A DNA stretch of 64,000 nt from an uncultured Anaerolineaceae bacterium (GCA_964438865.1 CAYTMI010000015.1:1-64000), one strand, 5' to 3'; counted from the first letter of the stretch, positions 1 to 64,000 are shown. The notes: generated by a model from the letters alone, not told the origin. Made by a program: numbers and translations.

Positions 1-59
1 CTATCCGCGAAGGCGGGCGCACCGTCGGCGCCGGCGTCGCCGTCAAAATCATCGCCTAG
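1..59 (+). CDS. tuf: Elongation factor Tu, 3' terminal fragment (partial, runs off window start)
   Basis: Frame 3 translates to ...[18 protein letters not shown], the conserved EF-Tu C-terminus. It lies 26 bp upstream of rpsJ, as in the canonical tuf-S10 arrangement. Confidence 0.85.
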
Positions 60-85
60 AACGGTCGGGACCGAGGAGACGGCAC

Positions 86-394
86 ATGGCACGCCAACAG
101 ATACGGATCAAGTTGAAGGCATACGACCACCGCCTGCTCGACCAGTCGGCCCGGCAGATCGTCGAGGCGGCAGAGCGCACGGGTGCGGCGGTGGCCGGCC
201 CGGTGCCGCTGCCCACGTCGATCGACAAGTACTGCGTCATCCGCAGCCCGCACATCTATAAGGACTCCCGCGAGCAGTTCGAAATTCGGACGCACCGGCG
301 CCTTATTGACATCCTGGAGCCCACCTCCAAGACCGTCGACACGCTGATGCGGCTCCAATTGCCGAGCGGCGTAGACATTGAAATCAAGCTGTAA
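86..394 (+). CDS. rpsJ: 30S ribosomal protein S10
   Basis: 102 aa, [21 protein letters not shown]... matches the S10 family. First gene of the S10 operon. Confidence 0.95.
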
Positions 395-399
395 CTGCC

Positions 400-1032
400 A
401 TGAGTATCGAAGGACTTCTGGGGCGAAAGCTGGGCACGGTGCAGGTGTTCGACGACCGGGGACGGTTGCGCGGCGCCACGGCCGTGCAGGTTGGCCCCTG
501 TTACGTGACCCAGATCCGCACGCCTGAGCGTGAGGGATACAGCGCCGTCCAGATCGGCTTCGACGAAGTGAAGAAGCTGACCCGGCCGGAAGCTGGCCAC
601 CTTCGCGCGGCCGGCAACCTGAAACTCCGCCACCTGGCGGAATTCGACGCCCGCGGAGCCGCCTACACCGTGGGCGACAAGCTCGGCGCTGAACTCTTCG
701 AACCCGGCCAGAAGGTGGACGTGACCGCCAACTCAAAGGGCCGCGGCTTCCAGGGCGGCGTTCGCCGGCACAACTTCGCCGGCGGACCCAAGACGCACGG
801 CCAGAGTGACCGGCATCGCGGGCCCGGCTCCATCGGTTCGGGCACCACCCCCGGCCGCGTCCATAAGGGGACTCGCATGGCGGGCCACATGGGCGCGGAG
901 CGGACCACTGTGCGGAATCTCGAAATCATCTCCCGCAACGACGAAGCGGGCGTGCTTTTCGTGGCAGGCTCCATCCCCGGCCCGCAGGGCGGGCTGGTGC
1001 GCGTACGCCAGGCAAAGAAGGTATCGAAATGA
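400..1032 (+). CDS. rplC: 50S ribosomal protein L3
   Basis: 210 aa with conserved L3 motifs ([27 protein letters not shown]). Operon position supports the call. Confidence 0.95.
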
Positions 1033-1697
1033 AACTGACTGTCTTCGATACCACCGGCAAGGCTGTCCGCGAAATCGACGTTGCTGACGACGTGTTCGGG
1101 ATCGAACCCAACCGCGCCGTCCTCCACCAGGCCTACGTGACGCTGATGGGCAACCGCCGGTCTGGCGGCGCCCACACCCTCCGCCGCGGCGAAGTCGAAG
1201 GTTCGACGGTTAAGACGCGCCGCCAGAAGGGCCTCGGCCGTTCCCGGCAGGGCGGCCTCCGGGCATCGCACCACGTTGGTGGTGGCGTTGCCCACGGGCC
1301 CCGGCCGCACAGCTTCGTGAAGGGCTTCCCCCGCCAGATGGGCCGTCTCGCGCTGCGTTCGGCGCTGAGCAGCCACGCGACCGGCGGCAGCCTGAAGGTC
1401 GTCGATGGGCTCGCGCCGGCTGAGGTCAAGACCAAGACGGTCGTCGCGCTGCTGCAGGCGCTCGGCGTTGCCCGCACGGCGCTCATCGTCAGCGGCGACC
1501 ACGAGCCCGAACTCTACCGGGCCGCGCGGAACATCCAGAACGCGAAGGCGCTGCCCGCGCAGACTCTGAACGTGGTGGACATCCTTAACGCCCATACGCT
1601 CGTGATGTCGGAAGAGGCGGTCCGCAAGTGTGAGTCGCTCTGGGGCGGCGCGAACCTGCGTCTTGCCCGGGGCCGGCGCCAGGAGGAGGCCGTCTAA
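1029..1697 (+). CDS. rplD: 50S ribosomal protein L4
   Basis: 222 aa, [13 protein letters not shown]... typical of L4. Overlaps the rplC stop by 4 bp. Confidence 0.93.
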
Positions 1698-1993
1698 TGC
1701 CGAAGGAACTGCACCCCTACGCCGTCCTCCTGCGGCCCATCATCACGGAGAAGACGACGGTCCTCACCGGCCTCGACAAGTACGTCTTCGAAGTGGACAT
1801 CCGCGCGAACAAGAACCAGATCAAGGAAGCGGTGGAGCTCGCCTTCAGCGTGCGCGTTTCGGACGTGAACACGATGAAGGTGAAGGGCAAGCCGCGGCGC
1901 TTCGGCCGCAAGGTGACGAATCGCCCTGACTGGAAGAAGGCCGTCGTGACCCTCGTCGCGGGCGACAAGATCGAACTCTTCGAGGGGATCTAG
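1697..1993 (+). CDS. rplW: 50S ribosomal protein L23
   Basis: 98 aa; the ...RPIITEKT... motif and operon order support the call. Confidence 0.93.
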
Positions 1994-1995
1994 CC

Positions 1996-2826
1996 ATGCC
2001 GTTGAAGCAATTCAAGCCGACCTCTCCCGGGCGCCGCAACGCCAGCGGCCACACCTTCCAGGAGATCACGAAGAGCAAGCCGGAGAAGTCGCTCACCGAG
2101 TCGCTCCGGAAGAAGCACGCTGGCCGCAACAACCAGGGACGGATCACGGTCCGGCACCGTGGTGGCGGCGCGAAGCGGCTCTACCGGATCATCGACTGGC
2201 GGCGTGACAAGGCAGGCATTCCGGCCCGCGTCGTCGCGATCGAATATGACCCAAACCGCACGGCCCGCATTGCCCTTCTCCAGTACGCCGACGGTGAAAA
2301 GCGCTACATCCTCGCCCCGAACGGACTTGGCGTGGGCGCCGCACTGCTGAGCGGGCCCCAGGCGGAAGTCCGGGTGGGCAACACCCTCCCGCTCGGGCGC
2401 CTGCCGACTGGCACGCAGGTGCACAACATCGAACTGACGCCGGGCAAGGGCGGCCAGATGGTCCGCAGTGCCGGGACATCCGCGCAGCTGATGGCGAAGG
2501 AAGGCGACTACGCGCTCGTCCGTCTCCCCAGCGGCGAAATGCGCCGGGTCCGGATCGAATGTGTGGCGACGGTGGGCCAGGTCGGCAACATCGAACACTC
2601 GCTGATCAAGCTCGGGAAGGCCGGGCGGACACGCCATCGCGGGCGCCGGCCACAGGTCCGCGGCTCGGTGATGAACCCGCGCGACCATCCTCACGGCGGT
2701 GGCGAAGGCCGTGCCCCCGTGGGCATGCCGGGTCCGAAGACTCCCTGGGGCAAGCCCGCGCTTGGCTATCGCACCCGCAACAACAAGCGCACCAACCAAT
2801 TCATCGCCCGCCGGCGAACCAAGTAG
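1996..2826 (+). CDS. rplB: 50S ribosomal protein L2
   Basis: 276 aa with [16 protein letters not shown] and [15 protein letters not shown], the conserved L2 signatures. Confidence 0.96.
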
Positions 2827-2835
2827 GAGTAGGCG

Positions 2836-3123
2836 ATGTCACGCTCTATCAAGAAGGGCCCCTTCGTCCACCCTTCGCTCGAGAAGAAGATCTTCTCGCT
2901 GCGTAATGCCAGCCCGAAGCCGTTGATCAAGACCTGGTCGCGGGCTTCGACCATCCTGCCAGACATGATCGGCTTCACGATCGGCGTGCATGACGGGCGG
3001 CGTCACGTGCCCGTGTTCATCACGGAAAACATGGTCGGCCACAAGCTCGGCGAGTTCGCCCTGACCCGGACCTTCCGCGGTCACATCTCCAAGAGCGACC
3101 GGCAGAGCAAGGTGAGGCGCTGA
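2836..3123 (+). CDS. rpsS: 30S ribosomal protein S19
   Basis: 95 aa, [11 protein letters not shown]... and GHKLGEFA motif. Confidence 0.95.
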
Positions 3124-3125
3124 CC

Positions 3126-3464
3126 ATGGAAGTTCGAGCCTCGGCCCGTGACCTGGGCACATCTTCGCGGAAGATCCGCCTCATCCTCGAACGGCTGCCG
3201 GGGCTGAGCGTGGACCAGGCGCTTTCGCTGCTTCGCTACGTACAGTCGCCGCACGCGCGGTCGGTTTCCAAGGTTGTCCTTTCGGCCGCTTCGAACGCCG
3301 AAAACAACTTCGACATAGACGTGGACGACCTCGTCATCAAGCGGGCTTTTGCCGACGAAGGGCGCACTCAGAAGCGCTTCCGTCCCCGTTCGCGGGGACG
3401 CGTCAGCCCGATCCTGAAGCGGTCCACCCACATCACCATCATCCTCGACGAACGGGGGGCGTAA
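3126..3464 (+). CDS. rplV: 50S ribosomal protein L22
   Basis: 112 aa; follows S19 in the operon with an L22-like sequence. Confidence 0.92.
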   Translation: MEVRASARDLGTSSRKIRLILERLPGLSVDQALSLLRYVQSPHARSVSKVVLSAASNAENNFDIDVDDLVIKRAFADEGRTQKRFRPRSRGRVSPILKRSTHITIILDERGA

Positions 3465-3467
3465 GAC

Positions 3468-4274
3468 ATGGGACAGAAGGTACACCCCCACGGTTTCAGG
3501 TTGGGGATCATCTACGACTGGGAGTCCAAGTGGTTCGCGGAACGTGACTACACGACGCGGCTCCACCAGGACCTCGACCTCCGCGCCTTCGTGCTGCGGG
3601 AACTGCCCGACGCGAGCATCAGCCATGTGGAGATCGACCGGAACGCGAACCTGGTCACGATCACCATCCACACGGCCAAGCCGGGGATCGTCATCGGGCG
3701 CGGCGGGCAGAAGGTGGAAGAGCTTCGGAATTCGCTGGAGCGCCACACCGGCGGCCGGGTCCGCTTGAACATCCAGGAGATTCGCACCCCGGAACTCGAC
3801 GCCTACCTGGTGGCGCGTTCGGTTGCGGACCAGCTGGAGCGCCGCGTCGCCTTCCGTCGCGCGGTCAAGCAGTCGGTCCAGCGGACCATGCAGCGGGGCG
3901 CCCTCGGAGTCCGCGTTGCTGTCGCCGGGCGCCTTGGCGGGGCCGAAATGTCCCGTCGCGAATCGGAGACATCCGGCCGGGTGCCGCGGCACACGCTGCG
4001 GGCCAACATCGATTACGGGCTCGCGGAAGCGCACACGACCTTCGGGAGCATCGGCGTGAAGGTCTGGATCTACAAGGGGGACATCCTGCGGGAGGTCCGC
4101 CAGGAGCGCGTCGTGGCTGAAGAGCCGGCCGAGGCGCATGCCCCCGCTGCTCGCCTGGCAGCCGAAACCACGGCTGCGGAAGCGGCGGCGATGGCAGCGG
4201 CCCCTGGCCACACTGCGATCACGATGGAACAGCAGGCTGCCGTGCAGCGCGAAGCCCAAGAAGGGGGCGAGTAG
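3468..4274 (+). CDS. rpsC: 30S ribosomal protein S3 (with Ala/Glu-rich C-terminal tail)
   Basis: 268 aa, [13 protein letters not shown]... and [10 protein letters not shown] (KH domain) motifs. Confidence 0.95.
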
Positions 4275-4276
4275 CC

Positions 4277-4696
4277 ATGCTCCAGCCCCGAAGGGTTAAG
4301 CATCGTAAGCAGCATCGCGGCCGCCGTTCGGGCCAGGCGCTGACGGGGAACTTCGTCGCTTTCGGTGAATTCGGCCTGCAGGCGCAGGGTGCGGCGTGGG
4401 TCGACTCCCGCCACATCGAAAGCGCCCGCCGCGCCATTACGCATGAAATGAAGCGCGGCGGCAAGGTCTGGATTCGCATCTTCCCCGACAAGCCGGTGAC
4501 GGCGAAGCCCGCCGAAACCCGCATGGGCTCGGGCAAGGGCGCCCCGGACCGGTGGGTGGCCGTGGTCAAGCCGAACCGGATGATGTTCGAAGTAGCGGGC
4601 GTGCCGGAGCCGGTGGCGCGCGAGGCACTTCGCCTGGCCGCCCACAAACTGCCGCTGCCGACAAAGATCGTCCAGCGCGACGAGATGGTGGTGTAG
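4277..4696 (+). CDS. rplP: 50S ribosomal protein L16
   Basis: 139 aa, [15 protein letters not shown].. typical L16 N-terminus. Confidence 0.95.
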
Positions 4697-4698
4697 CG

Positions 4699-4914
4699 AT
4701 GGCAAAGGCAAAAGCGGAAGACCTTCGCCGCCTGGACGACCAGCGGCTGAACCACGAGATCAATGAGGCCTATCGTGCCCTCTTCACGCTGCGGTTTCAG
4801 CATGCCAGCCGGCAGCTGCAGAACTACCGCGAACTCCGCAACGCGCGTCGCAAGATCGCCCAGTTGCGGACGGTGAAGCGGGAACGCGAGCTGGCAGCAG
4901 CGATGGAGGGATAA
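4699..4914 (+). CDS. rpmC: 50S ribosomal protein L29
   Basis: ATG at 4699, 2 bp after the rplP stop. 71 aa, [34 protein letters not shown]... L29 family. The six-frame ORF starts earlier but the upstream part overlaps rplP. Confidence 0.9.
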
Positions 4915-4916
4915 CG

Positions 4917-5246
4917 ATGGGCCAGCAGCGAGTGATCCAGGGGACTGTGGTCTCCAACAAGATGGACAAGACGGTCGTGGTGACGGTGGAGCGACGCAAG
5001 AAGCACCGCCTCTACCACAAGGTCATGTCGGTCACCCAGCGCTACAAGGCGCACGACGAAGCGAACGCCTGCCAACTGGGCGACCTTGTCCGGATCGTGG
5101 AGTGCCGCCCGATGTCCAAGGAGAAGCGCTGGCGGGTCATCGAAGTGCTGACTCGCGGTGACGTTGCCGATATCGCCCCCGAAACGATCGGACGCGACAT
5201 TGAGAAGACGGCGCAGGCTGCGCCAAAGGCGGAGGGCCAGGCGTGA
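4917..5246 (+). CDS. rpsQ: 30S ribosomal protein S17 (about 25-aa C-terminal extension)
   Basis: 109 aa; [18 protein letters not shown]...HDE motif typical of S17, with an extra tail. Confidence 0.93.
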
Positions 5247-5614
5247 TCCAGCAGGAAACCCGGCTCAAAGTGGCCGACAATTCAGGCGCGCGGTCGCTGC
5301 TCTGCATCCGCGTGCTCGGCGGCAGCCGCCGGCGCTATGCCCGCCCGGGCGACATCATCGTCGCCAGCGTGAAGGTGGCCCAGCCGAATTCGAACGTAAA
5401 GAAGGGCGACGTGGTGAAAGCCGTCGTCGTCCGGGTGACGAAGGAATACGGCCGTCCCGACGGCTCGTACATTCGCTTCGACGAAAACGCGGCGGTGCTC
5501 CTGGCTCCCGATGGCGAGAACCCCCGGGGGACGCGGATCTTCGGGCCTGTTGCCCGCGAGCTTCGCGACCGCAACTTCATGAAGATCGTCTCGCTCGCTC
5601 CGGAGGTGCTGTAG
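5243..5614 (+). CDS. rplN: 50S ribosomal protein L14
   Basis: 123 aa, [17 protein letters not shown]... canonical L14. Confidence 0.96.
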
Positions 5615-5931
5615 TGCCTGCGAAGATCAAGCGGGGCGACACGGTGGTCGTCATCGCCGGGAAGGACAAGGGCAAGCGGGGGACGGTCCGCCGCGTGGTC
5701 AACAAGTTCGACCGGGTTGTGGTGGAGGGCGTGAACATGGTGAAGAAGCATCAGCGTGCCCGCCGCCAGGGCCAGGCTTCGGAGATCATCGAACGCGAAG
5801 CCCCGCTGCACATCAGCAACGTGATGCTCATCGACCCGAACAGCAACCAGCCGACGCGCGTCACCTTCCGGCGGCGCGACGATGGCACGATGGTGCGGGT
5901 CGGCAAGCGAAGCGGAGAGGACATCGAATAA
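5614..5931 (+). CDS. rplX: 50S ribosomal protein L24
   Basis: GTG start at 5614, overlapping the rplN stop (tAGTG). 105 aa, [25 protein letters not shown]... (KOW motif). The six-frame ORF 5158..5931 over-extends upstream. Confidence 0.9.
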
Positions 5932-6476
5932 TGCCGCCGCGAATGAAAGACAAGTACGAAGGTGAAGTGCTGCCGGCGCTCCGCGAGCAGTTTCAGTATG
6001 GCAACGTCATGCAGGTGCCGAAGGTGACGAAGGTCGTCGTGAACATCGGCATGGGCGAGGCGCTGACCGACGCGAACGCGCTCGACAAGGCCGCGGACGA
6101 CGTGGCGGCAATCACGGGGCAGAAGCCGATCATCAACCGCGCCAAGAAGTCGATCGCGAACTTCCGCCTGCGCGAAGGCAACCCGATCGGCGTTTCCGCG
6201 ACCCTCCGGGGGCCGCGGATGTACGAATTTATCGACAGGCTCATCAGCGCGGCGCTGCCCCGCATCCGCGACTTCCAGGGCCTGAACCCGAACGCGTTCG
6301 ACGGCCGAGGCAACTACAGCCTTGGCCTGAGGGAACAGTTGATCTTCCCGGAGATCGACTACGACAAGGTGGACAAGGTGCGCGGTCTCCAGGTCACGAT
6401 TGTGACCACGGCCCGCACGGACGAAGAAGGACGGCGCCTGCTCGAGTTGATGGGCATGCCGTTCAAAAAGAACTAG
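5931..6476 (+). CDS. rplE: 50S ribosomal protein L5
   Basis: 181 aa, ...[22 protein letters not shown]... typical L5. Confidence 0.95.
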
Positions 6477-6485
6477 GAGGCGCAG

Positions 6486-6791
6486 GTGGCTTCGAAAGGC
6501 ATCATCAACCGGGACCAGCGCCGCCGCGAGCTGCACCAGAAGTACGCGGCGCGTCGCGCGGAGCTGAAGAAGGAACTGAAGAAGGCATGGGGCGACCCGG
6601 ACACCGTCGCCCAGCTGTACGCCGAACTTCGGAAGCTTCCGCTCAACAGCAGCCCGACCCGCCTCCACAACCGGGACATCGTTACCGGGCGGCCGAAGGG
6701 GTACATCCGTAAGTTCGGCCTGTCCCGCATCACAATGCGAGAACTCGCGCACAAGGGCATGCTCCCTGGCGTGACCAAGTCCAGCTGGTAA
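6486..6791 (+). CDS. rpsN: 30S ribosomal protein S14 (long, non-zinc type, 101 aa)
   Basis: GTG start; ...[41 protein letters not shown], the S14 C-terminal signature. Confidence 0.92.
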
Positions 6792-6823
6792 GTGCGGAAG
6801 CAAACGCCAGAGGGGAATGAATA

Positions 6824-7228
6824 ATGAGTATGACTGACCCGGTCGCCGACATGTTGACCCGCATCCGCAACGCTTCGTCGTCGCGGCACGATGCGGTGCT
6901 CATCCCGGCTTCAAAGATGAAGGTGGCAATTGCCAGGGTCCTCAAGGACGAGGGGTTCATCCGCGACTTCACGGTCGTGGAGGAAGAAGGCAAGCCGCAG
7001 CCGAACCTGAAGGTGGAGCTGAGCTACGGCGGCCGCAAGCAGCCGGTGCTCACGGGCCTCCAGCGAGTGAGCAAGCCTGGCCTGCGCGTCTATGTGCAGC
7101 GCCGGGAGATCCCTCGCGTGTACGGCGGCCTCGGCATCGCCATCCTTTCGACGCCCAAGGGCATCATGACGGGGCAGGAGGCCCGCCGCCAACTTCTTGG
7201 CGGCGAAGTCCTCTGCTACGTCTGGTAG
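6824..7228 (+). CDS. rpsH: 30S ribosomal protein S8
   Basis: 134 aa, [17 protein letters not shown]... S8 signature. Confidence 0.95.
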
Positions 7229-7239
7229 GGGAGGAAGCC

Positions 7240-7785
7240 ATGTCTCGAATTGGCCGCCAACCCGTCCTCGTGGCGTCGGACGTTGAGGTCACCCTCGGCG
7301 ATGGCAACCTGGTGACTGTGAAGGGCCCGAAGGGTCAGCTCCAGCGCCAGTTCCCGCTGACGATGACCTTCACCCGCGAAGACGACCGGATCGTCGTCAC
7401 TCGCCCGAACGACGAAGGCAAGCAGCGAGCCCTCCACGGGCTTTCCCGCTCGCTTCTCAACAACATGGTCACGGGCGTGACCACGGGCTTCACGAAGACG
7501 CTCGAAGTGCAGGGTGTGGGCTACCGCGCGCAGTTGCAGGGAACAAGCCTGCAACTGGCCCTCGGCTTTTCCCACCCGGTGATCGTGCCGCCGCCGGATG
7601 GCATCTCCTTCGCTCTCGAAGGCCCCCGGGTGCATATCCAGGGGATCGACCGCGAGCAGGTGGGCCAGGTCGCGGCAAACATCCGCAAGCTTCGGCCACC
7701 CGAGCCATACAAGGGCAAGGGCATCCGTTACCAGGGCGAACGCGTTCGCCGCAAGGCTGGCAAGGCCGGGAAGGTGGGCAAGTAA
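7240..7785 (+). CDS. rplF: 50S ribosomal protein L6
   Basis: 181 aa, MSRIGRQPV... two-repeat L6 architecture. Confidence 0.94.
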
Positions 7786-8150
7786 TGAGCAAAGCCACTT
7801 CAACCCTCGCGCGCCAGCGTCGCCACACACGGGTCCGCCGCAAGGTCGCGGGGACGCAGGTGAGGCCGCGGCTGAACGTCTTCCGGAGTTCAACGCACAT
7901 CTACGCCCAGGTCATCGACGACATCGCGGGCCACACCCTTGCGGCGGCGAGCGACGTGGACGCGGGCCTGGCGGCCGAACTCAGCGGTAAGAACAAGACC
8001 GAACGGGCGGCTGCCGTCGGCAAGGCCGTGGCGGAGCGTGCGAAAGCTCGCGGCGTTTCGCTGGTGGTCTTCGACCGCGGAGGCTACCAGTACCATGGCC
8101 GCGTGAAGGCACTCGCCGAAGCCGCACGCGAAGCCGGATTGGGGTTCTAA
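7785..8150 (+). CDS. rplR: 50S ribosomal protein L18
   Basis: 121 aa; [18 protein letters not shown] motif. Confidence 0.94.
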
Positions 8151-8647
8151 TGAGTCACTTCGATCACGGCCAGGAAGAACTGACCGAAAAGGTCATCTAC
8201 ATCAACCGCGTCGCCAAAGTGGTCAAGGGCGGACGCCGGTTCAGCTTCAGCGCGCTCATCGTCGTCGGCGATGGCCAGGGGAGCGTCGGCATCGGCCTCG
8301 GCAAGGCGAACGAAGTGCCGGAAGCGATCCGCAAGGGCGCAACGCTGGCCAAGAAGACCATGGTTCGGATCCCGATGAAGGGCGGCACGATCGCCCACCC
8401 TCTCATGGCGGAATTCGGCGCGGCCAGGGTGATGATGAAGCCGGCCAGCCATGGCACCGGGGTCATCGCCGGCGGTGCCGTCCGGGCGATCATGGAAGCA
8501 GCCGGGATCACGGACATCCTCGCGAAGTCGCTGGGCAGCCGGAACCCGATCAACGTCGCCCGGGCGACGCTGGACGGGCTCGGCACGCTCCGGGATCCCG
8601 AAGGCGCCCGCGCCCGACGGCTGGCGATTTCGCAGGGGGCACGCTAG
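8150..8647 (+). CDS. rpsE: 30S ribosomal protein S5
   Basis: 165 aa; [25 protein letters not shown].. S5 dsRBD-like motif. Confidence 0.95.
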
Positions 8648-8649
8648 CC

Positions 8650-8838
8650 ATGGCGACTGTCGACATCACCTGGCGCAAGAGTGCCATCGGCTATAACCGT
8701 GACCAGAAGGACACGATCCGCAAGCTTGGCCTGCGGCGGCTGAACCAGACGGTTTCGCACGAAGATTCGCCCGCGCTGCGGGGGATGATCGGCAAGGTGC
8801 AGCACCTCGTCGCCGTGCGGGAAGGGGATTCGAAATGA
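8650..8838 (+). CDS. rpmD: 50S ribosomal protein L30
   Basis: 62 aa; sits after S5 and before L15; ...[12 protein letters not shown]... motif. Confidence 0.9.
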
Positions 8839-9314
8839 GCCTGGACCCAAGCCAGCTCCGGCCCCCGCAGGGCGCGACGCATGCGAAGAAGCGCGTGGGC
8901 CGCGGCAACTCCAGCGGGCACGGCACCTATTCGGGCAAGGGCCTGAAGGGTCAGAAGTCGCGCAGCGGCAAAGGCGTTCGCCTCGGATTCGAAGGTGGGC
9001 AGATGCCGCTCGCGCGGAAGATGCACGTGCTCCGCGGCTTCAACAACAAGTGGCGGGTGGAATACCAGCCGGTCAATCTGTCGTCCCTCGAGCGCTTCGC
9101 CGATGGGACGGTGGTCACGCCCGAATCCCTCAAGGAGGCGGGTCTGCTTCGCCACCTCCGCGATCCGTTAAAGGTGCTCGCAAGGGGCGAACTCACGAAG
9201 AAGCTCAACGTCACGGCGCACGGTTTCAGTGCGGCGGCGAAGGCTCGGATCGAAGAACTCGGGGGGACGGCGACGCTCGTCGAACCTGAGAACGAAGACG
9301 AGAAGGAAGGCTAA
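8835..9314 (+). CDS. rplO: 50S ribosomal protein L15
   Basis: 159 aa; [27 protein letters not shown] motif. Confidence 0.95.
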
Positions 9315-9317
9315 CGA

Positions 9318-10649
9318 ATGGCGGTCCAGGCGGCGCAACGGCCCCGGCTCCTCCAGGCGATGGTTGACGCTTTCCGGCAGGAAGATGTCCGCCGGAAGCT
9401 GCTCTTCACGCTGGCGATGCTGGTCATCTTCCGCTTCGTCGCCCACGTCCCGATCCCCAATGTGGACCGGGACGCGCTCAAGTCCGCCTTCGACCAGAAC
9501 TCGCTGCTCGACTTCCTCAGCATCTTTTCCGGGGGGGCGCTCCAGAACCTGAGCGTGGCCGCGCTTGGCGTGTACCCCTACATCACGGCCTCGATCATCA
9601 TGCAGATCCTGACCCCGCTGGTGCCGAGCCTGCGTTCGCTCCAGGAAGAGGGGGAACAGGGCCGGCGGCGTGTGCAGCTGTACACGCACTGGCTGGCGGT
9701 GCCTATGGCGTTCGTCCAGGGCTACGGCCAGATTCTGTTCATCAACCAGCAAGGCGGCAACGTCGTTGCCGACTTCGGCTTCCAGAACGACGCCATCGGC
9801 ACCTTCGCGACGCTTTTCACGCTGGCCGCAGGGACCATGTTCCTGGTCTGGCTGGGCGAACTGATCACGGAGCACGGGATCGGCAACGGTGTGTCGATCA
9901 TCATCTTCGGCGGCATTGTCGCGCGGCTCCCTTCGCTCATCCCGAACCTCTCCACCCAGTCGATCATCGGGATCCTGGCGATCGCCGCCTTCGCTATCGG
10001 GCTCACCTACCTGGTGGTGTTCTTCCAGGAGGCGCAGCGGCGCGTCCCGGTGCAATATGCGCGGTCGGCTTTCCGGGGAGGGAGGATGTACCGGCAACAG
10101 GGGCAGAGCCATATCCCGTTGCGGGTGAACATGGCGGGTATGATCCCGCTGATCTTCGCCTTTTCAATCATGCTGCTCCCGGCCACGTTCGCGTCGTATT
10201 TCACCGACGCCGGCGGCTGGGTGGAATCGGTGGCCGACTTCATGGTCGGGCAGTTCCAGGGCGGCCGCGGCGGCGGCGGGACCGGCCCCTACTGGCTCGT
10301 GCTCTTCCTGCTCGTCGTCGTCTTCACCTTCTTCTACACCATGGTCCAGTACCAGCAGCAGCAGATGGCCAAGACGCTCCAGAAGCAGGGGGCATTCATC
10401 CCCGGCATCCGGCCCGGGCCGCCGACGGAGGCGTACCTCATGCGGGTGGTCACGCGGATCACCTGGGCGGGCGCCTTCTTCCTCGGGTTCGTGGCCATCC
10501 TGCCGTTCTTCGTCGGCCTCCTGACGGACGTGCGGGCGCTCACGGTTTCGAGCACGGGCTTCCTGATCGTGGTGGCCGTCGTGTTGGACACGATGAAGCA
10601 GTTGGAAGCGCAGCTGTTGATGCGCAACTACGAGGGGTTCATCCGCTAG
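9318..10649 (+). CDS. secY: Preprotein translocase subunit SecY
   Basis: 443 aa polytopic membrane protein between rplO and adk; conserved SecY segments (GVYPYITASIIMQIL, GIGNGVSIIIF). Confidence 0.95.
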   Translation: MAVQAAQRPRLLQAMVDAFRQEDVRRKLLFTLAMLVIFRFVAHVPIPNVDRDALKSAFDQNSLLDFLSIFSGGALQNLSVAALGVYPYITASIIMQILTPLVPSLRSLQEEGEQGRRRVQLYTHWLAVPMAFVQGYGQILFINQQGGNVVADFGFQNDAIGTFATLFTLAAGTMFLVWLGELITEHGIGNGVSIIIFGGIVARLPSLIPNLSTQSIIGILAIAAFAIGLTYLVVFFQEAQRRVPVQYARSAFRGGRMYRQQGQSHIPLRVNMAGMIPLIFAFSIMLLPATFASYFTDAGGWVESVADFMVGQFQGGRGGGGTGPYWLVLFLLVVVFTFFYTMVQYQQQQMAKTLQKQGAFIPGIRPGPPTEAYLMRVVTRITWAGAFFLGFVAILPFFVGLLTDVRALTVSSTGFLIVVAVVLDTMKQLEAQLLMRNYEGFIR

Positions 10650-11287
10650 TGTTCGTCGTATTGCTTGGACCACCGGGAGCGGGGAAGGGCACCCAGGCGC
10701 AGCGCATCGCCGAGGCGACGAAGCTGCTGCACATCTCCACCGGCGACATGTTCCGGGAGAACGTGAAGAACGAGACGGAGCTCGGGAAGCTCGCGAAGAC
10801 GTTCATGGATCGTGGCGAATTGGTCCCGGACGAAGTTACCATCAGGATGCTGCTCGAACGGATCGGCCGCCCCGGCGCGGCTGCCGGTGTGATGTTCGAT
10901 GGCTTTCCTCGGAACGTCGTGCAGGCCCAGGCGCTCGACGATGCCCTGGCCGCCCGTGGCAACCGAATTGACCGCGCTCTCCTTATCTCCGTACCGGACG
11001 AAGAGCTACTCGCTCGCCTCGGAGGCCGCTGGATCTGCCGCGATTGCGGCCACCTCTACCACGAACGCAACGACCCGCCGAAGACCGCGGGCAAGTGCGA
11101 CCACTGTGGCGGGGAACTCTACCAGCGTGAAGACGACCGCCCGGAAGTGGTGCAGACCCGGCTGGATAAGCAGAAGCCGCCGGCCGCCTTGATCGACCAC
11201 TACCGCGCCGCCGGGTCGCTTCGCGAAATCGATGGCCAGCGTTCCCTCGACGCCGTGACCGCCAGCTTGCTGGAGGCTATCGGCTGA
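10649..11287 (+). CDS. adk: Adenylate kinase (zinc-lid type)
   Basis: 212 aa; GPPGAGKGTQA P-loop; LID with CRDCGHLY...CDHCGGEL Cys4 zinc knuckle. Confidence 0.95.
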   Translation: MFVVLLGPPGAGKGTQAQRIAEATKLLHISTGDMFRENVKNETELGKLAKTFMDRGELVPDEVTIRMLLERIGRPGAAAGVMFDGFPRNVVQAQALDDALAARGNRIDRALLISVPDEELLARLGGRWICRDCGHLYHERNDPPKTAGKCDHCGGELYQREDDRPEVVQTRLDKQKPPAALIDHYRAAGSLREIDGQRSLDAVTASLLEAIG

Positions 11288-12060
11288 TGGCGGTGAAACT
11301 GAAGTCAGCGGACGAAGTCCGGCGGATGCGAGCGGCCGGGCAGTTGGTGGGGCAGACGCTCGCGCAGGTCCGGGAGATGGTGCGTCCCGGGCTCAACCTC
11401 CTGGAGGTTGAGCGATTCGTCCGCGAGGAGTTTAGACGCCAGGGTGCCGACGAGACGTTCCGCCGCTACACGCCCGACCCGAAGCGTTTTCCGCCCTATC
11501 CGTCGAACATCTGCATCAGTGTGAACGAGCAGCTCGTGCACGGGATCCCGCGAGACCGTAAGCTGGAAGACGGCGACATCGTCAGCTTCGATTTGGGAGC
11601 GACGAAAGACGGTTTCGTCGGCGATGCCGCCATCACGGTGGGCGTTGGCCGGATAACCCCGGAAGCTGAGCGGCTGATACAGGTCACGGAGGAAGCCCTC
11701 TGGGCCGGCATCCACGCTGCCAGGACGGGGACGCACCTTAACGATATTTGCGGCGCCATCGAAGACGTCGCTGTCGCGGCCGGGTTCGGCATCGTCCGCG
11801 GCTACGGCGGCCACGGCGTCGGTCGCGAAATGCACGAAGAGCCCCACGTGCCGAACCACCGCATCCGTTTTCGCGGGCAACCGCTACGGACGGGGCTGGT
11901 GCTGGCGCTGGAGCCCATGTTCACGTTGGGCAGCCCGGAGGTCGGCGAGATGGACGACCGCTGGACTGTAAGCACGAAGGACGGTAGCCTTTGCTGTCAT
12001 TTCGAGCATACCATCGCAATCAAGGAGGGGTGTCAGCCTGAAGTGCTTACCCTCGCCTAG
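11287..12060 (+). CDS. map: Methionine aminopeptidase type I
   Basis: 257 aa; conserved pita-bread fold metal-ligand positions (D..D, H, E, E context); sits between adk and infA. Confidence 0.92.
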
Positions 12061-12080
12061 GAATCTTCGAAGAAGGGTGT

Positions 12081-12299
12081 ATGGCGAAGAAGGACGCGAT
12101 CGAAGTCGAAGGAGTTGTCACTGAGCCGCTGCCGAACGCAATGTTCAAGGTGGCACTGGCGAACGGGCACGAAGTGTTCGCGCACGTGAGCGGCAAGATC
12201 CGGATGAACTTCATCAAAATCCTTCCAGGGGACCGGGTGCTGGTCGAACTTTCCCCGTACGACCTGACGCGCGGCCGCATCACCTACCGTTTCAAGTAA
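12081..12299 (+). CDS. infA: Translation initiation factor IF-1
   Basis: 72 aa, [51 protein letters not shown], near-identical to IF-1 consensus. Confidence 0.96.
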
Positions 12300-12326
12300 C
12301 CGGCCCCCCAGCCATCCAGGAGAATC

Positions 12327-12440
12327 ATGAAGGTCCGAGCTTCCGTTAAGCCACGCTGCGACAAGTGCAAGGTCATCCGCCGGCATGGTCGCGTGATGGT
12401 TATTTGTGAGAACCCAAAGCATAAGCAGCGGCAGGGATAG
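12327..12440 (+). CDS. rpmJ: 50S ribosomal protein L36
   Basis: Absent from the six-frame track because it is shorter than the ORF cut-off. ATG at 12327 preceded by AGGAGA; 37 aa, [37 protein letters not shown], the classic zinc-ribbon L36. Confidence 0.93.
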
Positions 12441-12442
12441 CC

Positions 12443-12823
12443 ATGGCAAGAATTTCCGGCGTCGACATTCCGAACGACAAGCGCATTGAAGTCGCGCTCA
12501 CCTACATCTTCGGCATCGGGCTGACCCGTTCCCAGGCGATCCTCGCCGGGACGAACATCAGCCCGGACCGGAAGGCGCGCGAGCTCACGGACGAAGAGGT
12601 CATCCGCGTCCGCGACTTCATTGACAAGAACTACATGGTGGAAGGGGACCTCCGTCGGGAGGTCCGCCAGAACATCAGCCGGTTGATCGAGATCAACTGT
12701 TACCGCGGCCAGCGGCACCGGCGGAACCTGCCGGTCCACGGCCAGCGCACGCGGACCAATGCGCGCCAGAAGCGTGGCGCGCGCAAGACTGTGGCTGGCA
12801 AGCGCCGGGCCGGGAAGAAGTAA
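12443..12823 (+). CDS. rpsM: 30S ribosomal protein S13
   Basis: 126 aa, [26 protein letters not shown]... Confidence 0.96.
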
Positions 12824-12840
12824 AGAGGGGTAGCTGAACC

Positions 12841-13254
12841 ATGGCTGATGCGAAGAAGGGAGCCGCGGCGGCTGCCGCCCGCCGGCAGCGGCGGCGCGAA
12901 CGAAAGTCCGTGCCGCGCGGCAAGGCGTTCATCAAGAGCACCTTCAACAACACGCTCGTGACCTTGACGGACCCGAACGGGAACGTGATTTCGTGGGCGA
13001 GTGCTGGTGGGTCCGGCTTCAAGGGTTCGCGTAAGAGCACGCCCTTCGCCGCCCAGATGGCCGGGGAAAAGGCTGCTCGCGCGGCCATGGACCACGGCAT
13101 GCAAATGGTCGAAGTCTATGTCCGTGGCGCCGGCAGTGGCCGGGAAGCCGCGATCCGTTCGCTCCAGGCCGCCGGCATGACGGTGACCGCAATCCGAGAC
13201 GTTACCCCAATCCCCCACAACGGCTGCCGCGCTCCCAAGCGGCGGCGGGTGTAG
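12841..13254 (+). CDS. rpsK: 30S ribosomal protein S11
   Basis: 137 aa; [27 protein letters not shown]...[17 protein letters not shown]. Confidence 0.95.
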
Positions 13255-13269
13255 GAGCACAAGCGCGCT

Positions 13270-13899
13270 ATGGCACGTTACACAGGTCCAGTTTGCCGGC
13301 TTTGCCGCCGCCACGGCGAAAAGCTCTTCCTCAAGGGAGAGCGCTGCTTCAAGCCCAAGTGCAGCTTCGAACGGCGCCCGAACCCGCCGGGGCCCCGGCC
13401 TACTCGCCGCCGCAAGGTGAGCGACCGTGGCCTCCAGCTCCGCGAAAAGCAGCGCGCCCGCGTTGCTTACGGGGTGCTCGAAAAGCAGTTCGTCCGCTAC
13501 TACAAGGAAGCGATCCGGCGCCCCGGCGTCTCCGGCGAAAACCTCGTCCGGCTGCTGGAGACACGGCTCGACAACATCGTCTACCGGCTTGGCTTCGCCG
13601 ATTCCCGGAGCCAGGCTCGCCAGATCGTCCGCCACGGCATCATCGCCGTCGACGACCGCAAGCTCGATGTGCCCTCCGCCCACCTCAAGGAGGGCGAGAC
13701 CGTGGGATTCACTCCCCGCGGCCTGCGCAGCGAGTACTACAAGATCGTCCAGGAAAACATCAAGTCGAAGAACGTCCCGTCGTGGCTCACCCTCGACGTG
13801 GCGGCCATGAAGGGGCGCGTCAGCGGCATGCCGACAGTCGCCCAGGGCGAAACGCACCTCTTCAACGAAAACGTCATCATCGAGTACTACTCGCGCTAG
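13270..13899 (+). CDS. rpsD: 30S ribosomal protein S4 (zinc-finger type)
   Basis: 209 aa; MARYTGPVCRLCRR.GEKLFLKGERC.. N-terminal Cys4; S4 RNA-binding domain. Confidence 0.95.
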   Translation: MARYTGPVCRLCRRHGEKLFLKGERCFKPKCSFERRPNPPGPRPTRRRKVSDRGLQLREKQRARVAYGVLEKQFVRYYKEAIRRPGVSGENLVRLLETRLDNIVYRLGFADSRSQARQIVRHGIIAVDDRKLDVPSAHLKEGETVGFTPRGLRSEYYKIVQENIKSKNVPSWLTLDVAAMKGRVSGMPTVAQGETHLFNENVIIEYYSR

Positions 13900-13937
13900 C
13901 CGGCGTCCCAACCAGGCACTGAGGGCAATAACCGAAC

Positions 13938-15113
13938 ATGATGGATTCCATGGAGTTGATCGGGCAGACGGCTGACAACGTCAACCCGGAGCTCACCGTC
14001 GAAGACGAGACCGAGTCCTACGCGCGCCTCATCGCAGAGCCGCTGGAGGCGGGCTACGGCATTACCCTGGGCAACGCCCTGCGCCGTGTCCTCCTCAGCT
14101 CGCTCGAAGGTGCGGCCGTTACGTCCGTCCGCATTGAGCAGGTACAGCACGAGTTCTCCACGATCCCCGGCATGCAGGAGGATTCCACCGACTTCCTCCT
14201 GAACGTGAAGGAGATCCGCCTGCGCGCGCTCAGCAACCGCAGCGGGACACTTTCCCTGGATGCCCAGGGCCCCGGAGAAGTTCGTGCTCGCGACATCATG
14301 GTCCCCGCGGACTTCGAGATCGCGAACCCAGACCTGCACCTGGCCACGCTCGATAGCGCCACCGCCCGCCTGAACGTTGAGTTCAACGCGAGCATCGGCA
14401 AGGGCTATCAGCCGGCCGGAAGCGTTGAAGGGATGCCTATCGGCGTCATCCCCGTCGACTCAATCTTCACGCCCGTGCGGAAGGTGAACTACAAGGTCGA
14501 AAAGACCCGCGTTGGCCAGTCGACCGACTTCGACCGCCTGGTGCTTGAAGTCTGGACCGACGGCACCATCTCCGCGGTCGACGCGGTGAGCCAGAGCGCC
14601 GACATCCTCATGGACCAGTTCGCGCTGTTCAGCAGCATGGGCCGGCCGATAGCCCTCGGCGGCGGCGGTGGTGGAGCCAGCTCCACTCCTGTCGGGATGG
14701 CCCTGGCGCCAGACCGCTACAACACGCCGATCGAGGACCTCCAGCTTTCCGTCCGGGCCTACAACTGCCTCAAGCGGAGCGGCCTGATGACGGTCGGGCA
14801 GGTGCTCGAAAAGAACGAAGACGAACTCCTGGGGCTGCGGAACTTTGGCCGCAAGTCATACGACGAGCTTCGCGACAAGCTCATCGAACTCGGCTATGTC
14901 GATGGGGAAGCGGAAGGCCTGCAGCCTATCGTCGAACCGCGCGGTGGCCTCGCGACTGCCCGGCGCCCACGCCAGGCCCCGGCCCGCGCCAGCAAGGTGA
15001 TCCTCGACGAAGAAGACGAGGAAGAGAGTCTCGGCGCCCTCGGCAAGGCGCTCAAGGAAGCACTGAAGGAAGTTGGCGACGACGATCTGCTCGGCGCCGA
15101 CGACGAGGATTAA
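13938..15113 (+). CDS. rpoA: DNA-directed RNA polymerase subunit alpha (long acidic C-terminal tail)
   Basis: 391 aa; NTD motifs (GYGITLGNALRRVLLSS) and alpha-CTD (LSVRAYNCLKRSGLMTVGQVL), followed by a 60-70 aa extension rich in Glu, Asp and Ala. Confidence 0.93.
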   Translation: MMDSMELIGQTADNVNPELTVEDETESYARLIAEPLEAGYGITLGNALRRVLLSSLEGAAVTSVRIEQVQHEFSTIPGMQEDSTDFLLNVKEIRLRALSNRSGTLSLDAQGPGEVRARDIMVPADFEIANPDLHLATLDSATARLNVEFNASIGKGYQPAGSVEGMPIGVIPVDSIFTPVRKVNYKVEKTRVGQSTDFDRLVLEVWTDGTISAVDAVSQSADILMDQFALFSSMGRPIALGGGGGGASSTPVGMALAPDRYNTPIEDLQLSVRAYNCLKRSGLMTVGQVLEKNEDELLGLRNFGRKSYDELRDKLIELGYVDGEAEGLQPIVEPRGGLATARRPRQAPARASKVILDEEDEEESLGALGKALKEALKEVGDDDLLGADDED

Positions 15114-15116
15114 CCC

Positions 15117-15683
15117 ATGCGACACCGCCTGGCCGGCCGCCATCTTGGCCGCGACACTGCCCACCGCACCGCCCTCTACCGCAACCTCGTGACGGACCTG
15201 CTCCGTTACGAGCGGATCACCACGACCGAGGCGAAGGCGAAGGAAATCCGCCCCATGGCGGAGAAGATTATCACCCTCGCCCGGCGCGGCGACCTGCACT
15301 CGCGGCGGCTGGCCCTGCGCGTGGTTTACGACGAGCGGGTGGTGAAGAAGGCCTTCGATGTGATTGGCCCGCGGATGAAGGATCGCCCGGGAGGCTACCT
15401 GCGCATCACCGGCATCGAACCCCGCAAGGGCGACGGTGCGCGGATGGCCGCGATCGAACTTGTCGACTACGTGGATGCCCCCCCGACGCCTCGGCCTCAC
15501 CGGGTGACGGCGGCCCCCTCGGCCCCTGCACCGGTTGCCGCGGCGCCCGTGGCGCCCGCCGAAGAAGTGACGGACGAGCCCGTGGCCGAAGTCGGCGACG
15601 AGGCAGAAGTGTCAGAGATCGAGATCACCCCCGAAGAGGCCGCGGAAGAAGCGACCGAGGAGCAGACGGAGGGAGATGCCTGA
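15117..15683 (+). CDS. rplQ: 50S ribosomal protein L17 (about 65-aa Ala/Pro/Glu-rich C-terminal extension)
   Basis: 188 aa; MRHRLAGRHLGRDTAHR.ALYRNLVT.L.. L17 N-terminus, then a low-complexity tail. Confidence 0.93.
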   Translation: MRHRLAGRHLGRDTAHRTALYRNLVTDLLRYERITTTEAKAKEIRPMAEKIITLARRGDLHSRRLALRVVYDERVVKKAFDVIGPRMKDRPGGYLRITGIEPRKGDGARMAAIELVDYVDAPPTPRPHRVTAAPSAPAPVAAAPVAPAEEVTDEPVAEVGDEAEVSEIEITPEEAAEEATEEQTEGDA

Positions 15684-16446
15684 CGAGGTGGCCGCGATTC
15701 GTTTCGCGGCAACCGTGAGCTACGACGGGACGGGCTTTGCCGGCTCTCAACGGCAGGCGAACGCACGGACCGTCCAGCAGGAGCTGGAAACCGCGGCGGC
15801 GGCCCTTTTCGGGCAGCCAACCCGCGTTGCGATGGCGGGGCGCACCGATAGCGGTGTCCACGCCATTGGCCAGGTAGCTGCCTTCAGCGCGGAGACGCGG
15901 CTGGCGGCGGCGACGGTGGGCCGGGCGCTCAACGCCCACCTGCCCGAAGATGTAGCGGTACGCGATGTCCGCCCGGTGGATGGGGGATTCGACCCTCGCC
16001 GCCAGGCGCGACGGCGCTGGTATCGCTACACCGTGTACAACCGAAAAGAGCGCGCGCCGCTGTTGCGCCGCACCGCATGGCAGGTTGAGGGAGACCTCGA
16101 CCTGCCGCGGATGGACGAAGCGGCGGGCGAGCTGGTGGGCCGGCGGGACTTCATGGCCTGCTCTGGTCCCCTGGAAGACGGCAGGACTTCGGTCCGGTCC
16201 GTTTTCAATGCAGGGTGGCGCCGCGAAGGCTGCGCTCTCCTGTTCGACATCGAGGCGGACGCGTTTCTGCCGCAGATGGTCCGGCGTCTTGCCGGTGCCA
16301 TGGTGCGGCTGGGGCGCGGAGGCCTGGCGAAGGAGGAATTCGTCCGCCTGCTCTTGCAGGCCGAGCCGGGAAGCATGGGCCCCACGGCCCCGCCCCACGG
16401 TCTCTGCCTGCAGCGCGTGTGGTACGACGAGGGATACGCACCATGA
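15676..16446 (+). CDS. truA: tRNA pseudouridine(38-40) synthase TruA
   Basis: 256 aa; GTGFAGSQRQ and GRTDSGVHA catalytic-Asp motif; overlaps the rplQ stop by 8 bp. Confidence 0.9.
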   Translation: MPDEVAAIRFAATVSYDGTGFAGSQRQANARTVQQELETAAAALFGQPTRVAMAGRTDSGVHAIGQVAAFSAETRLAAATVGRALNAHLPEDVAVRDVRPVDGGFDPRRQARRRWYRYTVYNRKERAPLLRRTAWQVEGDLDLPRMDEAAGELVGRRDFMACSGPLEDGRTSVRSVFNAGWRREGCALLFDIEADAFLPQMVRRLAGAMVRLGRGGLAKEEFVRLLLQAEPGSMGPTAPPHGLCLQRVWYDEGYAP

Positions 16447-17237
16447 CTACGACTGTCCGCATGAAGGCGTCGCAAATCTACAAGGACTGGCACGTCATCG
16501 ACGCGGCCGGCCGGCCGCTTGGCCGCGTGGCGACGGAAGCCGCCACCTTGCTCCGGGGCAAGCACAAGCCCACCTACGAACCGCACCTCGACGACGGTGA
16601 CTTTGTCATTATCATCAACGCGTCGCAGGTGAAGGTGACGGGCCGCAAGGCTGCTCAGAACAAGTACTACACGCACTCCGGGTATCCCGGCGGGCTTCAC
16701 ACGCGCTCCTACGCCGTCCAGCTCGAAAAGTTCCCCGAGCGCGTGTTGGAACAGGCCGTCTGGGGCATGCTCCCGCAGGGGCCGCTGGCCGAAGCGATGA
16801 TGAACCACCTGAAGGTCTACAAGGGCTCGAATCACCCCCACCAGTCCCAGGTCACCGGCTCGGAGCGCGCCCGCCAGGCTCGCGAAGCCGCCCCGGCGGC
16901 GGCGACGAAGCCACCCCCCCGCCTCCGTCCGTTGACGGCGGTGGGGGTTGTGACCGCGCCGGAACCGGCGCCTGTGTTGGCGATCCCCAAGCCCCCGACG
17001 GCCAAGGCCGAACCGGTGGTGGCAGTGCCCGAACCGGTTGTGGCCGAAGCCCCGCCCGCCGTGGAGCCTGTGGCCGTGGAGCCTGTCGCCGAGGTCGCGG
17101 AAGCCCCGAAGAAGCGCGCACCCCGCAAGAAGGCCGAAGCAGCCGCTCCAGAGGTGGTCGCCGAGGTGCCCGCAACCGAACCAACCGAGACGAAGAAGCC
17201 CGCCCGCCGCCGTGCCGCGGCAAAAACGGAGGAATAG
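16443..17237 (+). CDS. rplM: 50S ribosomal protein L13 with about 120-aa low-complexity C-terminal extension
   Basis: ATG at 16443 overlaps the truA stop (ATGA). The first 145 aa or so are canonical L13 (HVIDAAGRPLGRVAT..A..LRGKHKPTY.PH.D.GDFV...NA). The frame then continues uninterrupted through an Ala/Pro/Val/Glu-rich tail (EPVVAVPEPVVAEAPPAVEPVAVEPVAE...KKRAPRKKAEAA) to 17237, 3 bp before rpsI. Confidence 0.85.
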   Translation: MTTTVRMKASQIYKDWHVIDAAGRPLGRVATEAATLLRGKHKPTYEPHLDDGDFVIIINASQVKVTGRKAAQNKYYTHSGYPGGLHTRSYAVQLEKFPERVLEQAVWGMLPQGPLAEAMMNHLKVYKGSNHPHQSQVTGSERARQAREAAPAAATKPPPRLRPLTAVGVVTAPEPAPVLAIPKPPTAKAEPVVAVPEPVVAEAPPAVEPVAVEPVAEVAEAPKKRAPRKKAEAAAPEVVAEVPATEPTETKKPARRRAAAKTEE

Positions 17238-17240
17238 GCC

Positions 17241-17639
17241 ATGGCCGACCAGCAGTACTTCTACGGGACGGGACGGCGGAAGACCTCCGTCGCGCGCGTC
17301 CGCCTCTACCCGGGGAACGGCGCCATCGTTATCAACGGGAAGCCGTTCGAGGAAGTGTTCTCTCGCGACGTCCACCGCGCGGAAGTCACGTCGCCTCTGC
17401 GGCGCCTCGGCCGCGAGACGCGGTACAGCGCCCAGATCAAGTGCGATGGCGGCGGGATCACCGGCTGGGCCGGCGCTATCCAGATGGGGATCGCCCGTGC
17501 CCTCGTCGCCTCGGATGAATCGCTCAAGCCCACGCTGAAGCGCGGCGAAAACCTCCTGACCCGTGACCCTCGCGAGAAGGAACGGAAGAAGGCAGGTCTC
17601 AAGCGGGCCCGCAAGGCACCTCAGTTCACCAAGCGCTAG
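17241..17639 (+). CDS. rpsI: 30S ribosomal protein S9
   Basis: 132 aa; ends ...KRARKAPQFTKR, the canonical S9 C-terminus. Confidence 0.95.
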   Translation: MADQQYFYGTGRRKTSVARVRLYPGNGAIVINGKPFEEVFSRDVHRAEVTSPLRRLGRETRYSAQIKCDGGGITGWAGAIQMGIARALVASDESLKPTLKRGENLLTRDPREKERKKAGLKRARKAPQFTKR

Positions 17640-17668
17640 TCAGCGCCGCCTGGCTGCTGTCCACGCCC

Positions 17669-17706
17669 ACAGCGAGAGGCCCCTCCCCGGAGGGGCCTCT
17701 CGCTGT
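17669..17706 (+). terminator. Perfect 18-bp-arm GC-rich hairpin downstream of rpsI (probable intrinsic terminator without a U-tract)
   Basis: acagcgagaggcccctcc/ccgg/aggggcctctcgctgt, 30 nt after the rpsI stop. No T-run follows. Confidence 0.5.
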
Positions 17707-17799
17707 GTCTGCCACCTGGCGGATGCGACGGGCCCGGCCGATGCGGGTATGCTCGAATCCCGCGGCCCCACCGCCGCACTGCACCAGAGGAGCGCAAGA

Positions 17800-18819
<1,020 letters not shown>

Positions 18820-20253
18820 GTGGCCCGGCAGGGACTTGCGCAAGGTGCCGCAAACCCGCTGCTGGTCGTGCCAGGGGCACCAGGACTGGATGGCGGGCCC
18901 GCCGGTGACGCGCCAAGTGGCTCGGTCTGGGGAGAACAGCGCGCGCTGACCGCGGGCCTCCTGATGGCCGTCACGCTCGTGGCCTTCGAAGCGCTCGCCG
19001 TGGCGACCATCCTCCCGGAGGCCCAGCGCGACCTCGGGGGACTCCGTCTCTATGGATGGGCGTTCAGCGGCTTTCTCCTCGCCAGCCTTGTCGGCATCGT
19101 CTGGTCCGGCGAACTCTGCGATCGGGCCGGGCCGGCGCCGCCGCTGGCTGCCGGGCTCATCCTCTTCGGCGTTGGCCTGCTGGTTGCCGGTCTCGCTCCG
19201 GGAATGGGCGTGCTCGTCGCCGGGAGAGTCGTGCAGGGGCTCGGGGCAGGCTCGGTCCCGGCAGTGGCCTACGTCGCCATCAGTCGCGGCTACGGAGAGC
19301 ACCAACGGCCACGCCTCCTCGCCCTGATGTCGACCGCCTGGGTGGTTCCGGGCCTCGCCGGGCCGGGGATCGCCGGCGTCGTGGCCGAAGCAACCGACTG
19401 GCGTTTCGTGTTCCTTGGGCTTCTCCCGCTGCTGGGCCTGGCCGGTTGGCTCACACTCCCCGCCTTGCGTGGCCTGGGGCCCCCGCAAGTCCCCGCGGAA
19501 CGCGACGGCGTGCGGACGTGGCGCGCGCTCCAGCTTGCTGGCGGGACCGCCCTGCTCCTCGCCGGCGCCACCTCCGGCTCCATCGTTGCCGGAATTCCGC
19601 TTGCTGTAGCTGGCGCGGTCGCCGCCCTTGACGCGCTGCGAAGGCTGCTCCCGGCCGGGTCGCTGAGGGCGGCCCGGGGACTCCCCTCCGCCGTCGTTGG
19701 CATTGGTGTCCTCAACCTGGCGTTCTTCGGCGCCGACGCCTACATCCCCTATTCCCTCGCCAATCTGCGGGACCAGCCGACCTGGGTCGTGGGCATGGTA
19801 CTGACGCTCGTCACGCTCTCCTGGACTGCGGGCGCGTGGCTGGTGGTGCACCTGGGCACGAGGGTGTCGCGCAGCACCCTCAGGGCCGCCGGCATGCTGA
19901 TCATCGCCGCCGGGATTGGAGGCGTGGCCGTGGCCCTCGCCCCGGATGCACCCGTCGTCCTCCTGACCTCGGTGGCATGGACCATCGGGGGTTTTGGCAT
20001 GGGCATCGCCTATTCATGCTTCTCGCTGGCGGCGCTCGCCCAGCTTCCGCCGGGCGAAGAGGGTGTCGCCGGGTCGGCGCTCAAGCTCTCGGAGTCGCTG
20101 GGCGCCGCCGTAGGCGCCGGGATCGGTGGCGCGCTCATCGCCGCGGGGGAGGCTGCCGGGCGGGATGTGGAGGGTGCGGTCGCGACCTTCGTCGTGATGG
20201 CGGTGGTTGCGGTGGCCGGCGTTGGGCTGAGCGCCAGGTCAGAACCGGGGTAG
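18820..20253 (+). CDS. MFS transporter (start uncertain; alternative ATG at 18964)
   Basis: Multiple hydrophobic TM segments. MFS signature (GELCDRAG-like motif 2, G..D R.G region) and 12-TM layout. Confidence 0.7.
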   Translation: MARQGLAQGAANPLLVVPGAPGLDGGPAGDAPSGSVWGEQRALTAGLLMAVTLVAFEALAVATILPEAQRDLGGLRLYGWAFSGFLLASLVGIVWSGELCDRAGPAPPLAAGLILFGVGLLVAGLAPGMGVLVAGRVVQGLGAGSVPAVAYVAISRGYGEHQRPRLLALMSTAWVVPGLAGPGIAGVVAEATDWRFVFLGLLPLLGLAGWLTLPALRGLGPPQVPAERDGVRTWRALQLAGGTALLLAGATSGSIVAGIPLAVAGAVAALDALRRLLPAGSLRAARGLPSAVVGIGVLNLAFFGADAYIPYSLANLRDQPTWVVGMVLTLVTLSWTAGAWLVVHLGTRVSRSTLRAAGMLIIAAGIGGVAVALAPDAPVVLLTSVAWTIGGFGMGIAYSCFSLAALAQLPPGEEGVAGSALKLSESLGAAVGAGIGGALIAAGEAAGRDVEGAVATFVVMAVVAVAGVGLSARSEPG

Positions 20254-20262
20254 CGACAGCGT

Positions 20263-20280
20263 TATGCCCGACCGGGCATA
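20263..20280 (+). promoter_or_regulatory. 18-bp perfect palindrome TATGCCCG-AC-CGGGCATA between the MFS gene and the AOR gene (terminator or operator candidate)
   Basis: Read directly from the sequence: 8-bp arms with a 2-nt spacer, 10 bp after the MFS stop and about 80 bp upstream of the AOR start. Confidence 0.4.
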
Positions 20281-20359
20281 TTGCAGGGTTTCGCCAATCC
20301 CGTACCATCCTCCCTTACAGCCGCCGCGGAGGAACGCGGCGGAGCAGGAGTGTGTCCCA

Positions 20360-22222
20360 TTGGCAGAAGTAGAAAAGGGTTTCAACGGCAAGATGCTCAA
20401 CGTCAACCTGACGACGGGTGCAATCACCGTTGAACGGCCGGACGAATCCCTCTACCGGCAGTATCTCGGCGGCTACGGCATCGGCGCCCGCATGCTCTGG
20501 GACCGTGTCCCGAAGGGTGCGGACGCGCTGGGCCCCGACAATATGCTCGGGATGTTCCCGGGCCTTCTCACCGGCACGCCGCTCTTTGGGCAGCGCTGGC
20601 AGGTGGTATGCAAGAGCCCACTCACGGGCGGCTGGGGCGACGCCAACTGCGGCGGCGACTTCGGCGGCGTCCTCAAGCTTGCGGGCTGGGACGGCATCAT
20701 GTTCTTCGGCAAGGCTTCGTCGCCGAAGTATCTCCTCATCGACAACGACAAGGTGGAACTTCGCGACGGGGCCGACCTCTGGGGCACCGGCGCGATCGAA
20801 AACGAAACGGTGCTCAAGGCTCGCCACGGCAAGCGCGCCAGTGTCGCGAACATCGGCCAGGCCGGCGAAACGCAGTCGCTGATCAGCGGCGTCTGCAACG
20901 ACCACGGCCGCCTTGCTGCCCGTTCGGGCGTCGGCGCCGTCATGGGCGCGAAGAACCTCAAGGCTGTCGTCGCCCTGGCGGACCGCAAGATCATCAGCCA
21001 GACTCCGGCAATCTCGAAGATGGTGCGGACGAACCTCGACGAGTTCGTGAAGCCCCTGCGCGACTTCTTCCACACCTTCGGCACCACCGGCATTACCGCC
21101 ATGAGCGCGCTCAATGGCGACTCCCCGGTGAAGAACTGGGGCGGCGTCGGCGTGGTCGACTTCCCGAACGCGGCCAAGATCGACGGTGGTTCGACCATCA
21201 ACCCGCTGATGGAGAAGTCATACGGTTGCTGGCACTGTCCGATGGCCTGCGGCGCTGAGTCGGTCGAGTCCAAGAACGAGAAGTACCCATACCCGCGCCA
21301 CACGCACCGGCCCGAGTACGAGGCGATGGGCGCCTTCGGGACGATGAACCTGGTCGCGAACCCCGACGCGCTGATCTACGCGAACCACCTCTGCAACGAG
21401 TACGGCTTCGACGTCATCTCGGCCGGTGGGTCGATCTCGATGGCGATCGAGTGCTACCAGGCCGGGATCATCACCAAGGAAGACACCGACGGCCTCGAAC
21501 TCAACTGGGGCGGCGACGAGGCTGTCATCGAACTCCTCAAGATGATGGGCGAACGCCGGGGCATCGGCGAAACCTTCGCGGACGGCGTCGTCAAGGCCGC
21601 CGAACGGCTGGGCCATGGCGCGGACGCCTTCGCGATGCACATTGGCGGGCAGGAACTGCCGATGCACGACCCGAAGCTCCAGCCGGAATACCACACCACC
21701 TACAAGCTCGACCCCACGCCGGGCCGGCACACCCAGTACGAAGGCAACAAGCGCCTCGGCAAGATTCCCCCGGCGCCCACGGACAAGACCGTCTACACCG
21801 GCCGCGGCGAGCACCACAAGGGCGCCAGCGAGTACATGCACGTCGTCAACAGCGGCGGCATGTGCCAGTTCGTGATGATGGCGGCGAACACCGCCAACAT
21901 GCCGAGCTGGTTCAACGCCGTCACCGGCTGGGACATGGATGTGGACGAGATGCTCAAGGTGGGCGAGCGGATCGCGAACATGCGCATGGCCTTCGAAGTG
22001 CGCGAGGGTGGCAACCCCCGCAAGCGCCACGTGCCGACCCGCGTGACCGGCGAGACCACCGAAGCGACCCACGCCGGGCCGCTCCAGGGGATCAAGCTGG
22101 ATACGGAGACGCTTGAGAAGGAGTTCCTTGCGGCCTGCGATTGGGACACCGCCACCTGCGTCCCGTCAAAGGCGAAACTGGAGTCGCTGGGCCTGAAGGA
22201 AGTGGCAGCGGCGCTGCACTGA
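20360..22222 (+). CDS. Tungsten-containing aldehyde:ferredoxin oxidoreductase (AOR family)
   Basis: About 620 aa. Putative TTG start at 20360 (GGAG 9 nt upstream); alternative ATG at 20393. AOR N-terminal domain (GKMLNVNLTTG..., GGYGIGARMLWD) and C-terminal catalytic domains with the CWHCPMAC 4Fe-4S ligand motif. Confidence 0.85.
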   Translation: MAEVEKGFNGKMLNVNLTTGAITVERPDESLYRQYLGGYGIGARMLWDRVPKGADALGPDNMLGMFPGLLTGTPLFGQRWQVVCKSPLTGGWGDANCGGDFGGVLKLAGWDGIMFFGKASSPKYLLIDNDKVELRDGADLWGTGAIENETVLKARHGKRASVANIGQAGETQSLISGVCNDHGRLAARSGVGAVMGAKNLKAVVALADRKIISQTPAISKMVRTNLDEFVKPLRDFFHTFGTTGITAMSALNGDSPVKNWGGVGVVDFPNAAKIDGGSTINPLMEKSYGCWHCPMACGAESVESKNEKYPYPRHTHRPEYEAMGAFGTMNLVANPDALIYANHLCNEYGFDVISAGGSISMAIECYQAGIITKEDTDGLELNWGGDEAVIELLKMMGERRGIGETFADGVVKAAERLGHGADAFAMHIGGQELPMHDPKLQPEYHTTYKLDPTPGRHTQYEGNKRLGKIPPAPTDKTVYTGRGEHHKGASEYMHVVNSGGMCQFVMMAANTANMPSWFNAVTGWDMDVDEMLKVGERIANMRMAFEVREGGNPRKRHVPTRVTGETTEATHAGPLQGIKLDTETLEKEFLAACDWDTATCVPSKAKLESLGLKEVAAALH

Positions 22223-22250
22223 CCGTTGCTGCCGGCAACCCTGCAACCCG

Positions 22251-22283
22251 GGGGCGGCCATTGTGCCGCCCCTTTGTTGTTCT
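22251..22283 (+). terminator. Rho-independent terminator after the AOR gene
   Basis: GGGGCGGC-cattgt-GCCGCCCC stem-loop followed by TTTGTTGTTCT, 28 bp after the stop. Confidence 0.75.
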
Positions 22284-22477
22284 CCGGCGGGAGCCTGTAG
22301 GAGCCCTGGTTCTCGCAGCTGCAACGCGAAGTATAGGGGCGGCACCCTGAAGCATATTTACGAGCTATCGCAGGTTTGCTAGAGTCTTCTGGATCGGTCG
22401 CCGGGCGCAACGTTGACAAGGGCGCCCACCGGGCCTAGTTGGCGGCAGAGCTGCCGCAGAAAGCAAAACTCCCTCCC

Positions 22478-24502
22478 ATGATTCCTGTCCTCGTCGTCGC
22501 TGGCGTCGCGCTCTTCGTGTTCGCCATTTTCGTCATGGCCGGCGATATGCTGGTCAACATCGGCGGCCAGCAGGTCGGCATCCTCGAACGCCGCTACTTC
22601 GGCCACGGACTGCCCGAAGGGCGGGTTGTCGCCATGAAGGGCGAAGTGGGCATCCAGGCCCGCGTGTTCCCACCTGGCCTGCACGTCCTCCCCCCGTTCC
22701 TCTACAAAGTGCGCAAGCAGCCCATGATCGTGGTCGCCCAGGACGAGGTTGGCGTCGTCGAGTCTATCGACGGGCGCGCCCTCGATCCCGGCCGTATCTT
22801 TGCCCGCCGCGTGATCGGCCACGACACCTTCCAGGACGGCGAAAAGTTCCTGACGAATGGGGGCCAGAAGGGCACGCAGATTGACGTCCTCCCGCCCGGC
22901 CAGTTCCGGATCAACTCCTATCTCTTCCGGATCCGCGTCGAAAAGGCGCTGATCGTGCCGTCCGGCGCTGTGGGGCTCGTGACCGCCCGCGATGGACAGC
23001 CTATCCAGCCCGGCCGCCTCCTGGCGAGGCACGTGGAGGGCCACACCGCGTTCCAGGACGGGGAGGCTTTCCTGATCAGCGCTGGCCAACGGGGGCCGCA
23101 AATCGAACTCCTCCTCCCGGGCCGCTACCGCCTCAACACCGACATGTTCAATGTCGAGGTGCAGGGCGCGACCGTCGTGCAGGCCAACCAGATTGGGCTC
23201 GTGACCGCCAAGGACGGGGCGCCCCTGCCGGGAGGCGAGCTCGTCGCGGTCAACGTCGAAGGCCACAACGACTACCAGGACGCGTCGGCGTTTCTTGCCG
23301 CTGGTGGACAGCGCGGGCCGCAGTACGACCTCCTGAAGCCCGGCACCTATTACATCAACCCGCTCATGTTCGACATCAAGCTCGACCAGGTTCAGGTGGT
23401 ACAGCGCGGCGAGGTGGCCGTCCTCGTCTCGAACGTCGGCAAGGAGCCCCAGGCCCCAACCAGCGAGGACCGCCTGATCGCCGCGCAGGAACGCTACGTG
23501 GTTCCCACGGGGTTCCGAGGCATCCAGGCCGACGTCGCCGGGCCGGGCGTCTACTACCTCAACCGCTGGGCCTACATCGCCTACATCATCCCCACAACGA
23601 ACCTGACCGTGGACTGGGCCGAAGAGACCGTAGTCTCCGATTCTGGGACCACGCCCGGGGAGCACGTCGTCCAGCTCTTCAACCCGCTCTCCGTCATCAG
23701 CCGCGACGGCTTCGAAATGAAGATCAGCGTCAAGGTTATCATGCGCGTTCGGCCCGACCAGGCGCCGCTGATGGTGGCGAAGATCGGTTCCGTCCAGAAC
23801 CTGATCGACCACGTCATCCACCCCATGATCGACTCGTCGTTCCGTAACCAGGCCTCTTCGACCGAGGCCATGGCGTTTATGCAGGACCGCGCGATCGAGC
23901 AGGAGAAGGCCGAGGAACGGGCCCGCGAGGAACTGGAGAAGTACCACGTCGAATGCGTGCGGGTGCTGATCTCGCAGATCATCCTGCCGAAGGAACTGAT
24001 GGACATCCAGACGCGGAGGGTGATCGCGGCCCAGCAGCAGGCGATGTTCGTCGAGCAGCAAAAGGCCGAGCGCGAACGTATCGGTACCGAGAACACCCGC
24101 GCCCAGGCCGATCAGCAGATCAACCTCGTTATCGCCCAGATCGGCGTCCAGGTGGCGGAGCAGACCAAGCAGAAGACGATCATCGAAGCCGAGGGGCGGG
24201 CTCGCGCCGTGGAACTCGAAGGCAACGCGGAGGGTACGAGGATTCGGGCCGTCGGCGAAGCCACCGCGGAGGCCTACGACAAGCAGCAGGAAGCCGTGGG
24301 CCAGCAGAACCTCTTCGGCATTGAGGTGGCGAAGGCGATCTCGGCGGCCGGGCTGAAGATCACGCCCGACATCGTCGTCAGCGGGGGAGCCGAGGGTGGC
24401 GGAGGTATCTTCGGTGCGTTCCTCGCGCAGATGCTGGCCGGGAATCGCGCTGCCAGCGCGCCGCAACTCCCGCCCCGAGACACCCCTCCCCCCGGAGCCT
24501 GA
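22478..24502 (+). CDS. Flotillin-like SPFH/Band-7 protein (YqiK/FloT-like) with tandem N-terminal repeats
   Basis: 674 aa from the ATG at 22478. N-terminal TM helix (IPVLVVAGVALFVFAIFVMAG), then about 3.5 tandem repeats of roughly 74 aa (VG.V...DG.P..PGR...R.V.GH..FQDG.AFL..GGQRGPQ..LL.PG.Y.IN..F.I). An SPFH core follows, and a C-terminal flotillin-type EA-rich coiled coil (AEGRARAVELEGNAEGTRIRAVGEATAEAY). Confidence 0.75.
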   Translation: MIPVLVVAGVALFVFAIFVMAGDMLVNIGGQQVGILERRYFGHGLPEGRVVAMKGEVGIQARVFPPGLHVLPPFLYKVRKQPMIVVAQDEVGVVESIDGRALDPGRIFARRVIGHDTFQDGEKFLTNGGQKGTQIDVLPPGQFRINSYLFRIRVEKALIVPSGAVGLVTARDGQPIQPGRLLARHVEGHTAFQDGEAFLISAGQRGPQIELLLPGRYRLNTDMFNVEVQGATVVQANQIGLVTAKDGAPLPGGELVAVNVEGHNDYQDASAFLAAGGQRGPQYDLLKPGTYYINPLMFDIKLDQVQVVQRGEVAVLVSNVGKEPQAPTSEDRLIAAQERYVVPTGFRGIQADVAGPGVYYLNRWAYIAYIIPTTNLTVDWAEETVVSDSGTTPGEHVVQLFNPLSVISRDGFEMKISVKVIMRVRPDQAPLMVAKIGSVQNLIDHVIHPMIDSSFRNQASSTEAMAFMQDRAIEQEKAEERAREELEKYHVECVRVLISQIILPKELMDIQTRRVIAAQQQAMFVEQQKAERERIGTENTRAQADQQINLVIAQIGVQVAEQTKQKTIIEAEGRARAVELEGNAEGTRIRAVGEATAEAYDKQQEAVGQQNLFGIEVAKAISAAGLKITPDIVVSGGAEGGGGIFGAFLAQMLAGNRAASAPQLPPRDTPPPGA

Positions 24503-24529
24503 TGTTCGCGGCCCGTCGACCCGATTCCG

Positions 24530-24555
24530 TGGCCCGGCTACTCAGCCGGGCCACG
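24530..24555. terminator. GC-rich hairpin between convergent genes (bidirectional terminator candidate)
   Basis: GTGGCCCGGCT-actc-AGCCGGGCCAC perfect 11-bp stem, lying between the flotillin stop (24502) and the minus-strand gene stop (24562). Confidence 0.55.
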
Positions 24556-24561
24556 GCCGTG

Positions 24562-25002
24562 TCAGGGGAGAATGCGGAAGACGGGGTGCTCCGGCGCCAC
24601 CCGGGCGAGGTCGGCGTCGGAGGGGTCCTTCGGGACGCCGAAGAACTTGCCCGTCTCGGCGCGCCACTTCGCCAGGTAGCCGCGGAGGATCGCGGGCTTT
24701 TCGGCGTCAGCGACTTCGGCCACGCGGACCGGCTCGGTCTTGCGGCCACGGCGGAGTTCCCCGCCACCGGAGGCGCGAAGGTTTCGCACCCAGTGCGTGT
24801 CGCCGCGGGGAGCTACGAGGTAGCGCTGGCCGTCCAGTGCGAGCGGATTCACGGGCGTGACTCGCCAGCCGCCTGTCGTGCGGCCGCGGACCGCGAGCAT
24901 GGCGGAACCGCGGAGGCTGATCCCGAGGCGGCCGGTGAAGAAGCCCATCATCGGGTTGAAGATGTGGAGGGTCATGAAGTCGGGTTTCGTGTAGTGGGGC
25001 AT
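24562..25002 (-). CDS. Deazaflavin (F420)-dependent nitroreductase-family protein (DUF385 / split-barrel)
   Basis: 146 aa from the ATG at 25002 (MPHYTKPDFMTLHIFNPMMGFFTGRLG...GR.TGGWRVTPVNP....YLVAP.G..HWVRNLRA.G), the characteristic DUF385 F420H2-dependent reductase pattern. Confidence 0.75.
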   Translation of the reverse strand: MPHYTKPDFMTLHIFNPMMGFFTGRLGISLRGSAMLAVRGRTTGGWRVTPVNPLALDGQRYLVAPRGDTHWVRNLRASGGGELRRGRKTEPVRVAEVADAEKPAILRGYLAKWRAETGKFFGVPKDPSDADLARVAPEHPVFRILP

Positions 25003-25097
25003 GGCAGAGGCTCCGTGGGCGACGATCGTCGCCTGAATGGATTGGACTAACATCGTTAGGTTTACCACGGTCGTTGTCAAGACGTACAGTGTTAGGT

Positions 25098-25676
25098 ATG
25101 CCACACAGCCCCCGGATCTCATTGGACGCGATCGTCGCAGCCGCAAGGGAGCTACTCGAAGCCCGCGGCGTTGAGGGCGTGACCATGCGCGAGGTCGCCC
25201 GCCGCCTTGGCGTCAGCGCACCTTCGCTCTATTTCCACGTGGAGAGCCGCGACGATCTGCTCCGGGTGATCATTACGGCCGGGCTCCGAGACCTCGCCGC
25301 CGGGCAGGTGGCGGCCGCGGCCGGGAAGTCGCCCCGCGCCGCCCTCCACGCCCTCGCCGACGCCTACCTTGCCTTTGCGGCCGGAAGCCCCGCGCTCTAT
25401 TCGCTGATCATGGGCCCCTGCCCGGAAGAGCGCATGGCCGACGGGGAACTCGCGGTGGCCGCTTCGGAGCCGCTGATGTCCACGGTCGCGAAGCTCGTGC
25501 CGCCCGCCCGTGTGCTCGCCATATCGCAGGTCTTCTGGGCGCTGGTGCACGGGTTCACGTCTCTCATCATCGCCGAGCAGTTCCGGCTGGGTGGAGACCC
25601 CCCGGCGGCGATGAACGAGGCGGTGGACCTGGTGCTGGCCGGGCTAGGAGTTGTGGAAGTCCCGCCGCCGCGCTAA
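25098..25676 (+). CDS. TetR/AcrR family transcriptional regulator
   Basis: About 192 aa. N-terminal HTH (ISLDAIVAAARELLEARGVEGVTMREVARRLGVSAPSLYFHV); divergent from the F420 reductase gene. An upstream in-frame TTG at 25074 is also possible. Confidence 0.8.
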   Translation: MPHSPRISLDAIVAAARELLEARGVEGVTMREVARRLGVSAPSLYFHVESRDDLLRVIITAGLRDLAAGQVAAAAGKSPRAALHALADAYLAFAAGSPALYSLIMGPCPEERMADGELAVAASEPLMSTVAKLVPPARVLAISQVFWALVHGFTSLIIAEQFRLGGDPPAAMNEAVDLVLAGLGVVEVPPPR

Positions 25677-25687
25677 CGTCCGCAACG

Positions 25688-26497
25688 ATGTGCTTCGCGA
25701 CTGTCAACGGCATTCAGATCTACTACGAAGTCCTCGGGCAGGGTGAGCCGCTCCTCCTGATCGACGGGCAGGGCGGCGACCACCATGGCTGGGACCTGGT
25801 GCGCGAGGGATTCGCCGCGCGGCACCGGGTGGTCGTTTGGGACCACCGCGGCACGGGGCAGAGCGACAAACCTCGCGAGCCCGCCTACAGCATCGAGGGA
25901 TTCGCCGCCGACGCCGTGGGGTTGCTGGACCACCTCGGTATTGAGCGCGCGCACGCCTGCGGGATCTCGATGGGCGGCCGCATCTGCCAACGCCTGGGAA
26001 TTGACCACGCCCCGCGGCTGGGGGCGCTGGTGCTGGGATGCACGACTCCCGGCAACGCCCACGGGGTTCGGCGGCCGGCGGAAGTCGACGCCCGGATGGC
26101 GAACCGGCCCGCGGACCCCGAAGAGGCGGCCCGGTTCCTCCTCGACCAAATGGTGACGCCCATGTTCCTGGCCAACCACCCTGAGTACGTGGCAGCGGCG
26201 CTGGAGCGGGCGCGGAACCCGATTCCGCCCTACGCCCAGAGGATGCATTACCTTGCCAGCGAAGGCCACGACGCATGGGACGGGCTGCCCACCATCACCG
26301 CGCCCGTGCTGGTCATCCACGGCGGCGACGACGCGGTCAACCCCACGGCGAACGCGGCGCTGCTCGCGGGGCGAATCCCCGGGGCGGAACTTCGGATCAT
26401 CGAGGGCGGCCGCCACGGCTACTTCGTGGAATTCGCGGACGAAGCCACGCCGGTGGTACTCGACTTCCTCGCGCGGCATCCCATTGCCCGCGCCTGA
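25688..26497 (+). CDS. Alpha/beta-fold hydrolase
   Basis: 269 aa; HRGTGQSD, nucleophile elbow GISMGG, and a C-terminal His in IHGGDD..; typical alpha/beta hydrolase layout. Confidence 0.8.
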   Translation: MCFATVNGIQIYYEVLGQGEPLLLIDGQGGDHHGWDLVREGFAARHRVVVWDHRGTGQSDKPREPAYSIEGFAADAVGLLDHLGIERAHACGISMGGRICQRLGIDHAPRLGALVLGCTTPGNAHGVRRPAEVDARMANRPADPEEAARFLLDQMVTPMFLANHPEYVAAALERARNPIPPYAQRMHYLASEGHDAWDGLPTITAPVLVIHGGDDAVNPTANAALLAGRIPGAELRIIEGGRHGYFVEFADEATPVVLDFLARHPIARA

Positions 26498-26996
26498 AAT
26501 CCCGGGCCACCTGGCGATCCGGCCGGCGTCCGCCGCGGATGCGGGCGCGCTGGCCCGCCTGCGCTGGGAGTTCCGGGCGGCGCTCAACGAAGCGACAGAG
26601 GACGAAGCCGGGTTCATCGACCGCTGCGGGGAGTGGATGGCCGCCCGGCTCGGGCCGGCGAGCGACTGGAGGTGCTGGGTCGTGGAGACGGCGGCCAGGG
26701 AGATCGCCGGGAACCTCTGGCTCCAGATGATCGAAAAGGTGCCCAACCCGGCGCCCGAACTGGAACACCACGGCTACATCACCAACGTGTACGTGGCAAC
26801 TGAGCTTCGCGGGAGTGGCGCCGGCGAACTGCTGCTCGAAACCGCCCTCGCGTGGTGCCGGGAACGCGGTGTCGACTCTGTGGTGCTCTGGCCGACCGCC
26901 CGCAGCCGGACGCTCTACGCCCGCCACGGGTTCGCGGTGCGCGATAACATCATGGAGGCCATCCTCGACCCCGGGCGCGACATCTCCGGCCACTGA
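26484..26996 (+). CDS. GNAT family N-acetyltransferase (start uncertain, putative TTG)
   Basis: Translation of 26520..26996 (frame of six-frame ORF 26253) gives a GNAT fold with HHGYITNVYVATELRGSGAGELLLETALAWCRERG (acetyl-CoA binding Q/RxxGxG/A). The only in-frame start before the hydrolase stop is the TTG at 26484. Confidence 0.6.
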   Translation: MPAPEIPGHLAIRPASAADAGALARLRWEFRAALNEATEDEAGFIDRCGEWMAARLGPASDWRCWVVETAAREIAGNLWLQMIEKVPNPAPELEHHGYITNVYVATELRGSGAGELLLETALAWCRERGVDSVVLWPTARSRTLYARHGFAVRDNIMEAILDPGRDISGH

Positions 26997-27035
26997 GGCT
27001 TCCGCGATTCCCGCGGAGGCCCCTCCTGCTCTACA

Positions 27036-27695
27036 GTGCACCGCATGGCCAACGCCACCTATCCGCCGCCGATTCAGGGGCATGGGCTCGTGCTCCGGCC
27101 GTGGGACGATGACCTCGTGCGGCAGATGGCCGCCTGGGGCGAACGCGGCTTCCCCTACCAGTCCTTCGACCTCGGCTACCTGAAGGACCGGCAGCGGGCG
27201 CGGACGAAGCTCGGCTGGGCGCGCGAGGCTGGGTCCCACCGCCATTTCGTCGCCTGCGAGGGGCCGCGCGCGGTGGGCCGCCTTTCCGTGAACCTCCGGG
27301 ACCAGTCCGGCCTCTATTTGTGGGGAGTCCATGTCCCGCCCGAACACGAAGGCCGCGGCGTTTGCCGGAGGATGATGGCCGCGCTCATGGGATGGCTTGA
27401 AGGCGAGTACCCGGCTTCGGACTTCATCCTCACCTCGAACGCCTTCGCCGAGCATGCCCAGCACGCCTACCTCGCGCTTGGCTTCGAAGTGACTGAGACG
27501 CGGTGGCACCACGAATCTGACCTCGCCATGCAGCTCTGGAAGGCGGCGCCGGCCGAGAGGGAGCGGCTTTCCCCGTTCCTGCGGTTCGCGAACGGGCGCT
27601 GGGAAGTGCGGACCTACGTCATGCGGAGGAAGCGAGGCGCGCCGATGGACATCTCGCTACGGCGCCCCGAGGCAGTGCATTCCGCGATGCCGTGA
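27036..27695 (+). CDS. GNAT family N-acetyltransferase
   Basis: 219 aa; VHVPPEHEGRGVCRRMMAALMGWL acetyl-CoA binding motif. Confidence 0.7.
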   Translation: MHRMANATYPPPIQGHGLVLRPWDDDLVRQMAAWGERGFPYQSFDLGYLKDRQRARTKLGWAREAGSHRHFVACEGPRAVGRLSVNLRDQSGLYLWGVHVPPEHEGRGVCRRMMAALMGWLEGEYPASDFILTSNAFAEHAQHAYLALGFEVTETRWHHESDLAMQLWKAAPAERERLSPFLRFANGRWEVRTYVMRRKRGAPMDISLRRPEAVHSAMP

Positions 27696-27730
27696 CCCGG
27701 AGCGGGACAGCCAGCCCGCTCCGCCTGGCG

Positions 27731-28852
27731 CTACGCGCGCCCTTCCCGGAGGTCGTTTTCGAGCCAGGCGATGTCGTTCAGGGCCATGAGCCCGCCCGCG
27801 ACGAGCGAGTGGCCACCGAGGTACACGGGCAGGGGGGCGCGGGCGGCCGCTTCGGTTAGCCGCCTCAGCGCCGGGTCGTCGATTGCCTGAGCCTCGAGGA
27901 GGTCGCTCTGGAAGCGGTCTTCGCGCGAGGGTGTTATCCCGAGGTGGGCTTCGATGACGCGGGTGTCGAGGACGAGGGCGTCGCCAAGCCGGGCCATCCG
28001 TTCGAAGAACCGTTCGAAGCCGACCGCTTCGATGAGGAAGCCGAGGAGTGAGGCGGGGCGATGGTCGGCGGGGGCGGTGGCAAGGCCACGCTCTTCGCTG
28101 AACATCCTCACCCGGCAGGCGGTTTCCCGCTCGAGATAGTGCCAGCTCTGGCTGCCCACGCGGCCCGCGACGATGAGTTGCCCGTCGCGATCGCAGAGGA
28201 GCCGCAAGAGCGGACGGAAGCGCTCCGCAGCCGGGCGGGCTGGCGCCACCGCCTCCGCAAGTCCGGGGGCGAGGCCGGGGGTGAGCGCCAGTACGGCGAG
28301 GTCAGCCGGGGTGTCGAGGTCGAACTGGGTTGCGGTTGTTCGCGGAAGGATGACCGGTGCGAGGCCGGCTTCGTCGCGGAGCCGCCGCGGGAGGACGTTG
28401 TCGCGGTCGATTCGGCCAAGCCGTGCGAGAGCCTCGCCAGGAGTCCAGGCGGTGAGGTCGGCCGAGAAGAAGTTGTTGGTGATGAAGCGGCCGTCCCGGG
28501 CTTCGAGCTGCTCGGCGATCAGGCGGAAATCGTCAATCCCGGCGAGGGGCACGGACCCGGAACCCATGACCGCGGGCTTCAGCAGCCCGTACCGCTGGAT
28601 GATCCCGCGAAGGCGCGTGTCGTAGTCGAACGGCTCGCCGGGAGCGTCGAGGTCGAGAAGGACGCCGCTGGGGAGCGGTGCGAATGCCTCCCCGCTGTCG
28701 GTGGCGAGGATGACCGCTTCGAAGCCCCCGGCGAGCGCGGTGGCGGCGGTGGCCCTGGCGGCCGCGGCCCGGGCCCGGGCAACGAGGCTTTCGGCGGCGC
28801 CCGTGCCGGTGCCCCCGTGAAAGATGACGAGTACAGGACCTGCGAACGCCAT
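27731..28852 (-). CDS. Conserved hypothetical protein (Gly-rich N-terminal loop FHGGTGTGA); function unknown
   Basis: 373 aa from the ATG at 28852; long GC3-biased ORF. I could not assign a family by eye. Confidence 0.55.
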   Translation of the reverse strand: MAFAGPVLVIFHGGTGTGAAESLVARARAAAARATAATALAGGFEAVILATDSGEAFAPLPSGVLLDLDAPGEPFDYDTRLRGIIQRYGLLKPAVMGSGSVPLAGIDDFRLIAEQLEARDGRFITNNFFSADLTAWTPGEALARLGRIDRDNVLPRRLRDEAGLAPVILPRTTATQFDLDTPADLAVLALTPGLAPGLAEAVAPARPAAERFRPLLRLLCDRDGQLIVAGRVGSQSWHYLERETACRVRMFSEERGLATAPADHRPASLLGFLIEAVGFERFFERMARLGDALVLDTRVIEAHLGITPSREDRFQSDLLEAQAIDDPALRRLTEAAARAPLPVYLGGHSLVAGGLMALNDIAWLENDLREGRA

Positions 28853-28968
28853 GCTATCCAGCGTAAGGCGGCGGCGAGACTGCCGCACGAACCTGATCAG
28901 AGGAAGGTCTCTCTTTGCCTGTCCATCCTATCGGAAGGGACCGCCGCACGATCCGCGTTAGCCACTCG

Positions 28969-29997
28969 CTATTCGAGGCGGGCAGCCATAAGCTTCGCCC
29001 AGAGCGCATCGTCGAATGAACTCATGGCAGCGCCGGGTTCCTCCGCAGCCGCTCCCTGTCGTGCCACAACGAGGCCGAGGCTGCGGCAGACGTAGATCTT
29101 CTGGTCGGCCGCGCCCAGGGCACAGAACAAGTCCGGAGGCGCCGACGGCACCAGCGGCCCTGCAACCCTACCTTGCCGCATCGGCCGTAGATAGGACGCC
29201 TTGCCGTTGAGCCACCAGAAGAAGCCGTACGAAGGGTTCATCTGCTGTGACGTTTCCGTTGCGGCGTCGAGATAGAAGCGGTCGGCGAGCACAGGGCGGC
29301 CGTCCCACTCTCCGTGGTTCTGCACGAGCAGCCCGAAGCGGGCCATGTCACGAACCGTGGTCAAGAGCGCCGAAAACGGGGCGTCTTCGGGGCCGAAGGC
29401 GAAGAGGTTGCGGGGAACGCCGGGCGGTGCCTGGCGCGTGACCCATGACGTGTCGGCCATGCCTATGGGACCCCAGAGCACCTCTCGGGACCACTCGTCG
29501 AGCGGGCGACCGGTCACCCGCTCGAGGCCATCTTTGACGATGTGGTAAGCGCGGTTGTTGTAATACCACGACGCACCAGGTTCGGATTCGGGCGCGAGTT
29601 CTTCGTCGAGGCCGGTGCACATCGAAAGGTGGTGACGCAGCGTGATTCGGCGCTCGTGGTCCGCTGGCGCCTGCGACCAGCCGTCACCGAGCACGGCAGA
29701 GGATGGCGCGTCGATACTCAGCAGCCCCTGCTGCTGGGCGATGCCGACCAGCACCGAAACGACGCTCTTCTGAGCGGAGGCTATATCGCGGACGGTGTGG
29801 GCGCCGCCGGTGCCCCAGTAGCGCTCTGCGAGGATGCGCCCGTCGCGGAGGACGATGAGGCCGGTCGAGTGCTTTCCGCCCGCGAAGCTGAGCGCATCGT
29901 CGAGTCGTTTTGCGTGCCAACCCACCTCGGCGGGCCGAACCGTCTCCCATTGCCCGGAAGCTGAAGGTGGGAAGTACAACTGGCCTGCTGTGGCCAT
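28969..29997 (-). CDS. Serine hydrolase, beta-lactamase/transpeptidase-like (class C-like)
   Basis: 342 aa from the ATG at 29997. SxxK motif (SAQKS) near the N-terminus and the YxN region (YYNNRAY). The six-frame ORF reads through to 31047 only because of the absence of stops in antisense. Confidence 0.75.
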   Translation of the reverse strand: MATAGQLYFPPSASGQWETVRPAEVGWHAKRLDDALSFAGGKHSTGLIVLRDGRILAERYWGTGGAHTVRDIASAQKSVVSVLVGIAQQQGLLSIDAPSSAVLGDGWSQAPADHERRITLRHHLSMCTGLDEELAPESEPGASWYYNNRAYHIVKDGLERVTGRPLDEWSREVLWGPIGMADTSWVTRQAPPGVPRNLFAFGPEDAPFSALLTTVRDMARFGLLVQNHGEWDGRPVLADRFYLDAATETSQQMNPSYGFFWWLNGKASYLRPMRQGRVAGPLVPSAPPDLFCALGAADQKIYVCRSLGLVVARQGAAAEEPGAAMSSFDDALWAKLMAARLE

Positions 29998-30165
29998 TGG
30001 TCGAGCCTCCGGTTGGTGATTGAGCGGAGCATACAGCGGGCAGGCTGGGCCGCTATGACCTCCGGCAAGAAGGCGGCCGCACAGCCGTACGCGCTCTTCT
30101 GGTAGGCTCCGGATCGCGGGGTGGCCAGGTCCGCCCGCGATTCCGTGCCGAAGGGAAGAGATGCC

Positions 30166-31368
30166 ATGGCCGCGAACAGCGAGCTCAACCGGGTCGAACT
30201 GCTGCGGACAGTCGCTGCGCAGGTCATCGATGAGGCCTCGGCGGAGCTGCGCCGTATCAGCCTCGACATCCACGCCCATCCTGAGTTGAACTTCCAGGAG
30301 CACCACGCCCACGGACTCCTGACGGATTACCTGGAGTCGAAGGGCTTCGAAGTCACGCGGGGCGCCTATGAGATGCCGACCGCGTTCCAGGCAGTGGCGG
30401 GCAGTGGTTCGCCCACGATCGCCGTGATGTGCGAATACGATGCCCTCCCGGGCATTGGCCACGCCTGCGGCCACAACCTCATCGCCATCTCCGGCGTGGC
30501 CACGGCCCTGGGTCTGAAGGCGGCCCTCGGCGATGGCAGCGGCACCGTGGTCGTCCTCGGGAGCCCGGCCGAGGAGGGCGGCGGCGGCAAAGTCATCATG
30601 ATCGAACGCGGCGCCTTCGAAAACGTGGACGCCGCGATGATGCTGCACCCAACCCCCGGCGACGCTGCCTGGGCGAACGTGATCGCGATCCAGTCGGTGG
30701 AAGTGGACTACTTCGGCCGCAACGCCCACGCTTCGGCGTTCCCCTGGATGGGCCTGAACGCGCTGGACGCGATTGTGATGGCCTACAACGGCATCTCCCT
30801 GATGCGCCAGCAGATGCGCCCGACGGACCGGGTGCACGGGGTCATCACCCGCGGCGGGCTCAAACCCAACATCATCCCGGACCACACTTCCGCCGAGTAC
30901 TTCGTCCGCTCGAAGAACCCGGCGGAGCTTGAGGAACTGAAGGCCAAGGTGAAGGCGTGCTTCGAAGCCGCCGCCCTGGCCACCGGCTGCCGCCTCGAAT
31001 ACCGCGAGACGAACCGGCCCTACACCGACCTGGTCAACAACGACCACATGGCCGGGCGCTACGCAGACTACCTGGCCACCCTCGGCGCCGTCTCAGCTTC
31101 CCGGGAACAGGCGCTCTCGAGCGTCGCCGCCAGCACCGACATGGGAAACGTCAGCTACGTGGTGCCCACCATCCACCCGATGTTCGGGATCCCCACGATG
31201 GCCGGGAACCACACGCCGGGCTTCACCGAGGCCGCGGCGACCGCCGAAGCCCACGCCGCGACCATCCGCGCAGCGAAGGCGCTGGCGATGACAGCACTCG
31301 ATCTCTACCTGCAGCCCGGGCAGATGGAGGCGGCAAGGGCCGAGTTCAACGCGAATCTGCGGCGATGA
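30166..31368 (+). CDS. M20-family amidohydrolase (peptidase M20D / aminoacylase / AbgB-like)
   Basis: 400 aa. Metal-ligand motifs: HAHPELNFQEH, MCEYDALPGIGHACGHN, GSPAEEGGGG. Confidence 0.8.
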   Translation: MAANSELNRVELLRTVAAQVIDEASAELRRISLDIHAHPELNFQEHHAHGLLTDYLESKGFEVTRGAYEMPTAFQAVAGSGSPTIAVMCEYDALPGIGHACGHNLIAISGVATALGLKAALGDGSGTVVVLGSPAEEGGGGKVIMIERGAFENVDAAMMLHPTPGDAAWANVIAIQSVEVDYFGRNAHASAFPWMGLNALDAIVMAYNGISLMRQQMRPTDRVHGVITRGGLKPNIIPDHTSAEYFVRSKNPAELEELKAKVKACFEAAALATGCRLEYRETNRPYTDLVNNDHMAGRYADYLATLGAVSASREQALSSVAASTDMGNVSYVVPTIHPMFGIPTMAGNHTPGFTEAAATAEAHAATIRAAKALAMTALDLYLQPGQMEAARAEFNANLRR

Positions 31369-31394
31369 CGCGGGGCCTGGTCGGGGAGCGGCCT

Positions 31395-31423
31395 TGACGG
31401 AATGCGAACAGGCGTTCTATGGT
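31395..31423 (+). promoter_or_regulatory. Sigma-70-like promoter candidate upstream of rplI-dnaB (TTGACG-N17-TATGGT)
   Basis: Hexamers read directly from sequence; they lie 170 bp upstream of the rplI ATG in a non-coding gap. Confidence 0.45.
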
Positions 31424-31594
31424 CATAACTGCTGTTCGGAGTGAAGAAACCACCAGGGTGCGGCCAGCGCGACGATAACGCATTGAGCCGCTACCATCAG
31501 TGGTCTACGGTTGCGCCCGGGACTTGCCGGGGCGTCACCGGCCGGCTGTACGCAACAGTGCGGCAATCACCCCAAATGGCATCGAGGTTCTCCC

Positions 31595-32203
31595 ATGAAA
31601 GTCGTCTTTTTCGAAGACGTTGAAGGCACCGCGCAGGTCGGCGACATCAAGGAAGTGAAGAACGGGTTCGCCCGCAACTTCCTCCTGCCGCGCAACCTTG
31701 CCGGTGCTCCTACCCGCGACAACCTGCAACACGCGCAGGCGCTGGCCCAGAAGGAAGTCCGGCGCCAGGAGAAACTCGACGGCGAGGCTCGCAAGACCAC
31801 TGACCGGCTGGCGGGCTACACGATTTCGATCGAAGCCCGCGTTGGCGAAAGCGGCCGCCTCTTCGGCTCCGTCACCAACCGTGACATCGCTGAAAAGCTG
31901 CACGCCGCCAGCGGCATTCAGGTCGACCCGCACATCGTGCTGCTCGCCGAACCCATCCGCGAACTCGGCAGCCGCCCGGTGACCATCAAGTTCACGCGCA
32001 ACGTTTCGGTCGAAGTGAACGTGGACGTGGTGCCGGACGAAGAGTCGAAGCCGATCGTGGCGAAGCTCATCGCCGAAGCGCAGGCGCAGGCTGCCCTGGC
32101 GCGCAAGGCCGACGAGGCCGCGGCCTATGCCGCAGCCCAGGCTGCCGCGAAGGCCGGCCACGCGGAAGCCGCCGAAGACGAAGAAGAAGCCCAGGCCGAA
32201 TAA
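31595..32203 (+). CDS. rplI: 50S ribosomal protein L9 (Ala/Glu-rich C-terminal extension)
   Basis: 202 aa from the ATG at 31595 (MKVVFFEDVEGTAQVGDIKEVKNGFARNFLLPRNLA), canonical L9; immediately upstream of dnaB. Confidence 0.92.
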   Translation: MKVVFFEDVEGTAQVGDIKEVKNGFARNFLLPRNLAGAPTRDNLQHAQALAQKEVRRQEKLDGEARKTTDRLAGYTISIEARVGESGRLFGSVTNRDIAEKLHAASGIQVDPHIVLLAEPIRELGSRPVTIKFTRNVSVEVNVDVVPDEESKPIVAKLIAEAQAQAALARKADEAAAYAAAQAAAKAGHAEAAEDEEEAQAE

Positions 32204-32278
32204 CGCCGGGAAGGAGGTGCGTGGGACCAGTTCAGCCGCGCTCAGGCGCGATTCTCTCTGCCGGTCCCCCCTCCGCCC

Positions 32279-33679
32279 ATGGCATTTCCCGCTGCCCTCG
32301 AACGCCTTCCCCCGCATGACATCGAAGCCGAAGAGGCCGTCATCGCGGCGCTCCTCGTGGATGTGGAAGCGCTGCACAAGGTGCTGCCCATCCTCAAGCC
32401 CCAGGACTTCTTCCGCGAGAAGAACGGCTGGGTGTACGAATCCTGCCTCGCACTGTGGAACCGCGACGAAGCCGTAAACCAGATCACGGTCGCCCATGAG
32501 CTTGCCCGCCACGACCGGTTGGAGGACACGGGCGGCCAGACGTATCTCGCTGAGGTCATCCGCCGGCTGCCGACCAGCCTCGGGGTCGAGTTCTATGCCC
32601 GGCTCGTCAAGCGCGACGCGACCTACCGGGGCCTCATCCACGCGGCCACCGGCATCCTCCAGATGGCCTACGAGGCCCCGCCGGAGATCGAGCACGTTTT
32701 CACCCGCGCCGAAGACCTGATCCAGCGTCTCCGGGGCGGCGAGAACTTCCGCGACTTCGTCCACATCAGCCAACTCCTCTCGGCCTACCTCGAAGAGGAC
32801 GCGGAGACCTTCGAGCGCAAGCAGCTCTCCGCCATCCAGACGGGCTTCACCGACCTCGACGCCCTGCTCGGCGGCTTGAAGCGCTCAGACCTCGCGATCA
32901 TCGGCGCCCGGCCGAGCGTCGGGAAGTCGAGCTTCGCGCTCGGCATCGCCCGGAACGCGGCGGTGAGCCAGCGCGCCAACGTCGCTTTCTTTTCGCTGGA
33001 AATGAGCGGCGAGCAACTGGCCGTGCGTCTGCTCTCCGCCGAAGCCAACGTGGAAGCGACGCGACTTCGCCTCGGCACCCAGACCGAACTGGAGGAGCGC
33101 CGGATCATCCGGGCCACCGGCGAACTCTCCGAAGCCAACATCTGGTTCGACGACTCCCCGGTGCTGACCGTGGCCGAACTGCGGGCGAAAGCGCGTCGCC
33201 TGGCCATGCGCCAGAACGGCCTCGACCTGATCGTGATCGACTACCTCCAGCTCATGCACGGGGAGGGGATCCCCGGCCGGGAGAACCGCGTCCAGGAGAT
33301 CAGCTACATCTCGCGCACGTTGAAGAGCCTGGCTCGCGAGTTGGACGTGCCGATCATCGCCCTTGCCCAGCTTTCTCGCGCAATCGAAAACCGTCACCCG
33401 CGGACGCCGATGCTGTCCGACCTCCGGGATTCGGGCTCCATCGAACAGGACGCTGACGTGGTGATGTTCCTCAGCCGCGAAGAGCTCTATGTGTCGCTTG
33501 AGCAGTGGATGGCCTCGCACGAAGACATGCCCGCCGCTGCCTACCCCAAGGGCGTTGCCCAGGTGATCGTCGCGAAGCACCGCAACGGCCCCATCGGCAA
33601 CGTGGAGCTTCGTTTCCGCGACCGGATCGCAAAGTTCGAAGACTGGACGCTCAGGCGGGATGGACCACCCGATGACTGA
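32279..33679 (+). CDS. dnaB: Replicative DNA helicase DnaB
   Basis: 466 aa. N-terminal domain (IEAEEAVIAALL), Walker A GARPSVGKSSFAL, Walker B LIVIDYLQLM, and arginine finger region. Confidence 0.95.
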   Translation: MAFPAALERLPPHDIEAEEAVIAALLVDVEALHKVLPILKPQDFFREKNGWVYESCLALWNRDEAVNQITVAHELARHDRLEDTGGQTYLAEVIRRLPTSLGVEFYARLVKRDATYRGLIHAATGILQMAYEAPPEIEHVFTRAEDLIQRLRGGENFRDFVHISQLLSAYLEEDAETFERKQLSAIQTGFTDLDALLGGLKRSDLAIIGARPSVGKSSFALGIARNAAVSQRANVAFFSLEMSGEQLAVRLLSAEANVEATRLRLGTQTELEERRIIRATGELSEANIWFDDSPVLTVAELRAKARRLAMRQNGLDLIVIDYLQLMHGEGIPGRENRVQEISYISRTLKSLARELDVPIIALAQLSRAIENRHPRTPMLSDLRDSGSIEQDADVVMFLSREELYVSLEQWMASHEDMPAAAYPKGVAQVIVAKHRNGPIGNVELRFRDRIAKFEDWTLRRDGPPDD

Positions 33680-34385
33680 CGCAGGCTTCGCCGGGTTCCC
33701 GGGCGTGTCGAAAGCGACGGCCATTCCCAACGTCTTCTTCGCGGCCGTCCTCCCGGAAATGCGTTCGCCGGCGGCGCTCCTGGCGTTCCTCTGGGTCGCT
33801 CGTATCGTCCAGGAACAGAAGGGCGAGTCGCGCTTCGTGACGGAGGAACAGATCTGGGCGTGCGAGGGCACTGCCGCCTCGTTCGAAGCGATCGGCGGGG
33901 GCCGGCGGGGCCTTGGCGAAGGGCTCTCTCAGTGTGCTGCCCTTGGCGCGCTCCTGCCGTTGCGTCTCTCTGGCCCGGGCGGCGAAGAGACCGTGTACTT
34001 CGTCAACAACCCCGGGTCGCAGCGTGCTGTGGGCCGGGCGCGGGCTGGCGAGCTTCGCCTGAAGGCGGAGACGGTGGCGGTTGCGGTCGCCAGCGAATCC
34101 CGCCCCGGCATCTTCCGCATGTACGAAGAGAACATCGGGACGATCACACCGATGGTGGGCGAACGCCTCTTGCATGCGGCCGAAACCTACCCCGCGGAAT
34201 GGGTGGAAGAAGCCTTCCGCGAAGCGGCGGAACTGAACAAGCGCAGCTGGCGCTACGTTGAGCGCATTCTCCAGAAGTGGGCCGAGGAGGGCCGCGGCAA
34301 TGAAGGACCTGAAGGAGATTCTTTCGAAGATCGCAAGCGGCGCTACCTCGGGGGACAGCTCGGGCACGTTGTCCGCTATCGCTGA
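33660..34385 (+). CDS. DnaD-domain replication initiation/membrane-attachment-like protein
   Basis: 241 aa; C-terminal DnaD/DnaB_2 signature (KRSWRYVERILQKWAEEG, the YxxxIxxxW motif). The start may instead be the ATG at 33672; overlaps the dnaB 3' end. Confidence 0.65.
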   Translation: MDHPMTDAGFAGFPGVSKATAIPNVFFAAVLPEMRSPAALLAFLWVARIVQEQKGESRFVTEEQIWACEGTAASFEAIGGGRRGLGEGLSQCAALGALLPLRLSGPGGEETVYFVNNPGSQRAVGRARAGELRLKAETVAVAVASESRPGIFRMYEENIGTITPMVGERLLHAAETYPAEWVEEAFREAAELNKRSWRYVERILQKWAEEGRGNEGPEGDSFEDRKRRYLGGQLGHVVRYR

Positions 34386-35697
34386 CGAACCGGAGCCCGG
34401 CGTCTGCCCGATCTGCCGGGGCGCAGGCTTCGTCCGGCGGCCGCGACCGGTGGACCATCCCCGTTTCGGGAAAGCGGAGCCCTGCGAGTGCGTCCTTGAC
34501 GAAGCAGAGGATGTCCGGCGGACGCGGCTCGAACGGCTGAGCAACCTCGGCGCCCTGACGCGGTTCACCTTCGACACGCTTTCACCGCTCGGACGGCACG
34601 GTGACAACCCGTGGTGCGAACGGGCGACGGCCGTTGCCCGCGACTTCGCTGCCTCGCCAGCGGGCTGGCTCGTGCTGAGCGGTCCTAGCGGCAGCGGAAA
34701 GACACACATCGCCGCGGCGATCGCCAACGACCGCATCGCCCGGGGAGAGCCCGCGCTCTTCATGGTGGTCTCCGACCTCCTGGACCACCTTCGCGCCAGC
34801 TACGAGGCGGCGGTCGACGAACTCGACTACGATGCGATGTTCGACCAGGTGCGGAACGCCCCCTTGCTGATCCTGGACGACATCGACGCCGTTTCACCGA
34901 CTCCGTGGGCCAACGAGAAGCTCCACCAGGTGGTGAACCACCGCTACAACGCCCAACTGCCGACCGTGTTCACCTGCGCGGTGCGGCCCTCCGCCCTCGA
35001 CCGGCGGCTGGCAACCCGCCTGGCCGACGACAGCGTTTCCACGATCGTCCTGCTGGAAGGCGGAGGCCAGGCAACCTACCGGCAGGTGGGAGGGATGACG
35101 CGCGAGCGGCTGGCGGAGATGCAGTTCCGTGACTTCGACCTCCGCGGCGCAGGGCTCCAGCCGGAGGAGCGGGAGTCGCTCGAAGCAGCATTCCGTGCCT
35201 CGCAAGCCTACGCGGACCATCCGGATCGCTGGTTCACGCTCCAGGGGGTGAACGGGTGTGGAAAGACGCACCTGGCGGCGGCGATCGCGAACAAGGTGCT
35301 CACCAACGGGGGAGAGGTCTTCTTCGCCGTCGTCCCCGACCTCCTGGACCACCTCCGCGCGTCCTTCGCGCCGACGAAGGATGTGGGGTACGACGAACTC
35401 TTCGAACAGGTCCGCAACGCGCCCCTGCTGGTGCTGGACGACCTTGGCGCGCAGGCGTCGTCCCCGTGGGCACAGGAGAAGCTCTACCAGATCGTGAACT
35501 ACCGGACGGTCTCGGCGTTGCCGACAGTGGTCACCACCGACCAGCAACTGGACCAGCTTTCGGGCGCGCACCCCCGGATCGTCGCGCGCATCGCCGACCC
35601 GCATGCGGGCTCGGTCATTGCCATCCTGTCGCCGCATTACCGTTTGGGGCGGATGGTCGAACAGCGGGGGAACCCGCCGCCGCGGCGGGGCCGTTAG
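34300..35697 (+). CDS. Tandem-duplicated DnaC/DnaI-like AAA+ helicase-loader protein with N-terminal Cys4 zinc ribbon
   Basis: 465 aa from the ATG at 34300. Zinc ribbon CPICRGAGF...CEC. AAA+ module 1: Walker A GPSGSGKTHIAAAIAN, Walker B LLILDDID. AAA+ module 2: Walker A GVNGCGKTHLAAAIAN, Walker B LLVLDDLG. Each module is followed by ..PWA.EKL.Q.VN.RY. Overlaps the 3' end of the DnaD-like gene in another frame. Confidence 0.8.
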   Translation: MKDLKEILSKIASGATSGDSSGTLSAIADEPEPGVCPICRGAGFVRRPRPVDHPRFGKAEPCECVLDEAEDVRRTRLERLSNLGALTRFTFDTLSPLGRHGDNPWCERATAVARDFAASPAGWLVLSGPSGSGKTHIAAAIANDRIARGEPALFMVVSDLLDHLRASYEAAVDELDYDAMFDQVRNAPLLILDDIDAVSPTPWANEKLHQVVNHRYNAQLPTVFTCAVRPSALDRRLATRLADDSVSTIVLLEGGGQATYRQVGGMTRERLAEMQFRDFDLRGAGLQPEERESLEAAFRASQAYADHPDRWFTLQGVNGCGKTHLAAAIANKVLTNGGEVFFAVVPDLLDHLRASFAPTKDVGYDELFEQVRNAPLLVLDDLGAQASSPWAQEKLYQIVNYRTVSALPTVVTTDQQLDQLSGAHPRIVARIADPHAGSVIAILSPHYRLGRMVEQRGNPPPRRGR

Positions 35698-36179
35698 GCG
35701 CGGAGGCGGCGCGCCACCCAGTCGCGCAGGGCCCGTTCCGTGCTGTCGAACGCGATCTCGTCCCAGGGGATCTCGTGCGGAGCGAACCAGCCGATTTCGC
35801 TGGTTTCGTGCCCGGCCGAGCCTTCGCCATCCGCCACGGCTTCGTAGACGATGACGACGACCCCGGGCTCGATGCGCGTGTAGACGCCGAGCAGTTCGAG
35901 GCTCCCGACCGCCAGGTTCGCCTCCTCGAGCGTTTCGCGCATGGCGGCTTCCTCGGCAGTCTCGCCGACGTCCATGTACCCGCCGGGGAACACCCAGAGC
36001 CCGCGCCGCGGTTCGATTGCGCGGCGCACCAGCAGGCAGGCGCCGTCTTCGCGGACCGGGATGGTGCCCGCGACCGGCCGCGGATTCAGGTAGTGGACGA
36101 AGCCGCAGTCGATGCAGACAAGGCGCCGTTTGGTGTCGCCTTCCGGCACGGCGGAAGTCAGCCGCTGGCCGCAATGCAT
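35694..36179 (-). CDS. NUDIX hydrolase with N-terminal zinc ribbon (NudC-like)
   Basis: 161 aa from the ATG at 36179. C-x2-C...C-x2-C (CMHCGQ...CIDCG), then a Nudix box (GGYMDVGETAEEAAMRETLEEANL). Its stop overlaps the convergent DnaC-like stop. Confidence 0.75.
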   Translation of the reverse strand: MHCGQRLTSAVPEGDTKRRLVCIDCGFVHYLNPRPVAGTIPVREDGACLLVRRAIEPRRGLWVFPGGYMDVGETAEEAAMRETLEEANLAVGSLELLGVYTRIEPGVVVIVYEAVADGEGSAGHETSEIGWFAPHEIPWDEIAFDSTERALRDWVARRLRA

Positions 36180-36216
36180 GCAATACCGGCTGAAGGAATG
36201 CGGGTGGTTCGCCACG

Positions 36217-36666
36217 TCAGCGCATGCCCGCGGGTGCCTGCTGGATGCCCAGCGATTCCGGCCCTTCGATCCAGGCCTCGCCGTCTTCCCAGACTTCCTT
36301 CTTCCAGACGGGGACCCGTTTCTTGATTTCGTTGACCAGCCAGTGGCCGCCTTCGAAGGATTCGGCCCGGTGCCCGCTGCTGACGGCAATCAGGAGGCTT
36401 GTTTCGCCCAGTTCCAGGCGGCCCGTCCGGTGGAGAACCGCGCAGTCGAGCAGCCCGAATCGGTCCTTCGCTTCCGCGGCAATTTCGCGCATGACCTTTT
36501 CGGCCATCGCCGGGTAGGCGTCGTAGACGAGGTGGTCGACGCGGCGGCCGAGGTTGTTGTCGCGCACGTTCCCGAGGAAAACGTTGACGGCGCCAGCTGC
36601 GTTTGTTTCGACGGCGGCCACCGCCTCGGCGATGTTGAGCGGTGTTTCGGTGACACGAATGAGCAA
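36217..36666 (-). CDS. moaE: Molybdopterin synthase catalytic subunit MoaE
   Basis: 149 aa; MoaE fold motifs (GAVNVFLGNVRD, IAVSSGHR); sits downstream of the moaD-like gene. Confidence 0.8.
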   Translation of the reverse strand: MLIRVTETPLNIAEAVAAVETNAAGAVNVFLGNVRDNNLGRRVDHLVYDAYPAMAEKVMREIAAEAKDRFGLLDCAVLHRTGRLELGETSLLIAVSSGHRAESFEGGHWLVNEIKKRVPVWKKEVWEDGEAWIEGPESLGIQQAPAGMR

Positions 36667-36670
36667 GGAG

Positions 36671-36916
36671 CTAACCCCCGGAGACAGGCGGGATAAGGGC
36701 GAGGGTGGCCCCGGCGGGCACCGGCGCCGATGGTTTCACATACTCTTCGTCCACCGCGAACAGCAGCGAGGGCCGGAAGCGCGCAAGCTGCGGGTGGGCG
36801 GCCATCAGGCGGTCGCAGACGGTCTCCACCGTGTCGCCCGGGGCCGACTGCAGTTCGAGACGGCGTTGGCCAGCGGCGTCGGCCACTGAAGCGAAGAGGA
36901 GGATGGTGACGGTCAC
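36671..36916 (-). CDS. moaD: MoaD/ThiS-family sulfur carrier protein (C-terminal GG)
   Basis: 81 aa from the GTG at 36916; ends ...ALIPPVSGG*. The six-frame ORF 36671..37366 over-extends upstream. Confidence 0.7.
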   Translation of the reverse strand: MTVTILLFASVADAAGQRRLELQSAPGDTVETVCDRLMAAHPQLARFRPSLLFAVDEEYVKPSAPVPAGATLALIPPVSGG

Positions 36917-36948
36917 CCCCCAATTGTAGCCCACCCGCGGCCCGCCAC

Positions 36949-37707
36949 TTGCGAGGACAGCAGAAGAGGCGTGGAATAGCGGCCGTGACCGGCCCGTTCG
37001 TCGGAAGAATGCTGGGCGTCGCGCTCGACCTTGCTTACCCGCCGCGGTGCGTGGGCTGCGCCTGCTTCGGCACGCTTCTTTGCGACTCCTGCCGGGGTGG
37101 CCTTGCCCCGGCGACGGGTCCGGGCCGGTGTCCGAACTGTTCGGCGGCCTGGACCGAGCCTCTGAACTGCCCTCGCTGTCAGTCGTGGGGCGCCCTCGAC
37201 GGCTGCGTCGCCGCATTCGAGATGGAAGGCGTCGCCCGGCGGCTGGTCCACGCCCTGAAGTACGAATACGTGACGGCGGCGGCACCGCTGATGTCGGCCG
37301 AAATGGAACGGCTCCGGGCCAGCCCGAAGTCCTTCGATGTCGCGGTGGCTGTGCCGCTTCACGCATCGCGCCAGCGGCGCCGGGGCTTCAACCAGGCGGG
37401 GCAGATCCTCGGGAACCTGGAGTGGGCACCCCTCCCGGGACGCCTGGTCCGGGGACGAAAGACGCACCAGCAAGTTGGCCTGGGCCACCGCGACCGCCGG
37501 GCCAACGTTTCCGGGGCGTTCGACTATTCGGGCGATCGCCTGGAGGGGTTGGTTGTGGGACTCGTCGATGACGTGGTCACGACCGGGGCGACGGCGAACG
37601 AGTGCGCGCGGGTGCTGAAGGAGCACGGAGCCCGGGAGGTGGTGGCGGTGGCCTTCGCCCGGGCCAGCTTCGACCTCTCGCGGCCGGATGTGCCGATCGT
37701 CGACTGA
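36949..37707 (+). CDS. ComF-family phosphoribosyltransferase (competence protein F-like)
   Basis: Two N-terminal Cys pairs (CVGCA...CDSC; CPNC...CPRC) and a C-terminal PRTase motif (VGLVDDVVTTGATANE). The start may be the ATG at 37009. Confidence 0.75.
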   Translation: MRGQQKRRGIAAVTGPFVGRMLGVALDLAYPPRCVGCACFGTLLCDSCRGGLAPATGPGRCPNCSAAWTEPLNCPRCQSWGALDGCVAAFEMEGVARRLVHALKYEYVTAAAPLMSAEMERLRASPKSFDVAVAVPLHASRQRRRGFNQAGQILGNLEWAPLPGRLVRGRKTHQQVGLGHRDRRANVSGAFDYSGDRLEGLVVGLVDDVVTTGATANECARVLKEHGAREVVAVAFARASFDLSRPDVPIVD

Positions 37708-37801
37708 GCGCTTCGAGAAGGTTAATCCCAGCTTTCCCCAGTGTGCCTACAATAGGGCGAACCCCCGGCCGCACTGAGGGCCGGGACACTCGGAGCTGCC
37801 A

Positions 37802-38791
37802 TTGGTCGCCGGCGCACCCGTGCTCACCCCCCAGGCCGCCCGAGCGGCGGACCTCCTCGCCCGTGTGCGCGCCGAAGTCCACCGCGTCATCGTTGGGCAG
37901 GACCTGCTCATCGACCGGTTGCTCATCGGCCTGTTGTGCAACGGCCACGTGCTGGTCGAAGGCGTCCCAGGGCTGGCGAAGACCCTGACCGTCTCCAGCC
38001 TCTCCGCGTCGCTCAACCTCAAGGGCGTCCGCATCCAGTTCACGCCCGACCTACTCCCGGCGGACCTCGTCGGCACGGAAGTGTTCAGCCCCGCGGACGG
38101 CGCGTTCACCGTGCGGAAGGGCCCTATCTTTGCGAATATCGTGCTCGCTGACGAAATCAACCGCGCACCCGCGAAGGTGCAGTCGGCCCTCCTGGAGGCG
38201 ATGCAGGAACGCCAGGTGAGCATCGGCGGCGAGACCTTCCCCCTCGATGAGCCGTTCCTCGTCATGGCCACCCAGAACCCCATCGAGCAAGAAGGCACCT
38301 ATCCTTTGCCCGAAGCACAGCTGGACCGGTTCCTCCTGAAGGTGCGGGTGGACTACCCATCGCGCCAGGAGGAACGCCAGATCCTGGAAATGGGGCTGAA
38401 CGGGACGGCGCCGCGCCCCCGGCCCGTCGCATCGCGCGACGACCTGCTCGCCGCCCGGGAGGCGCTGCACGACGTCGCGATCGACGACGCGTTGAAGGAG
38501 TACATCGTCCAGGTGGTCTTCGCCACCCGCCGGCCGGCCGCCTACCGCCTGCCCGAACTCCAGCCGCTGATCGCCTTCGGAGCGTCGCCGCGCGCGACGA
38601 TTGCCCTCGCCCAGGCCTGCCGCGCCCACGCGTTCCTCCAGGGCCGGCCCTACGCGACTCCAGACGACGTCAAGGCGCTCGCTCACGACGTCCTCCGCCA
38701 CCGGATTGTCACCACCTACGAAGCGGAAGCGGAGGAACTGACCACCGACGACCTCATCGACCGGGTGCTCGAAAGCGTGGAGATCCCGTAA
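37802..38791 (+). CDS. MoxR-like AAA+ ATPase
   Basis: 329 aa; Walker A GVPGLAKT, Walker B VLADEINRA, and the typical MoxR C-terminal region. Confidence 0.88.
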   Translation: MVAGAPVLTPQAARAADLLARVRAEVHRVIVGQDLLIDRLLIGLLCNGHVLVEGVPGLAKTLTVSSLSASLNLKGVRIQFTPDLLPADLVGTEVFSPADGAFTVRKGPIFANIVLADEINRAPAKVQSALLEAMQERQVSIGGETFPLDEPFLVMATQNPIEQEGTYPLPEAQLDRFLLKVRVDYPSRQEERQILEMGLNGTAPRPRPVASRDDLLAAREALHDVAIDDALKEYIVQVVFATRRPAAYRLPELQPLIAFGASPRATIALAQACRAHAFLQGRPYATPDDVKALAHDVLRHRIVTTYEAEAEELTTDDLIDRVLESVEIP

Positions 38792-38807
38792 CCGGGATGG
38801 TGCCGAG

Positions 38808-39743
38808 ATGAGGGCCTGGCGGAGGCGAGCGGCCGCGAAGGAGACCAGCGAGGAGTCGCGGCAGATCCCGCGGGAGATGTTCGAACGCGTCCGGGCGATC
38901 GAGATCAAGGCCCGGCGGCTGGTCAATGACCTCTTCCTCGGCGAATACCACGCCGTCTTCCGTGGGCGCGGGCTGGAGTTCGACGAGCTCCGCCTCTATG
39001 TCCCGGGTGACGACGTTCGCTCCATCGACTGGAAGACGTTCGCCCGCACCGGCCAGCCGTTCATGCGCCGCTACCGGGAAGACCGCGACCTCACGGTCAT
39101 CTTCGTAGTCGACGTGAGCGCGTCGCAGGCGGCGGGTTCCCTGCCTTCGACGAAGGCTGACCTGGCGGCGGAGCTCTGTGCCGTCCTCGCGCTCGCGGCC
39201 ATCCGGAACAAGGACAAAGTCGGCCTCCTCCTGTTCGCGAGCCAGCCCGAACGCTACGTGCGCCCGGCTGGGGGGCCGACGCATGTCTTGAGGGTCGTGC
39301 GCGAGGTGCTCTGGGCCCGGCCGGCCTCCCGGGGGACGGACATCGGGGCGGCGATGGAGTACCTCACGGGGGTCCAGAAGCGCCGGGCGACCGTGTTCCT
39401 GGTGTCTGATTTCCTGACCGACGGATACCAGCGGCCGTTGCGCGCGGCAGCCCGCCGCCACGACATCATCGCCGTCCGCATCCGCGAGCCGATTGACTCC
39501 GAACTCCCCGACGCGGGGATTGTCACCGTCGCCGATGCCGAAACGGGCGCGCCAGTTGAGGTGGACACGGGCAGTGCCGCGGTCCGCGCAGCCTACGCCC
39601 GCCAGGTGAAGGAGACGGACTTCGAACGCCGCCGGCTCTTTGGCGAACTCGGGATCGACGAAATCCCGGTGAGCGTGGGCAAGGACTACGTCCCGGCGCT
39701 GCTGAAGTTCTTCAAGCGCCGGGCGATGGCGGTGGCCTCGTGA
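38808..39743 (+). CDS. DUF58 domain protein (VWA-like partner of MoxR)
   Basis: 311 aa; GEYHAVFRGRGLEFDELRLYVPGDDVRSIDWK, the DUF58 signature. Confidence 0.85.
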   Translation: MRAWRRRAAAKETSEESRQIPREMFERVRAIEIKARRLVNDLFLGEYHAVFRGRGLEFDELRLYVPGDDVRSIDWKTFARTGQPFMRRYREDRDLTVIFVVDVSASQAAGSLPSTKADLAAELCAVLALAAIRNKDKVGLLLFASQPERYVRPAGGPTHVLRVVREVLWARPASRGTDIGAAMEYLTGVQKRRATVFLVSDFLTDGYQRPLRAAARRHDIIAVRIREPIDSELPDAGIVTVADAETGAPVEVDTGSAAVRAAYARQVKETDFERRRLFGELGIDEIPVSVGKDYVPALLKFFKRRAMAVAS

Positions 39744-40636
39744 GAATCGCGGCGGCATTCGTGGCGTTGCTCTGCGCCCTCATAGGCGTGACCGTAGTGG
39801 CGGCCGATGACGGCGATTCGGCCACGGTTTCCCGCGCGCAGGCGCGGATCGGCGACCAGCTGCGCCTTGTGCTGGAAGTGGTGACCGCGCCGAACGCAAC
39901 CGTTGAGGTGGACCCCGGCAGTCCCGCCTGGGCCGGCGTCGAAGTCGTGCAGGTTGAGAGCGTTGGGTCCGTCCCGCGGGGGGACCAGGTCCTGCACCGG
40001 ATTCAGCTTGTCGTGGCGGGATTCGTGCCCGGCGAACGGAGCTTCCGGCCGGCCGTGAACGTTGTCTCCGGCAGCGAAGTGACGCCGCGGCTGCTTCCCG
40101 CTGTGAAGCTCACCGTTCTCAGCACTCTCCCGGCCGATGCCCCGCTGGAGCTTTCGACGCTTCCCCCGCCTTCCGGGATCAGCGGCGCCGAGTCACCCTT
40201 CCTCAGGCCCGGGATCGTCGCCGCGTTTGCGGGTGGCGCCATCGTCGCGGCGTTGCTCATCTTGCTCGCCGGGAGGGCAGTAGTCCGGGCGTGGCGGCGA
40301 CGGTCAGCGGCGGAGGCGCTCCCGGCGCCAATGCCGGCGGACATCGATGGCGCTGCTTCGCTCATCGATTCGGACCCCGTTCGTGCCTATCGGACGCTCG
40401 CGAGCGTGGTACGAAACCTCCTCGCTCACCGTTACGGCTTTCCCGCCTTCGCCCTGACGACGGCTGAGCTCCAGCGGCGCATGGAAGCGGAGGGAGTCGA
40501 CCGCTGGCAGTCCCGGCTCGTTGGCGGGCTGCTCCAAGAGTGCGATGCCGTCGTCTACGCGGGGTACCGGCCGGCCGCCGAACGCCGGCAGGCTGACATC
40601 AACATGGCCCGCGAGATCGTCGAAGGGGCGAGCTGA
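39740..40636 (+). CDS. Membrane protein of the Bat/MoxR operon (BatD/DUF4381-like)
   Basis: 298 aa; N-terminal signal/TM, a central TM, and position between the DUF58 and BatA genes. Confidence 0.55.
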   Translation: MRIAAAFVALLCALIGVTVVAADDGDSATVSRAQARIGDQLRLVLEVVTAPNATVEVDPGSPAWAGVEVVQVESVGSVPRGDQVLHRIQLVVAGFVPGERSFRPAVNVVSGSEVTPRLLPAVKLTVLSTLPADAPLELSTLPPPSGISGAESPFLRPGIVAAFAGGAIVAALLILLAGRAVVRAWRRRSAAEALPAPMPADIDGAASLIDSDPVRAYRTLASVVRNLLAHRYGFPAFALTTAELQRRMEAEGVDRWQSRLVGGLLQECDAVVYAGYRPAAERRQADINMAREIVEGAS

Positions 40637-41580
40637 TGGAATTCGCCGACCCGTGGCTGCTGGCCCTGGCGGGGATTGCGTTACCCGTGGCGGTGCTGGC
40701 CTGGTGGCGGCGCCCCGTGGCCCACATCCTGCCATCGACCGCCGGGGTAGGTGGCTTGCGCCCCACCTGGCGGCTGCGAGCGGCGCGGATGCTGCCGGTG
40801 CTGCGGTTGCTGGCGGTGGGCTTGCTCGCGGTCGCCGTGGCCCGGCCCCGGGCGGGTGAGGCGAACGCTGTCGTGCCGGCACAGGGCATCGATATCGCGC
40901 TCTCGGTCGACATCTCCAGCAGCATGATCTCGAACCGGTTCGCCGACGGCCGGGACCGGCTCACCGTGACGAAAGCGGTGATTCGCGACTTCATCAAGGG
41001 CCGGGAGAACGACCGGATCGGGTTCGTCGTCTTCCAGCAGGACGCGCTCGCGCTAGCGCCGCCCACGCTCGACTACGAGGCGTTGGACAAGATCGTCGCC
41101 CAGACCGAGAGCGGGATCCTGCCGGATGGTACCGGGATCGGCGTGGGGCTGGCCACGGCGCTGAACATGCTGCGCGAGTCGACGGCCGCCAGCCGGGTCG
41201 TCATCCTCCTGACGGACGGCGAACATAACGCCCAGTCGATCAGTCCCGAGGAAGCTGCGGACGTGGCGGCGGCGCTGCGGATCCGCGTCTACACCATCGG
41301 CCTGACCGGCGGGGATGCACCAGGAGGGCGGGGCGCCCTCGACGAATCCCGGATGCGCGCAATTTCGGAACAAACCGGCGGCCAGTACTTCTCGGCCACC
41401 AGCCCGGGCGCCCTGGCCGGCGTCTACGAAGAAATCGACAGCCTGGAAACCAGCCGCGTTGGCAACGAGATCTTCGACCGCTACACGGAGTACGGCTGGT
41501 GGTTCGCCGGCGGCGCCGCGCTGCTGGTCCTTGCCGAACTGGCACTCCGCGGGACGTGGCTGCGGAGGGCGCCGGGATGA
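40636..41580 (+). CDS. batA: VWA domain protein BatA
   Basis: 314 aa; two N-terminal TM segments; MIDAS DxSxS (DISSSM); TDGEHN. Confidence 0.85.
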   Translation: MEFADPWLLALAGIALPVAVLAWWRRPVAHILPSTAGVGGLRPTWRLRAARMLPVLRLLAVGLLAVAVARPRAGEANAVVPAQGIDIALSVDISSSMISNRFADGRDRLTVTKAVIRDFIKGRENDRIGFVVFQQDALALAPPTLDYEALDKIVAQTESGILPDGTGIGVGLATALNMLRESTAASRVVILLTDGEHNAQSISPEEAADVAAALRIRVYTIGLTGGDAPGGRGALDESRMRAISEQTGGQYFSATSPGALAGVYEEIDSLETSRVGNEIFDRYTEYGWWFAGGAALLVLAELALRGTWLRRAPG

Positions 41581-43307
41581 GTGAACTCGACTTCGGACGG
41601 GCCTGGCTGCTCTTCCTGCTCCCGATGGCGCCGCTCGCGCTTGGCGGGTGGTGGGTCGCTGTCCGCCACGGAGCACGGCGTGCCGGGAAGCTCTCCCGGT
41701 CGCGTAGCCCGTCCCCGCCCTACGCAAGCGCAGTCCTCCTCGCCCTGGCGGCGGTCGTGGCAATAGTGGCTGCCGCCCAGCCGCGCTGGGGCACCCGGGT
41801 CTCGTCGATTCCTCGCCAGGGGGCGGACGTTGTTGTCGTGCTCGACGTTTCCCGGAGCATGGAGGCGCGCGACGTCGCCCCCAGCCGGCTCGAAGCGGCG
41901 AAGAGCGCGGTCAACGCGACCTTCGCGCGGCTCACCGGAGACCGCGTCGGGGTCGTGGTGTTCGGCGGTTCGGCCAGGATCCGGTTCCCGCTGACGAGCG
42001 ATATGGCCGCCGCTCAGCAGGTCGTCTCGTCGCTAGAAACCGGGCCGGTCATCGTCCAGGCGGGTTCGAGCGCATCCTCAGGTTTCGCCGTCGCCATCGA
42101 TGCCTTCGACCCGGCGCAGGTGGGCGGCAAGTTGCTCATCCTGGTAACCGACGGCGATGACCTCGGTCCGGACCCTGCGGCGGTAGCCTCCGCGGTGCGC
42201 GCCGCCGGCGTCGACCTGCTGGTGGTTGGCGTGGGCACGGCCGAAGGTTCCGCGGTCCCCGTGTACGACCTGACGAAGCGCAAGTTCGTCGACAAACTCG
42301 ATGCCAACGGCAGGCCGATCATCACCCGCCTGGACGAGCCTTTTCTCCGGACCCTCGCGGCGGCCTCGGGCGGGCGTTACCTGGGATCGAACCTGGCGGC
42401 GGTGCCCGGGGCGGTGCAGGGACGGCTGGAGACGATCGAGCGAGCCCGGATCCAGCAGGAGTCGCCGGAACTGCCAATCGAACGCTACCAGTGGTTCGCC
42501 GGCGCCGCCCTCGCGCTCCTCGTCCTGGCGACCTTCGCGGAATGGCTGCCCCGGGTAGCTGGCCGGCGCTTGGCGCTGGTGTTGCTGGCCGGGCTGATGC
42601 TGCTCCCCGCCTGTGCGACGCGAGCCTGGGACTTGAACGACCAGGCTCGGCAGGCGTACCGCGAGGGAGACTTCGAGCGCGCCGCCGACCTGTTCTTCGA
42701 GGCGCAGGCTGAGCAGCCGGAGGACCCGGCGATCGCACTCAACCTTGCCTCGGCCCTTCACAGCGCCGGCCGCTTCGGCGAGGCGGCGCAGGTTGCCCGG
42801 AGGGCGCTGCTTTCGAACGACCCGAAGGTCACTGCGCGGGCGTATGCGAGCATCGGCCATCACCAGTTCGCGGACGGGGACGCGCGAGCCGCCCTGGATT
42901 CGTTCAAGCAGGCGCTGCTCCTCGACCCGGCCGACGAAGCCAGCCGCCACGACTACGAAGTCCTGCTGCGCCTCCTCGGTCCAGAGCAGAAGCCGCAGCC
43001 CGGGGACCAGCAGCCCGGGGATGGCGACCCCAGCGAGCCGCGCCCCGGCGACGAACCGCCACCAGACGGCGAGCCTGGCGGCGGTGACCAGCCGCCGGCC
43101 GACGCCGAGCCGCGCCCCTCCAGCGGTGGGGAGATCGAGGCGAGGCTGTCAGCCCTGGACCGCGAGATCGCGCGGTTGTTGCGGGAAGCGGGAGAGACCC
43201 CTTCGGCGGCGGAGGCCATCAAGATCCTCAATCTCATCGCCGAACGGAACCGCGTCGCCGCGATGCGGGACGCGCTGAAGGGCGATTCCAACCCCCGCGA
43301 CTACTGA
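41577..43307 (+). CDS. batB: VWA + TPR repeat protein BatB/BatC-like, with Pro/Asp/Glu-rich tail
   Basis: 576 aa from the ATG at 41577, overlapping the batA stop (ATGA). MIDAS DVSRSM; TPR repeats (AYREGDFERAADLFFEA...); low-complexity QPQPGDQQPGDGDPSEPRPGDEPPPDGEPGGGDQPP. Confidence 0.85.
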   Translation: MSELDFGRAWLLFLLPMAPLALGGWWVAVRHGARRAGKLSRSRSPSPPYASAVLLALAAVVAIVAAAQPRWGTRVSSIPRQGADVVVVLDVSRSMEARDVAPSRLEAAKSAVNATFARLTGDRVGVVVFGGSARIRFPLTSDMAAAQQVVSSLETGPVIVQAGSSASSGFAVAIDAFDPAQVGGKLLILVTDGDDLGPDPAAVASAVRAAGVDLLVVGVGTAEGSAVPVYDLTKRKFVDKLDANGRPIITRLDEPFLRTLAAASGGRYLGSNLAAVPGAVQGRLETIERARIQQESPELPIERYQWFAGAALALLVLATFAEWLPRVAGRRLALVLLAGLMLLPACATRAWDLNDQARQAYREGDFERAADLFFEAQAEQPEDPAIALNLASALHSAGRFGEAAQVARRALLSNDPKVTARAYASIGHHQFADGDARAALDSFKQALLLDPADEASRHDYEVLLRLLGPEQKPQPGDQQPGDGDPSEPRPGDEPPPDGEPGGGDQPPADAEPRPSSGGEIEARLSALDREIARLLREAGETPSAAEAIKILNLIAERNRVAAMRDALKGDSNPRDY

Positions 43308-43335
43308 GCCGGGCCCCGAAAAGCCGGCCCGGCTC
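43306..43335. terminator. GC hairpin between convergent genes (GAGCCGGGCC...GGCCCGGCTC)
   Basis: 10-bp perfect arms with a 10-nt loop, between the batB stop and the minus-strand small ORF stop. Confidence 0.5.
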
Positions 43336-43350
43336 AGCCAGGGACAGTCG

Positions 43351-43467
43351 CTACTTCTTCACCGGGACCCGGATCTGCTTGCCGGGCGACTGCGGGGCGG
43401 CGGGCTTACCGCCCCCGCTCCCGCCCTTCGGAGCCTGTCCCGGTTTTGTCTTCGGTTGCTTTGCCAT
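43351..43467 (-). CDS. Small basic protein, 38 aa (MAKQPKTKPGQAPKGGSGGGKPAAPQSPGKQIRVPVKK); hypothetical
   Basis: Not in the ORF track because it is below the cut-off. Strong Shine-Dalgarno AAAGGAG 7 nt upstream of the ATG; intergenic location between batB and the RAM-domain gene; stop followed by the hairpin above. Confidence 0.45.
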   Translation of the reverse strand: MAKQPKTKPGQAPKGGSGGGKPAAPQSPGKQIRVPVKK

Positions 43468-43646
43468 GCTGGCACTCCTTTCGTTCCAATGCGCCGCCTC
43501 ACCATCGGGCGAGTGCGGCAGTCGACGTTCCCTGGAAGGATCACGTCACATCGGGGAGTGCCTCCTTCGGCGCCAGCCTGTGCGCACCGTCATCCTACTC
43601 CTGCGATGGAGCACCGCGCAGCAGCACGGTGCCCTACACTACGGCC

Positions 43647-43892
43647 ATGCGCGCTGTTTTTGTGATGGTCAAGACCGATCCGGGCCACGGCACGGAAGTG
43701 GCCAACCGCGTGGCCGACGTGGAGAGCTTCTCCGAGGCCTACAGCATCACCGGCCAGTACGACCTGCTGGTGAAACTCTACGTCACGGACATCGACTCGG
43801 TGGGTCGCCTCATCGAACGGGACATCCACTCAATCCCCCACGTGCGGGAGACCTTCACGATTCTCACGTTCGAGGCGTTCGGCGCCCGGTAG
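43647..43892 (+). CDS. Stand-alone Lrp/AsnC C-terminal (RAM) domain protein
   Basis: 81 aa from the ATG at 43647; the MRAVFVMVKTDPGHGTEVANRVADVE.F.EAYSITGQYDLLVKLYV.DIDSVGRLIERDIHSIPHVRET.T pattern matches the AsnC-type ligand-binding domain without an HTH. Confidence 0.65.
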   Translation: MRAVFVMVKTDPGHGTEVANRVADVESFSEAYSITGQYDLLVKLYVTDIDSVGRLIERDIHSIPHVRETFTILTFEAFGAR

Positions 43893-43920
43893 CTGCCCTT
43901 GTCACCGGCTGCCTTCGCGG

Positions 43921-45585
<1,665 letters not shown>

Positions 45586-45656
45586 GGCCTGGCCCCCCGG
45601 CTCTGGCGTGTTGGAGAGAGTGTACCGTTCCCGGCGCGGGCCGTAACCCGGCGCGT

Positions 45657-46898
45657 TCAGTCCAGGGCGCGAACCTGCGGGTGGAGGAAGCCAAGCACTG
45701 CGACGGCCATCGTCGCTATCCCGCCCCCGGCCAGGACTTCGGCGGGGCCGAAGCGGTCGGAGGCCCAGCCCGCGGCTGCGTACCCGATCGGGAGGAGCGC
45801 GTAGGAGCCCAGCGAGTCGATGCTCGCCACCCGGCCCAGCAGGTGTTGGGGGACCAGTTCCTGCATCGCGCCCACCCAGATGAGGCCGAACGTGGTCAGG
45901 CAGGCGCCTTCGAGAACGGAGGCGCCCAGGAGCACCGCGAGAGGCGCCCCCGTCGCGTAGACGGTGAGCAAGGCGCCCTGGAAGAGGAGCGCCCCACTGG
46001 TGAACCAACCCCGGTGGCGGACTCGTTTGAAGCGGCCAAGCACGACAGCCGCCGCAACCGCGCCCGCGGCCGTGAAGGAGAGGATGAGCCCGAACGCCTC
46101 GACGCCTTCGGCCCGGACGTCGCTGATCAGGAACGGCAGGGCCACGTTGTGCGGCCCGCTGATCGTGACGTTGGCGATCGCGGCGACCGCAATCGTGACC
46201 CAGAGGAACGGCCGGGAGAAGACTGCTCGAAGCCCGGTACCGAGGTCCGTGAGCCAGCCGTCGCTCGGTCCGGCCCCGGCGACGCGGTGGCTGCGGCCGG
46301 GCATGAAGGCAAGGAAACCGGCGGAGATGAAGAAAGTCGCCGCGTCGAGGGTGAACGCGGTCGAGGTCCCGCCGGTGGCAACGAGAATGGCACCCAGCGC
46401 CGGTCCGCCGATCCCGATCGCTTGCTGGCTGACGGAGGTGAGCGAATTCGCGCTGGGCAGAGCCTCGGCCGGGGTTACCTGGGGGACCGCCGCCGCGTAG
46501 GCCGGCTGGAAGAACGCATCTACGAGGCCGAAGACCGTGCTCGCCAGGAATACGTGCCAGATCTCCAGCGAATCGCTGACGGCGAGGGCCGCGATCCCGG
46601 CCACGAGCACGCCGCGGATGAGGTCCGATGCGAGCATGACCCCAATCCGGGGGAGCCGGTCGACGACGACGCCCCCAACTAGCAGGAACAGCAGCATCGG
46701 GGCGAACGAGAAGACGAGGACGGCGGCCATGGTCCTCGGCGAGCCTGTCTCTTCCAGGACCCACCAGGCGAGCGCGATTCGATAGACCGAGTCTCCGAGG
46801 CGGGAGACGCTTTGCCCGCCCCAGAGGAGGGCGAACCCGCGGCCGCGGAGGGAATCGAAGAGGGCCACGGCGGAGAAGATTGAACGGCCCCGGCCCAA
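45657..46898 (-). CDS. MFS transporter
   Basis: 413 aa; 12 predicted TM segments; MFS motifs. Confidence 0.75.
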
Positions 46899-46919
46899 CG
46901 GTCGAATGGCTGTGCCGAG

Positions 46920-48425
46920 CTACCGGTTGGTGGGCTCCTGGCGGCAGCCTTCTTCGTCGAGCCTGGAGATGCTGATCGCGTCGGCGACATAGATGCAGCC
47001 ACGCTGGTCGACGGCGACCGCGAGCGGCCCATGGGGGAATTCGTGGAGGAGCCGCGGTTTCTGGTCGACGCGGCTGTCGGCCCCCTGGTGGAGGAGGTAC
47101 ACGCCGGTACTCTTGAAGGCGGAGAGGATGATCTCGCTTCCGCTGGCGCCCCGCCGCGTGGCTATCCCGGCGGGGGCGATGGTCATGTGACCGGTGTCGA
47201 ACACCGGCTTCGAAATCATGTCCCGGGTGTCCGTGAACGGCCACTCGTGGTTGGACCCCGGAGTTACGAGCCGCACCTGGTCGTTCGTGTTCCGCCCGTT
47301 CTCGGCAACCAGGAGCTGCCCCGTGGCGATGTCGCACGTGGCCGCGAACGGGTTTCGGAACCCGATCGCGAACACTGGCGGCTCGCTGGCGGTGTAGCCG
47401 TCAGGCACGAGGTCGAACCCGCTGAGGCGGTAACGAAGCACCTTCCCCTCTCCCTTGGTCGGGAGTTGGGCCAGGCTCTGTACGGCGATATCCGTCGCAA
47501 CCAGGTAGGGGTCCGTGTCCCCGGTGGTCAGGAAAAACGAATCCCCGCAGAAGGCAACCGCGGTCCCGTAGTGGTTGCTCTCCCCGGGCTGGGCAGTCGG
47601 GAGCCGGGTGATGACAGGGGTCACTTCCGGCGGCCCGCTGGTCTTCACCCGGAGGACCTGGAGGTAGCTGCGCCCGTCGGCCTGCTGCTGGGCCGTGACG
47701 TAGGCGTATGGCTCGGCTGGCCACTGCGGGTGGAGCGCGACGTGGAACGTCAGCGCGCCTTCCGCAAGCCCGAGGTCGATCTTCGTGGTTGGACGCGGTC
47801 CGCCTCCCGCGGGCGCCGGACCAGCGATGGTGAGCGCCCCTTTCATCAACTCGACGAACACCAGTTCGCCATCGGGGCCAATGGCAAGCCCAGTGGGCAT
47901 CTCCAGGCCGTCCACGATGCGAGTCGCGCTCACCTGTTCTCCCGTTTCCGTGCCGGCGGGGTGGCGGGGCTGACGGTCGGCCTCGTTGGTGATTGCCAGC
48001 AGCGCAATGACGGCAACCAGGCTGACGGCAAGCTGGCTCCCGGTCGCCACCCAGGGCTGCCGGAAGCGGCCCCGCAGAATGCGCAGCGACCCCCAGATGA
48101 CGAGAAGGCTGATCCCAAGACCAAGTACGAAGGCCAGGTCCAGCGCGGTGACGATGAACGTGGACGAGATGTAGGGCTTCAGCTTGAAGGCAAGGACCGT
48201 GAAGGGGAGTTGGTCGACGGTGGAGACGATCGAAGCAGCCATCAGCACGAGGCCGCTCACTGCGAGGGTGACGCCTTGCCCACGTTGGCGCTGCGGCCCT
48301 CGCCTCATTGCCAGCCAGAGCCCGTTCGCGACGAGTCCGCCTGCTACCCCAAGCGCGATGGTGAAGAACCATTCGGCGCCATCAACATCGAGGGAGACCC
48401 TGTCTGGACGCATGCAGTGAACCAT
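46920..48425 (-). CDS. Membrane-anchored beta-propeller protein, PQQ-dependent sugar dehydrogenase-like (sorbosone/glucose dehydrogenase family)
   Basis: About 500 aa; 3-4 N-terminal TM helices, then a propeller-like domain with [14 protein letters not shown] / FRNPF motifs. Confidence 0.5.
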
Positions 48426-48499
48426 ACAGGGCTGGCCACCTTCGAAGGATGGGAGCGGGCGCCTACCGCCACTGCCGCCCCGCGCTGTACCCTGTGTCC

Positions 48500-49000
48500 A
48501 TGGCGAAAGACGAATCGTTCGATATCACCACCGGGGTCGACCTGCAGGAAGTCGACAACGCCGTGAACCAGGCCCGCAAGGAGATCTCCACGCGGTTCGA
48601 CTTCAAGAACGTGCTGGTCGAGGTCGAGTACAGCCGCGAGAAGGCCACCCTGAACATCCACACCGCCGACGACTACAAGCTAGAGGCGATCTGGCAGGTG
48701 CTGGCCCAGCGATTCATCGCCCGGAGCGTGCCCCTGGAGAACCTGAAGCGCGGCACCATCGAGAAGGCTTCGGGTGGCACCGTCCGCCAGGAGGTGACGA
48801 TGACGCAGGGGATCGACTCCGACACAGCCCGGAAGATCGTGAAGTTCATCAAGGACCAGAAGTACAAGAAGGTCCAATCCCAGGTACAGGGCGACGCTGT
48901 GCGTGTCAGCAGCCCCAGCCGGGACGAACTTCAGCAGGTCATCACCGCCCTCAAGGGTGAGGACTATGGGATCAAGCTGAACTTCGGGAACTACCGGTAG
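48500..49000 (+). CDS. yajQ: YajQ-family (UPF0234) nucleotide/c-di-GMP-binding protein
   Basis: 166 aa from the ATG at 48500 (MAKDESFDITTGVDLQEVDNAVNQA.KEI.TRFDFK), the canonical YajQ sequence. Confidence 0.88.
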   Translation: MAKDESFDITTGVDLQEVDNAVNQARKEISTRFDFKNVLVEVEYSREKATLNIHTADDYKLEAIWQVLAQRFIARSVPLENLKRGTIEKASGGTVRQEVTMTQGIDSDTARKIVKFIKDQKYKKVQSQVQGDAVRVSSPSRDELQQVITALKGEDYGIKLNFGNYR

Positions 49001-49003
49001 CGC

Positions 49004-49369
49004 TCAGGAAAGGGCGAGCGGGACGACCCTCGAAGCGAGCATGCGGGCGTCCCGCGTGACCAGCGGGATTCCATGCACGAGGCTGGTCGCTGCGATGAGT
49101 TCGTCGGCCGGGTCGCCGCGAAAGTCGAGCTGGCGCAATGCCCGGGCGATCTCCAGATCTATCGGCCAGACCGTCAGTCTACCGACGACTTCGCGGAGGC
49201 CGCCGTGATCCGGACCGGTCCGGACCCGCCCCATCCGAGCGAGGTGCCCGATCTCCCAGAGCACCATGTCCGAGATGCACCAGAAATCGTTGCTGAGTAG
49301 CTCCTGTTCGTCCCGGCGCAGGCGCCCCTCTACCGCCGCGATCAGGATGTGCGTGTCAAGGTTTAGCAT
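49004..49369 (-). CDS. vapC: PIN-domain toxin (VapC-like) of a type II toxin-antitoxin pair
   Basis: 121 aa; MLNLDTHILI... with PIN acidic residues (D5, E.., D..); lies immediately downstream of the Phd/YefM antitoxin gene. Confidence 0.7.
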   Translation of the reverse strand: MLNLDTHILIAAVEGRLRRDEQELLSNDFWCISDMVLWEIGHLARMGRVRTGPDHGGLREVVGRLTVWPIDLEIARALRQLDFRGDPADELIAATSLVHGIPLVTRDARMLASRVVPLALS

Positions 49370-49615
49370 TCAGGCATTCAGGTCGCCCCACTCATCGGAG
49401 ACCCACGCTCCCGTCGAGAAGAGATCGTCGTTCTCATCGACGATAACCTGGCCCTTCAGGCTCCCGATGAGGTAGCCATGGCTCCGCTCCTCGTGTACGG
49501 CTACCAGCTTCGCAACCGGCTTCCCGCGCTTGGTGATGATGATGCCCTCGGCGTCGATGCTGTCGAGGATCGCGAGGCACTGAGCCTTGAACTGGGCCGC
49601 GCCGATGGTTCTCAT
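49370..49615 (-). CDS. Phd/YefM-family antitoxin
   Basis: About 81 aa from the ATG at 49615 (MRTIGAAQFKAQCLAILDSIDAEGIIITKRGKPVAKLV), the Phd/YefM pattern. Its stop TGA abuts the toxin ATG (TGAATG). Confidence 0.7.
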   Translation of the reverse strand: MRTIGAAQFKAQCLAILDSIDAEGIIITKRGKPVAKLVAVHEERSHGYLIGSLKGQVIVDENDDLFSTGAWVSDEWGDLNA

Positions 49616-49722
49616 GACCACAGTATGTGACTGGTCACTTGAGTTGTCCACATCGAAAGAAGGACAGTCAGCCTACCGCCGGGTAGACTGGGCGCGTAAT
49701 CGCTCACAGCAGGACGAAACCG

Positions 49723-50889
49723 ATGGAATTCAAGTTCACCGCCGAGCATGAAGCGCTTCGCACCGAGGTACGGGCCTTCCTGAGGGAGTCGATCCCGTCC
49801 GGCCCCGGCCCTGCCCGCCCCACGAGCCAGGAGAACTGGCCCGAGCAAATGGATTTCTTGCGGAAGCTTGCCGCGAAGAAGTGGGTGGCCCCGGCCTGGC
49901 CAGTGCAATACGGCGGCCTCGGGTGGAGCCACATCAACCAGATGGTGTTCTCCGAGGAACTGGCCTACGCGGGCGCCCCGGACGCCGGGCGCGTCTTCAA
50001 CGTCGGCATGATCGGGCCAACCCTCATCGTCCACGGGAGCGAGGAACAGAAGCGCCAGCACCTGCCGCGGATCACCAGTGGCGAAGTCGTCTGGTGCCAG
50101 GGCTACAGCGAACCGGGCTCGGGCAGTGACCTCGCCAGCCTCCAGACCCGCGCCACCCGCGATGGCGACGACTACGTGGTCAACGGCCAGAAGATCTGGA
50201 CCACCGGCGCCCACCACGCCGACTGGTGCTTCCTCCTGGTGCGCACGAACCCCAATGCGCCGAAGCACAAGGGCATCTCCTTCCTCCTCGCCGACATGAA
50301 GTCGCCGGGCATCAGCGTGCGGCCGATCGTCAACATGGCCGGCTACCACGAATTCAACGAGGTCTTCTTCGAAGACGTCCGCGTCCCGGTGGCGAATCGC
50401 ATCGGCGAAGAGAACAACGGATGGTACGTGGCGATGACGCTGCTCGACTTCGAGCGATCGAACGTCGCGTCGATCGCGGCGAACCAGCGCACCCTCGAGT
50501 TGCTGGCCGGGTACATCCGCGAGCACAAGCCGGGGGGAGACTACCGGGCGGTCCTCCGGCACCGGCTGGCCGACCTCTGGACCGCGAACGAAACCGGCCG
50601 CCTCCTGAGCTACCGGACGGCCTGGATGCAGGAGTCGGGGTTGGTCGCCAACTACGAAGCGTCGGTCATCAAGGTGTTCGCGACCGAACTCGCCCAGCAG
50701 ATCACGAACTTCGGCCTCGGGCTGTTGGGCCCGCAGGGCACCCTGGAGCCGGATTCCCGTCACGCGCTCTGGGACGGGATCATCGAAAAGGGCCACCTTT
50801 CGAACGTGTCGCCCACCATCTACAGCGGGTCGAGCGAGATCCAGCGGAACATCATCGCTACTCGAGGGCTCGGGCTTCCGCGGGACTAA
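49723..50889 (+). CDS. Acyl-CoA dehydrogenase
   Basis: 388 aa; ACAD N-terminal, middle and C-terminal domain motifs (QGYSEPGSGSDLASLQT, catalytic Glu region near the C-terminus). Confidence 0.9.
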   Translation: MEFKFTAEHEALRTEVRAFLRESIPSGPGPARPTSQENWPEQMDFLRKLAAKKWVAPAWPVQYGGLGWSHINQMVFSEELAYAGAPDAGRVFNVGMIGPTLIVHGSEEQKRQHLPRITSGEVVWCQGYSEPGSGSDLASLQTRATRDGDDYVVNGQKIWTTGAHHADWCFLLVRTNPNAPKHKGISFLLADMKSPGISVRPIVNMAGYHEFNEVFFEDVRVPVANRIGEENNGWYVAMTLLDFERSNVASIAANQRTLELLAGYIREHKPGGDYRAVLRHRLADLWTANETGRLLSYRTAWMQESGLVANYEASVIKVFATELAQQITNFGLGLLGPQGTLEPDSRHALWDGIIEKGHLSNVSPTIYSGSSEIQRNIIATRGLGLPRD

Positions 50890-50896
50890 GCGGCCC

Positions 50897-51463
50897 TCAA
50901 CCGGCGTACTCCCAGCCGAGGTCGCGTTCGATGAGCATCTCGCCATCGCGGAGACGGTCGCCATCGGTGACCCGACCGACCACGAGGGTGTGGTCGCCGG
51001 TGGGAATGAACTGTTCCGCCACGCAGGTGTACCAGCCGAGGGCGTCGTGGAGCAGCGGGCAGCCGTCCGGGCTCAGGCTGTAGCGCAGGCCCCGGAGTTT
51101 GTCGTGTGTCTCTGAGGCGGCTTCCTCGGAGCGTCCCCGGATCTTGCTGCCGTCGTAGGGCATGACCACCGCCCGCGCGATCTGGTCGCCGTCCTTTTCG
51201 TGCAGCATGTTCACGCTGAAGGCCCGTGTCGCGCTGACGTTCTTGAGGGTCCGCGCGTCGTTTTCGATGGCGACGCAGACAAGCCGCGGCGTGAACGAAA
51301 CCTGCATCACCCAGTCCGCAATCATGGCGTTGAGTTGGCCGTCGGCGCTGGTGGAGCCGATGACGTGGACGCCGTACGACATCGCGAGCATCGCTTTTTC
51401 CACGGGCTCGAGTTCTTTCGGGTTGCCGGGGATGCTAGGGAACTGGTGGCCGGGGTGCGTCAC
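50897..51463 (-). CDS. Flavin reductase-like FMN-binding protein
   Basis: 188 aa; split-barrel flavin reductase domain (VHVIGS...DWVMQVSF.P.LV). Confidence 0.75.
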   Translation of the reverse strand: MTHPGHQFPSIPGNPKELEPVEKAMLAMSYGVHVIGSTSADGQLNAMIADWVMQVSFTPRLVCVAIENDARTLKNVSATRAFSVNMLHEKDGDQIARAVVMPYDGSKIRGRSEEAASETHDKLRGLRYSLSPDGCPLLHDALGWYTCVAEQFIPTGDHTLVVGRVTDGDRLRDGEMLIERDLGWEYAG

Positions 51464-51517
51464 AGGTGGCTCCTCGCGCGGTGGTGGATCTATCCTGCCA
51501 CCGTTGCGGGGACAGCG

Positions 51518-52306
51518 TCAGTCCGCCGTCGCCGCCGCCATCCCGGGCGCGGGCACCTGCAGCGCAGGCCGCTTCGCGGTGGAGAGTCGATAGCCCAGGT
51601 AAATGAGGATGATCCCGAGAAATTCCGTGACATAGAGCACCTCGGTGTAGCCCGCACGGGTAAAACTCCCGCCGATGCCGGGCAGGATCGCCCCGACGGC
51701 GATGAAGACGTTCGCGCGCACCCGTTCGGGCTGTTCCCCGGAGCGTTTGAACCACACCGCGGAATAGATGGCGCCGCCGATGAGGAAGATCGCGGCCCAG
51801 GTGTTGATGAACGGGCTGAAGGCGCGAATCCACGTCCACTCGATGACGCCTGCGGTCAGACGCTTGTCGCCGGCGGCGGAGCCATCGACCGGCGTAAGAA
51901 GCGCCAGCATGGCTGCAAAGACGACGACGCTGGCAACGGCGATCAGCATCCGGTGGGCAGTCTTGCGGGAGAAGAGCAGGTAGATCGTGCCCTGTGCCAG
52001 GGGTGCCCCTCCCAGCAGCGCGCCCGTGATGTACCAGGCCCGGAACACTGGCTCGTTCCAGCCGAAAAGCGCCGTCCATGCCTCGGTAAAGGTCCCGGCG
52101 CCGAAGGTGAGGATGCCGATCGACCACCAGAGCAGATGGGGCGTCCGCCGTGCCCGATAGCGGCGGAAGACGATCCAGGCGAAGGCCGTGGAGAGGATGG
52201 TGCTCAGGACGGGGATGTAGAGGACCGCATCGATGGTGGAACCACCCTCCTTCGCCGATGGGGCCCGGCGCCCGCCGGCCCGCGCGCGATCTCCCCCGGG
52301 GGCCAC
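51518..52306 (-). CDS. Hypothetical polytopic membrane protein (about 6 TM; start uncertain)
   Basis: Multiple hydrophobic helices; no recognisable family. Confidence 0.45.
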   Translation of the reverse strand: MAPGGDRARAGGRRAPSAKEGGSTIDAVLYIPVLSTILSTAFAWIVFRRYRARRTPHLLWWSIGILTFGAGTFTEAWTALFGWNEPVFRAWYITGALLGGAPLAQGTIYLLFSRKTAHRMLIAVASVVVFAAMLALLTPVDGSAAGDKRLTAGVIEWTWIRAFSPFINTWAAIFLIGGAIYSAVWFKRSGEQPERVRANVFIAVGAILPGIGGSFTRAGYTEVLYVTEFLGIILIYLGYRLSTAKRPALQVPAPGMAAATAD

Positions 52307-52714
52307 GCGGTGGCGCGGGGACGATTCGCACTATAGGGCACCAAACCTTACCGCGGTACACGAGAATCAGCCAAATTGGCAGAATTGAATGGTTATCCCT
52401 GAGGAGCCGCAACTAGCGTCCCCGGATCGGGGGCTGCCCCCGGGAGGAATATTTCGTCCCGAGCGAAACTTTTTTCGCGATCCAGGGAATAGAGGGATGC
52501 TATACCGAGGTAGGGCGCTATATAATTCCGATGACGTGACAGGGCTCGCGGGTCCGTCCGATGGGTATGATCAGGATCATGGCGCCTAACTGGGCCTTGT
52601 GTTCGGAACGGCCGTTCGGTCCCTTCACCCATCGGCGAGTGCCCTGGGCATCTGCCGGACGGTCCTCTGCGACGTTCCAATTCGGTCAACCATCCCATTG
52701 GAGGCTCCCAACCC

Positions 52715-53755
52715 ATGTCCACTGCTGCATCCACCACGCCCGGCCTCGACCTGTCGTGGCTGAATCTCGATGAAGACTGGGGAGCGCGCGCGACCCCCGG
52801 GCGCAAAGGGCTGACGCTGGAGGACCTGAACGTCCTGAGTTACGGGAAGGTGTCTGCGGAGGCACGGACGGCGACGATGGCGATGCGAGGGTCGAAGGCG
52901 GACCCGCGTTCGCCGCGGCACGCCCGCCAGTACCGGAGCAAGAGTGATGTGTGGAGCGAATCGGCGCGGCTGCTTTACGAAGAGGCGATGCAGCGGCAGT
53001 GGGCGTCGGCGGTGGACATTCCCTGGCACGAAGTGAAGGACATGCCGGACGACCTGGAGATGGCGATGTGTACGCTGTGCACGTTTCTGACGCAGGTCGA
53101 ATTCATCGCGGGAGACCTGCCGGGGCGGTTCATGGGGACAGTGCCGCCGGAGCAGTTCGAGGTGCAGTTGTTCCTGGGGACACAGGTGATGGACGAGGCG
53201 AGGCACGAAGACGTGTTCCGCAAGCGGGCGCTGGTGAACGGCGGGGGGCTGGTGGACGCTGGCTTTGGGGCCTCGCAGTTGCTGAGCGCGGACGACTTTA
53301 CGGAGATGACGGCGCGGCTGCACCTGATCGGGGAAGGGTTCGTGCAGACGATCTTCCGGATGGGGGAGCTTATCTCGACGAACGAAGCGGAGAAGCGGAT
53401 CTTCCGGTTGTCGGCGCAGGATGAGTCACGGCACCTGGCGTTCGGGGTGACGCACCTGAAGTACCTGATGGACGTGGAGCCGGAGCGGCGGGAGGAGCTG
53501 CATCACTATCTGGACGTGCAGGAAGGGGCGCTGGGGCAGTCGCAGGGAGCGGCGCTGACGGCGAACCCGACGACAGGAGAAGCGCTGGCGATTCTCGCTG
53601 CGGGTGGGATCGACAAGATCGACGAGGGCTTCGGGAAGCTGCTGCTGATGCGCAAGAAGCAGGTGAACGAGTACATGCACCGTCTCGAAGTGATCGGTCT
53701 GGCCGACCGCCGTGAGCGGATGGCCGAGTCGATGCGCGTCTTCCTGGAGGCCTAA
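52715..53755 (+). CDS. Ferritin-like diiron-carboxylate protein (AurF-like N-oxygenase / diiron oxygenase family)
   Basis: 346 aa; two E..H diiron ligand motifs (VMDEARHEDVF and AQDESRHLAFG) plus upstream Glu residues; size fits the AurF-like family. Confidence 0.55.
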   Translation: MSTAASTTPGLDLSWLNLDEDWGARATPGRKGLTLEDLNVLSYGKVSAEARTATMAMRGSKADPRSPRHARQYRSKSDVWSESARLLYEEAMQRQWASAVDIPWHEVKDMPDDLEMAMCTLCTFLTQVEFIAGDLPGRFMGTVPPEQFEVQLFLGTQVMDEARHEDVFRKRALVNGGGLVDAGFGASQLLSADDFTEMTARLHLIGEGFVQTIFRMGELISTNEAEKRIFRLSAQDESRHLAFGVTHLKYLMDVEPERREELHHYLDVQEGALGQSQGAALTANPTTGEALAILAAGGIDKIDEGFGKLLLMRKKQVNEYMHRLEVIGLADRRERMAESMRVFLEA

Positions 53756-53893
53756 ACCAATGCAACTCACCGAAGGGACACGGATCCGGACCCTGCTGGC
53801 GCTGCGACTGAACGAAGAGCGAACGGTAAGTTTCTGTCGTTAGTGGAGGCGAACCCGGGAGGCCCCCATCGCGTTCTGGAGCTCTTGCGTTGT

Positions 53894-54907
53894 CTACCGG
53901 TAGGCCGAAGGCGCCAGCTCCCGCATCGCCTGCATGATCAGCGCGCGTTTGCGCTGGGGGTCGGTCTCCGCCGTCGCCAGCGATAGGAATGCCGTGTCAA
54001 CGCCCGCATCCATGTAGCGAAGGATGTGCTGGCGGCGCTCCTCGGCCGTGCCCCGGATGATCAGATCATCGACCACGTTCGCAGGGATGGCCGCGACGGC
54101 GCCCCGCCGGTCACCTGCCTCCCAGGCATCCCACATCGGCTGGAGGGCGTCCCCCCGCCCGAGCCAACGATGGAATGCCGCGTACACAGGCACGTTCAGG
54201 TAGGCGTTGATGAGGCGCCGAACGGCGACGTCTGCCTCCGGACCGGGTGGGTCGATGCTGATCATCAGCCGGGCCGTGATCTCAATCTCGCTCGGATCGC
54301 GCCCGGCGGCGACAGCGGCCCCCCGCACGACCTTGACCGACTTCTTGACGTCTTCGGCCGAAAGCCAGTTGACAATGCAGCCGTCGCCGACTTCGCCCGC
54401 CACCCGGAGCATGCCTTCGCGGAGGGCGGCGACGTGGATCGGCACTTCGTATGAGGCCGGGCGCAAGAGCCGGAAGCCGTTGACGCTGAAGGTCTTGCCT
54501 TCGAAGACGACCCGCTCGCCCGCCAACGCCTTGCGGAGGAACAGCACCATTTCGCGAACGCGGGTGGCCGGCCGGTCGAAGGTCAGGTTGTTCCACTGTT
54601 CCACGATCGGCTGTGAGCCGGCCCCGATCCCAAGTTCGAAGCGGCCCGGGGCGATCTCGGCGATGCCTGCGGCCGACTGGGCGAGGGTCGCCGGGCCGCG
54701 CGTGTAGACGTTCGCGATCGCCGTGCCGACCCGCATGTTCGTCGAAAGCGCTACCACCGCGAGGGGCGAGAACGCATCGACGCCATCGACTTCGTAGGAC
54801 CACGCGTCGGTGTAGCCGAGCCGCTCGAGTTCCTGCGCCGCTTCGACGTGATCGAGGTTGGTAAACCCGTCGAAGGGGACCGAAAGCGCCCATCGCTTCT
54901 CAAACAT
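53894..54907 (-). CDS. LLM-class F420-dependent oxidoreductase (luciferase-like monooxygenase family)
   Basis: 337 aa; LLM TIM-barrel motifs (LGIGAGS, FEGKTFSV) typical of the F420-dependent subgroup. Confidence 0.8.
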   Translation of the reverse strand: MFEKRWALSVPFDGFTNLDHVEAAQELERLGYTDAWSYEVDGVDAFSPLAVVALSTNMRVGTAIANVYTRGPATLAQSAAGIAEIAPGRFELGIGAGSQPIVEQWNNLTFDRPATRVREMVLFLRKALAGERVVFEGKTFSVNGFRLLRPASYEVPIHVAALREGMLRVAGEVGDGCIVNWLSAEDVKKSVKVVRGAAVAAGRDPSEIEITARLMISIDPPGPEADVAVRRLINAYLNVPVYAAFHRWLGRGDALQPMWDAWEAGDRRGAVAAIPANVVDDLIIRGTAEERRQHILRYMDAGVDTAFLSLATAETDPQRKRALIMQAMRELAPSAYR

Positions 54908-55955
54908 CGTTGCCTCCCGTCGCGATGAGTTGCTCCGCCTGCGTGACCATCATCGGCACCCGCCATTCGAAATCAGCCGAGGCCGGGTTGGAGGCGGCCC
55001 CTTCGATGTAGTGCATGTACAACCCCTCAAGGATCACGATGAGCTTGTAGGCAGCGAGCACCCGGTAGAAGAGGAAGTCCCGGAGCGAGCGGCCGCTGAG
55101 CCGTTCGTAACGGGCCGCCATCTCGCCCAGCGGAAGGAAGCCGGGCTGCCGGGTGAGGCTGGTCATGCTGGCGGCGACGCGGGCTTCATAGCCGGGCGGG
55201 ATCGGCGCGGGCGCCCAGCTGTGCATCAGGTAGCTCAGGTCGGCCAGGGGGTCGCCGATCGTCGCCATCTCCCAGTCGAAGATAGCGATCAAACGGGGTT
55301 TGTCTTTGGCGAACATGACGTTGTCGAGCTTGTAGTCGCCGTGGACCACGGTGTGGGGCACTTCCGCGGGGATGCGCTCCGTCAGCCATGCGGTGATCGC
55401 GTCGAGGCCGGGGAGTTCCCGCGTACGGGGGCGCGTGAGTTCCCACTGCTTGCTCCAGCGCTCTACCTGGCGCGGGATGTAGCCGGAGTCGCGGCCGCTG
55501 ATGCCGGCGGCGCGCCAGTCCGCGGCGTGAAGTTCAACGAGGGCGTCGATGATGTCTTCGCTGATCCGGCGCCGGCCGTCCGGCGTGTCGTACGCCGCCG
55601 GGATTTCAGTGCGGATGACGACCCCTTCGGAGCGCTCCATCAGGTAGAACGGTGCGCCGATCACGGACACGTCTTCGCAGGCGACAACTGGCCGGGGGAC
55701 TCGCGCCCGCCCGTAGAGCCCCGCCAGGAAGCGGTGCTCGCGGAGGACGTCGTGGGCGGTAGGCAGAAGCGGTCCGGCTGGCGGGCGGCGCATCACCCAA
55801 CGGTCCGCCCCGCGGCTGATGTAAAAGGTTTCGTTGGAGAACCCGGCGACGTGCTTCTCGACCACAATGGGTCCGGGTGTGCCGGGCACGTGGTCGTTAA
55901 TGAAGCGTTCGAGTGCGGGCAGGTTGATAAGGTGTTCGAGCGTGGGCTCGGTCAC
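54900..55955 (-). CDS. Phosphotransferase family protein (APH/choline-kinase-like kinase)
   Basis: 351 aa; Brenner motif HGDYKLDNVMF and the DWE metal-binding motif (IFDWEMATIGDPLADL). Confidence 0.8.
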   Translation of the reverse strand: MTEPTLEHLINLPALERFINDHVPGTPGPIVVEKHVAGFSNETFYISRGADRWVMRRPPAGPLLPTAHDVLREHRFLAGLYGRARVPRPVVACEDVSVIGAPFYLMERSEGVVIRTEIPAAYDTPDGRRRISEDIIDALVELHAADWRAAGISGRDSGYIPRQVERWSKQWELTRPRTRELPGLDAITAWLTERIPAEVPHTVVHGDYKLDNVMFAKDKPRLIAIFDWEMATIGDPLADLSYLMHSWAPAPIPPGYEARVAASMTSLTRQPGFLPLGEMAARYERLSGRSLRDFLFYRVLAAYKLIVILEGLYMHYIEGAASNPASADFEWRVPMMVTQAEQLIATGGNDV

Positions 55956-55994
55956 GGCGGCTCCTCACAGGTTGGTGGGCACTGAGGAGTCTGA

Positions 55995-56035
55995 AGGCGG
56001 CCCCTGCGGCGAGTCAACCGGGGGGGGGGCCGCCT
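55995..56035. terminator. Hairpin with G10 homopolymer in the loop, downstream of the RimI-like gene
   Basis: AGGCGGCCCC ...21-nt loop containing GGGGGGGGGG... GGGGCCGCCT; overlaps the stop of the minus-strand GNAT gene. Confidence 0.45.
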
Positions 56036-56604
56036 CAGTTCGCGCATTCGGAACTCCCGGCCGGAGGGGCTGCCGGTTCGGTCGCTTCAGGGGCCACCAG
56101 CTCGACGCCGGGGAAGCAGTGAGCCAGGTTCGCCCGCGAGCGTATGTCCCGGGCCCCGAACGCCGGGCTTCCGAACGCCTCCGTGGTCATGATCGTCGCG
56201 TCCTCGCCGTTGTCCGAATAGTAGCGTTTGCGGAGGCCAACTTCGTGGAAGCCGAACGCCCGGTAGAGGGCGCGCGCCCCGGTGTTCGAAACCCTGCACT
56301 CGAGGGTCGCCGAGGTCATCCCCAGGGCGCGCGCGAGGTCGAGAAGTCCCTGCACCAGGAGCCGCCCGTACCCGTGGCGGCGCATCCCGGGCAGCACCGC
56401 CACCGTGACCACGTGGGCCTCGTCGAGCATCAGCCAGATGCCGCCGAAGCCCCGGATCTCGCCTCGGCCCACGTCTTCGATGACGATGTAGCGCGCCGCC
56501 CCGTTGTCCACGAGTTCGCGTTCGAAGGCGGTGGCTGGCCAGCCGGTGTCGAAACAGGCGCGTTCGACGGCGGACACCGCCCCAATATCGGCGGGTTCCA
56601 TCAT
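56035..56604 (-). CDS. GNAT N-acetyltransferase, RimI-like (ribosomal-protein-alanine acetyltransferase family)
   Basis: About 189 aa from the ATG at 56604 (MMEPADIGAVSAVE...); RRHGYGRLLV acetyl-CoA motif. Confidence 0.7.
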   Translation of the reverse strand: MMEPADIGAVSAVERACFDTGWPATAFERELVDNGAARYIVIEDVGRGEIRGFGGIWLMLDEAHVVTVAVLPGMRRHGYGRLLVQGLLDLARALGMTSATLECRVSNTGARALYRAFGFHEVGLRKRYYSDNGEDATIMTTEAFGSPAFGARDIRSRANLAHCFPGVELVAPEATEPAAPPAGSSECAN

Positions 56605-56800
56605 CCTCAGGCGCAAGCGGGCCACCGGGCTGCCGTTCTCTCCATCCACCGTTCGATCCTATCCCAGCTGCGGCCGCCGGCAACTCCGCACTCCACGATT
56701 GTCCTGCAATGGGCGCCCCAGACCCTTCCGCCGGGAGGCTCGCAGAAGGCTGACAGTCAGTGGGTTCTCCCGTTCGCGTTGGGTGCGCTAGCATCCCCGC

Positions 56801-58678
56801 ATGGATGGACTGACGGCGGCGAAGCTCCGGGATTGGCGAATCGAACTTCGCGGGCAGGGGCCTGAGTTCGACCACTCCGTGGCGGAACTGCGCGCCCACC
56901 TCGGGGCGGATGGCGAAGGCCTTGCGGGAGCAGGCACGATCGCGCTCGATGCCGGGAGCGGGGATGTCGACGGCTTCAGGGTGACCGTCTCGGCCGGGCA
57001 GATCCGGCTGCGAGGCGACAATCCCCGGGGGCTGGTGAACGCTGTCGCCTGGACGCTGGAGCAACTCGGCTTCGGCTGGGTTGAACCGGGCGAGGCCGGG
57101 CGCGTGGCCCGGGAAGGGCTGGCCCTGCGCCCCGGCGAACATCGGGAGCAGCCGCAATTTCCCAGGCGCACGCTCATCCTCGGGCAGGACGCGCTCCACG
57201 ACGAGTGGCGCGATTGGCTCGAATGGGCGAGCCGGAACCGGCTGAACGACATCTTCTTCCACGACACGCCTCCGAGCCGCCCGGGGAGGGCGGCGCCGCG
57301 CCCGGCGACGGCCGGGGAACTCGCAGCGGACGGCGGCGGCTGGCTGTTCGAGCGCTGGCGGACCGACGGCCCGGCAATCGTCGCGATGGCCCGCGACCGC
57401 GGGATGACGATCCAGTTCGGGGGGCACCATTTGCCGGGGCTGGTCCCGAGGGGTCATTTCGAAGCCCACCCTGAATGGTTCCCGCTTCGCGGCGGCCGGC
57501 GCGATCCCCGGTACAACCTCTGCGTGTCATCGGATGGGGCCCTCGACTGCCTGCGAACCGGCGCCAGGGAGTTCGTGGCCGCCTACCCGGGGGCAGACGT
57601 GTACCACTTCTGGGCCGACGACATCCGCGGCGGCGGCTGGTGCGAATGCCCCGGTTGCGCCCACCTGCCGCCATCGGACCAGGCGCTCATCGCCACGAAC
57701 GTGGTCGCGGGGGCGCTGGCCGGCACCGGCGTCCGTGTCGCGCACCTTGCCTATCGCGACACCGTGCCCCCGCCGGCGTCCGTCCGCCCGGCTCAGGGTG
57801 TGCTCCTTCTCTGGGCGCCACGGGAACGCTGCTACGCCCACGGCATCGCCGACCCCGGCTGCGCGAAGAATCGGGAGGAGTACTGGAAGCCGTTCACGGG
57901 GCTGATGGAGGCGTTCGGCACGGACAAGGGGAGCATCCAGGCTTTTGAGTACTACAGCGACGCCGTCCTCTTCAAGGGCATCGGGCCCACCCACCTGGAG
58001 GTGCTGCGCGCTGACGCCCGTGCCTACGCGGCCGCCGGGGTTTCGAACCTCCAGGACCTGATGGTTGGCGACCGGCCGTGGGTGGGGGCGCCATGGCATG
58101 CGTGGTGGGTCGCTCGCTGCGCCTGGGACGCCGGCGCCGACCCGGCTAAGGCGCTGGACCAGTACTGCGCGCTCGCCTTCCCCGAAGCAGCGGCCGAGTA
58201 CGCCGCTGTCTACCGGCGGGCGGAGGCGGCGTATCTGAAGCTGCTCGATCTCCACGACCTGGAGATGACCGCCCGCCACGACGTCCTCGACTTTTCCGGC
58301 CAGCCGCGCGGGACGCTCCGGCAGAAGGCCCGAGAAGCGCTCGAAGCCGCCGAGGAACTGGACGCGTGTGCCTATGAGACCCTGCGGCTCTCCTCAACCA
58401 CGTGGGAGACGCACAGCCGGCCCCTGCGAGAGGCCGCGCAGGCCACGTTTGTGGCGGCGATCGCCGGGCACCTGGCGGCACGCACCGCAGCCTGGGATGC
58501 CGCTCTCGATGGCGCCGCCGCCCGGGCGCGGGGCCTGCTCGAAACCGCGCGGGAGCGGCTGGCCGCCGTGGAGGCATGGGACGCGGAGTGGAACACGCCG
58601 GCCTACGCCGTCATCACCGTCGGGATGCGCCGGGCGATGCACTACCACACCCGCCGGGTCGAAGCGCTCCTCGGCTAA
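56801..58678 (+). CDS. Large hypothetical protein (625 aa) with CxCxxC cluster (GGWCECPGCAH); family not recognised
   Basis: Long uninterrupted ORF with GC3 bias; no motif I can confidently assign. Confidence 0.5.
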   Translation: MDGLTAAKLRDWRIELRGQGPEFDHSVAELRAHLGADGEGLAGAGTIALDAGSGDVDGFRVTVSAGQIRLRGDNPRGLVNAVAWTLEQLGFGWVEPGEAGRVAREGLALRPGEHREQPQFPRRTLILGQDALHDEWRDWLEWASRNRLNDIFFHDTPPSRPGRAAPRPATAGELAADGGGWLFERWRTDGPAIVAMARDRGMTIQFGGHHLPGLVPRGHFEAHPEWFPLRGGRRDPRYNLCVSSDGALDCLRTGAREFVAAYPGADVYHFWADDIRGGGWCECPGCAHLPPSDQALIATNVVAGALAGTGVRVAHLAYRDTVPPPASVRPAQGVLLLWAPRERCYAHGIADPGCAKNREEYWKPFTGLMEAFGTDKGSIQAFEYYSDAVLFKGIGPTHLEVLRADARAYAAAGVSNLQDLMVGDRPWVGAPWHAWWVARCAWDAGADPAKALDQYCALAFPEAAAEYAAVYRRAEAAYLKLLDLHDLEMTARHDVLDFSGQPRGTLRQKAREALEAAEELDACAYETLRLSSTTWETHSRPLREAAQATFVAAIAGHLAARTAAWDAALDGAAARARGLLETARERLAAVEAWDAEWNTPAYAVITVGMRRAMHYHTRRVEALLG

Positions 58679-60183
58679 TCGGCCATCCCGACGGCAAGGT
58701 TGATCAGCGTGCGTACGCTGTAGCCGGTCGCACCCTTCGTTACCCAGCCCCGTTCCCGGTCGGACATGTCTACGCCGGCGATGTCGAGGTGCACCCAGGG
58801 CGTGTCTGCGGCGAAGCGTTCGATGAACTTCGCCCCGACGATGGCCCCGGCACCCCGCGAGCCGGTGTTCTTGATGTCGGCGACGTCGCTCTTGATCAGT
58901 TCGTCGTAGTCCTTCCACATGGGGAGGCGCCAGGTCTTTTCGCCCGCGGCCTTGGCCGCGGCCTCCACTCTTGTGGCGAGCGCGTCGTTGTTGGTCAGCA
59001 CGGCGTAGCAGACGTCTCCCAGGGCGGTGGTGACGGCGCCGGTGAGGGTGGCGACGTCGACGATGTGCTTTGCCCCCAGTTCTTTCGCGTAGCAGACCGC
59101 GTCGGCGAGGACGAGGCGGCCTTCGGCGTCGGTGTTCAGGATCTCGATGGTCATGCCGTTCATCGCGGTCACGACATCGCCCGGCTTGGAAGCGTTGCCT
59201 CCCGGCATGTTCTCCGTGCAGGGGGCGATGGCGACGATGTTCGCGGCGGGTTTGAGCGCGGCGATCGCCCGCATCGCGGCGATGACGGAGGCCGCGCCGG
59301 TCATGTCTGCCTTCATCGCTTCCATGTTCGCCGCCGGCTTGATGCTGATGCCGCCGGTGTCGAAGGTAATCCCCTTGCCGACCAGAGCGAGGTCGTAGCC
59401 GTCGCCGCCGCGGCCGCGGTAACTGATGGAGATGAGCTTGGGCGGCTGGGCGCTGCCCTTCGCCACCGAGAGCAGCGAGCCCATGCCCTTGCGCTCCATG
59501 TCCGCCTGTTCGAGCACCTGGCATTCGAGCCCCGCGGCTGCGGCGAGTTCGCGGGCGGCGTTCGCCATGCCGGTGGGGGTGAGGTGGTTCGAAGGCTCGT
59601 TGCAGAGGTCACGGGCGAAGTTGGTGGCCTCGGCCAGGAGCACGCCGCGGCTGACCGCAGCCGTCATCGCCGGGAGTTTCGCCGCCTCGTGTTCGATGAT
59701 CGTGACGGTCTCGATGGCGCCGTTGTCGTCGTCGGTCGTGCCTTTGCCCTTGCGCCGGGTGAAGCGGTAGGCCCCGAGGAGTGTCCCTTCGGCGATGGCC
59801 TGGGCGCAGGCGGCGGGGTCGAGGCCGCCGATGCCCGCCCCGTGAGCGATGGTCGCAACCGCCTTGATCCCCGGCTTGCGGACCTGGCGGACGAAGTTGG
59901 CGGCAAGGTTGCGGACGGCATCGATGTCGAACTCTTCGGACTTGCCCAGCCCGGCGACGAGCACTCGCGGAGCGGCGATTTTCCCGAGCGTGTGGATGAG
60001 CGTGAACTCGCCGACCTTGCCGCGGATGTCGCCCTGGGCGATCAGCTGGGAGATCGCACCCCCGAGGGCGCGGTCCACCGCCCCGGTACCGCCGCCCGGG
60101 CTGGTCACCCCCTGGAAGAGGTTGACGATGAGCACGTCTGCGGTGCTATGCGCGATATCCCCGGCCTGAATGCGAACGTCCAA
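58675..60183 (-). CDS. pepA: Leucyl aminopeptidase (M17 family)
   Basis: 502 aa; NTDAEGRL signature, GKGITFDTGG, and metal ligands. Confidence 0.95.
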   Translation of the reverse strand: MDVRIQAGDIAHSTADVLIVNLFQGVTSPGGGTGAVDRALGGAISQLIAQGDIRGKVGEFTLIHTLGKIAAPRVLVAGLGKSEEFDIDAVRNLAANFVRQVRKPGIKAVATIAHGAGIGGLDPAACAQAIAEGTLLGAYRFTRRKGKGTTDDDNGAIETVTIIEHEAAKLPAMTAAVSRGVLLAEATNFARDLCNEPSNHLTPTGMANAARELAAAAGLECQVLEQADMERKGMGSLLSVAKGSAQPPKLISISYRGRGGDGYDLALVGKGITFDTGGISIKPAANMEAMKADMTGAASVIAAMRAIAALKPAANIVAIAPCTENMPGGNASKPGDVVTAMNGMTIEILNTDAEGRLVLADAVCYAKELGAKHIVDVATLTGAVTTALGDVCYAVLTNNDALATRVEAAAKAAGEKTWRLPMWKDYDELIKSDVADIKNTGSRGAGAIVGAKFIERFAADTPWVHLDIAGVDMSDRERGWVTKGATGYSVRTLINLAVGMAD

Positions 60184-60277
60184 AGATGCCCCCCGGCTGC
60201 CGCCGTCCCAATTTGCTTGCTAACGAGAAAGTGTAGGCGGCGGCTGGCGCGGGGGGCAAAGCGGCGCCCGGGCGGCC

Positions 60278-61513
60278 TCAGCCGGCGAGCGTGTCCTTGA
60301 AGGCTGCGCCGTCTTTCATGATCAGCCGGAAGCTCTCTTTCTTCTCGACCACGCGGACATCCGCCAGCGGGTCACCGGCCACCGCGAGGATGTCGGCGCG
60401 CTTCCCGGCTTCGATGGTGCCGGTGATGCTCGCCAGCCGCGCGCACTCGGCCGCGGTCTTCGTAGTGGCGACGATCACCTGCATCGGCGTCATCCCGCCG
60501 TCGACCATCAGCTGGAGTTCGCCCGCATTGGTGCCGTGGACGCCGACGCCCGTGTCGGTCCCCATTGCGATCTTGACGCCGCGTTCGACCGCGTACTTGA
60601 AGCTCGCCTGGTGGTCGCCGATGACCTCCTTCGACTTGCGGACGCCCCAGGACGGCATCGAGCCCGGGTGTTCTTCGGCCAGCCTGAGCACCGACACCGG
60701 CGCGATCAGCGTGGCGACCAGGTAGGTGCCGCGCTTCACCATCTCGTCGATGACGCGCTCGTCCAGGTAGATGCCGTGTTCGATGGATTCGACCCCGGCG
60801 AGGACGGCGTTGAGGATGCCCTGGTTGGCCTGTGCGTGGGACATCACCGTCCTGTGGGCCGCGTGCGCTTCATAGACCACCGCGGCGATCTCTTCCGGGG
60901 TCATGCCGGTCGCGCCGGGCTCGTCGTTGGGCGAAAGGACGCCGCCGCTGGTCATGATCTTGATCTGGTCGGCGCCGGCGCGCAGCACTTCCCGTGTCGC
61001 CTTCCGGGCCGATTCGGGGCCATCGACAAGGTTGTTCGGGACTTCGACGTTGGGGACGCGCAATTGCGAGCCATTGGGCATCGTCGAATCGCCGTGGCCG
61101 CCGGTCTGCGAAAGGGCGGTGACGGCGACACGCAACCGCGGCCCCGGGAAGAGACCCTGGTCGATCGCTTGCTTGACGCCACGGGGCGTGCCGCCGGCGT
61201 CGCGGAGGCTGGTGAAGCCGTGTTCGAGCGAGATCCGGGCGTTGGTGAGGGCCTCGGCGACGGCAAGGCTGAAGGAAGTGCTCAGGCGCTGCTCCATCGT
61301 CTTGGGCGGCCGGTTCATCAGGTGCACGTGGCAGTCGATCATCCCCGGCATAACGGTGAAGTGGCTCGCATCCAGCACCGTTGCCCCGCGGGGCAGTCTC
61401 CCGTTGGTGCGGATGGCCGTGATGGAGTCGCCCTCGACGACGATGACGGCGTTCCGGACAGGGTCCTTCCCGGTCCCGTCGATGAGCGAACCGCAGACAA
61501 TGGCAGTGGACAT
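60278..61513 (-). CDS. Metal-dependent amidohydrolase (imidazolonepropionase/Xaa-Pro-dipeptidase-like TIM barrel)
   Basis: 411 aa; HVHLM (HxH) at the N-terminal beta-strand; the conserved His and Asp of the amidohydrolase superfamily. Confidence 0.8.
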   Translation of the reverse strand: MSTAIVCGSLIDGTGKDPVRNAVIVVEGDSITAIRTNGRLPRGATVLDASHFTVMPGMIDCHVHLMNRPPKTMEQRLSTSFSLAVAEALTNARISLEHGFTSLRDAGGTPRGVKQAIDQGLFPGPRLRVAVTALSQTGGHGDSTMPNGSQLRVPNVEVPNNLVDGPESARKATREVLRAGADQIKIMTSGGVLSPNDEPGATGMTPEEIAAVVYEAHAAHRTVMSHAQANQGILNAVLAGVESIEHGIYLDERVIDEMVKRGTYLVATLIAPVSVLRLAEEHPGSMPSWGVRKSKEVIGDHQASFKYAVERGVKIAMGTDTGVGVHGTNAGELQLMVDGGMTPMQVIVATTKTAAECARLASITGTIEAGKRADILAVAGDPLADVRVVEKKESFRLIMKDGAAFKDTLAG

Positions 61514-61566
61514 GGGCCTACCTCCGTAATGGCGCGGATTCTACGGGATGACGGGCGGGTGAGCGT

Positions 61567-61899
61567 TCAGCTGGCGGATTGATAGATGGGGAGGGACATC
61601 AACGGCGCCCAGATCTCGATCAGGAGCTCGTCCAGGTGGGGAGTCCAGGCATCCCAGGTGCCGCGGGCGTAGGCGGCCTCCGGGCTGCTGAGGGCCGCCC
61701 GGACCACTTCGGCACTTTCGAACATGTAAAACCCGAGGGTCGTCCCACCGGGAGTGCGCCCGACTTCGATCCCGGAGATCCCGGGGATGCGCCGGACGGC
61801 CGGGACGTGGGAGTCGCGGAACCACTGTTCGAACCTGGCGCGTTCGGGAGTCTTCGGGTGGGCGCGCAGGAGGAGGAAGGGGCGAGCCTCGTTCAGCAT
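61567..61899 (-). CDS. Small hypothetical protein (alpha+beta barrel, EthD/Dabb-like?)
   Basis: 110 aa; overlaps the upstream kinase gene by 7 bp. Confidence 0.4.
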   Translation of the reverse strand: MLNEARPFLLLRAHPKTPERARFEQWFRDSHVPAVRRIPGISGIEVGRTPGGTTLGFYMFESAEVVRAALSSPEAAYARGTWDAWTPHLDELLIEIWAPLMSLPIYQSAS

Positions 61900-62432
61900 T
61901 CGCGGCCCTCCATCAGCGATTGGACAAGCGCCAGCGCCGCCCCGAAGCCGAAACGCGAGTCGACAACGACGGCGGGCTGGGCGAATCGCCGGGCGCGCCC
62001 GAGCATGCCTTCGTAGACACGCACGGTGGCTTCGGAGAACCCGTCGCGCGGTGTCGAAAGGCGCTCCCGGACCGTGGCATCCGGTGCCACCAGCCGGACC
62101 GGGACGAGATTCGCGTCGAGCCGGGCGGCCACCCGCAGGAAGCGGCGCCGGTCGCGCGATGTCAGGTTCGTGGCATCGAGGACGACGTGGCGCCTGCCCG
62201 CAAGCCCGGCCTCGACCATCGATTCGACGGCGCCGAAGACCCGGGCGCTTTCTTCCGGGGCATACGTGGGCGATGCGAAGAGACGGCCGCGTATGCCGTC
62301 GCTTTCGACGTGGAGGCAGCCGGTGGCCTCCGTAAGTGCCCGCGCGAACGTCGTCTTCCCCGCGCCCGGGTACCCGGAGAGGAGGACGAGGGCGGGGGTC
62401 GCGGCGGGAGATTTGGCGCTGGTCATGTTCAT
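61893..62432 (-). CDS. P-loop NTPase/kinase (AAA_33 / zeta-toxin-like family)
   Basis: 179 aa; Walker A GYPGAGKTT and Walker B VVLDATN. Confidence 0.65.
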   Translation of the reverse strand: MNMTSAKSPAATPALVLLSGYPGAGKTTFARALTEATGCLHVESDGIRGRLFASPTYAPEESARVFGAVESMVEAGLAGRRHVVLDATNLTSRDRRRFLRVAARLDANLVPVRLVAPDATVRERLSTPRDGFSEATVRVYEGMLGRARRFAQPAVVVDSRFGFGAALALVQSLMEGREC

Positions 62433-62483
62433 GTGCTAACCTGACATGGTTGACACGCTAGGCAAAGGAAACGCAAGAGAAGG

Positions 62484-62750
62484 TTGCTGACCCAAGAGCG
62501 CAAATCTGACCTGATCCAGGAATACGCCACGAACGTCGGCGACACCGGGTCTCCGGAAGTCCAGGTAGCGATCCTGACGGAACGTATCAAGTACCTGACG
62601 ACCCACCTGAAGGCGAACAAGCACGATTACCATACCCGCCGCGGGTTGCTGATGCTTGTTGGCCAACGTCGCCGCCAACTGCGGTATCTGAATCACCGCG
62701 ACGTGAACCGCTACCGCGAACTCATCGCCCGGCTTGGCCTCCGCAAGTAA
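62484..62750 (+). CDS. rpsO: 30S ribosomal protein S15 (TTG start)
   Basis: 88 aa; LTQERK..LI.EY......DTGS.EVQ.A.LT.RI..LT.HLK..KHD.H.RRGLL..V..RR.LL.YL, canonical S15. Confidence 0.93.
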
Positions 62751-62922
62751 GCGGGGGCCTTTGTCGTTTCGCGCCCGGCCGTCACGCAACCAACACCAAT
62801 GCTCCCTTTGCCAGGGTCCCCGTGAATGGGACCGGAGCGTCATTGCCCCACTGCCCGAGAAAGAATCCCAGAAGGCAGGGGGCGAACTGTAGCAACAGGA
62901 ACAGGAAGTACAAGACAGGAAT
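62751..62922 (+). promoter_or_regulatory. rpsO-pnp intergenic leader with stem-loops (candidate RNase III / autoregulatory pnp leader)
   Basis: 172-nt gap; the GGGTCCC-cgtgaat-GGGACC hairpin at 62814..62833 is read directly from the sequence. Confidence 0.4.
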
Positions 62923-64000
62923 ATGCACACCTACGAACTCGAAGTCGGGGGAAAGACCCTCACCATCCAGCACGGCATCCTTGCCCAGCTCGCGAACGGG
63001 GCCGTCACCGTCCGCCAGGGCGATACCGTGGTCCTCGTCACCGCCTGCATGGCCGAAGCGCGCGAAGGCATCGACTTCTTCCCGCTGACCGTGGACTACG
63101 AGGAGCGCCTCTACGCCGTGGGCAAGATCCCCGGCGGTTTCCCGCGCCGCGAAGGCCGCGCCAGCACCGATGGCGTCCTTGCCATGCGCCTCACCGACCG
63201 GCCGCTCCGGCCGCTCTTCCCCAAGGGCTTCCGCCAGGACATCCAGATCGTCGCGACCACCCTTTCGGCGGACCGTGAGCACCAGCCCGACACGCTCATC
63301 ACCATCGGCGCCAGCGCCGCCCTGATGATCAGCGACATCCCCTTCGATGGCCCCGTCTCCAGCGTCCGCGTAACGCGCATCGACGGTGAGTTCATCGTCA
63401 ACCCGACCTTCGACGAGGCCGAACGCGGCGACATCGACATCATCGTCGCCGGCACCAAGGACGCGGTGGTCATGGTCGAAGCCGGCGCCAAGCAGGCTTC
63501 GGAAGAGACCGTCCTCGAAGCGATCGAGGTCGCGATGGAGGCCAATCGCGCGATCATCGCGCTCCAGGAGCAGATCGCCGCTGAAGCGGCGCCAGTGAAG
63601 AAGGCCTACACCCCCCACGTCGAGAACAAGGCCGCCTATGATGCCGTCTACGGCTACCTGAAGGACCGCATCGACGAACTCGTCGCCACGGCCGCCAGCG
63701 AGCGCAGCGACGCGAACAAGAGCATCCGCCAGGAGCTGAACGAGAAGTTCGGCGAACAGTTCAAGTCGAACGAACTCGGCGACGCCCTCTTCAACGTCAT
63801 CAAGAAGGCGATGCGCCAGCGGATCCTCGAACAGGGCATCCGGGCCGACGGCCGCGCCACGACCCAGATCCGCGACCTCGACATCCACGTCGGCGTGCTC
63901 CCCCGCACCCACGGCAGCGGCCTCTTCCAGCGCGGCCAGACGCAGGTGCTGACCATCGCCACCCTCGGCGGACTGAGCATGGCCCAGAAGCTGGACACGC
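62923..64000 (+). CDS. pnp: Polyribonucleotide nucleotidyltransferase (PNPase), 5' portion (runs off window end)
   Basis: ATG at 62923 ([41 protein letters not shown]...[22 protein letters not shown]); the first RNase PH domain of PNPase. Confidence 0.95.

Follow-up and report, generated by a model that had tools for sequence, protein, structure and literature searches.

A DnaC/DnaI-type helicase loader with two AAA+ modules in one chain, encoded beside dnaB and a DnaD-like gene in Chloroflexota

Introduction

DnaC/DnaI-type AAA+ helicase loaders (AAA^CI, PF01695) canonically possess a single AAA+ module per chain. The ATPase of DnaI follows an N-terminal domain that is zinc-dependent and interacts with the helicase (PMC1636449, PMC2673437). 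In Bacillus subtilis the gene dnaB(Bsu), encoding a DDBH2 (DnaB_2) protein, lies directly upstream of dnaI, and Bacillus has DnaD in addition to this DnaB. Escherichia coli DnaC acts as six individual protomers; every protomer has one helicase-binding and one AAA+ domain, and E. coli has no DnaD partner. The ssDNA-binding residues of DnaC are K143, F146, S177 and Y179 (PMC8213410). A second Firmicutes precedent for a DDBH2/DnaD-type gene next to a loader gene is provided by C. difficile, where CD3653 adjoins CD3654 near the helicase gene CD3657 (PMC5204125). The roughly 38-kDa CD3654, a clostridial resident loader of the PRK08116 type, has one module and binds the helicase in a 6:6 complex, and CD3653 has a DDBH1-DDBH2-DDBH2 layout.

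For Chloroflexi, the portion of Brézellec et al. (2016) covered here gives a resident dna[CI] as the loader, records one or more AAA^CI and zero dciA per genome (Supplementary Data 1), and regards dna[CI] genes as domesticated phage genes (PMC5109545). A duplicated AAA+ module, a Cys4 domain, a DnaD-like neighbour and a gene overlap go without mention in that same portion. Here, we describe a helicase locus in a 64,000-nucleotide window from an uncultured Anaerolineaceae bacterium (GCA_964438865.1, CAYTMI010000015.1:1-64000). Its loader departs from the canonical pattern by carrying two AAA+ modules in one chain.

Results

The open reading frames of the window were examined together with profile matches and synteny in related genomes. 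Four genes were found in succession on the + strand. The conserved block begins with rplI (ribosomal protein L9; 31595..32203; Pfam Ribosomal_L9_N and Ribosomal_L9_C), followed by dnaB (32279..33679), which encodes a 466-aa replicative DNA helicase matching TIGR00665 (489 bits, cutoff 385) and Pfam DnaB and DnaB_C. A DnaD-like gene (33672..34385, 237 aa) overlaps dnaB by 8 nt, and the loader gene (34300..35697, 465 aa) overlaps the DnaD-like gene by 86 nt. The initial annotation had described a DnaD-like gene and a 465-aa loader 3' of rplI-dnaB, with overlapping genes, and reading frames, profiles and synteny all bear this out. It had also started the DnaD-like gene at 33660. The ATG at 33672 is the more probable start, with 33660 as the alternative, because homologues measure 237-238 aa. 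The loader start at ATG 34300 was retained, since an N-terminal MKxLxEILSK is conserved among homologues; the public gene call for this protein (P0001, 415 aa) is N-terminally too short. Housekeeping genes surround the operon (M20 peptidase, NUDIX, MoaE/MoaD and MoxR), the immediate neighbours of the loader gene being dnaB, the DnaD-like gene and NUDIX. No mobile-element genes, phage genes or IstA transposase were found among the genes flanking the operon.

The DnaD-like protein combines a predicted N-terminal winged helix with a C-terminal DDBH2/DnaB_2 domain. Matches to PF07261 (DnaB_2; aa 152-211, E 2e-11, 43.7 bits, cutoff 22) and TIGR01446 (DnaD_dom; 46.8 bits, cutoff 24.95) both exceeded their cutoffs, as had been anticipated for this reading frame. 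The YxxxIxxxW motif, as defined in PMC2978336, reads YVERILQKW, with the Y and W invariant in the family. The family profile matches B. subtilis DnaD (8ojj) as well as 2zc2 and 2i5u, and the protein also matches phrog_186 ('DnaD-like helicase loader'). Foldseek with the AF2 model (pLDDT 81.8) returned the full-length DnaD model 9a5c_B as top match (E 1.9e-4), and gave TM 0.73 and rmsd 2.3 Å against 2zc2. A Pfam profile search of aa 1-150 gave no match. At the N-terminus AF2 predicts a winged helix with a beta-hairpin (pLDDT >90), which matches DnaD-N 2v79 weakly (TM 0.48, E 0.5). By its DDBH2 domain and YxxxIxxxW motif, the protein belongs to the DnaD/DnaB(Bsu) DDBH family. A single DDBH protein with one DDBH2 is seen here, as opposed to DnaD plus DnaB in Bacillus and the three-domain CD3653 of C. 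difficile.

The loader was matched in two separate stretches by PF01695 (IstB_IS21; E 3.7e-27), by PRK08116 (204.8 bits, cutoff 189), its best NCBIfam model, and by phrog_50 ('DnaC-like helicase loader'). The PRK08116 cutoff is passed only when the two modules are summed. Scores against the DnaI equivalog NF006505 (118.2 bits, cutoff 228) and the DnaC equivalog NF005931 (112.6 bits, cutoff 357) place the protein outside both equivalogs sensu stricto. The two halves share 45% protein identity over 150 aa, well above chance similarity (BLASTP E 8e-41), and only 60% identity at the DNA level, so a sequencing or assembly duplication does not account for them. Module 1 (aa ~70-262; 34507..35085) aligns by sequence to DnaI 4m4w over aa 123-235. 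The linker and module 2 (aa ~263-452; 35086..35655) contain the region aligned to the closest solved structures, DnaI 2w58, E. coli DnaC 6qel and Aquifex aeolicus DnaC 3ecc (aa 310-441). Both modules are modelled by AF2 with pLDDT 85-95 (overall pTM 0.49). In Foldseek searches 3ecc was the best structural match (TM 0.81), followed by DnaI 2w58 (TM 0.77-0.78), with 5he8 and 6qel also matched. By profile and fold the protein is therefore a member of the DnaC/DnaI-type AAA+ helicase loaders, sharing its fold with B. subtilis/Geobacillus DnaI and its clade with the E. coli and Aquifex DnaC proteins. The initial annotation's reading of two complete loader modules in one chain was upheld: PF01695 falls in both halves, as it had predicted, the halves have diverged, and the second half is itself a loader-like AAA+ fold.

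Walker motifs are intact in both modules, as previously noted. Module 1 contains Walker A GPSGSGKT (128-135; nt 34681-34704) and Walker B LLILDD (189-194; nt 34864-34881), and module 2 contains GVNGCGKT (316-323; nt 35245-35268) and LLVLDD (376-381; nt 35425-35442). Conservation was counted in an alignment of 32 diverse two-module loaders, picked for having both Walker A motifs. Within this set the Walker A lysine (K134, K322) and Walker B aspartate (D193, D380) are present in 32/32 for both modules, and the second Walker B acidic residue in 26-27/32. Box VII arginines occur at R236/R240 in module 1 and R426/R430 in module 2. R240 and R430 are kept in 29/32 and 30/32 sequences, and the upstream R236 and R426 in 20/32 and 19/32; the i, i+4 spacing of each pair equals that of DnaC R216/R220. 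The alignment is ambiguous as to which of R236 and R240 would act as finger and which as coupler. Each module keeps equivalents of the DnaC ssDNA-binding tetrad (R165/R353, Y or F at 168/356, T or S at 201/388, W203/W390). All of these DnaC features, from Walker motifs to tetrad, are found twice, whereas the sensor I Asn of DnaC is absent from both modules (Cys226/Ala227 in module 1, Thr413/Asp414 in module 2). Sensor-II differs between the modules. Y447 and R448 of module 2 are conserved in 27/32 and 25/32 loaders, and the module 1 arginine, R261, in just 7/32, though it is present in the protein from this window. Judged from this alignment, the sensor-II arginine is retained across the family only by module 2.

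Ahead of the AAA+ modules lies a Cys4 metal-binding motif, CxxC (36, 39)...CxC (62, 64), at 34405..34491, which is presumed to form the helicase-binding domain. All four cysteines are invariant in the 32 diverse and 58 close homologues. The proposal of an N-terminal Cys4 zinc ribbon holds for the cysteines; the putative ribbon fold itself depends on a low-confidence AF2 model with short beta-strands at 44-46 and 59-61 (pLDDT about 60-67). The Cys4 region gave no sequence match to any solved structure, helicase-binding domains included. DnaI likewise places a zinc-dependent domain ahead of its ATPase, but with Cys3His ligands and no detectable sequence similarity to the motif described here.

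The overlap between the DnaD-like and loader genes (34300..34385) is out of frame and dual-coding. Its sequence encodes the conserved loader helix MKDLKEILSK and a variable linker across the C-terminal tail of the DnaD-like protein. Such an out-of-frame overlap was kept in 55/57 related loci, with modal lengths of 83 and 86 nt, and every overlap length in these loci equals 2 mod 3. It was also found in a locus whose loader has a single module (L083). An overlap of this length and conservation would fit coupled expression of the two genes.

Hundreds of homologues match the tandem loader over its full length. The order rplI-dnaB-DnaD-like-loader recurs in nearly every one of the 80 species genomes that match best; almost all of these carry a Chloroflexota label, most being Dehalococcoidia, and rplI precedes dnaB in most related loci. 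Retention of the loader after rplI-dnaB across these 80 species, at 41-74% identity, points to genomic residency rather than mobility, and we regard the loader as a resident, non-mobile gene. A covalent tandem loader had been called unusual. The two modules are real, but the duplicated form is the rule in a large clade of Chloroflexota and not a peculiarity of one genome. The position of a DnaD-like gene beside the replicative helicase, thought uncommon outside the Firmicutes, is likewise universal in this clade and not exceptional there. Among related loci the two modules are not split into separate genes; 1-, 2- and 4-module versions fill the same operon slot. One single-module locus (L083) and one genuine 4-module locus share the dnaB-DnaD-like-loader order.

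Discussion

The gene arrangement resembles those of the Firmicutes in several respects. As in B. subtilis dnaB(Bsu)-dnaI, a gene for a DDBH2 protein lies directly upstream of the loader gene, and as in the clostridial helicase region (PMC5204125) the two adjoin one another. The DnaD-type YxxxIxxxW motif is common to the B. subtilis system and the protein described here. Unlike in B. subtilis, the helicase gene directly precedes the DnaD-like and loader genes, and unlike in E. coli the loader gene adjoins a DnaD-like gene. It is the number of AAA+ modules that sets this loader apart as a variant. DnaI and CD3654 have one AAA+ module per chain and DnaC pairs each helicase-binding domain with one AAA+ domain, whereas here two AAA+ modules follow a single N-terminal domain. 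The tandem family very probably corresponds to the resident dna[CI] of Chloroflexi, for whose genomes Brézellec et al. (2016) list a single resident AAA^CI gene each and no dciA. The loader family itself had been recognised before, and our literature searches found no paper describing the duplicated-module architecture. We read the protein as the cognate loader of DnaB, in a variant form whose AAA+ pair is joined covalently.

We interpret the locus, with a probability of roughly 0.7, as the chromosomal helicase-loading operon of a Tepidiformaceae-like member of the Chloroflexota, encoding DnaB, a DnaD-type adaptor with a predicted winged helix and a DNA-binding DDBH2 domain, and a DnaC/DnaI-type loader with an internally duplicated AAA+ module. 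DnaB would be co-expressed with both partners, probably by translational coupling through the overlapping genes. Internal duplication of the ATPase module would have produced the order zinc motif, AAA+ module 1, AAA+ module 2. If the analogy with E. coli DnaC and B. subtilis DnaI holds, the N-terminal Cys4 domain would dock on DnaB. The AAA+ modules would bind both ATP and ssDNA and line up head to tail in a spiral that opens the DnaB ring or assembles it. Each chain may then bring two AAA+ modules already joined as a dimer, with a single ATP site built in between them, a proposal that stays conjectural because the inter-module geometry is poorly modelled (pTM 0.49). The simplest stoichiometry on this analogy would be about three loader chains per DnaB hexamer. 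Four does not divide six, so the existence of the 4-module variant means that this three-chain picture may be wrong. Module 2, with the full catalytic set, would be the main hydrolytic site, and module 1, which lacks the sensor-II arginine in most lineages, would serve mainly as an ATP/DNA-binding, arginine-donating partner. The DnaD-like protein may connect the complex with the origin bound by DnaA, a role that DnaD and DnaB have in Firmicutes. The conserved position of its gene between dnaB and the loader gene suggests possible contacts with DnaA or the origin on one side and with loader or helicase on the other.

Other arrangements of the same protein were considered. Six chains could bind each DnaB hexamer, every DnaB subunit taking one Zn domain as in DnaB6-DnaC6, with one module (probably module 2) in the spiral and the other forming a second tier or reaching outward to contact the DnaD-like protein, a DnaA filament or another DnaB hexamer. 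The two modules would then divide the labour between them, in place of a covalent dimer inside one spiral. Canonical loaders do supply one helicase-binding domain per DnaB subunit in a 6:6 stoichiometry (PMC5204125), the modules are asymmetric in that the sensor-II arginine is kept in module 2 only, and four modules per chain fit poorly into one spiral of six members. In Foldseek the complete loader model also aligned with p97 and other two-tier AAA+ proteins, though with an rmsd (~20 Å) so poor that these alignments lend no support to stacking. Retention of the ssDNA-binding tetrad and box VII arginine in both modules instead suggests that both act on DNA in a head-to-tail oligomer, and we consider the six-chain arrangement unlikely. 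Slightly less probable again is that one module is a degenerate pseudo-ATPase, acting as scaffold or regulator, in a loader that is functionally single-site with an extra domain. Module 1 lacks the sensor-II arginine in 25/32 diverse sequences, under a strict regex the Walker A of one or other module is degenerate in several representatives, and the sensor-II mutation R237D abolishes the ATPase activity of E. coli DnaC (PMC8213410). That mutant nevertheless loads DnaB at about the wild-type level (PMC8213410). Moreover, all 32 loaders, themselves picked for both Walker A motifs, retain the Walker A lysine and the Walker B aspartate in each module, and the DNA-binding residues are kept in both, which would be unexpected for a dead domain.

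A role outside chromosomal replication, as an IS21 IstB-type transposition helper or as part of a prophage replication module lying beside dnaB by chance, appears very improbable. IstB (5bq5, 8q4d) shares PF01695 and a related AAA+ fold with the loader, the best Pfam family bears the name IstB_IS21, the strongest PHROG matches are phage DnaC-like and DnaD-like loaders, and PMC5109545, in the portion covered here, views dna[CI] genes as phage genes that became domesticated. The score against the IS21 helper model NF038214 (122 bits) is however well short of its cutoff of 200, neither an IstA partner nor phage genes accompany the housekeeping neighbours, and the chromosomal place beside dnaB is conserved among the 80 species.

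The loading-operon reading can be extended to a more specific model, which we offer tentatively and at somewhat less than even odds. The loader oligomer would be partly hard-wired, with two (in some lineages four) covalent AAA+ modules on one zinc helicase-binding domain, and about three chains, not six, would load each DnaB. The sensor-II-less module 1 and the fully catalytic module 2 would together form an obligatory intramolecular ATP site, and expression would be tied to the DnaD-type adaptor via the conserved dual-coding overlap of ~85 nt. If true, this clade would possess a naturally asymmetric loader whose ATPase logic and stoichiometry differ from those of every characterised DnaB6-DnaC6 or DnaI6 system.

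Results

The ~67% G+C window encodes, on the forward strand, rplI (31595–32203), dnaB (32279–33679), a DnaD-like gene (33660/33672–34385, 237–241 aa) and the tandem loader gene (34300–35697, 465 aa). Judged by its profile matches (TIGR00665, 489 bits; Pfam DnaB and DnaB_C), the dnaB product is a bona fide replicative helicase. The initial annotation began the DnaD-like gene at 33660; homologue lengths of 237–238 aa point instead to ATG 33672, a start that gives an 8-nt overlap with the end of dnaB. An MKxLxEILSK N-terminus is common to loader homologues and all four cysteines of the Cys4 motif are invariant in the alignments, identifying ATG 34300 as the true loader start. The public call for the identical loader (P0001) is 415 aa long and begins at V51, without the CxxC pair (window 34300–34449). 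This start was probably chosen to dodge the long gene overlap, and many database entries of 400–425 aa probably carry the same N-terminal truncation. The labels on these entries are solely 'ATP-binding protein' or 'DnaC'.

Genes flanking the operon are all housekeeping in type (beta-lactamase-fold, M20 peptidase, NUDIX, MoaE, MoaD/ThiS, MoxR-DUF58), with no mobile-element genes among them. A NUDIX hydrolase gene with an N-terminal Zn-ribbon_Nudix domain (35694–36389, reverse strand) converges on the loader. The two stop codons overlap by 4 nt (35694–35697), leaving no space for an intergenic terminator between the genes. Further downstream are MoaE (36217–36666) and a MoaD/ThiS-like gene (36671–36949), both on the reverse strand, an ORF without a Pfam match (36949–37707) and a MoxR AAA_3/DUF58-VWA pair (37802–39743). 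The tRNA scan detected no tRNA genes in the 64-kb window, and the Rfam scan detected no family at gathering threshold. The loader's score, its neighbours and its conserved synteny all spoke against an IstB or mobile-element identity, which was therefore rejected.

Two IstB_IS21/DnaC-type matches had been anticipated within 34300–35697, and PF01695 indeed matched in two stretches, as did NCBIfam PRK08116 (204.8 bits against a cutoff of 189). Each module carries the intact Walker motifs first read from the sequence (Walker A at residues 128 and 316; Walker B at residues 189 and 376). The modules share 45% protein identity over 150 residues (E 8e-41) and 60% identity as DNA, so the repeat is real and ancient rather than an assembly artefact, in line with the original reading that the halves are not near-identical DNA. 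The same architecture occurs in hundreds of independent assemblies, and duplication through assembly or sequencing was rejected.

The closest solved sequences to the loader were 2w58 (Geobacillus DnaI), 6qel (E. coli DnaC), 3ecc (Aquifex DnaC), 4m4w (B. subtilis DnaI) and 5he8 (S. aureus DnaI). An AlphaFold2 model built from 58 sequences had a mean pLDDT of 79.6, reaching ~85–95 in the AAA+ modules, with residues 1–33 disordered; its pTM of 0.49 makes the placement of one module relative to the other unreliable. Foldseek searches with single modules recovered Aquifex DnaC (TM 0.81, rmsd 2.6 Å) and DnaI (TM 0.77–0.78), with further matches to S. aureus DnaI, IstB and E. coli DnaC. Each module thus has the fold of a DnaC/DnaI-type AAA+ domain. 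The N-terminal zinc ribbon proposed initially stands as regards its four invariant cysteines (36, 39, 62 and 64); the ribbon fold itself is putative, the region being modelled at pLDDT ~60–67 and finding no match in a sequence search against the PDB.

Residue conservation was assessed with reference to the functional residues defined for E. coli DnaC (PMC8213410). Among 32 diverse two-module homologues, chosen for having both Walker A motifs, the Walker A lysine and Walker B aspartate were present in 32/32 for both modules, and equivalents of the ssDNA-binding tetrad were likewise kept in both. The box VII arginine was found in 29 (R240) and 30 (R430) of the 32, with a second arginine four residues upstream in ~60%. 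Box VII columns were read directly, the MAFFT alignment to E. coli DnaC being mis-registered in that region; the DnaC sequence used there agreed with the PDB alignment. The sensor-II Tyr-Arg pair was kept in module 2 only (aa 447–448, nt 35638–35643), with R448 in 25/32 versus 7/32 for R261 of the module 1 site (aa 260–261, nt 35077–35082). Sensor I of the window's loader lacks the canonical Asn, having Cys226/Ala227 in module 1 and Thr413/Asp414 in module 2. With shared residues in both and a sensor-II difference between them, the modules look competent for ATP and DNA binding and, on these residues, are asymmetric rather than equivalent.

The DnaD-like protein contains the DnaB_2/DDBH2 domain expected from its sequence (aa 152–211; PF07261 E 2e-11; TIGR01446 46.8 bits). 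It bears YVERILQKW, matching the YxxxIxxxW signature of DDBH2 domains (PMC2978336). Its family profile matched full-length B. subtilis DnaD (8ojj) and the DnaD-domain structures 2zc2 and 2i5u. The AlphaFold2 model (pLDDT 81.8) begins with a winged helix that includes a beta-hairpin and ends in a helical domain. Foldseek placed a full-length DnaD model first (9a5c_B, E 1.9e-4) and aligned 2zc2 at TM 0.73; the match to DnaD-N (2v79) was weak, at TM 0.48.

Gene overlap, recorded initially, was seen at both junctions. The 3' end of the DnaD-like gene and the 5' end of the loader gene share 86 nt (34300–34385), read in different frames. Among 57 related loci with a recognisable loader start, 55 kept this overlap, in lengths that peak at 83 and 86 nt and are all 2 mod 3; it was also present at the single-module locus L083. 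The conserved N-terminal helix of the loader sits over a less conserved stretch of the DnaD-like tail, and the variable, disordered loader residues 12–33 sit over the conserved DnaD-like C-terminus RRYLGGxLGHxxRYR. Such complementary conservation is the pattern expected of true dual coding, as these alignments suggest, and the overlap suggests translational coupling of the two genes.

The tandem loader was next followed across related genomes. Two-module homologues of full length were plentiful; the best 120 matches had 58–100% identity (100% being P0001, the window's own protein), with sources, where given, of Tepidiformaceae, Tepidiforma sp. and Dehalococcoidia. An exhaustive search gave 587 clusters at E < 1e-30 (50%-identity representatives), and ~90 of the best 150 of these were two-module proteins of 420–490 aa and 35–50% identity. 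A scan of species-representative genomes with a pattern from alignment A1 found 513 matched stretches encoding loader relatives. Each of the best 80 spans both modules. Their labels are, with few exceptions, from Chloroflexota (Tepidiformaceae, Dehalococcoidia, Dehalococcoidales, Anaerolineae and Ardenticatenaceae), and nearly all keep the order rplI-dnaB-DnaD-like-loader. A homology search from a Dehalococcoidales-type member returned only proteins of 406–496 aa that aligned over 87% or more of the two-module query, all from MAGs. The family's only link to a named genus is through three homologues labelled 'Tepidiforma sp.' (P0044, P0061 and P0064). A few contigs (loci L022 and L033; protein P0047) place a Chloroflexota-type dnaB-loader operon under Proteobacteria, Acidimicrobiia or Hyphomicrobiales MAG labels and are probably mis-binned or mislabelled. 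L022 was the only full-length locus without a detectable DnaD-like match between dnaB and the loader.

Module number varies at this fixed locus, from one to two to four. In L083 (Chloroflexota MAG GCA_027294635.1), the gene after rplI-dnaB-DnaB_2 (2849–3694) encodes a loader of 281 aa that has the Zn motif but a single module. At L081, where dnaB contains an intein and precedes a DnaB_2 gene, the downstream loader (6001–8484, protein P0121) has 827 aa, one Cys4 motif and four diverged modules, and was found on two contigs. These modules are 39–64% identical as protein and 53–65% as DNA, with Walker motifs intact in all four. A 792-aa three-module loader (P0122) is harder to trust, its first two modules sharing 82% identity and its source being a single 5.7-kb contig. 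It had been suggested that relatives might carry the modules as separate genes; adjacent separate genes were not seen, the L083 slot holding one loader gene only and the context of homologue P0250, on a short contig, being uninformative. In a neighbour-joining tree of modules (p-distances), module 1 mostly fell apart from module 2, consistent with one old duplication; poor resolution and interspersed single-module proteins mean that the tree does not settle gain versus loss of a module.

Discussion

Profiles, motifs and synteny bear out the description of a dnaB, DnaD-like gene and covalently duplicated loader with a Cys4 motif, resident in the chromosome and conserved as an operon. To our knowledge, mechanistic models of bacterial AAA+ helicase loaders all derive from single-module proteins acting as six separate protomers on DnaB, those of E. 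coli and Aquifex (DnaC) and of Bacillus, Staphylococcus and Geobacillus (DnaI). An eLife study of DnaC depicts both it and DnaI as fusions of a single helicase-binding domain with a single AAA+ fold. Searches of the open-access full-text literature turned up neither a tandem or duplicated helicase loader nor DnaD in Chloroflexi. The tandem loader, first flagged as unusual, is not unique to this genome: it is a variant DnaC/DnaI loader shared across a clade, within a DnaD-containing operon.

Brézellec et al. 2016 (PMC5109545) inferred that a phage dna[CI] gene was domesticated once in Chloroflexi, and the available part of Supplementary Data 1 of that study lists at least one AAA^CI protein, and no DciA, for every Chloroflexi genome it covers. 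On this listing, the present family is almost certainly the phylum's already-recognised resident loader, and probably its sole one. The paper and its supplements are silent on the duplicated ATPase, the DnaD-like neighbour and the overlap. PHROG matches to phrog_50 ('DnaC-like helicase loader') and phrog_186 ('DnaD-like helicase loader') fit a phage-derived DnaD-like and DnaC-like module turned resident. A DDBH2 gene adjoining a loader has precedent in Firmicutes, in B. subtilis dnaB-dnaI and in C. difficile CD3653-CD3654 near helicase CD3657 (PMC5204125).

We propose that the Cys4 domain serves to dock the loader on DnaB, much as the zinc module of DnaI does on its helicase (PMC1636449, PMC2673437). 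The AAA+ modules would bind both ATP and ssDNA and oligomerise in the head-to-tail manner of DnaC, each chain bringing a ready-made dimer that contains one intramolecular ATP site. Three loader chains per DnaB hexamer would be the simplest stoichiometry, and hydrolysis would take place mainly in module 2. The DnaD-like protein would tie the complex to the DnaA-bound origin, and the overlapping genes would enforce coupled expression at a roughly fixed ratio. The C. difficile loader, a monomeric 38-kDa protein, forms a 6:6 complex (PMC5204125). The main rival, which we consider less likely, is a 6:6 arrangement of the tandem loader in which only one module per chain enters the spiral, leaving the other to build a second tier or to touch DnaA or the DnaD-like protein. 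Given the four-module variant, simple arithmetic on six modules may fail. Under the favoured covalent-dimer reading, mutating one module at a time could tease apart what the alternate ATP sites, the arginine fingers and the patches that bind DNA each contribute, which is impossible with homo-oligomers, and the dimer would test the need for six helicase-binding domains in opening or assembling the DnaB ring.

Annotation would also gain, as public calls say 'ATP-binding protein' and the Cys4 domain is sometimes lost owing to the long overlap. A natural covalent, asymmetric loader, with one- and four-module relatives at the same locus, would be of interest to replication specialists. A DnaD-type adaptor plus loader would be documented as the standard initiation toolkit of a major non-Firmicutes clade, one that includes the environmentally important Dehalococcoidia.
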